A DNA stretch of 32,392 nt, taken from Candidatus Methanoperedens nitratireducens (GTDB taxonomy: Archaea; Halobacteriota; Methanosarcinia; Methanosarcinales; Methanoperedenaceae). The translations under genes were made by a program, and so were the position numbers. Shown here piece after piece: positions 1-32,392 of the stretch. The first letter of the stretch is position 1, and each line of letters opens with the position of its first letter. The DNA is taken from positions 4,192 through 36,583 of the forward strand of contig CBFFLL010000003.1 in assembly GCA_965642175.1 (NCBI GenBank). The letters run 5' to 3'. The notes beneath the pieces were generated by a model, which worked only from the letters and a program-made list of their open reading frames with translations, ran no database searches and was not told the origin of the DNA.

Positions 1-611
1 TAAACAGGGATATCCTGGATTTAAAGAATATAAAAGAACCAAGAATTTTGAGTGATCTGGCAGACCTTCTCTCTGATCATATGGCACAGAGAATAAGTTA
101 TTCTGCGTTTGCTGATATACTTGATGTAAAAGTGGATACGGTAAAAAATTATATCACTTATCTCGAAGAATGTTTTTTAATTTATACTGCTTATCTGTAC
201 TCAAAGAAACAGGTGATCTCTACCAGAAAGGAAAAGAAATTATTTTTTATTGATTGCGGTCTTAGAAATTCCCTGCTTTTAAAAGAAATAAACGATCTGG
301 AAAAAACAAAGATCGTGGAGAATATTATTTTCTTCCACATACTTTCCTTAAAAAAAAGAGAGTTATTCCCCAGGGTATTTTACTGGCTGGATAAGGCAAG
401 AAATGAAGTTGATATTGTGATCTCTTTTAAAAATGAGGTAATTCCGATCGAAGTCAAATATTCAGATAATATAGGAAAAAAAGATCTCAGGGGTTTAATA
501 AATTTCTGCGAAGAATTTAACGCACGCGGGCTTGTCATAACAAAGGATATTCTGAAAAATGAGGGGAATATTATGTTCATACCGGCATGGCTTTTTTTAA
601 CAATAATTTAG
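1..611 (+). CDS. AAA_14/DUF4143-type ATP-binding protein, C-terminal part (5' truncated by window edge)
   Basis: The frame is open from position 3 (NRDILDLKNIKEPRIL...). It shows wHTH-like 'TVKNYITYLEECFLI', 'KLFFIDCGLRN', 'ENIIF' and a C-terminal PD-(D/E)xK-like 'EVDIV...IPIEVKY', all typical of this family. Confidence 0.85.
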   Translation, partial: NRDILDLKNIKEPRILSDLADLLSDHMAQRISYSAFADILDVKVDTVKNYITYLEECFLIYTAYLYSKKQVISTRKEKKLFFIDCGLRNSLLLKEINDLEKTKIVENIIFFHILSLKKRELFPRVFYWLDKARNEVDIVISFKNEVIPIEVKYSDNIGKKDLRGLINFCEEFNARGLVITKDILKNEGNIMFIPAWLFLTII

Positions 612-613
612 TC

Positions 614-913
614 TCATGATCCAACCCCCCGTCTCCCTTCGCGGTATTTCTCCAGTACAAGAAGCCCGTACCCATACAGGAGAATCAGCATTCCGGCAGT
701 TGCCTGTATCTTTATCTCCCCGCCGCGTTCCTGCGGAATAAAGATATTCAGCCAGTAAAGGATCGACCCTATGACCATAATATCAGAAATGCGCCGTGCC
801 TGGTTTTTCTCAAGGGTGCGCAGTTGTTTTATCAGTGTGTAGGCGATGTAAGCGAGGGCAAAAACCAACAAAACCATTAAGCCTAAAAATAATTCAGCAG
901 TTCCTATTATCAT
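614..913 (-). CDS. Small hypothetical membrane protein (about 3 TM helices)
   Basis: 99-aa ORF with three hydrophobic stretches and a GGTGA SD-like motif upstream. It follows the isomerase gene on the same strand. Confidence 0.65.
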   Translation of the reverse strand: MIIGTAELFLGLMVLLVFALAYIAYTLIKQLRTLEKNQARRISDIMVIGSILYWLNIFIPQERGGEIKIQATAGMLILLYGYGLLVLEKYREGRRGVGS

Positions 914-953
914 TCCATCACCTGTTATTCAGAGACTTTCTCCAATATCTTTT

Positions 954-1874
954 CTATCTCCTCCACTCCCACCCCAGTAACTCCTTGATAATAACATAAG
1001 CCATCTCAGGAGGTATCGCCCCGACCTCTGTGCAAATCATGTCGATATACTCCCGCGGCGTCACATCAAATGCAGGGTTCCTCACGCTCACATTGGGGAA
1101 CTCAGCAAGCTTTTCCCTGCTCAGCACCTCGCCGCTGTCGCGCTCTTCTATCTCCACAAGATCGCCAAGAAGTGTCCTTGGGCTGAACTTATATGTCTCT
1201 GCTGCTATGATAACATTCTTCCGTGATTGATGCGCAGCCATTGCAAGTTGCGACGTCCCGATCTTATTGATGATAGAGCCATTTGCAGTTACTGCATCTG
1301 CCCCCATGACGACAAGGTCTGCTTCCTTCATAAAATACCGAACAGCAGAATCCACTATCAGTGTGGTCTTTATACCGAGCGCGCCAAGCTGCTTAATTGT
1401 CAGGAGCCCCTGCATCCTGGGTCTTGATTCCGTGGCAATGACCGTGATATCCTTTCCCTGTGCATGTGCCGCAGCCATTATCGATATGGCAGCCGATGAA
1501 TTGCAGTGCGTCATAATGGTATCACCATCGCGCACACGTTTTGCCCCGATCTCACCGATTTTCTTAACAGCATTCTCGGAATTGGTGATGAAATCATCAG
1601 CCAGCCTTTTGATCTCATTTTTTGCTTCGTCCAGGGTCTCGCCTTTATACCGCATCACAGCCCTCACAGCATTCGGAAGCGATACAGCGGTCGGTCGCGT
1701 GCCAACAAGCATCTCTGCCGCGAATTTCATCTTTTCATTGAATTCATCAATATCTTTTGCCGCAAGCCTCTTTGCATAATCCCGGAGTTCTGCTGCCGCA
1801 GCCCGCGCTATACGCCCTGCACCGCGAATTTCCATTGACCGTATTTTTTCCGCAGTTCCTTCAAGCTGCTTCAT
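954..1874 (-). CDS. Ribose-1,5-bisphosphate isomerase (eIF2B-like family, archaeal AMP metabolism)
   Basis: Motifs 'IRGAGRIA', 'TRPTAVSLPNA', 'MTHCNSS' (catalytic Cys), 'ESRPRMQG', 'GADAV..NG.IINKIGT' and 'NPAFDVTP'. Confidence 0.92.
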   Translation of the reverse strand: MKQLEGTAEKIRSMEIRGAGRIARAAAAELRDYAKRLAAKDIDEFNEKMKFAAEMLVGTRPTAVSLPNAVRAVMRYKGETLDEAKNEIKRLADDFITNSENAVKKIGEIGAKRVRDGDTIMTHCNSSAAISIMAAAHAQGKDITVIATESRPRMQGLLTIKQLGALGIKTTLIVDSAVRYFMKEADLVVMGADAVTANGSIINKIGTSQLAMAAHQSRKNVIIAAETYKFSPRTLLGDLVEIEERDSGEVLSREKLAEFPNVSVRNPAFDVTPREYIDMICTEVGAIPPEMAYVIIKELLGWEWRR

Positions 1875-3330
1875 ACTCTATCCTCCGGTATATTAATTCC
1901 ATATTCACGTTCTTTTCCACAAAGTGTGCCAGTTCCTCGATGCTATCGCCTTCTTCCTCACTCTTAAATATCATACCTCTGCGCTTATATAAATAACCCA
2001 GAAAAACGCTCCTGAAATTCTTGTTCTCAAAAAGCCCGTGGAGGTAAGTCCCGATGATAAGACCGCTTTCGCTCACACAGCCGTCGTCGTCAAAAGCATG
2101 CCCGCCGCCTCCGTTATCGATCAGGGTTTCACCCATATGTATCTCGTATCCGGTTACCGTTTCACCGTTTATCTGACCCAGGATCGCGCCGTTGCCGGTA
2201 ATCGTTTTCTCCACCTGTTCAGTCTTCTTCTTGTACTCGCAAAAACGTGTGGATACTTTCAGCAGCCCAAGACCTTTTACTGAACTTGCCCCGTCCGTCC
2301 CTTCTATTCCGCTGTCTATTATTTCCTCACCCAGCATCTGGTATCCTCCGCATATCCCGATAATCGGTGTTCCTTTTTTCGCTTCCCTTATTATTTTCTT
2401 ATCCAATTTCCATTTCAGCTTCGCAAGGTCGTCGATGGTGTTTTTTGTCCCTGGAAGAATTATGGAATCAAACCCTGCAAGGTCTTCATCCATCTCTACA
2501 TATCTGATATCAGCATACCTTTCAAGTGGTTCGAAATCCGTGAAATTGGATATGTGTGGTAATCGCACTACTGCTATCCTGACAGGATGGTTGTTACTGT
2601 TTTTGTCTTTTATTGAAACTGAGTCCTCTGATGGTATTTTTATGCCAGTAAAAGGAATGACCCCTAGCACAGGGAGACCTGTGAGTTCTTCAAGCTGCTT
2701 TATCCCTGGTTCAAGCAAACCAATATCTCCCCTGAATTTATTTATTATTATCCCGAAAACAAGAGGCCTTATGTCATCCGGGAGCAGCGCAAGCGTTCCA
2801 TATATGCTTGCGAACACGCCGCCGCGTTCGATATCCCCTACAAGTATTATATGGGGTTTAACGAATCTTGCAGTCCCGATATTTACGATGTCGCGGTGGT
2901 ACAGGTTTATCTCAGCAGCCCCGCCCGCCCCTTCGATAACTATCACCTCGTACTTTGATGCAAGCCTATCGTAAGCCCCTTTAACTATATCCATCATTTC
3001 ATCGATAGAATCATAATATTCCCCGGCTTTCTTATCCGCGTATGGTTGACCAAGTAGAACAACCTGGGAGATGCGGTCACCTTTTGGTTTTAGCAATACC
3101 GGATTCATGTCAGCGCTGGGTTCAACACCTGCCGCTTTTGCCTGTATGGCCTGTGCGATGCCGATCTCTTTTCCGTCCCGCGTTATCCATGAATTAAGGC
3201 TCATGTTCTGTGCCTTAAAAGGGGCAACACTGTATTTCCTGGAGAGGCACCTGCAAAGAGCAGTAACAAGCATGCTTTTACCAGCGTGTGAACTTGTCCC
3301 GAAAACCATCAGGTTCTTATTCTTAGTCAT
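1861..3330 (-). CDS. cobQ: Cobyric acid synthase
   Basis: Motifs 'GTSSHAGKS', 'PFKAQNMSLNS', 'MNPVLLKP', 'IEGAGG', 'ISNFTDF', the glutaminase motif 'GICGGYQMLG', and 'GTYLHGLF'. Confidence 0.96.
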   Translation of the reverse strand: MTKNKNLMVFGTSSHAGKSMLVTALCRCLSRKYSVAPFKAQNMSLNSWITRDGKEIGIAQAIQAKAAGVEPSADMNPVLLKPKGDRISQVVLLGQPYADKKAGEYYDSIDEMMDIVKGAYDRLASKYEVIVIEGAGGAAEINLYHRDIVNIGTARFVKPHIILVGDIERGGVFASIYGTLALLPDDIRPLVFGIIINKFRGDIGLLEPGIKQLEELTGLPVLGVIPFTGIKIPSEDSVSIKDKNSNNHPVRIAVVRLPHISNFTDFEPLERYADIRYVEMDEDLAGFDSIILPGTKNTIDDLAKLKWKLDKKIIREAKKGTPIIGICGGYQMLGEEIIDSGIEGTDGASSVKGLGLLKVSTRFCEYKKKTEQVEKTITGNGAILGQINGETVTGYEIHMGETLIDNGGGGHAFDDDGCVSESGLIIGTYLHGLFENKNFRSVFLGYLYKRRGMIFKSEEEGDSIEELAHFVEKNVNMELIYRRIEYEAA

Positions 3331-3390
3331 ATTTCTCTCAGGGGTTACTGATTAATAACAAAGCTAAATTTGCATACAATGGTTTTACAA

Positions 3391-3420
3391 ATCTGCGTTC
3401 ATCTGCGTTCATCTGCGGTT
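3391..3420. repeat. Tandem 10-bp repeat (ATCTGCGTTC)x2 + ATCTGCGGTT
   Basis: Read directly at 3391-3420. It is intergenic, upstream of cobQ. Confidence 0.9.
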
Positions 3421-3443
3421 TAAATTTTTCTATTTTTTATATT

Positions 3444-3617
3444 TTATTTTTCTGTAAACTTTAGCTGCCTGTAAGCTGCCCAAATACCTGCAAAAAGCAC
3501 AAACAGCATCGCGCCAATCACGGGACTATCCGTGACATAACCACGCGCGGTTTTCCATCCTGTGCCGTATTCATCGAACCCATAGTCGAACGTCCATATT
3601 AAAAAATTCTTTCCTGC
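3444..3617 (-). pseudogene. Possible C-terminal fragment of a membrane-anchored protein
   Basis: My translation gives IWTFDYGFDEYGTGWKTARGYVTDSPVIGAMLFVLFAGIWAAYRQLKFTEK*, a TM helix followed by a basic tail. There is no proper start before an upstream in-frame TAA. Confidence 0.35.
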
Positions 3618-3674
3618 TTACAATTAAAAGCGCAAGAAGGGGGACAATTAAATGTATTGCCCAGTTCGGCATTT

Positions 3675-4298
3675 TTATTCTTGCTTATCCACCCTGGTAA
3701 CGCGCAGTAATGCATTGACTGGTACGCCCTGGATGTCTTCGATGCCTTTTTTATCTACAAGTACGGCGATGGCTACAGGTTTTCCTCCAGCGCCCTCAAT
3801 AACTGCCACTGCTTCTGAAAGCGTTGTTCCGGTGGTTACCACATCATCTATAATTACGCAGTTCTTTCCTTCCACCTGCGCGAAATTCTGGCTGATAGTT
3901 CCGCCCATATCTTTTGATCCAGGCTCCCAGCGCTGCTTGTTGGGATGGTAGGTCGCGAATTCGCAACCCAGTTCGTCTGCGACAAGGTTTGCCAGGGGTA
4001 TCCCTGAAAGGGCGACGCCGATAACTACATCCACATACTGTTCTTCACCGAGGCTGTCAAAGATCATATCTATCAAAGCGCCGGCAATAAACCTCTGCCT
4101 GTTCGAGCTTCTGCCGATGTTGCTCCAGTCGACATAGATATCCTTTGGGGCCTGCGTGACATCTTTCTTTTTTGAGTGTACCAGAAGCCATGTTGCAGTT
4201 TCGCGTGAAACATTCAATTCGTCTGCGATCTGACCTGCGGACAGTCCGCCTGCCTGGAGTTCAACAGCTTTATGGATCAATTCGTCGATTGTTTTCAT
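3675..4298 (-). CDS. gfcR: Transcriptional regulator GfcR (HTH + orotate-PRTase-like domain)
   Basis: N-terminal HTH 'GQIADELNVSRETATWL', 'DIYVDWS', and PRPP-loop 'VIIDDVVTTGTT'. The start is probably MKTIDEL (4298), with an alternative at 4307. Confidence 0.88.
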   Translation of the reverse strand: MKTIDELIHKAVELQAGGLSAGQIADELNVSRETATWLLVHSKKKDVTQAPKDIYVDWSNIGRSSNRQRFIAGALIDMIFDSLGEEQYVDVVIGVALSGIPLANLVADELGCEFATYHPNKQRWEPGSKDMGGTISQNFAQVEGKNCVIIDDVVTTGTTLSEAVAVIEGAGGKPVAIAVLVDKKGIEDIQGVPVNALLRVTRVDKQE

Positions 4299-4477
4299 AA
4301 TCCTCACGTAGAATAATATTACTTCTTTTTCTTTGTATATAACAGGTTGGCTTTTTGGAGATGTTTCAATTCGGGTTGGTAATTATTCCAAAGTGCAACA
4401 CAATAACTTTTTTACGTGGTTATGGTGGATTGCAGTTACGTTTAGACTATTTTAATCTCCCCTTAGACCATATTATC

Positions 4478-5089
4478 TTATTCTGAATGTTGAGTAATAC
4501 TAAGAAGTTCTTCAACTATTTTAAAAACCTGAGTTGAGGGATTACTATCAATACTTTTTAAATCTGTCATATTTTCTTCATGCATTTCATTTAACCGTTT
4601 CGCCCTGCTAATTGCACTTTCTCTTTTATTTTCTAATAACTCAAAATAATCTTTACTCTTATCGTACTTTGGTATCCATCTCTTTAATATTTCTTTCAAC
4701 TCATCATTATTTAGCTTCGAAAATCTATCAACGAAATGCAAAAGGTACCATAATTCATAAGAAGGGTTTGATAGACATAATTTAACATTCTTAGCCATTC
4801 TAAAGGCGGTAAAAATTGCCTCTTGTTTATTATTATCCCAATCAAAAACGCACCAAATAACATCCCCTTTTTTTAAATCTAAAGCATATTCTTCAATAGA
4901 TTCTCGGCAAAAATCAACAAGATTTTTAGGATCAGTACACCTTGCATTAGGTATTATAACGTCCAAATTATCATATCTAGTTCTATATTTTTTAAAATAT
5001 ATTGGTTCTGTTTCCGTTCCTTCACAAACGATAACAAATTTCTTGCGACGTTTTCTCCTTCCCACTTTTCTCTTCAAAGATTTTGTCAT
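4478..5089 (-). CDS. rloB: RloB-family protein (TOPRIM-like; AbiL/RloAB partner)
   Basis: Motifs 'IVCEGTETEPIYF', 'WCVFDWD', 'SNPSYELWYLLHF' and 'NPST', characteristic of RloB. Confidence 0.88.
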   Translation of the reverse strand: MTKSLKRKVGRRKRRKKFVIVCEGTETEPIYFKKYRTRYDNLDVIIPNARCTDPKNLVDFCRESIEEYALDLKKGDVIWCVFDWDNNKQEAIFTAFRMAKNVKLCLSNPSYELWYLLHFVDRFSKLNNDELKEILKRWIPKYDKSKDYFELLENKRESAISRAKRLNEMHEENMTDLKSIDSNPSTQVFKIVEELLSITQHSE

Positions 5090-5090
5090 T

Positions 5091-6359
5091 CTAAAATATC
5101 CTATCTTCTACAATGAAGGGCACGGCACCAAATCTACCAGCCTGATACCCTTTCTGGATATTTTCTTTTTTACGTAGATTAAATTCTACCAGAGAGTAAA
5201 GGTCGGTACTACCAACATCCGGGTTTTTGTCCGTGAACCATATTTGATCCCTGCGGAATAAATTCATATCTAATAAAATTGTGTTGTGCGTAGTGAAGAT
5301 TAATTGAGCATTGTTCATATTTTGATTTGGATCATGAAATAATTTAATTAAAAATTGTATCAATTTATAATGTAGTTTAATGTCTAATTCATCTACGATT
5401 AAGATTCGCCCATTGCTCAACACATCTATCAATGGACCTATTAAGAAAAACATCTTTTGTGTTCCTCCAGATTCTTCATCGAATTCAAATTGGACATCAA
5501 ATTCCGTATCTTTACCCTTATTACCTTTATGAGTGGTTTTAATATTGATATTCTTAATATCACCTTTTATTTCACTTATATAAGCCTTTAACTCACTTGG
5601 AAAAGTAGAAGGCAGATTCTCAATAGAAACATTTTCAACTGAGGCCTTAATATCCTCTATTCCTAAGTCGGCATTTGAAAGTGCTTTTAATATAAGTTCT
5701 TTCGATTTTTCATCTTTATTTAGCAAATTAATAGTAAATTCGGTCAATAAGGGATTTTCTTCAATATTTATAATTCGTAAATTATCTTTAAACCAGTCAA
5801 AAGCTTCAAATGACTTTTCATACTTCAACTGAGTTGAATTTGATAGATAAAGAACATTATCTAAAGTTCTGTCCTTTAAGAATTCTTGAAGATTATTGTC
5901 TATAGTAAAATAAAAATCATTAGTGTTTGACCTTTCGAAAATTATAGCTTTACGTCCTTTAGGATAATAATATAGATATTCATCAATAATTTTCTCACTT
6001 GTTGCTGATACTCCATACACATATCTATTTTTATTCTTTATAAAAATAACTTCAAATTTACTCGGCTTAGATAGATAGTCTTTGTCTAATTTAAATGAAG
6101 AAACATTAATTTTGGCATCTTTTTGATTCTTATGAGATGTCATGACCAAATGTGACAGAAAAGCAAAAGCAAGAATTAGATTACTTTTTCCAGATGCGTT
6201 GGCTCCATAAATCACTGCACTCCGCAAAAGACTATCCTTTTTCAATACATCTGTTTTGATTAAATTATTAACCAATGATTTATCAGAAGAAGATACCATA
6301 CTTAAAGTTACCTTTTCCTTGATAGAACGAAAATTTTCGACACTAAATTCAATCAACAT
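5091..6359 (-). CDS. RloA/AbiLi-like ABC-type (AAA_21) ATPase
   Basis: 'FSVENFRSI', Walker A 'GANASGKS', signature 'ESGGT', Walker B 'LIVDELD', 'QLIFTTH', 'RRDQIWF' and 'GRFGAVP'. It ends 1 nt before the rloB start and is very AT-rich. Confidence 0.9.
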   Translation of the reverse strand: MLIEFSVENFRSIKEKVTLSMVSSSDKSLVNNLIKTDVLKKDSLLRSAVIYGANASGKSNLILAFAFLSHLVMTSHKNQKDAKINVSSFKLDKDYLSKPSKFEVIFIKNKNRYVYGVSATSEKIIDEYLYYYPKGRKAIIFERSNTNDFYFTIDNNLQEFLKDRTLDNVLYLSNSTQLKYEKSFEAFDWFKDNLRIINIEENPLLTEFTINLLNKDEKSKELILKALSNADLGIEDIKASVENVSIENLPSTFPSELKAYISEIKGDIKNINIKTTHKGNKGKDTEFDVQFEFDEESGGTQKMFFLIGPLIDVLSNGRILIVDELDIKLHYKLIQFLIKLFHDPNQNMNNAQLIFTTHNTILLDMNLFRRDQIWFTDKNPDVGSTDLYSLVEFNLRKKENIQKGYQAGRFGAVPFIVEDRIF

Positions 6360-6644
6360 TATGGTTCAACCTCCGAATTATGACAATCAGAATGTGATTT
6401 TTGCAATAAATTGTCATTTTTTACAGTTTAAACTGCAAAATATATAAACTTATGCTTATTGAGTTTATATCTAAATTGGCTTGAAAATGGTGTTTAAGTC
6501 CAAAGCTGGCTTGATATGCAAACAAAGAACATTTCAAATAACATTATTGTAAAATTAAAATAGAATCATAGAATCAAAATTTTTCATTACTGCCATAAGA
6601 ATACTCCTCCCATACTTGATGGTCAATTATTGTATTTGAGCCAA

Positions 6645-6733
6645 GACGTGCCCCCCACTCCCAGACGCGCCGCCTTCGGTGCGGCTTCCAGCCGCATCCC
6701 TGATGGGACGACGCGCCAACTTTTTGACTGTCC
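6645..6733. repeat. GC-rich multi-hairpin element ending in an IS-end-like sequence
   Basis: Hairpins CGCC-ttc-GGTG, GCGGCT-tcc-AGCCGC and TCCC-tgat-GGGA, plus GACGCGCC twice. It ends in AACTTTTTGAC, which is inverted relative to GTCAAAAAGTT at 6749-6759. Confidence 0.45.
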
Positions 6734-6834
6734 CAATTAACAGATGCTGTCAAAAAGTTTGGTGTTGGGGAGCTATCATAAAATAGAACACGGATTGCGC
6801 GGATGACGCGGATGCCCACGGATCCGTGAAAATC

Positions 6835-7614
6835 GCCGAATAAGAAGGAGAGATTGCTCCCTCCCCCTCTTCTAAGAACCGTACGTGAAAGTTTCCCTTC
6901 ATACGGCTCAAGCCTCCAATAACCCTTTATTTGGGCAGCAGTTGTTTATTATGGTCATACATACCATTTTATTTAACTGCTTTTGCAATCCTGATTTGTA
7001 ACCCATTGACATTTGCATGTTTACAAGCTTCTCATCTTGCGATGTAATTGAATTTCTTGTATTCATAGGTCATACCTCCATTCATGCAATTGGACACCGT
7101 TGAGTAAGTCAGCATCCTTTCGGATCAAGGCAAATATTAAACCTTTATTCAGTCGATTACAGACTGACTTTTGCTTTTTACTCTCTCCTCTGCCCTCTGC
7201 TCCATTGTTACTCTTTGCAGAGTTTCTACCAGTTTCCTGGAGAGCATAGGGTTTGCCAAGCTTCGCATCACAAATAATTCCAAATACTTTAGAAGCCACC
7301 TGTAAGCCGAAAATCGTATGTCCATTTACTATGACGTCGCACGAGCCATCATAGTCTGATTTTGTACCTTTTGGTCTAAGCGTACTCAGTCTTGTTTCGC
7401 TTATGCACAGTAACGACTTTTGCGGTGATTCAACGTTATGTTTCTTCATGGTATTTTTATCCTAACAGATTGGTTGGATAAGACTTCCAACATTTCCATA
7501 TTGTCCTGCAAGCTTCAGACCCCGGCATTGCTGCCGACGCATGTTACAGTAGGATTGCCCCAAATGGAAGGGGTAGCATATTCTGCAATTTGTGATGCGA
7601 CTTTCATGTCGCGA
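6835..7614 (-). mobile_element. ORF-less group II intron (CL/IIB-like), 780 nt
   Basis: Domain V at 6909-6876 (GAGCCGTATGAAGGGAAACTTTCACGTACGGTTC). Domain VI stem AGAAGAGGGGGAGGGAGCAATCTCTCCTTCTTATTCGGC. The 5' end TCGCGACATGAAAGTCGC resembles the GTGCGACATGAAAGTCGC-type start. Removing it restores an intact ATCCG repeat. Confidence 0.9.
6969..7066 (-). pseudogene. Vestige of the intron-encoded RT/maturase in domain IV
   Basis: A GGAGGT SD precedes ATG at 7066 (MNTRNSITSQDEKL). A second frame then gives NVNGLQIRIAKAVK*, matching the RT-0 'V..LQ.RIAKA' motif. The rest of the ORF is deleted. Confidence 0.7.
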
Positions 7615-7873
7615 CGTCCAATCCGTGTCATCCGTGTTCCTCGTTGTGATCGCGGCGCCGTTTCATATGCGATTGCACCCCCCAGAGGTGCGACTAAAAG
7701 CTTTCATCTGATTTTTTGGATTCTAACCCCAAAAGATTTTACACCCACAATTAACAGAAACCTTTATGCCAGTTAACCCCGTTAACCCCCCTGGTGACAA
7801 CCAATGAGGAATCGTCTTTGCCATCGCGAAAAGCGGTAATATAACAGAAAACGTATCGACACTGAACACTGAC

Positions 7874-8119
7874 GTGAAGTTCGAGGCTCTCCCTCCATCC
7901 GCAAAGCTTGTTTTTAAGGTTCTTGAGAAAGGCGGACTTCTGACCCAGAAAGAAATAACACGGGAAAGCTATTTGCCCCCCAGGACTGTCAGGTATGCGC
8001 TTGACAGGTTGAAGAAAACTGATATACTTGAGGAACGGTTTTATTTCAAGGATGCACGACAAAGCCTTTACGGGATAAAGAATTTCGAGAGGCAGAAGGT
8101 GGTGGCATTGCACGTGTAA
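7874..8119 (+). CDS. Winged helix-turn-helix transcriptional regulator (small archaeal MarR/ArsR-like)
   Basis: 'LPPSAKLVFKVL...LTQKEI..ESYLPPRTVRYALDRL...DARQSLY' is a recognisable euryarchaeal small wHTH family. Confidence 0.85.
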   Translation: MKFEALPPSAKLVFKVLEKGGLLTQKEITRESYLPPRTVRYALDRLKKTDILEERFYFKDARQSLYGIKNFERQKVVALHV

Positions 8120-8122
8120 AGA

Positions 8123-8593
8123 TCAAATATCTCCATTTTTATTTCCAACACTTTTTAAAAACCCAATCCATCTTTTTGCATCATCTATCTTATGTCTTAT
8201 TTCTATATCCGGGTCTTTCAATTTGACATTTCCGGCTTCGCAATCCCTGATATCCATGATTGCGCGAATGAGGGCTGCGGATTCATGATATAATTTTTTA
8301 GCTTCTTCCCGGGTAAGCGAGGCATTCCTGAGTGATTCCTCAGTAATCTTTTCTTTTTCCTCAAGCATCCGGACAATCTCCAGGAAACTATTTTTTTCCT
8401 TTTCCGAGAATTCTTTTTTATGAATGCAGCTCCAGATCACGTCATGTACTTCAATATTATTCCCGTCCACTTCCACATTTTCGGGAAGCGGCTCTCCAAC
8501 CCATGCCAGGAACCTGTGCAGTCCATTGAGCAGGTGTTCTCTTTCTTCCTGTGTTATGAGTTCATCAAGCCCGGGTTGTTCTTTTTGCTGCAT
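8123..8593 (-). CDS. Conserved euryarchaeal hypothetical protein (DUF5788-like)
   Basis: 'ERE.LL..LHR...WVGE.LPE' and C-terminal 'DAKRWIGFLK'. Helical and charged. Confidence 0.7.
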   Translation of the reverse strand: MQQKEQPGLDELITQEEREHLLNGLHRFLAWVGEPLPENVEVDGNNIEVHDVIWSCIHKKEFSEKEKNSFLEIVRMLEEKEKITEESLRNASLTREEAKKLYHESAALIRAIMDIRDCEAGNVKLKDPDIEIRHKIDDAKRWIGFLKSVGNKNGDI

Positions 8594-8716
8594 AATAATT
8601 GGGTGATCATAGGTTTTTTTTTATTTTCAATAGTTGTTTCTATACTGCAATTATATATATTAAATTAGGGTAAGTTCTTTATATAACCTTGTACTATTGA
8701 AATCAAGGGTGATATA

Positions 8717-9496
8717 ATGGCATTTGAATTTCCAGTATTAGCTGCTCTCGTATTGGTCGTATTAATACTTGCGCAGTCTGTAAAAGTCGTTAGAGAGTAT
8801 GAACGAGTTGTTATCTTCAGGATGGGGAGATTGATCGGGGTGAAAGGACCCGGGATCTTCCTGATCATCCCAATAATCGACAGTATCGTAAAAGTTGATC
8901 TGAGGATAGTCACGATAGATGTGCCGAAGCAGACCATAATAACAAAGGACAATGTTACCGTAGATGTTGATGCAGTCATTTATTATCGCGTCGTGGAGCC
9001 CCAGAATGCGATCACCAAGGTAGAGAACTTCTGGGTAGCTACCAGCATGCTCGGACAGACGACGCTTAGAGATATTATCGGGCAGATCGATCTTGATGAC
9101 CTGCTCTCAAAACGCGATGAGCTTAATAAGAAACTCCAGGTGGTCCTTGACGAAGCGACAGACCCATGGGGAATCAAGATATCAGCTGTGACCTTACGCG
9201 ATGTCAGCCTTCCAGACTCCATGATGAGGGCCATTGCAAAGCAGGCTGAAGCAGAGAGAGAGCGCAGATCAAGGATAATCCTTGCAGAGGGTGAGTTCCA
9301 GGCAAGCATGAAGATGACAGAGGCTGCTGAATTATACCAGAAAGTGCCCATCTCAATCAGGCTAAGGGAACTCCAGACACTGGCTGAAATAGCGCGTGAG
9401 AAGAACATGATAGTGGTCACAACAGGCGCCCCTGGCGGAGATATAAGCAACATTGCAGGACTGACTGGAGCCTTCACAAAAGCTGAACATAAATGA
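8717..9496 (+). CDS. SPFH/band 7 stomatin-like (slipin) protein
   Basis: 'VREYERVVIFRMGR', 'ITKDNVTVDVDAV', 'DPWGIK', 'AKQAEAERERR' and 'LRELQTL'. Confidence 0.95.
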   Translation: MAFEFPVLAALVLVVLILAQSVKVVREYERVVIFRMGRLIGVKGPGIFLIIPIIDSIVKVDLRIVTIDVPKQTIITKDNVTVDVDAVIYYRVVEPQNAITKVENFWVATSMLGQTTLRDIIGQIDLDDLLSKRDELNKKLQVVLDEATDPWGIKISAVTLRDVSLPDSMMRAIAKQAEAERERRSRIILAEGEFQASMKMTEAAELYQKVPISIRLRELQTLAEIAREKNMIVVTTGAPGGDISNIAGLTGAFTKAEHK

Positions 9497-10758
9497 AGGC
9501 TTTTTTTCTTTTTTTTCTTTTTCTTAGTCTTACGCATATAGCGGGAGCACAGGTCATCGTTGTCGAGCTGAACGACGCCATAACACCTGCCAGTGATGAT
9601 ATCGTGAGCGAGGCTCTTGCAAATGCACAGGTTTCTGATGCACAGGCATTGATAATAACAATGAACACGCCAGGGGGCGGTCTTGATGAGACAAAAAAAA
9701 TACTTGACCACATACAGAACTCCCCTGTGCCTGTCATAGGTTATGTTTACCCCAAAGGCGCTACAGCATGGTCTGCCGGAACCATCATACTCCTTGCGAC
9801 AGATGTGGCTGCCATGGCGCCGAATTCGATAATAGGCTCAGCACAGCCTGTAGAGATGTCAGGTGAGGGAATAAAGCCAGTAACAGAAGATAAGATAATT
9901 AACGCGATCGTTGCGCTGGCAAGAGAGAAGGCAAAGCAGCACGGAAGAAATGAGAGTGCTGCGGAACAGTTCATCACTGCTAACCTGAACCTTAATGCTG
10001 AGGAGGCAAAGGAAGCGAAGGTGATAGAGGTGATTGCGGAAAGCATCGAAGACCTTCTGGTAAAGGTGGACGGAATGACTGTCAAGGGCAAGGTGCTAAA
10101 GACATCCGGGGTAGAATATACATATCACTCACCCTCCATGAGATTGATGATCATGAGCACACTTTCAAACCCCATACTGGCATCACTCTTATTGTTTATC
10201 GGGATATATTCGCTCATATTCGGGCTTACAAGCCCGGGTTACGGCGCTGAAATATTCGGAGTGATCTCATTAAGTCTGGGGCTTATTGGTCTTGGTTTCT
10301 CGATCAATGTCGCGGGGCTGTTCCTTATTGCATTCGGGATAGGTCTTATCCTGTTCGAACTGCATATTTCTACTTTCGGGATTTTCGGTGTGGCTGGAAT
10401 AGCATGCGTTGCCCTTGGAAGCATATTGCTCGTACCAACCGGCTATCCCAACATGTACTCTCCTGAATTCCAGACAAATATGCTGTTGAGCCTTCTTGTG
10501 CCTGCTATCGTTTTAGGGATATTCCTTGCATTTGCAATATATAAAATGATGGAAATACGGGTAAAAAGACCTGTTGTAGGGGAAATAATAGGGGATACGG
10601 CAGAGACCATAGACGAGATAACACCTGTTGGTAAGGGTTATGTGAGATATCAGGGTGAGCTATGGCTCGCAAAGTCGCAGGAGAATATTGAGCCCGGGAC
10701 AAAAGTGATAATTGAAGGGAAAGATGGGGCAGTGCTCGTGGTGAAGCGGATAGGGTGA
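9493..10758 (+). CDS. nfeD: NfeD (STOPP) membrane serine protease, long form
   Basis: ClpP-like 'NTPGG', 'AWSAG', 'IGSAQP', then a TM bundle and a C-terminal OB fold 'GYVRYQGELWLA'. ATGA overlap with the stomatin gene. Confidence 0.93.
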   Translation: MKAFFLFFLFLSLTHIAGAQVIVVELNDAITPASDDIVSEALANAQVSDAQALIITMNTPGGGLDETKKILDHIQNSPVPVIGYVYPKGATAWSAGTIILLATDVAAMAPNSIIGSAQPVEMSGEGIKPVTEDKIINAIVALAREKAKQHGRNESAAEQFITANLNLNAEEAKEAKVIEVIAESIEDLLVKVDGMTVKGKVLKTSGVEYTYHSPSMRLMIMSTLSNPILASLLLFIGIYSLIFGLTSPGYGAEIFGVISLSLGLIGLGFSINVAGLFLIAFGIGLILFELHISTFGIFGVAGIACVALGSILLVPTGYPNMYSPEFQTNMLLSLLVPAIVLGIFLAFAIYKMMEIRVKRPVVGEIIGDTAETIDEITPVGKGYVRYQGELWLAKSQENIEPGTKVIIEGKDGAVLVVKRIG

Positions 10759-10766
10759 GCATTTGA

Positions 10767-12221
10767 CTATTTTTTCCATAAGGATGGGACGAAAAGCACG
10801 AGCACAGTCATTACCTCAAGTCTTCCGATCCACATATTGAGTATCAGGACGAGCTTTCCGACAACCGGCAGCGACGCAAAATTCGACATTGGACCCACCT
10901 GTGAGCTTAGACCAGGACCCACGTTGCCAAGCGTAGTTGCGGACGCGCTGATGCTGCTCATGAAATCAAGCCCGAGCATGCTAAGTACAAGTGAACTTCC
11001 CACAAATACCAGAAGATAAAGAATAAAGAAAGAGAAGATAGCCTGCATAACATCATCGGAAATGACAGTATCACCCAGCCTTATAGGTCTTACCATCTTG
11101 GGATGGATGGATTTGTATATCTCACGGGCGCCGTATTTCATGAGAAGTACAACGCGTACTACCTTGAGCGCCCCGGCTGTGGAACCGGCAGAGCCTCCAA
11201 CGAACATTAGCAGCAGCAGGATAAGTTTGGTGGATTCAGGCCAGAGGCCAAAATCCGTGGATGCAAACCCTGTGGTGGTAATAATGGACACTACCTGGAA
11301 TGAAGCGTACCTGACCGATTCTTCTATCGTTTTACCTACCCCCCAGAGCTGCATGGTGATGACTGCGGTCGATGTAAGAATGATCATTGCATATACCTGG
11401 AACTCCCTGTCGCTGATAAGAGACTTCCAGTTCACGTTCAGCGTGCGGTAGAACAGGTTAAAGTTCGAACCTCCTATGAACATGAAAACAAGAATAATTA
11501 GTTCGATGTTGATGCTTCCATAACCTCCGATGGACTGGTTATTTGGGGAGAAACCGCCAGTGGCAAGCGTAGAGAAAGAATGTACTGTGGCGTCATACAT
11601 TGTCATACCAGCATAATAGAGAAGCCCGATCTCAAGCAGCGTGAAGATGATGTAGACCCGCCACAGTATCTGCGCCGTGTCTTTCAGTCTGGGTTTTAAT
11701 TTATCCTTCATCGGACCCGGGGCTTCTGACTTGAACATCTGCCTTCCAGCAACAGCTATCCTGGGAAGTATAGCAAGTACAAGGACTATGATACCCATGC
11801 CTCCGAGCCACTGGGTCATACTTCGCCAGAAAATGATGCTTTTTAGATTGTTATTTGAATACATCTCAATATCCGGTAGAATGCTCGATCCTGTGGTGGT
11901 GAACCCGGACATTGCCTCAAAGAGAGAGTCTATTGGAGATATTCCTGCCAGCAGGAAAGGGATGCCCCCGAATACAGCAGCAAGCAGCCAGCCCATTGCC
12001 ACTATCACAATGCTCTCTCTGTGGGAAAGCTCCTCGAAATCTGATCTGAATATTTTCTCAAGCAGTAAACCAGTAAAGAACGTTAGTATTGATGCTATCG
12101 CAAAGATCCGAATGGAGTCGGGTTCTTGATAATATAGCGCCACCAGAAGAGGCGCTAACAGGGAAATCCCAAGGAACTTTATCACGGTTCCGAGTACGTT
12201 AAAAATGACCCTGTAATTCAT
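10767..12221 (-). CDS. trkH: Trk-type potassium uptake membrane protein
   Basis: Pore motifs 'SGFTTTGSS', 'STLATGGF', 'SIITTTGF', 'TLGNVGPG', plus 'QWLGGMG' and 'GRLE'. The start is reassigned to MNYRVI (12221). Confidence 0.95.
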   Translation of the reverse strand: MNYRVIFNVLGTVIKFLGISLLAPLLVALYYQEPDSIRIFAIASILTFFTGLLLEKIFRSDFEELSHRESIVIVAMGWLLAAVFGGIPFLLAGISPIDSLFEAMSGFTTTGSSILPDIEMYSNNNLKSIIFWRSMTQWLGGMGIIVLVLAILPRIAVAGRQMFKSEAPGPMKDKLKPRLKDTAQILWRVYIIFTLLEIGLLYYAGMTMYDATVHSFSTLATGGFSPNNQSIGGYGSINIELIILVFMFIGGSNFNLFYRTLNVNWKSLISDREFQVYAMIILTSTAVITMQLWGVGKTIEESVRYASFQVVSIITTTGFASTDFGLWPESTKLILLLLMFVGGSAGSTAGALKVVRVVLLMKYGAREIYKSIHPKMVRPIRLGDTVISDDVMQAIFSFFILYLLVFVGSSLVLSMLGLDFMSSISASATTLGNVGPGLSSQVGPMSNFASLPVVGKLVLILNMWIGRLEVMTVLVLFVPSLWKK

Positions 12222-12297
12222 GTGGGTTCTGATTCGGGTATGATTTATTAAACCTTGTGGGAGTTTGTGTGCAGGAAACCTGGCTGTATCACTATTT

Positions 12298-13029
12298 TTA
12301 TTGCCTGTACATCCCCTCGAACAGCCACCCGTACTCATGGGGTTCTGTCAGGAATTTAAGTTTCCCTATATCCCTTACCAGCCCGTACATTTCCCTGTTT
12401 TTAACAAAACCCGTTTCTTTGATATTGGTCGGTGTTGATACCCGCAATTCAGGCACGTTATCGTATGAAGGATTCCTCACCATCTCATCTGTAAGGATAA
12501 AATATGCGCCCCCCCCTTTTTCTTTTACGGGCGAATATATTGATTCAAAGTCTCGCGCCACCCAGTTCGCCATCTTGAGAACCTTATTGGAAGCGTTGAT
12601 CGTGAGATGCCCATACCCCGGGGGTATGATCACCTTGTCCCCCTGTTGCGCTTTTACCAGTATTACATCTTTTATTGAATCATTATCAGGTTGCTGCATG
12701 ACATAATGGGCTTCACCGCTTAATACTTCGTATACTTCGGGAAATGTGACATCAGTACCGGGCACGCAAGGATGATAATGTCCTGCTGTTTTTACGAATT
12801 CACACCCAAGCATACAGGGGGGAATGACTGTAATATCGTACCTGAGCCCGTGCTCTTTTGCAACAGCCGCATCATTTTTGCTGAGCGACAGGTCGCGATA
12901 CATATAATACAGCTCAAAATTTTCTGCAGTTGACAGCCATTTCCTGTCGTAAATGACATCTTTCATATCAAAAAGTGTCCTTATATTTGGCTTTACCCGC
13001 TTTGTCCCGAATTCCATCATAGTATCCAT
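12298..13029 (-). CDS. Cupin-type glucose-6-phosphate isomerase family protein
   Basis: 'LYYMYRD', 'LRYDITVIPP', 'KTAGHYH', 'PEVYEVLSG' and 'IPPGYGHLTIN' metal-binding cupin motifs. Confidence 0.88.
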   Translation of the reverse strand: MDTMMEFGTKRVKPNIRTLFDMKDVIYDRKWLSTAENFELYYMYRDLSLSKNDAAVAKEHGLRYDITVIPPCMLGCEFVKTAGHYHPCVPGTDVTFPEVYEVLSGEAHYVMQQPDNDSIKDVILVKAQQGDKVIIPPGYGHLTINASNKVLKMANWVARDFESIYSPVKEKGGGAYFILTDEMVRNPSYDNVPELRVSTPTNIKETGFVKNREMYGLVRDIGKLKFLTEPHEYGWLFEGMYRQ

Positions 13030-13059
13030 CTAACACCCATTGTGAATATTAATATAAAT

Positions 13060-13665
13060 TCATTTTGTATTTTTCTTAAATAAGGAATTCATCCTTTCGG
13101 GATAAAATGAAAAAATATTCCCTGCTGTGACAAACAGAGTACCGGTCCAGAAGATCAAAATATGAAACTGACTATCTCTTAGCGTCACAAAATTAAATAT
13201 CAGTATTACTATACCCAGATGCAGCATCGACGAACCCAGCCTCACAATATAACCTTCTTTTTCAAATCTTATTTTCTTGTTCTTATTAAATGTCAGAATA
13301 AGAACAATGCCCTGGATACATGAGATCACCGCCAGGATAAAACCCATCGCAGTCTCCATGTCAAATAAAAATGTCAGAAGAATCGTTACTCCAAGCGCCA
13401 AAATGCTTATTTTTACAAGGATTTCCTGTTCAAAAAGTCTTTTCGGTATACATAAACCAAGTGATATCAGGAGCAGTACCAGGAAAGGGTACAGGTATGA
13501 GTTCATATCATATATGAACTGCGGGTATACGGTCGTCCCTGTCCATCCTGGAGTTGCTGCAAGATAATTGTAATATGTAATACCATAAACGCACACAATA
13601 CCTATCGCAAAAAGAATGAGCGTTGTCAGGACAATGAGATAATAATCGTATTTTTTCGGTTTCAC
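13060..13665 (-). CDS. Membrane protein, probable CcmF C-terminal half (CcmF2-like)
   Basis: GTG start at 13665 overlaps the upstream stop (GTGA). About 6 TM helices. 'RLGSSMLHLGIVIL' resembles the CcmF G-x2-L-x-H-x-G heme-ligand helix. Confidence 0.55.
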   Translation of the reverse strand: MKPKKYDYYLIVLTTLILFAIGIVCVYGITYYNYLAATPGWTGTTVYPQFIYDMNSYLYPFLVLLLISLGLCIPKRLFEQEILVKISILALGVTILLTFLFDMETAMGFILAVISCIQGIVLILTFNKNKKIRFEKEGYIVRLGSSMLHLGIVILIFNFVTLRDSQFHILIFWTGTLFVTAGNIFSFYPERMNSLFKKNTK

Positions 13666-14639
13666 GGCTGCACCACCGAATGTATCCCCGGGACGATATA
13701 GGTGAGAAGATAAGTAAATACAAGCGTTGCAAAACAGAGCACGCCAAGGAGCGCAGTGGTCTTCCACAATTTTCCCCTGTCAACATAAATGCGGGCGTGC
13801 AGGTAAGCGCTGTAAAGCACCCACATCATTATAGAGCCGCTTATCTTGGGGTCCCACCACCATGCGCTGTCCTTCCATGCCTCTATAGCCCAAGGGTAGC
13901 CGATAAGCATTCCTGCCGTGAGCAGGATATACCCGGGTTTTGCGTACCTGTAAGCGATCTGATCATACTGACTGACATGCCGCCACAGCATGAAGACGCA
14001 TGCTGCGAACGTGATAATAAGGGATGCATACGCGATGAATAGCATTGGAGGGTGTGTCCACATGTAAGTTGAATTGTAGTAGTATGTAATGCGTCCATAG
14101 AGCGTCCCAGCTATCTGATAGATATTCCCATCGCCAGTCAGGGCTGCATACCATCGGCTTATTTCGCCGTGCACTATCGGAAGGGGTTCATTGAACGGGT
14201 TTGAGAATAAAAACACGATTGATGAAAAAACAGATAATATTACACCCAGAAAGGAACGAAGTTCTTTGCGTCCTTTTAGCGTCAATGCAAAAACCGACGC
14301 GATCATCGCCCAGAAATACAGCTTTTCAGATTCGATCCACAGGGGTATGGCAAAACGGCTGCTCTCTACTGGCAATTGCATGTCCACCGGGTATTCGATC
14401 AATACTGTATTATAAATCCGGACATGGAACCAGATTATAATAATAAAGCCAACAATATAAAGACCTGTCTGGATGTATAGGAGTTTAATCAAATAATTGA
14501 AATAATCCTCCTTCGCATTCCTTAAAAACAGGATGGACAGAAAACCCATTAATAAAGCAACTATGAAAATATATGTAATTACAGGCTGACCGATGCTTGA
14601 TGCAAATTCCCTGGCTGCAAGGTATTCCGCAAAACCCAT
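13662..14639 (-). CDS. Cytochrome c maturation heme-handling protein, CcmF N-terminal/CcsA family
   Basis: 'LW....KLYFW', 'NPF', 'HPPMLFIAY', the WWD motif 'WAIEAWKDSAWWWDPK', 'AYLH' and terminal 'IHSV'. Confidence 0.88.
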   Translation of the reverse strand: MGFAEYLAAREFASSIGQPVITYIFIVALLMGFLSILFLRNAKEDYFNYLIKLLYIQTGLYIVGFIIIIWFHVRIYNTVLIEYPVDMQLPVESSRFAIPLWIESEKLYFWAMIASVFALTLKGRKELRSFLGVILSVFSSIVFLFSNPFNEPLPIVHGEISRWYAALTGDGNIYQIAGTLYGRITYYYNSTYMWTHPPMLFIAYASLIITFAACVFMLWRHVSQYDQIAYRYAKPGYILLTAGMLIGYPWAIEAWKDSAWWWDPKISGSIMMWVLYSAYLHARIYVDRGKLWKTTALLGVLCFATLVFTYLLTYIVPGIHSVVQP

Positions 14640-15061
14640 TACAACTCTATCTCCCTGACAGGCTCTCCCTCCACAGTATCAGGCGCGAGCCAATCTATTA
14701 TCATTATCAATTCTTCTGTGTTATCTGCTGATATCTCAACATGTATCGAGCCCAGGCTTTCCTCTCCAGCAGGGAAATTCACCTTTCCAACAAAAGCGAC
14801 CTGTTTATTCAGGCGAAATTGTGTGTTATTACCTTCCATTCCGTTTATAAGGATGCGCCTGGCTGCATCGAGGATACGGAACTCTCTTAAAAGAGTATGA
14901 AGTCTTCTCAGGCTTTCAAGGCCCCCCTCACCATAAAGTTGAGGTGTCCCGAAATTCCGAAGATTAAGATCAACAGGGAATACATTTGTGATCGCAGTTC
15001 TTACACTTTCTTCGATTTCCGTAGGATATACGAGCGCAGATATCGTGACAATTGTGTTCAT
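14639..15061 (-). CDS. UPF0201/DUF54 RNA-binding family protein
   Basis: 'VYPTE..E.V..AI.N.FP', 'ILDAAR', 'LNKQVAFVG.VNF' and 'IDWLAP'. Confidence 0.85.
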   Translation of the reverse strand: MNTIVTISALVYPTEIEESVRTAITNVFPVDLNLRNFGTPQLYGEGGLESLRRLHTLLREFRILDAARRILINGMEGNNTQFRLNKQVAFVGKVNFPAGEESLGSIHVEISADNTEELIMIIDWLAPDTVEGEPVREIEL

Positions 15062-15597
15062 ACTGTTCGGAACAATTTTCTGATTTGTTCCTGGAATTCT
15101 TCAATGGAACGAGTATTATTAAGTTTTATGTCTGCCAGCCCCATTGCCTTCTCCAGGCCCCAGCTCTTTTCACGTTCGTCACGTCTTTTTAACTCCTCGA
15201 TCCCGGTCATATCATCTGAACGGGCGCGTTTTTTTACCCTTTCGAACCTCAAGTCAAACGGCGCATTGATCGCAATAAGCTTAAAATCGTCCCCGAAATG
15301 ATTCTTGAAGTAATTTACTTCCTCTATATTCCTTGTCCCGTCAACAACTACCACATCGCTCCTTTGCGCCCGTATCTTTGGAACGCAGCGCTTTGCAATG
15401 GCATCCATACCCTCATCCCTGCGTAAAGCTGTGCCTGTACCGCCGATATTCTCATCCGTGGGATGCAAACCCCTTCTTTTTGCTTCTTCCCGTACCTCGT
15501 CGCCCATATTGACGACGGGTATTTTCAAGCTTCGCGCCACGGCAGAAGCTTCGGACTTACCCGATGCTGGCATGCCTACAAATGCAATTAATTTCAT
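15058..15597 (-). CDS. UPF0200 P-loop nucleotide kinase-like protein
   Basis: Walker A 'GMPASGKS', 'MGD.VR', 'VVVDG.R' and 'R.RSDD...RDERE'. This family is commonly adjacent to UPF0201. The start is reassigned to MKLIAF. Confidence 0.85.
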   Translation of the reverse strand: MKLIAFVGMPASGKSEASAVARSLKIPVVNMGDEVREEAKRRGLHPTDENIGGTGTALRRDEGMDAIAKRCVPKIRAQRSDVVVVDGTRNIEEVNYFKNHFGDDFKLIAINAPFDLRFERVKKRARSDDMTGIEELKRRDEREKSWGLEKAMGLADIKLNNTRSIEEFQEQIRKLFRTV

Positions 15598-15675
15598 TGA
15601 ACGGTCTAATTTAGCTGGTATATTATAAACATATGCACTCAATATTTATATGGTATAAAACCTATTTAGCCTATC

Positions 15676-16878
15676 ATGGACAATGCGATCGCGAGAACAC
15701 CATCTGCGGATAGTTCAGTAAATGAGGCCCAGATAAGAGAGCTACAGGATTCCATAGATGCTCTGAAAACCCAGATGAAAGAAATGCATTCAAAACTTCT
15801 CGAAGCTGCTATCCTGAATAATAAATATGTCCAGACCATTACGGATTACCAGAAGCAGATCGAACAGTTGAAGAAACCGCCCCTTTTTATATGCAGCGTG
15901 GTGGAACTGTTTGATGGTATGGCGCTTCTCAGGCAGCACGGCAGCAACCAGGAAATTGTCACGACAATACCGGATGAAATGAAACAAAAGACTGAGGCAG
16001 GTTCGCGTGTTGCAGTAACAGGCAACCTTTCTATCGTCAGGGTACTGTCAAAATCCGCAGATGTACGTGCGCGGGTAATGGAACTTATAGAGGCGCCAGA
16101 TGTAGATTATAACATGATAGGGGGGCTTGGCAAGCAGATAGATGAAGTTGTGGAGACGCTTGAGCTTCCGCTCACGAATCCTGAGCTTTTTACAGAAGTA
16201 GGTGTGGATGCTCCAAACGGTATCCTGCTTTATGGCCCTCCGGGAACGGGAAAGACGCTTATTGCCAAAGCTGTGGCGCATAGAGCCAAGGCTACATTTA
16301 TAAGGATGAGCGGGACAGAGCTTGTCCAGAAATACATAGGAGAAGGCGCCCGGCTTGTCAGGGACGTATTCGATATTGCACGGGAAAAAGCCCCGAGTAT
16401 CGTTTTTATAGATGAGATAGACGCTGTTGGAAGTCGCAGGACTTATGACGGCACATCAGGTTCTTCTGAGGTTAACAGGACAATGGTGCAGCTGCTTGCA
16501 GAACTTGACGGATTTGATAAGCGCGGCGACGTTAAGATCGTAGCGGCCACGAACCGCATCGACCTTCTTGACCCTGCGCTTTTGCGGCCTGGAAGGTTTG
16601 ACAGGATAATCGAGATCCCGTTGCCTGATGCCGAAGGGCGCAGGGAGATACTCAGGATACATACCCGGAACATGAAGCTTGATAACGTGAAATTTGAGGA
16701 ACTTTTAAAAATAACGGATGGTTTGAGCGGGGCAGACCTGAAAGCAATAGTAACAGAGGCGGGAATGTTCGTAATAAGACGAAGAGGAAAGGCGGTAACC
16801 CTGAAGGACTTCAATGACGCCTATAATAAGATGATAGTAAAAGAAACAAAAGACGAAGTAGCCGGGATGTTCGTATAA
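15676..16878 (+). CDS. pan: Proteasome-activating nucleotidase
   Basis: N-terminal coiled coil and OB fold, 'GPPGTGKT', 'KYIGEG', 'FIDEID', 'LLRPGRFDR' and a C-terminal HbYX-like 'MFV'. Confidence 0.95.
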   Translation: MDNAIARTPSADSSVNEAQIRELQDSIDALKTQMKEMHSKLLEAAILNNKYVQTITDYQKQIEQLKKPPLFICSVVELFDGMALLRQHGSNQEIVTTIPDEMKQKTEAGSRVAVTGNLSIVRVLSKSADVRARVMELIEAPDVDYNMIGGLGKQIDEVVETLELPLTNPELFTEVGVDAPNGILLYGPPGTGKTLIAKAVAHRAKATFIRMSGTELVQKYIGEGARLVRDVFDIAREKAPSIVFIDEIDAVGSRRTYDGTSGSSEVNRTMVQLLAELDGFDKRGDVKIVAATNRIDLLDPALLRPGRFDRIIEIPLPDAEGRREILRIHTRNMKLDNVKFEELLKITDGLSGADLKAIVTEAGMFVIRRRGKAVTLKDFNDAYNKMIVKETKDEVAGMFV

Positions 16879-16910
16879 AATAAAAGCTTAATATTAAAAA
16901 CCAAAAAAAA

Positions 16911-17129
16911 TTAATCCATTGTTTCGCCGGTATCCTTCGAGCGAATGTCGGATAGGGAGAATGCTACGGTTTTTAATTTTACTTTTTCTTCATCCGTCGC
17001 CTCTTGACCTTTCTTGAGGGCTTTAATTCTCTCCAGGTCTATACCGGAATATTTTGCGACCTGTTCATAAGTAAGTTTGTGTTTATGAAGTAACTCAATT
17101 AAATATCGTTTTGTTGATGGAAGTCCCAT
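16911..17129 (-). CDS. Small Cro/XRE-like HTH protein
   Basis: 'LTYEQVAKYSGIDLERIKALKKG' HTH pattern with a GGTGA SD upstream. Confidence 0.7.
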   Translation of the reverse strand: MGLPSTKRYLIELLHKHKLTYEQVAKYSGIDLERIKALKKGQEATDEEKVKLKTVAFSLSDIRSKDTGETMD

Positions 17130-17198
17130 ATATAATCACCTAATAGTAACTTTAATACATGAAACAGGTATATCAAGGTATCTTATGGTGCATAAAAA

Positions 17199-17519
17199 AT
17201 GAATGATAAAGATATTGATGTTGTACAAACAATTGAAACTGAAATCGGCGGGATCAAAAAGTCTTTAAAGAAATTTAAACGGAAATGTACCGTCGTTCGT
17301 GTCGCGCAGGCTAAAGGCTGGAGAAACGTGGTCGTGGTGGATTCCAAGACAGATAAGAAATACTTCTTTGGAAAGGTTGTCAATCCGCCCCCCGAAATCA
17401 ATCCAGGTGATGAAATGTACATAGGGTTTGAGGAATTGCCTTATGAACTTCCGGGCATAAAGCAGAAGATAATCCTCATGACACTTGACGGTTTTCAGGT
17501 TGACTGGACCATGGTCTAA
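17199..17519 (+). CDS. Conserved hypothetical protein (beta-rich, OB-like)
   Basis: Clean 106-aa ORF with host-like composition, divergent from the HTH gene. Confidence 0.7.
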   Translation: MNDKDIDVVQTIETEIGGIKKSLKKFKRKCTVVRVAQAKGWRNVVVVDSKTDKKYFFGKVVNPPPEINPGDEMYIGFEELPYELPGIKQKIILMTLDGFQVDWTMV

Positions 17520-18277
17520 GGTTCAACGGTCACGGTACCGCTGAATTTTTTCACGCCCCTGACTACGATATCGAAAGAGAATGTTCCTGTATTTTTGAAG
17601 ATATGGGTTGTTCTTTTATCATTATCCAGGAGCTTATCATCGAATAGACCATCCTTGCTAATTAAGGTTAAAGAGTAGGAGCCATCGTTTATCCAGACAA
17701 CTCCATCGCCCGCCTTGATTATAAGGTTTCTTTGCGCAGGAGCGTAAAAGCCTCTGTCGCGGTCTATTTTCACAGTTATATTTTTGCCTGTGTGTGTGGT
17801 GTGTGTGACCTGAGGGGCAGGAGTCGCAGTTACTATGGCAGAAGCCTTGGCCTCCGGTGTAGTGGTTGGCTGGATATCCCCGGACTCTCCGGGTACTTCC
17901 GGTATGAATGCCCAGACAATTCCCACAATAACAAGGAATGCAAGAGCTAATGTTATCACTCTATTCATATCCGGAATTCTTTGCTTCGATGCAGAAGGAC
18001 GCGGTCTTGTTTTTTCAGGATCATGCCTGGAATTTCCTGGTATCTGTTTTGTTTTTTCTGGAGCCTGCCTCACAACTTCGGGTTTCTTCTCCAGTTTTGC
18101 TCCGGCTTCAGGAGTAAGAGGTTTTGCTATGATATCTCCAGCCCCGGTTAAATCCCTGCTCCAGTTGCATTTTGGACATATATCTGCAACAGGAAAATCA
18201 ATACTGCCATGACCCAGATTTTTCTGTATAGTCCTTGTTACTAGCGTCTCACCGCATTTTGGACATTTGTCTACCAT
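17516..18277 (-). CDS. Zn-ribbon + TM + cupredoxin-like membrane protein
   Basis: CPKC...CPKC, a Pro/Lys linker, a single TM helix, a Thr/Pro linker, then 'IKAGDGVVWINDG...F..TGTF...GTVTV'. Confidence 0.7.
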   Translation of the reverse strand: MVDKCPKCGETLVTRTIQKNLGHGSIDFPVADICPKCNWSRDLTGAGDIIAKPLTPEAGAKLEKKPEVVRQAPEKTKQIPGNSRHDPEKTRPRPSASKQRIPDMNRVITLALAFLVIVGIVWAFIPEVPGESGDIQPTTTPEAKASAIVTATPAPQVTHTTHTGKNITVKIDRDRGFYAPAQRNLIIKAGDGVVWINDGSYSLTLISKDGLFDDKLLDNDKRTTHIFKNTGTFSFDIVVRGVKKFSGTVTVEP

Positions 18278-18368
18278 TACAACACCATCCTAATAATCAT
18301 TATTAAGACTTATTTATTTGAACATACATAAAATTATCTAATGGTGGTTTTTTTAACTAAAATTATAG

Positions 18369-18441
18369 GGCCCGGGTCGGGATTCGAACCCGAGTCGTAG
18401 GATCCACAGTCCCATAGGATGACCAGCTACCCCACCCAGGC
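18369..18441 (-). tRNA. tRNA-His (GTG)
   Basis: GCCTGGG acceptor pairs with CCCGGGC, discriminator C. Anticodon arm TGGGA-CTGTGGA-TCCTA. T-arm TCGGG-TTCGAAT-CCCGA. No intron, CCA not encoded. Confidence 0.96.
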
Positions 18442-18446
18442 ACCTG

Positions 18447-18472
18447 AAACCCCGTATTTAAATACGGGGTTT
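18447..18472. repeat. Perfect 26-bp palindrome AAACCCCGTATTTAAATACGGGGTTT
   Basis: Read directly. It lies 5 bp upstream of the tRNA-His 5' end. Confidence 0.9.
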
Positions 18473-18527
18473 ACAATGGGGGTATCCCCGTAAATGTATC
18501 TGCAAAGGATAAAGGTTTTGTTTCTCA

Positions 18528-18968
18528 TTAAGAATTACTTATAAAAATTTTCTCTGCAATGGCAATAGCATTGTCGGGCCTTGCAGGATATGCCCGCAGC
18601 TTTATTTCAGCCGTGATCGTGTCAGCCGCCGATGAAGCGAGTTTGACTGCGCCAGAGTAAGCCGTTTGTTTGTCGAACCTGATATGCAGGACGCATTCAT
18701 CATCTACCCTATCATAAAGTTCATTTCCCAATCTCTGGAGGTCGGGTTCAGATAATCCGGATTTCACTACATCTATGAACCTGTTGCAATCCTTTCTTTT
18801 TAAACGTGCATTCATAATGGTGATGCGGTTCCCGAAATGACCTTCGGTAACAATAGTTTCAATTTCATTATCAAAAATAAAAAGCGACAGGGCGGTTTTC
18901 ACCCTGTCCTCGCTTTCAGTTGCCCGGACGATAGCCCGAAATACTATATTATGTATATCTACCATCAC
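18528..18968 (-). CDS. DUF54 RNA-binding protein (rpl15e/exosome-operon type)
   Basis: '[12 protein letters not shown]', 'EGHFGNRI' and '[11 protein letters not shown]'. Overlaps the rpl15e stop. Confidence 0.85.
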
Positions 18969-19552
18969 TTTCCGGTATTATTATGCGAACGCAGGCTAGG
19001 TCTTGTCTTCTCAGTACCAATACCCTTGCGCCTCTGGCCTCTGCCTTTTCTGCCAGCGCTTGTCTTTCCTCGATAGACGCGTCCTTTCTGATTAGCATTG
19101 GTGATCCATTTAAGGTTCTTATCGCTCTTTATCACCGGATGGCTTGTGTCCACAAGGATGGTCTCGTACCATTTGTGCCTGCCGTCCTGACCTACCCAGT
19201 AGCTGTTCAATACCTGCATGTTAGGGTAGCGCCTTGCTGCGCGCTCTTCTGCGATGCTCTGGATGCTCTTTCCAGGGGTAATCTTGTTAACACCCATGTG
19301 TTTTGTCCTTCTCCCACGGATATATCTTGATTTGCGCCTTCCACCGCGTCTTATTTTTACGCGGGCCACTATTATCCCCTGCTTGGCTTTGTATCCAAGG
19401 GATCTTGCGCGGTCAAGCCGTGTGGGGCGTTCAACCCTAACGACCGAAGTTTCTCTTCTCCACAGTTGCATTCTTTCCCACTGAAGTTCATCCACATAGG
19501 ATTCGTCAGGTTTTTTCCATGCGTCCCTGATAAACGCGTACATTGATTTCAT
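18965..19552 (-). CDS. rpl15e: 50S ribosomal protein L15e
   Basis: '[18 protein letters not shown]', '[11 protein letters not shown]', '[11 protein letters not shown]' and 'EKTRPS'. Confidence 0.98.
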
Positions 19553-19636
19553 TGTGTGTTCACCTGCTGTTTTACGGTTCAGCCCTTACGGGCCACATCC
19601 CTGCGGGATTTTCTCCCGCCGCTTGCGCCTAGAACT
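19553..19636 (-). promoter_or_regulatory. Structured 5' leader of rpl15e (probable eL15 ribosomal leader)
   Basis: Hairpins GCGGGA-gaaaa-TCCCGC and GCCC-GTAA-GGGC (GNRA loop) lie just upstream of the AGGTGA SD. An eL15 r-leader motif is described for Euryarchaeota. Confidence 0.7.
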
Positions 19637-19690
19637 ATTTCATTGTAATTAAAGATATCCCAGATACGAACATGTTTTTCTCACCCCAAG

Positions 19691-19712
19691 GTATATAAAG
19701 CTTTAAATACCC
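19691..19712 (+). promoter_or_regulatory. TATA-box region of tbp
   Basis: GTATATAAAGCTTTAAATAC lies about 22-40 nt upstream of the tbp ATG, in the divergent rpl15e/tbp spacer. Confidence 0.5.
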
Positions 19713-19731
19713 TATAAAAAGGGTAAAGATT

Positions 19732-20298
19732 ATGACAAAATCTGAAGAGTCTGTAAAGTCTATTAAAATAGAAAATGTTGTTGCATCAACAGGGATCGGA
19801 GTGAAACTTGATCTTAATGAGGTCATAAGGGTACTTGAAGGAGCTGACTATAATAAAGAAAGGTTCCCCGGCGTTGTTTACAGGACAACCAACCCAAAGA
19901 CCGCAGCGCTCATTTTCGGAAGCGGTAAGATAGTATGCACGGGTGCAAAAAGCATCGATGACGTGAGCAGCGGGCTTAACAAGGTCTTTGATAAACTCAA
20001 AGCCATGGGTGTCGACATCCCGAATAAGCCTGAGATCACGATACAGAACATCGTGGCGTCTGCTGACCTTCATACCGTGTTGAACCTGAACGCTATCGCT
20101 ATTGGTCTTGGACTTGAGAACATCGAGTATGAGCCAGAGCAGTTCCCTGGTCTTGTGTACAGGCTGTCTGTCCCGAAGGTCGTAATGCTGCTTTTCGGTT
20201 CAGGGAAGCTCGTTGTGACAGGCGGCAAGAAGCCTGCGGACGCTGAGGCTGCAGTTGAGAAGATAGTTGAGGAACTGGATGGACTTGGGCTGATGTAG
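19732..20298 (+). CDS. tbp: TATA-box binding protein
   Basis: Two repeats: 'IENVVAS...[12 protein letters not shown]...[12 protein letters not shown]' and 'IQNIVAS...[12 protein letters not shown]...[11 protein letters not shown]'. Confidence 0.98.
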
Positions 20299-20537
20299 CC
20301 CCGGTTTATATCTGATTTTTTTTACCGCCACTGGAATCGATAAGTTGATTTCTTTGGCTTTCAATCATCCGCGAAAATAATAATTTGCATGAAAAATTGA
20401 ACTTTTTCATACAGTATTATGGACCATCAGGTTCATGATTACTTTCGCCCCACTCTCATAAGGTTTAAACCATACCAACGCTAAGATGAGATGATAACTG
20501 TGCACCGCGATCAATAAAATGTGCACTGGAGATAAAT

Positions 20538-21515
20538 ATGGCAGAAAGAAAGGGTCTGGAAGATTTACCGGGCGTTGGTCCGGCGACAGCAGATAAATTA
20601 AAAGAAGCAGGTTATGGTTCGATAGAGGCCATAGCAGTATCGTCATCCTCAGAACTTGCGAGCGTTGCTGAGATAGGCGAATCCACGGCGCAGAAAATAA
20701 TCAACGCAGCCCGGCAGGCTGCGGACGTTGGTGGTTTTGAAACCGGCGATCTGGTTCTCGAGCGCAGGAAGCTTGTGGGAAAACTCAGTTTCGGAACAAA
20801 AGCATTTGACGACCTGATGGGCGGCGGCATCGAGACGCAGGCAATAACCGAATTCTACGGTGAGTTCGGCTCAGGGAAGACACAGGTGGGGCACCAGATG
20901 GCTGTTAACGCGCAGCTTCCGGTCGAGGAAAAAGGTCTTGGCGGCTCGGTGATAATAATCGACACTGAAAACACCTTCAGACCAGAGAGAATAATCCAGA
21001 TGGTAAAGGGTCTTTCTGTGAAAACCGGGATTGAATACGATCCCGAAGAATTCCTGAAAAACATCCATGTGGCAAAAGCATACAATTCAAATCATCAGAT
21101 ATTGCTGGTAGATACAGCTATGGATCTTGCAAACAAGTTAAAAGACACAGATAAACCTGTTCGTTTGATAATAGTCGATTCTCTCACGGCTCATTTCAGG
21201 GCAGAGTATGTGGGTCGCGGCACTCTGGCTGACAGACAGCAGAAGCTCAACAAGCACATGCATGAACTGATGAAGTTCGGAACCCTTTACAATGCCGCAA
21301 TACTTGTGACAAACCAGGTTATGTCAAAACCCGATGCGTTCTTCGGAGACCCCACAAAACCCATAGGCGGTCACATCGTAGGACATACTGCAACGTTCAG
21401 GCTGTACCTGCGCAAATCTAAAGGAGAAAAAAGGATAGCCAGGCTCGTGGACTCACCGAATCTTCCTGAAGGCGAGGCTATATTCTCTGTCACAACGGAA
21501 GGACTTAAAGATTAG
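20538..21515 (+). CDS. radA: DNA repair and recombination protein RadA
   Basis: HhH '[12 protein letters not shown]', 'GFET', Walker A 'GEFGSGKTQ', '[12 protein letters not shown]', '[11 protein letters not shown]' and 'PIGGH'. Confidence 0.98.
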
Positions 21516-21532
21516 AATACATATTAGGAAAT

Positions 21533-21809
21533 GTGGAATTCAAGGCTATCGTAGTTGATATTGACGGGACCATTACCTACAGTGACAGGAGCATTGACTG
21601 CAGGGCGGTTGAGGCTTTACGGGGCGTGAAGGTACCCGTCGTCATAGCAACAGGGAATGTACTCTGCTTTGCAAGGGCAGCATCGAAACTTGTGGGGACA
21701 GGAGGTCTCATCATAGCTGAAAATGGCGGCGAACATGATCACCAGGGGTGAACACGGTGCAGGAGTAGCTGAAGCCATACAGTATATTTCTGGAAAAACA
21801 GCAATATGA
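21533..21809 (+). pseudogene. Archaeal phosphoglycolate phosphatase (HAD) pseudogene with an internal deletion
   Basis: The N-terminus 'DIDGTIT...ATGN...IAENGG' is joined out of frame at about 21725-21731 to the C-terminus 'AANMITRGEHGAGVAEAIQYI...*'. Confidence 0.85.
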
Positions 21810-22012
21810 TCCAGTTAAATTCAAAATAACTGTTTTATTATACAATTAAAACCCATAATAGCCATCAAAAAACAACAGCACTGATTTTAAAACTGAAATA
21901 ACTATAAAAAATGTCGACGTATATTTATTTGCGGCAGCCTTCTATCGTATTTGAGTGTGCCGGATAATACCGGCATATCTCTCCCTAAGTTTATAAAACG
22001 GATATAAATATC

Positions 22013-22430
22013 ATGAACAACATGATACTTGAACTCCCCGACGAAGCCGGAGGAAAAAGTCTTGTTTATTATACCAGGCCGGGTGTGGAATCTAAAAATA
22101 ATGGTTTGAATATGATATATAATTCTCTCAAGAATGGGAGGACTTGTGTATTCATAGCTTCCAAAACGAAACCTTCTGTAATAAGGAAACAAGTCCATCA
22201 AGTCTTATCTTTTTTGATTCGTTATCCACATAATGGACCTTTGTGGTGAAGAAGTGACTGTTGAAGCTGTCAGGGTATGGAATAGAGAAGCAAAACTGTA
22301 CGGCCATGACATCGTATAAAATTTCACTGCCTGGCCGTATTCCAGACAGACACTTACTACACTCAGGAACATGACTGTGAACACAGGAAGCACAGAAAGA
22401 AGGGGACCTGCCCATGTTCGACAAAGGTTG
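22013..22430 (+). pseudogene. Degraded RAD55/KaiC-like ATPase-domain gene
   Basis: Fragments lie in different frames: 'GKSLVYYTRPGVES...GRTCVFIAS...PS', 'SLIFFDSLST*' and 'MDLCGEEVTVEAV...GHDIV*NFTAWPYS'. Confidence 0.65.
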
Positions 22431-22555
22431 TTGAAATCAAGTAAGGTATGTTAAAATAATGTAAGAAAAATTTTCCTGAACTTCAAAACGGTTAAATAGT
22501 TTAAATTATAGTTTTATTAAAGAGGGATACTATCGAGCTTAAATCAAACGATTTT

Positions 22556-22927
22556 GTGAAAGTGCTTGGAATAGTGGTCGGAATGGCTACTGTAATGGTT
22601 TCTGTAGCCTACGGCATCACATACATACTTGAGATCCACCCATATCCTGTCCCGCTGCATTATATATTTTTCATATTCGCGATCGGATTCGTGGTATTTT
22701 CAGTTTACTTTGAAAAGGAGAGAGGCGCCATATATCCCTGGTCGCTTATGGGAGGGGCGATAGTATCAGCGATAGTTTCGTTCATATTAACAGCAACCTT
22801 CGGCGGATTGATATACATATCTGAGAAAGGCTTCACTGTACTGGGAACTGATTCATGGTTTTATGCTCTTTCCATTTGCATTGTTCTAAGTATGATACTG
22901 TATAATCTCGCAAAAAATAAGTTATAG
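22556..22927 (+). CDS. Conserved 4-TM membrane protein
   Basis: Four hydrophobic segments. The frame extends upstream to an ATC at 22532, which follows a GAGGGA SD-like motif. Confidence 0.75.
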   Translation: MKVLGIVVGMATVMVSVAYGITYILEIHPYPVPLHYIFFIFAIGFVVFSVYFEKERGAIYPWSLMGGAIVSAIVSFILTATFGGLIYISEKGFTVLGTDSWFYALSICIVLSMILYNLAKNKL

Positions 22928-22935
22928 TCATTCCG

Positions 22936-23976
22936 TTATATCAACACATCTTCAAGCCCTGCTTCTCTTACAATATCAAGCGCCTTCTGGACCTCCACCG
23001 GCATAAGGCTTCGGTTAATTTCGAGATGCTCATAAGCCCTGTATGTCGGACGGTACTGGAACATCAGGTTGAACCTGACGTTCAGTATATTCTCTTTCAC
23101 CCACTTAACGATAGGCCCTGTGCAACAATCAAGATGACCCGGAAGAACAAGCTGCCTCAGCAGGATCTCCCCATCTGTGTAAGCCTTCTTGAAATTGCGC
23201 GTTACAACACTCCAGTAGTCAGGTACGTTGGAATATTTTTTTGCGCAATCATCATTCCCATATCTCATATCGCCAAGATATACATCCACCACACCCTCAA
23301 GCAGTTCTGCGACCTCCTTTGAATGGTACATATTGGAGTTCCAGACGACTGGGACATTGACCTTAAGGGCATTCAGTACCCTGAGGATGGTGTGTGTATG
23401 CGGCGTTGGCGTGACGAAATTCACATTCCTGGAACCGTATTCGCGGCGCAGTGTGATAATCCTTGCAAGCTCATGTGGTAGAATGGGAGTGCCGTCGCGG
23501 GGTGACTGGGAGATATCCCAGTTCTGGCAATAACCGCATCTAAAGTTGCAGCCTGTGAAGAATACCGTGTGGGACGGGACAAGTTCAGGCTCTTCTCCCT
23601 GATGCAGGAACTCGGCAGAATAGCGCGAGACCGCATCGATCCTGCAGTAACCTGTCTTTTTATGTTTGCGGTCAGCTCCGCAACGCCTCTCGCAGAAATT
23701 GCAGTTCTCAAGCATCATATTTGCGATCGTGACCTTAAGGTCAAGGAGCGAGGATGCAGCCGGGGGAGGAAGGTCATGCATAGAGCTTACACGTTCAATC
23801 CTCTCACGGAAGGACTTCATCGCCTCATCGTGCAGTCCCCATAGTTCAGGAAGTGAAGAATCTTTATTGAAATCAACTCTCACTGATCTTGAGATAAGGA
23901 ACTGTGAAGGGAGCCTGTCCCTCATCACTTCAAGATATCTCGCAAGATAGATCGGTTCTCGGTAATTCAAATTCAT
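22936..23976 (-). CDS. Radical SAM protein, PflX-like
   Basis: 'CNFCERRCGADR...GYC', 'HQGEEPEL', 'FTGCNFRCGYCQNWDIS' (CxxxCxxC) and 'RQLVLPGH..CC'. Confidence 0.92.
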   Translation of the reverse strand: MNLNYREPIYLARYLEVMRDRLPSQFLISRSVRVDFNKDSSLPELWGLHDEAMKSFRERIERVSSMHDLPPPAASSLLDLKVTIANMMLENCNFCERRCGADRKHKKTGYCRIDAVSRYSAEFLHQGEEPELVPSHTVFFTGCNFRCGYCQNWDISQSPRDGTPILPHELARIITLRREYGSRNVNFVTPTPHTHTILRVLNALKVNVPVVWNSNMYHSKEVAELLEGVVDVYLGDMRYGNDDCAKKYSNVPDYWSVVTRNFKKAYTDGEILLRQLVLPGHLDCCTGPIVKWVKENILNVRFNLMFQYRPTYRAYEHLEINRSLMPVEVQKALDIVREAGLEDVLI

Positions 23977-24065
23977 GATCGTTAGCTATTACAAAGCCTT
24001 TTTAGTCTTAAAGATTATCTTAACTCAATAATATTAAGGACGAACTAAAGGACGGTGAATATACA

Positions 24066-24296
24066 TTGGTAATAGGCGTAACACTTGTTAATGTGGTGCC
24101 GGGACAGGAAAAAGTGGCATATAATGGACTTCTTAAGATAAAAGGGATAAAAGACATATACCATGTTTTCGGAGAATTCGATTTCGTGGTGATAAGCAAT
24201 GTGGAAGGATTGAGCGCCCTGAACAAGCTCGTGGATACAATAAGGGAAAACGAGAACGTAACTTCAACTCAGACGATCGTAGGTGCAGAACTTTAA
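24066..24296 (+). CDS. Stand-alone Lrp/AsnC ligand-binding (RAM) domain
   Basis: 'VNVVPGQEK...IYHVFGEFDFVV...IR...VTSTQT'. TTG start after a GGTGA SD. Confidence 0.88.
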   Translation: MVIGVTLVNVVPGQEKVAYNGLLKIKGIKDIYHVFGEFDFVVISNVEGLSALNKLVDTIRENENVTSTQTIVGAEL

Positions 24297-24308
24297 GAGG
24301 ATGCCTTA

Positions 24309-26159
24309 ATGGTCATTGCCGAAGAGCTTGCGAAAAAGCAAAAAGCCATTAGCATCGCAGAATTTTTCGAGAAGAACAGGCAGATACTGGGTTTTGATTC
24401 TAGCCCAAGGTGTCTCTTAACTTCCGTAAAAGAAGCGGTGGATAATGCACTGGACGCGTGCGAAGAATCAGGGATACTTCCAGATATTTTCCTCAAGATA
24501 GAAAGCAAATCAAAAGATAACGTTACTCTTATTGTTGAGGATAACGGGCCTGGTATCGTTAAAGAGCAGATACCAAGGGTTTTTGCAAAATTGCTTTACG
24601 GCTCGCGCTTCCATTCAGTTAAACAGAGCAGGGGGCAGCAGGGTATTGGAATCTCGGCTGCGGTACTGTATTCTCAGCTTACATCCGGTCGACCCGTGAA
24701 GATAGTGTCCAAGATCGATAAGAAGGCGCCTGCACATTATTTTGAACTTCTTATAAACACGCAGACCAACGAGCCTGAGATCATAGCAGATAAGATAATA
24801 GAATGGGACAGGATGCGTGGAACTCGCATCGAACTTGAGATGGCTGCAATGTATGTTAAGGGCAGACGCCAGTCAGTGTATGAATACCTGAAGGACACCG
24901 CAATAGTGAACCCCCATGCCCGTATCACACTTATCGAACCTGACAACAACCAGATAGTTTTTGAGCGGGTAACTGATAAAGTACCGGTTCAGGCTGCAGA
25001 GATACTCCCGCATCCGCACGGTATCGAACTCGGGACACTTATGAAGATGCTGAGATATACAGAAAAAGACGAAATGGCGCTCTTTTTACGACATTCATTT
25101 TCACGTATCGGGCCGCAGACAGCATCTGAGGTCTGCAAGAAATCCGGTCTTGATCCTGAAAAAGACCCGAAGGAAGTTACACTTGATGAGGCAAAAAGAC
25201 TGCATGAGGCTTTCACTAAAGTAAAGATCTTAGCCCCACAAACAGACTGCCTTTCCCCCATTACCGAGGAACTCATCCGCAAGGGGCTTGAGAAGGAACA
25301 TACCATTGATTTTATCGAGACCACGACGCGCCCAGCCGCAGTACACAACGGGCATCCGTTCCAGGTAGAGGCTGGTATAGCATACGGTGGAAACCTCCCA
25401 AAGGATGGGAAGGTAGAGATACTTCGTTTTGCCAACCGGGTTCCGCTTCTTTACCAGCAGGGAGCGTGCGCTGTGACCCATTCAGTCGAGGGTATTAAAT
25501 GGAAGGCATATTCCCTCGACCAGCCGGGGAATTCGATACCAGTTGGTCCTGCGATAATACTTGTGCATGTGGCTTCCACGCACATTCCTTTCACTTCTGA
25601 ATCAAAAGAGGCGATAGCCGACGTGCCTGAGATAGCCCAGGAGATCGACCTTGCGCTGAAAGATGTGGGTAGAAGGCTCAAACTTTACCTGTCAAGGCAG
25701 GATAAGCTCGAACTGAGACGGGAAAAGGAAGAGATCATCCAGAAGTTACTTCCTCTTATCGCCAGGAAGGTCGGGGAGATACTTGACCGTCCAACTCCTG
25801 ATATTGGACCTGTCGTGGCAAAGATAATGGGCAACGTGTTCATCAAGAGGCTCATCTCACAAAATGGCAAGGGATGCGAGGTTGAGATACGGCTTAAGAA
25901 CCACAGCGATGCTGTGCGGCACTTTTCACTTCATGAGACACTGTCTTATGCCATTAAAGATCCAAGCCCTGAGCCTAAAAAGATCCCTCTTGGTAAGCAG
26001 ACCGATCATCTATGGAAGATATCTCTTAAGCCGCAGGAAGAGAAGGCCATTATTTACAGGCTGGATATCAATTCAGAGGAAGCGTCAAAACTCCCGCAGC
26101 TTGTGGCTGAGGGGATCGATGAGGAACTTATCACAGGCGCAAAGGTGGTGAACATATGA
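24309..26159 (+). CDS. top6B: DNA topoisomerase VI subunit B
   Basis: GHKL motifs '[10 protein letters not shown]', 'DNGPG' and 'SRGQQGIG', plus 'RFANRVPL' and 'PFTSESKEA'. Confidence 0.98.
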
Positions 26160-27259
26160 CATTCAAGAGCAACAAAGAACTTCACGATTCACAGGCAAAG
26201 ACAACGCTAAAGAAGCTGATCCAGGATTTCTACGAGCAGTTCGAGAGCGAGAACATCCCTCATATCGTGCTGCCCACCCGAACAAAGAAGAATATCGAAT
26301 TAAATGAAGTATCTGATGTGTGGGTATATGGGGACAGCGAGAGCATGCGCAGCGCCAAGACCGTTAAGGGTGCAAGGCAGATCCTCAAGACCTCGTACGT
26401 GGTTGATCTTCTTATCAAGGGCCATCTTGATCTGGACAAGAGTTCAACGCTCAGAGAACTTTACTATATCAGCGAGAACTGGGATATAGCGAAGTTCCAT
26501 GAGCAGACAGAGAGCGACCGGCTGATAGAGGACCTTGAGATAATCACAGGCTTGCAGCGTGAGGATTTCCATGTGCGCCCTGAGGAGAACGGAGCCACGA
26601 TGTTCGGACCTGTCAAGATCAAAGAGGTCACAAAGCGGGGCGAGCGCACCATGCACTGCCAGGAGGACGTTGGCGAGGCAGGGTACCAGATACCCTACAA
26701 TGTGGAGACTGTACAGTTCCTTGAGCATGATGCCAAGTTCATTATCGCAGTTGAGACCGGCGGTATGTACGACCGGCTCATCGAGAACGGATTTGATGAG
26801 AAATTCAATGCAATTCTTGTGCACCTGAAAGGGCAGCCTGCGCGAAGCACAAGGCGGCTTATCAAACGCATGAACGGGGAGTTGAAGATACCGGTCGTGG
26901 TTTTCACTGATGGCGATCCCTGGAGCTTTCGCATCTTTGCAAGCGTTGCTTACGGAGCTATTAAGACAGCGCACCTATCAGAGTTCATGGCTACGCCAGA
27001 GGCAAAGTTCATAGGGGTGCAGTCATCTGATATCGTGGAGTATGAGCTTTCCACTGATAAGCTCAATGACCAGGATATCAAGGCGCTTCATAGCGAGCTT
27101 ACAGATCCGAGGTTTGAGACTGATTATTGGAAAGAGCAGATAAACATGATGTTGAAGCTTGGGAAGAAGTCTGAACAGCAGGCTTTTGCTGGGAAGGGGC
27201 TGGATTATGTGACGGATACTTATCTGCCTGAGAGGCTGGGGGAGATGGGGGTGGTGTGA
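26156..27259 (+). CDS. top6A: DNA topoisomerase VI subunit A
   Basis: 'STLRELYY' (catalytic Tyr), TOPRIM 'AVETGG', 'KGQP.R.TR', 'DGDPW' and 'KSEQQA'. Confidence 0.98.
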
Positions 27260-27392
27260 AGATGATAAATATCAGGCAAACGGATTTTAAATTTTATTTC
27301 AGAGAATTCTAACTGAAATAACCGAGTTTAAAGACGAGATAAAATGTAATCGAAACGATGGCTTTAATATTAAAGATGAATATAATAAAATC

Positions 27393-28241
27393 ATGAATGG
27401 AGAAGAAGATTACTTAAAAACACTTTCAAAAGATGGAGCTAATATAAAAAACATATTGACTTACATCAAATCGATTGATAAACTCACAGAAAATGATCCA
27501 ATTAATAACTTTCATAAGATAAAAAAGGATATGATTGGAATTGAAAAAACATTAAACCAGAGCAGATTGGATGGGTTTATAAAGGAAGGTATTGAGCAGC
27601 ATTTACAGCCAATAAAAGAAAAAATTCCTGAGTGGGAAGATTCTGTCCACAAAAGCTTTGGACTAAAATTAGAAGAATCGCTCCAGCAATCCGGATTTGA
27701 ATTAGAAGGGCACTATCCGAATCTCAAGGTTTTATTATACACTTTAGAAGTGAATTTAGAAAATAATACTGTTGCAATCTGGTTTGGCCCTCTGCAAGAA
27801 AAATTGAAAACATGCAAACTTGTACCTGAGGATATCGTTGAAAAACTAAAGGATATTCACAATAAGAATACTCAACAAAGGTATGACGATAAAACTTTCA
27901 GTTCATATTTATATGAAGCTTATAAAATAGCGTCTTACCGTAATAAACTAAAAATTGGAGAACAGGTAAAAATCAGGGATATTCTTTCTGAGTTTGCTTT
28001 TTTAATTCAGGATATTACGTTCAAAACAAATCCGATTAAGAATAGATACAAAGATTATGGGAGTGTTTTCTTTGCTTATGATTTATACAGGTTGAAAGAG
28101 AGGAACATAGAAAATCATGAAATAAACATGATAACTGCTACGAGGGCGTTTACTGCCAGAAGAGCTGATTTTTTGTGGATCCCATCAAATGAAAAAGGGG
28201 ATGGTAATTATATTTCACACATTAAGTTCAGGGAGCTATAA
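27393..28241 (+). CDS. Hypothetical protein, first gene of a putative defence operon
   Basis: 282-aa AT-rich ORF with a helical N-terminus, 'GHYP', 'FFAYDLYRL' and 'ATRAFT...FLWIP'. It ends 2 nt before the next ATG. Confidence 0.75.
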   Translation: MNGEEDYLKTLSKDGANIKNILTYIKSIDKLTENDPINNFHKIKKDMIGIEKTLNQSRLDGFIKEGIEQHLQPIKEKIPEWEDSVHKSFGLKLEESLQQSGFELEGHYPNLKVLLYTLEVNLENNTVAIWFGPLQEKLKTCKLVPEDIVEKLKDIHNKNTQQRYDDKTFSSYLYEAYKIASYRNKLKIGEQVKIRDILSEFAFLIQDITFKTNPIKNRYKDYGSVFFAYDLYRLKERNIENHEINMITATRAFTARRADFLWIPSNEKGDGNYISHIKFREL

Positions 28242-28243
28242 CG

Positions 28244-29491
28244 ATGGTAAATGAAGCTGAGAAAAATGTAGAAATAGATCATCATGTTGCGAAAAAAATT
28301 ATAGAAAGTGTGGGAGGTTCAGGAAACCCTCCTGAGTATGGATTCCAATATTTCACAGTTGGACTGGATGATTACCTTAAAACGATCGATGAAGAATATC
28401 TCAAAAGTTTCATAAAGGAAGGCGGCTCTACTTTTAAAATGGTAGTTGGAATATATGGGGGCGGAAAAACCCACTTTCTGTATTGTATTCGGGAAAATGC
28501 CTGGAAATACAACTATATAACATCATATATAGAATTAAGCCCCGAACAGACGCCGTTCCATAAACTGGATATGGTCTACAGGGCAATAGCTGCAAATCTT
28601 ATCTATACACAAACACCTGATGAACTTTTATCGGGATATGAAAGAGGAATAGAGGCGGTTATAAAAGCATTGTACAATCGAAAGTATATGGAAATTTCGG
28701 ATAAACTATCCCCGGATGCTGTACTGCAAGAACTTGATCGCTATGCTTCGTCTATTGGACCTTATGAAAGCACCAGTTTCAGAAATGCTATCAAGGAGAG
28801 CCTTCTTAGCCTTGCAGAAAAGCGTGATGATGATTTCACATTGATCATGCAATGGTTAAAAGGTGAAAATCCTCCTAAAAGTATGCTTAAAGAGTTTAAA
28901 ATTTTCGAAAAAATAGAGAAGAGCACTGCATTTAAAATGATACGTTCACTTGTGCAGTGGACACAGGAAATAGGATATTCCGGACTTATCGTACTTATGG
29001 ATGAAGCAGAACAAAATTCAAGCATGAGTTCCAAGCAAAAAAGTATTCTTCTTACTAATTTAAGAGAACTGATAGATGAATGCGGGCGGGGAAATTTAAT
29101 GCATACGATGTGGTTCTATTCAGTTCCGGATGAAAATTTTCTTGAAGGAAAAACGAACATTTATGAAGCTTTACGTCAAAGACTATCTGAAGTTTTTGAT
29201 TCAGAAATAAATCCAACAGGAGTAAAAATAGATCTTGAAAAAATTCCGATGGATGCAGTAGAACTGTTGATTGAAAGCGGAAGAAAACTGGCACATATTT
29301 ATGAAAAAGCTTACACTGTGCAATTTGATAAAATCGCACTTGAAGAAACTCTAAGTAATATCGCAAAGGCCGCTTATGAAAGAAAGAGGGAAATCGGTCA
29401 CAAAAGGCTATTTGTTCAGAAAATTGTTAAAGCATTTCATAAAATGCATAAAGATGGAAAACCTGTTTCTCCTGAAGATGTTGAGCTATAG
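28244..29491 (+). CDS. BrxD/DUF2791-like P-loop ATPase (copy 1)
   Basis: 'IIESV..SGNPP', 'F.VG', 'FKMVVGIYGGGKTHFL', 'PFHKL..VY', Walker B 'GLIVLMDEAE' and 'YEALRQRL'. Confidence 0.82.
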   Translation: MVNEAEKNVEIDHHVAKKIIESVGGSGNPPEYGFQYFTVGLDDYLKTIDEEYLKSFIKEGGSTFKMVVGIYGGGKTHFLYCIRENAWKYNYITSYIELSPEQTPFHKLDMVYRAIAANLIYTQTPDELLSGYERGIEAVIKALYNRKYMEISDKLSPDAVLQELDRYASSIGPYESTSFRNAIKESLLSLAEKRDDDFTLIMQWLKGENPPKSMLKEFKIFEKIEKSTAFKMIRSLVQWTQEIGYSGLIVLMDEAEQNSSMSSKQKSILLTNLRELIDECGRGNLMHTMWFYSVPDENFLEGKTNIYEALRQRLSEVFDSEINPTGVKIDLEKIPMDAVELLIESGRKLAHIYEKAYTVQFDKIALEETLSNIAKAAYERKREIGHKRLFVQKIVKAFHKMHKDGKPVSPEDVEL

Positions 29492-29503
29492 GGGCAAAGA
29501 AAG

Positions 29504-30820
29504 ATGCAGACGTTGGAACATAAAATATACGGGAGAGGAGAAAAACAAAAAGAAAGATTTAAAGGATTTGAACTATACATAAGATTTGAAGATGGTATCT
29601 CAAGATGGATCAGAAGAGACGATATTAGATTTATCTCTGTACCCACTATTCTAACAAAGCCGACAGAATCACAACCACCTGTATTATCGATAGAGCAGTT
29701 TAAAGCAAGGCAAATAATTGAAGCATTAAAATTAGGTATTGTTCCTCATAGCGACATTGGAATGTTTACATTCGGACGCCAAAATGAAATAGATCAAATT
29801 ATTAGCTGGTTAAGTGATCCAGATGATGGGACAATGGCAATAACTGGCGAATATGGAAGTGGAAAGACGCATTTCCTGGAATACATATATTCAACAGCCC
29901 TCAAAGATAATTGGGCAGTTTCAATAGTCAATCTTGATCCCGGCGAATTATCATTTCATCAACCAAAGAAAATTTATGAATATATAATCAATTCGTTCAA
30001 ATTTAAAAATAAAGATGGGAATTTCAGGGAATTTTTAAGAGAAATCGCAAACAGCCATGATTTTAATAAACTTAGTGAACATCAATATCTAAATAGGGCC
30101 ATTGAAATAATTAGAAATGAAGCTGATGAAGAAGACTTCTGGGAATGGATAGAAGGAAAACCCGGTTGGTATGATTATCCTCAGATGCACGACTCTTCTA
30201 CAAGTGCAAATATCTACTGCTATTTATTGAGTGGAATTGGCTGGGCTTTGAAAAATATTCTTGGATTGAATGGTTTGTTAATTTTATTTGATGAGGGGGA
30301 AAGTGTAGATTCTTCCTGGTACACCTCATATCAAAACAAAAATTCACTAAATTATTTAACAGGACTTATTCTAATGGCAAATAATGACAAACGGCTGGTG
30401 AAAGAAGTACAAGAAGATAAATTTTATCAGCATCGAACTTATAAAGGATGGTGGGGTTCTAATACAGGATTACAGTATTGCGGTCGCAGCCAACTGCCTT
30501 TTTTATGGAACAATCCCTGCAGTGTTAAAACGATTCTTGCGTTTACTCCGGATTTTTCGATTCTGGACAGGGAGCCATTCAACATGGCTAAAGAATTAAA
30601 ACTTGAGCAGATCGGTAACGATGTGATCTTAAGGGAGATTTCAGAAAAAATCATCGAAATATACAAACAAGCGTATGATTACAAAGGTAATATTCACATA
30701 TCTGAAATAGTTGAATTTGTACCAAAAGATAATATTAGAAAATTCATTAAAGGGATAGTGGAAGCGTTAGACCTTATGCGATTTTACCCTGACAAAAGTA
30801 TGGAAGAGCTCGTAAGATGA
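29504..30820 (+). CDS. BrxD/DUF2791-like P-loop ATPase (copy 2) with a small N-terminal beta-barrel domain
   Basis: 'IIEALKLGIVP', 'GRQNEI', 'GEYGSGKTHFL' and Walker B 'GLLILFDEGE'. The N-terminus reads 'LEHKIYGRG...LYIRFEDG'. Confidence 0.82.
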   Translation: MQTLEHKIYGRGEKQKERFKGFELYIRFEDGISRWIRRDDIRFISVPTILTKPTESQPPVLSIEQFKARQIIEALKLGIVPHSDIGMFTFGRQNEIDQIISWLSDPDDGTMAITGEYGSGKTHFLEYIYSTALKDNWAVSIVNLDPGELSFHQPKKIYEYIINSFKFKNKDGNFREFLREIANSHDFNKLSEHQYLNRAIEIIRNEADEEDFWEWIEGKPGWYDYPQMHDSSTSANIYCYLLSGIGWALKNILGLNGLLILFDEGESVDSSWYTSYQNKNSLNYLTGLILMANNDKRLVKEVQEDKFYQHRTYKGWWGSNTGLQYCGRSQLPFLWNNPCSVKTILAFTPDFSILDREPFNMAKELKLEQIGNDVILREISEKIIEIYKQAYDYKGNIHISEIVEFVPKDNIRKFIKGIVEALDLMRFYPDKSMEELVR

Positions 30821-32388
30821 GTTGCGCCGGGCAAATTATTGAAATAAAGAGAAAACTTGGCAGAACATGGAACACTTTTTTTAGTAAATTCGGAAATTTA
30901 TTAGAAATCCAATTGAAAGCTATACCTGTGGTATTAGAACGAAAAAATGCCATAGTCGTTTCATCAACTGCAAGCGGAAAGACGGAAGCTGTGGTGGCGC
31001 CATTAATTGAAAGGTTTTTAAGAGAAGAATGGAAAAATCTGGCGATCCTGTATATTTCTCCAACAAAGGCTTTAGTCAATGATATCTACTATCGCTTAAA
31101 CGGTCAATTGGAGGAACTTGAAGTTTCAGTATCAATAAAAACCGGGGATAATCCGCAATTTAATCCCAATAAACCTCCGAATTTTTTAATAACTACACCG
31201 GAATCTTTTGATTCATTGCTTTGCAGGCATCCCGGATCATTTAATGATATAAAAGCTGTTATCCTGGATGAACTGCATCTTCTGGATAACACTTACAGGG
31301 GCGATCAACTTCGCCTGCTTTTGAAGAGGTTAAAATGTACTGCACAGACGGATTTTAATATGTATGTACTATCTGCTACCATAAGCGATCCGGAAGAAGT
31401 AGCATGCAGATATTTTAAAAATTTTGAGATTGTTAAAGCTTCAGGCAGGCGGGAGATCGATTATACACTTGTTCAATCGGTTAGAGAAGTTTTTGAATAT
31501 ACAAAAATAGAGAGACTTAAAAAGTTACTGATCTTCTGCAATAAAAGAGCAAGTACTGAGACAATGGCGTCGGAATGCAAGGGTTTGTGGGAGTCTAACC
31601 GGGTAGCTGTTCATCATGGAAGTCTAAGCAAAACAATCAGGGAAGAAGCCGAGAGCTTTATGAAAGAATCGCAATATGGAGTTTGCATAGCCACTATGAC
31701 GCTAGAAATTGGGATTGATATCGGAGATATTGATTCTATAGTGCTTGCAGAAGTTCCATGGAGTATTTCGTCGCTGCTTCAAAGGATCGGAAGAGGAAGC
31801 AGACGCACACTTAAGAACAGGGTTTTTGCTATTTACAATTCAGATTGTGAAAAGATGCTGCTTGAACACATGTTTAAATATGCAATTGAAGGGTATGTTG
31901 AATCAGTTGATTACTCACCGGATCTGTCTGTAGCGGTACAACAAATATTTTCATCTCTTTATGCCAATCCGAAAGGACTGGATAATATATATTTTTCGGA
32001 ACTTTTTAATGAATTCTGTTCAGAAAACGATCTTAAGGATATCTCAAATTATCTTATGAGAAAAAGCTGGATAGAAAAAAGAAATAGAAAATGGTATGCG
32101 GCAACCAAATTGATGGATTTGGGGGATAAAGGGAAAATTCATTCGAATATACCTAATAGTAAAAGATTGGTAGTTATCGATGTCAATTCCAAACGAATTG
32201 TGGGAGAGGTACAATATCCGGTTGATGATATTTTTCTTTTTGGGGGGAGTATCTGGAGAATAGTCAATATCCTGGGAGATAAAATATACGTGAAACCTGA
32301 GAAGGGGGAAGCATCGGCGATAAAATTCAAAAGCTGTGATTCAAATGGAGCATTTTATTATTTTTTGCCGGGGCATTTGAGGGAGTGA
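30817..32388 (+). CDS. Lhr/BrxHI-like DEAD/DEAH SF2 helicase (compact, 523 aa)
   Basis: Q motif 'IQLKAIP', I 'TASGKTEA', Ia 'YISPTKALVND', Ib 'TTPES', II 'DELH', III 'SAT', 'HHGSLS', V 'TLEIGIDIGD' and VI 'QRIGRGSRR'. ATGA overlap with the ATPase gene. Confidence 0.9.
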   Translation: MSCAGQIIEIKRKLGRTWNTFFSKFGNLLEIQLKAIPVVLERKNAIVVSSTASGKTEAVVAPLIERFLREEWKNLAILYISPTKALVNDIYYRLNGQLEELEVSVSIKTGDNPQFNPNKPPNFLITTPESFDSLLCRHPGSFNDIKAVILDELHLLDNTYRGDQLRLLLKRLKCTAQTDFNMYVLSATISDPEEVACRYFKNFEIVKASGRREIDYTLVQSVREVFEYTKIERLKKLLIFCNKRASTETMASECKGLWESNRVAVHHGSLSKTIREEAESFMKESQYGVCIATMTLEIGIDIGDIDSIVLAEVPWSISSLLQRIGRGSRRTLKNRVFAIYNSDCEKMLLEHMFKYAIEGYVESVDYSPDLSVAVQQIFSSLYANPKGLDNIYFSELFNEFCSENDLKDISNYLMRKSWIEKRNRKWYAATKLMDLGDKGKIHSNIPNSKRLVVIDVNSKRIVGEVQYPVDDIFLFGGSIWRIVNILGDKIYVKPEKGEASAIKFKSCDSNGAFYYFLPGHLRE

Positions 32389-32392
32389 TGGG

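Follow-up and report, generated by a model that had tools for sequence, protein, structure and literature searches.

The window, a 32,392-nucleotide stretch from Candidatus Methanoperedens nitratireducens, ends in a four-gene cassette (27393–32388, plus strand) for which the ORF coordinates give the order A–B–C–helicase (H). As originally predicted, the genes are closely coupled (intergenic distances of 2, 12, and −4 nt) and begin ∼130 bp beyond the host gene top6A (26156–27259, plus strand; assigned by Pfam), which lies outside the cassette; the measured distance from the top6A stop to the start of gene A is 133 nt. The cassette genes are also, as had been claimed, richer in AT than their top6 neighbors, with a GC content of 0.32–0.375 versus 0.48–0.50 for top6B and top6A. 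The GC content of the cassette as a whole is 0.356, a value equally low in only 7 of 394 5-kb segments across the whole genome. Purifying selection acts on each of the four genes, with dN/dS values of 0.10, 0.05, 0.22, and 0.12 against the related locus L043. A promoter scan, which used a bacterial consensus, scored no better than shuffled sequences, and contigs from two RNA runs (X15 and X16) span fragments of the cassette, which does not by itself demonstrate transcription.

Gene A (27393–28241, plus strand) encodes a 282-residue protein of an uncatalogued family. It has no match in Pfam, PADLOC, or NCBIfam, and 150 members of the family, which comprises 758 representatives at 50% identity, show no consistent Pfam or PADLOC match. 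AlphaFold2 models (pLDDT 90.3 and 96.9) predict a helical bundle (residues 1–99), a small β-sheet domain (residues 100–162), and a winged helix (residues 164–282; 27882–28238, plus strand), the last with a family median net charge of +4. The best VIA-align match of the predicted winged helix is 7jpo_A (Z 6.7, rmsd 3.4, 80 residues aligned), with further ORC/Cdc6 scores of Z 6.5, 6.5, and 5.9 (1fnn_B). ORC1/Cdc6 winged helices hold ranks 1–3, 6, and 8, with unrelated winged helices tying within 1 Z and scores of Z ≤6.7 lying in the range that VIA-align itself terms a common arrangement. Full-length A aligned with generic helical bundles only in VIA-align and, like its C-terminal part, gave no Foldseek match at E ≤0.001, and an Atlas search with the homologue P0017 returned unnamed clusters only. 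Longer proteins fusing A to something else were not found, which is weak evidence; an apparent A–B fusion at one locus (L062) was dismissed because the reading frames differ. With neither a conserved set of catalytic residues nor a membrane segment (none was found in any of the cassette proteins), A resembles an adaptor that binds DNA more than it does an effector.

The two following genes encode ATPase B (28244–29491, plus strand; 415 residues), a member of the BrxD/DUF2791 family according to Pfam, PADLOC, NCBIfam, and alignment, and ATPase C (29504–30820, plus strand; 438 residues), a divergent paralogue of the same family according to hhalign, alignment, and invariant columns. PF10923 matches B at 8e-49 (167.1 bits) and the N-terminal part of C at 1e-19 (71.2 bits), both above the gathering score of 22.2, and hhalign relates B to C at 99.9%. 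The BrxD equivalog model NF033438 gives 131.7 bits for B and 55.1 bits for C, under its cut-off of 350. A quick tree places B and C in clades of their own whose internal splits mirror each other, outside the BrxD clade and both apart from six SngB rows (SH-aLRT 100). This bears out the proposal of two highly diverged paralogues and points to an ancient split between them.

Both ATPases have intact Walker A and Walker B motifs, as claimed (Lys-75 and Asp-253–Glu-254 in B, Lys-121 and Asp-263–Glu-264 in C), as well as an arginine at the sensor-2 position (Arg-388 and Arg-412, respectively). Arg-313 of B, at the arginine-finger position, is invariant, whereas the arginine-finger helix is deleted in C; in the alignment, the finger arginine before strand 5 is present in 19 of 19 B, BrxD, and SngB rows and in 0 of 8 C rows, the finger being called from its position and from the available part of PMC12839542. 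C carries an additional N-terminal Tudor-like domain (residues 1–45; 29504–29638, plus strand) with a weak resemblance to the PcrA/UvrD tudor domain. This domain is found on 40 of 46 C proteins, and PF21196 matches 5 of 13 C N termini weakly (best E 0.0015, 18.8 bits against a gathering score of 23.9) and the N terminus of the C protein in the window not at all. A sequence search of C against solved structures gave no real match. From their motifs, we infer that B and C may assemble into a hetero-oligomer.

The last gene (30817–32388, plus strand) encodes a short Lhr-like/BrxHI-type SF2 helicase of 523 residues, recognized by the PADLOC models for SngC (236 bits) and BrxHI (234 bits). The predicted SF2 motifs are all in place (ASGKT, DELH, SAT, and QRIGR). 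The contig terminates 4 nt past the helicase stop; the protein is nevertheless complete, because its 28 full-length relatives measure 522–551 residues. It spans positions 21–560 of the 720 positions of the SngC model and lacks the remainder, the ∼160–180-residue C-terminal domain of SngC and BrxHI. The helicase profile stops at about residue 520–530 of the BrxHI references, and the reference helicases have 697–748 residues. “Lhr-like” helicases without Domain 4 are described in the accessible portion of PMC8301817 as scattered archaeal members, put down to horizontal transfer, and include one from Aciduliprofundum sp. MAR08-339. This organism encodes the gene A homologue P0017, and we infer that its helicase and P0017 lie in one locus. 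The neighborhood analysis in that portion of PMC8301817 covers aLhr1 and aLhr2 only and gives no operon or function for the group without Domain 4.

Among 50 related loci, the order A–B–C–H is intact in 32 and interrupted by contig ends in eight more, so the conserved four-gene order that had been anticipated is borne out. The description of the module as archaeal proved too narrow: by record titles, 28 of the loci are archaeal and 22 bacterial. Within the host family, 6 of 53 genomes carry gene A, as do 10 of 27 in a sister family, and one assembly holds two divergent copies of the cassette, the second on contig C156. Two distant four-gene relatives with a long helicase are borne by Desulfomonile and Aulosira plasmids; one adjoins an AbiE toxin-antitoxin pair (L138), and the other directly follows a BREX pglZ–brxD–helicase block (L143). 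Four genomes have A–B–C without a detectable cognate helicase, five genomes in which other DNA comes after C retain the helicase elsewhere, and in one complete chromosome B–C–H lies ∼570 kb away from A. Such scattering of the operon, with the helicase kept elsewhere and A at a distance, also fits a settled host function.

The 5-kb cassette is rich in AT, has sharp boundaries, and arrived by recent transfer. Its 5′ boundary and short leader (27339–27392, plus strand) were defined by blastn with loci L013, L015, and L021. Similarity to copies at other sites begins at 27339–27348, ∼45–55 nt 5′ of gene A; a loose end in run X3 (27346) coincides with this boundary, and the allele L074 departs at the same point. 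At the 3′ side, the DNA common to the copies is limited by the helicase stop. No terminal repeats were seen by eye, and a palindrome at the 5′ boundary was rejected as a recombination site (3 genome hits versus 1.4 expected); its sequence is a member of a family of short dispersed repeats. The cassette is 98.1% identical to that of L021, whose top6 region is just 85.5% identical, and 94% identical to a copy behind mutL in a genome (G018) whose Top6A is 85% identical.

Insertions have been found downstream of top6A and mutL and also of a topoisomerase I gene. In the genus, the 3′ end of top6A is a hypervariable insertion slot with differing downstream genes (30 genomes), and in 13 of 27 other congeners it is occupied by toxin-antitoxin genes or by HNH, Fic, HEPN, or DndB-like ones. 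The proposed enrichment in defense islands was upheld to a moderate degree: 17 of 37 loci have defense-type Pfam neighbors, compared with 5 of 35 control stretches taken from the same genomes (Fisher p 0.005), and the other 20 loci have none. Restriction- or nuclease-type neighbors alone occur at 11 of 37 loci versus 3 of 35 controls (p 0.036). Both comparisons use neighbor categories that were set manually, and the loci and controls include related genomes, which are not independent.

The nearest characterized ATPase–helicase pairs are antiviral and occur in Shango (10.1101/2022.11.11.516204) and type 2 BREX (PMC12839542), as far as the available parts of these sources describe them. The cassette is related to, yet distinct from, both systems. 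Shango consists of the TerB-domain protein SngA, the ATPase SngB, and the helicase SngC (10.1101/2022.11.11.516204 and 10.1101/2022.05.11.491447, in their accessible sections). Like Shango, the cassette stands alone as an operon in which a DUF2791 ATPase gene follows the first gene, an Lhr-like helicase gene comes last, and there is neither methylase nor nuclease; its B protein matches SngB (89 bits) just as H matches SngC. In contrast to Shango, however, it has two ATPases, both outside the SngB clade, a helicase that is ∼200 residues shorter, and a first gene of 282 residues without TerB, whereas SngA has 440–848 residues. The predicted lack of TerB holds in that neither A nor the families listed for 150 members gave a TerB or SngA match, and a profile of A did not match six SngA proteins. 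No TerB protein was among the fold-search matches listed for A, which does not exclude a shared fold.

With the BrxD–BrxHI dyad found in BREX types 2 and 6, the cassette shares an ORC/Cdc6-clade ATPase that lacks a DNA-binding domain and lies beside a Ski2/Lhr-like helicase. It differs from these systems in its second ATPase without arginine finger, in the missing Lhr C-terminal domain (523 versus 702–721 residues in the BrxHI references), and in the absence of pglW, pglX, brxC, and pglZ. As claimed, PglX, PglZ, and BrxC are absent from the window, and the near-identical loci L013 and L014 show no pgl genes downstream. In line with a stand-alone module, PglZ is missing from this 94%-complete genome and from 32 of 50 carrier genomes, many of them incomplete. 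Neither a full match to a catalogued system in Pfam, PADLOC, or NCBIfam, nor pglX or pglZ downstream in L013 and L014, nor an unconserved gene order was found, the three outcomes that the original prediction had named as speaking against it. The available text of PMC12839542 places BrxD-type ATPases in the ORC/Cdc6 clade without a DNA-binding domain, puts BrxD forward as the possible loader or activator of BrxHI, and describes the upstream type 2 PglZ as likewise ending in a winged helix. The upstream partners A, PglZ, and SngA might each end in a winged helix, an idea for which hhalign of A against PglZ tails and a six-sequence SngA-tail profile was negative with these shallow profiles (SngA 0.1%). 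MANTIS/Gao_RL is also BREX-related, and there, according to the accessible part of 10.64898/2026.09.23.753747, an AAA+ ATPase works with a co-regulator to load a partner on DNA; unlike that system, the cassette has neither a methyltransferase nor a helicase-nuclease.

A working analogy is offered by the ORC/Cdc6 complexes, to which the cassette is similar in that its AAA+ subunits belong to the same clade and differ in their catalytic roles, and in its predicted winged helix. ORC/Cdc6 origin-recognition and helicase-loading complexes combine AAA+ subunits of unequal catalytic roles with DNA contact through winged helices. In the cassette, however, the winged helix would reside on a separate protein, and the client would be an SF2 helicase instead of an MCM ring.

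We favor, with slightly better than even confidence, a mobile stand-alone cassette directed against viruses or plasmids, in which a predicted ORC/Cdc6-like, one-directional loader would place a minimal helicase onto foreign DNA. For DNA binding, protein A would use its predicted winged helix and, since BrxD-type ATPases have no DNA-binding domain, would supply the missing module in trans. B would donate its arginine finger to either B or C. C has a complete nucleotide site, yet would be unable to activate a neighbor, and would thus cap a short, one-directional B(n)–C oligomer, an open spiral with the geometry of a loader and not of a closed motor ring. The capped end would hand DNA to the helicase, perhaps via the Tudor-like domain of C. 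As the cassette has no nuclease, methylase, or membrane protein, and no effector domain is evident in the four proteins, the system would act by unwinding or stripping intermediates of replication or transcription that the invader forms. The mark of foreign DNA would more likely be a DNA structure (origin, fork, or end) than methylation.

The same loader might instead serve accessory DNA maintenance by putting the Lhr-like helicase on the host's own stalled forks or R-loops, with the defense neighbors reflecting shared hotspots. Such a role appears unlikely to us, given that gene A occurs in so few genomes of the host family, that the cassette was recently transferred, is low in GC, and exists as two divergent copies in one assembly, and that its nearest characterized relatives are defense systems. 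It would nonetheless account for the retention of every gene when the operon splits, the insertion sites behind top6A, mutL, and the topoisomerase I gene, the missing effector, and the 20 loci without defense neighbors, and Lhr helicases are tied to repair and fork structures in the available parts of PMC7437997 and PMC8301817.

There is a small chance that the genes serve to replicate or maintain a mobile element, with A as origin-binding protein, B and C as Cdc6-like initiators, and H as the element helicase. The ORC/Cdc6-like parts and the plasmid-borne long-helicase relatives would agree with this, but the common DNA reaches only from ∼50 nt 5′ of A to the helicase stop, no fifth gene (integrase, primase, polymerase, or other) is conserved across related loci, and gene A was found neither in plasmid records, by single-sequence tblastn, nor in viral contigs. 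We give comparably little credence to the system being already catalogued under another name, in DefenseFinder models, language-model screens, or supplements. The family is large, and the defense-system library scanned, the PADLOC 2.0.0 protein profiles, dates from 2023; however, the 150 family members lack a consistent Pfam or PADLOC match, and no description of the four-gene system was found in the literature searched, including the available parts of PMC4158269 and PMC12458937. Least probable is a detached BREX helper equivalent to BrxD–BrxHI that acts in trans and whose BREX core is encoded at another genomic site: B, C, and H are akin to BREX families, pglZ and brxL lie just downstream at 1 of 37 loci (L053), and 18 of 50 carrier genomes have PglZ-domain matches, but this genome and the remaining 32 carriers, many of them incomplete, have none, both ATPases fall outside the BrxD clade with B far under the equivalog cut-off, and L143 has its own brxD–helicase pair adjoining its four-gene module.

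A bolder version of the loader reading, which we put forward tentatively and consider rather doubtful, is a widespread antiviral system derived from a split ORC/Cdc6-type origin-licensing machine, with the minimal Lhr helicase as sole effector, which would block the invader with no cutting, methylating, or killing. If true, a free winged-helix protein would recognize structures of invader DNA, and a donor and a capping ATPase would build a directional loader. The cassette, an ATPase–helicase pair reduced to four small soluble proteins, would then provide the simplest handle on what the BrxD–BrxHI and SngB–SngC dyads do. As its ATPase is divided between an arginine-finger donor and a putative cap, the helicase-loading idea becomes testable with point mutants. 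If defensive, the cassette would represent an additional system spread over many phyla of archaea and bacteria, whose gene A family is undescribed in the libraries searched (Pfam, PADLOC, and NCBIfam), and the 3′ side of top6A is exposed as a hotspot for defense and toxin-antitoxin genes in this genus of methane oxidizers.

The cassette comprises four forward-strand genes: A (27393–28241; 282 amino acids), the ATPase genes B (28244–29491) and C (29504–30820), and the helicase gene H (30817–32388; 523 amino acids). Re-examination of the sequence bore out their spacing, with gaps of 2, 12, and −4 nt and a start 133 nt after top6A, and GC measurement and a motif check confirmed the low GC content and catalytic motifs of the original prediction. 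Contig C3 terminates 4 nt past the helicase stop, at the end of the window. Despite this, the helicase is judged complete, because 28 full-length relatives span 522–551 amino acids. By profile match, B and C are PF10923 ATPases, and H matches SngC and BrxHI, the helicases of Shango and type 2 BREX. Gene A, whose closest relatives (95–100% identity) bear Candidatus Methanoperedens record titles, had no matches in Pfam, PADLOC, and NCBIfam profile scans.

The A family comprises 758 representatives at 50% clustering in a profile search. We sampled 50 loci, 28 with archaeal and 22 with bacterial record titles; the operon is therefore not restricted to archaea, contrary to the original prediction. 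The predicted gene order is conserved, A-B-C-H being intact in 32 of the 50 loci. A contig end interrupts eight others, A-B-C is followed by other DNA in nine, and A stands alone in one, a complete chromosome with B-C-H ∼570 kb distant. No conserved fifth gene was found at the 50 loci. The cognate helicase lies elsewhere in the genome for five of the nine A-B-C loci (62–70% identity) and was not found in the other four genomes. Loci L047, L048, L049, and L062 represent a three-gene variant, A-B-C, in which the genome has no detected cognate helicase and C has no N-terminal Tudor-like cap. In one Methanosarcinales group, the C–H junction is itself an insertion point (L029:13455–14379; L031, L033, L035, L037, and L040), the helicase being kept but split off by small genes or rearrangements.

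A distant plasmid subfamily has the same four genes (L138, Desulfomonile; L143, Aulosira). Its A homologues score 51–53 bits (hhalign 98%), its helicase is 700 amino acids long, and the Tudor-like cap is missing. A quick tree built from 47 ATPases places B, C, BrxD, and the Shango ATPase SngB in four distinct, well-supported groups, and the B and C groups mirror each other's internal splits, indicating that the ATPase pair is old and co-inherited.

The cassette is mobile. Gene A was detected in 6 of the 53 host-family genomes and in 10 of 27 from a sister family, many of these genomes being incomplete. At L021, the cassette is 98.1% identical to that of the window and the top6 region 85.5%; in genome G018, the cassette is 94% identical and sits after mutL, and Top6A is 85% identical. 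The DNA shared between copies runs from ∼50 nt before A to the helicase stop. A short dispersed repeat in L074 begins exactly at the 5′ boundary of the cassette; ∼10 partial copies occur in this genome (G000; contigs C98, C204, C288, C15, C43, and C44), often at contig ends. A second intact copy (G000:C156:965–5953; L020) shares 52, 70, 53, and 65% amino acid identity with A, B, C, and H of the window. Its DNA is 97% identical to that of G050, a genome of another family, and it is either a recent transfer or a bin contaminant.

The slot 3′ of top6A is hypervariable and holds the cassette in 3 of 30 genomes examined. Among the other 27, 13 carry toxin–antitoxin or nuclease-type genes within 1.5 kb behind top6A (PIN, ParE, PemK, HicAB, HEPN-nucleotidyltransferase, Fic, HNH, and DndB-like). 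Genus-wide (window 27259 onward; L073–L100), the downstream genes differ in nearly every congener, and unannotated ORFs behind top6A in L076, L081, L086, L091, and L093 are defense candidates. In one congener, an inserted HicAB pair is followed by a second copy of part of the top6A 3′ end (L094:3065–3262), which suggests recombination into the end of the gene as an insertion route.

For the proposed test of enrichment near defense genes, we classed by hand, from Pfam names, the neighbors at 37 loci, leaving out the 13 of the 50 that were short or redundant. On each side, as many as three ORFs of 120 amino acids or more were included (162 ORFs in total). Restriction, nuclease, or BREX-type neighbors occur at 11 loci and toxin–antitoxin neighbors at 6 more, compared with defense-type genes in 5 of 35 arbitrary ORF-containing control stretches from the same genomes (36 stretches obtained; 147 of 164 ORFs scanned, the last ORF of six-ORF stretches being omitted). 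Fisher tests gave p = 0.005 for any type and p = 0.036 for the strict type, values that are inflated by related genomes. The association is real but moderate; 20 of the 37 loci have no such neighbors. Elsewhere in the window (4478–6359, reverse strand), an AT-rich pair of AAA_21 ATPase and RloB-like genes, a known defense-type module, lies between housekeeping genes.

The cassette stands alone without a BREX core, as predicted: PglZ had no match in this genome (94% complete) or in 32 of 50 carrier genomes, and pglZ and brxL adjoin the cassette only at L053 among the 37 loci with examined neighbors. B scores far under the BrxD cut-off, and L143 holds a separate brxD–helicase pair beside its four-gene module. 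TerB defines Shango in the available text of two reports (10.1101/2022.05.11.491447; 10.1101/2025.09.30.679545), whereas A, in which the original prediction recognized no TerB signature, has no TerB match in family profile scans and comparison with SngA, the first Shango protein. Shango protection is modest, 10–100-fold, in the accessible part of its description (bioRxiv 10.1101/2022.11.11.516204). MANTIS, as far as its available text describes it, has a methyltransferase (bioRxiv 10.64898/2026.09.23.753747), whereas the cassette has none.

In a high-confidence structure prediction, A starts with a helical bundle, followed by a small β domain and, at the C terminus, a winged helix. The winged helices of ORC1 and Cdc6 lead the fold search (Z = 6.7, 6.5, 6.5, and 5.9), but unrelated winged helices tie with them, so that the assignment is secure only at the level of a winged helix. 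This domain has a basic character (median net charge +4 in the family), and no catalytic residue set in A remains conserved when the distant subfamily is included. Proteins P0082–P0088 carry an insertion of ∼60–70 residues in the helical bundle, annotated as Rho_N (PF07498) in P0083, which also points to nucleic acid binding. In six SngA proteins (L137 and L144–L148), the C-terminal 60–70 residues appear winged-helix-like by eye; all upstream partners of BrxD-family ATPases (SngA, type 2 PglZ, and A) may end in a winged helix.

In B, the invariant Arg-313 matches the arginine finger, and an arginine occupies this position in 19 of 19 aligned B, BrxD, and SngB rows. In C of both subfamilies, the corresponding helix is deleted or has no arginine (8 of 8 rows); Walker A, Walker B, and the sensor-2 arginine are all kept. 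The 45-residue N-terminal cap, present on 40 of 46 C proteins, weakly resembles the PcrA/UvrD Tudor domain. It is missing at all four helicase-less loci, only a hint of a tie to the helicase, because two loci with a helicase also have no cap and the four may represent two events. By profile coverage and length comparison, H has no Lhr C-terminal domain; the available text of PMC8301817 names an "Lhr-like" group without Domain 4 and does not describe an operon for it.

On balance, the cassette plausibly acts as an open, directional loader that puts a minimal helicase onto invader intermediates. The winged helix of A would contact DNA, supplying what BrxD-type ATPases lack; B subunits would switch on their neighbors, and C would cap the oligomer, leaving it open and directional. 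Engaging the helicase, the loader would have invader replication or transcription intermediates unwound or cleared. Profile scans and a membrane-segment check found no nuclease, methylase, or membrane segment in the cassette, and self/non-self discrimination is therefore probably based on DNA structure. The absence of an effector, together with the retention of the genes after operon splitting, favors the main rival, a role in host DNA maintenance, which we consider unlikely. A literature search, mostly outside subscription journals, found no description of the four-gene layout. The cassette is real, conserved, and mobile, is related to the helicase modules of Shango and BREX, and apparently has no name as yet; its internal asymmetry is specific and testable.
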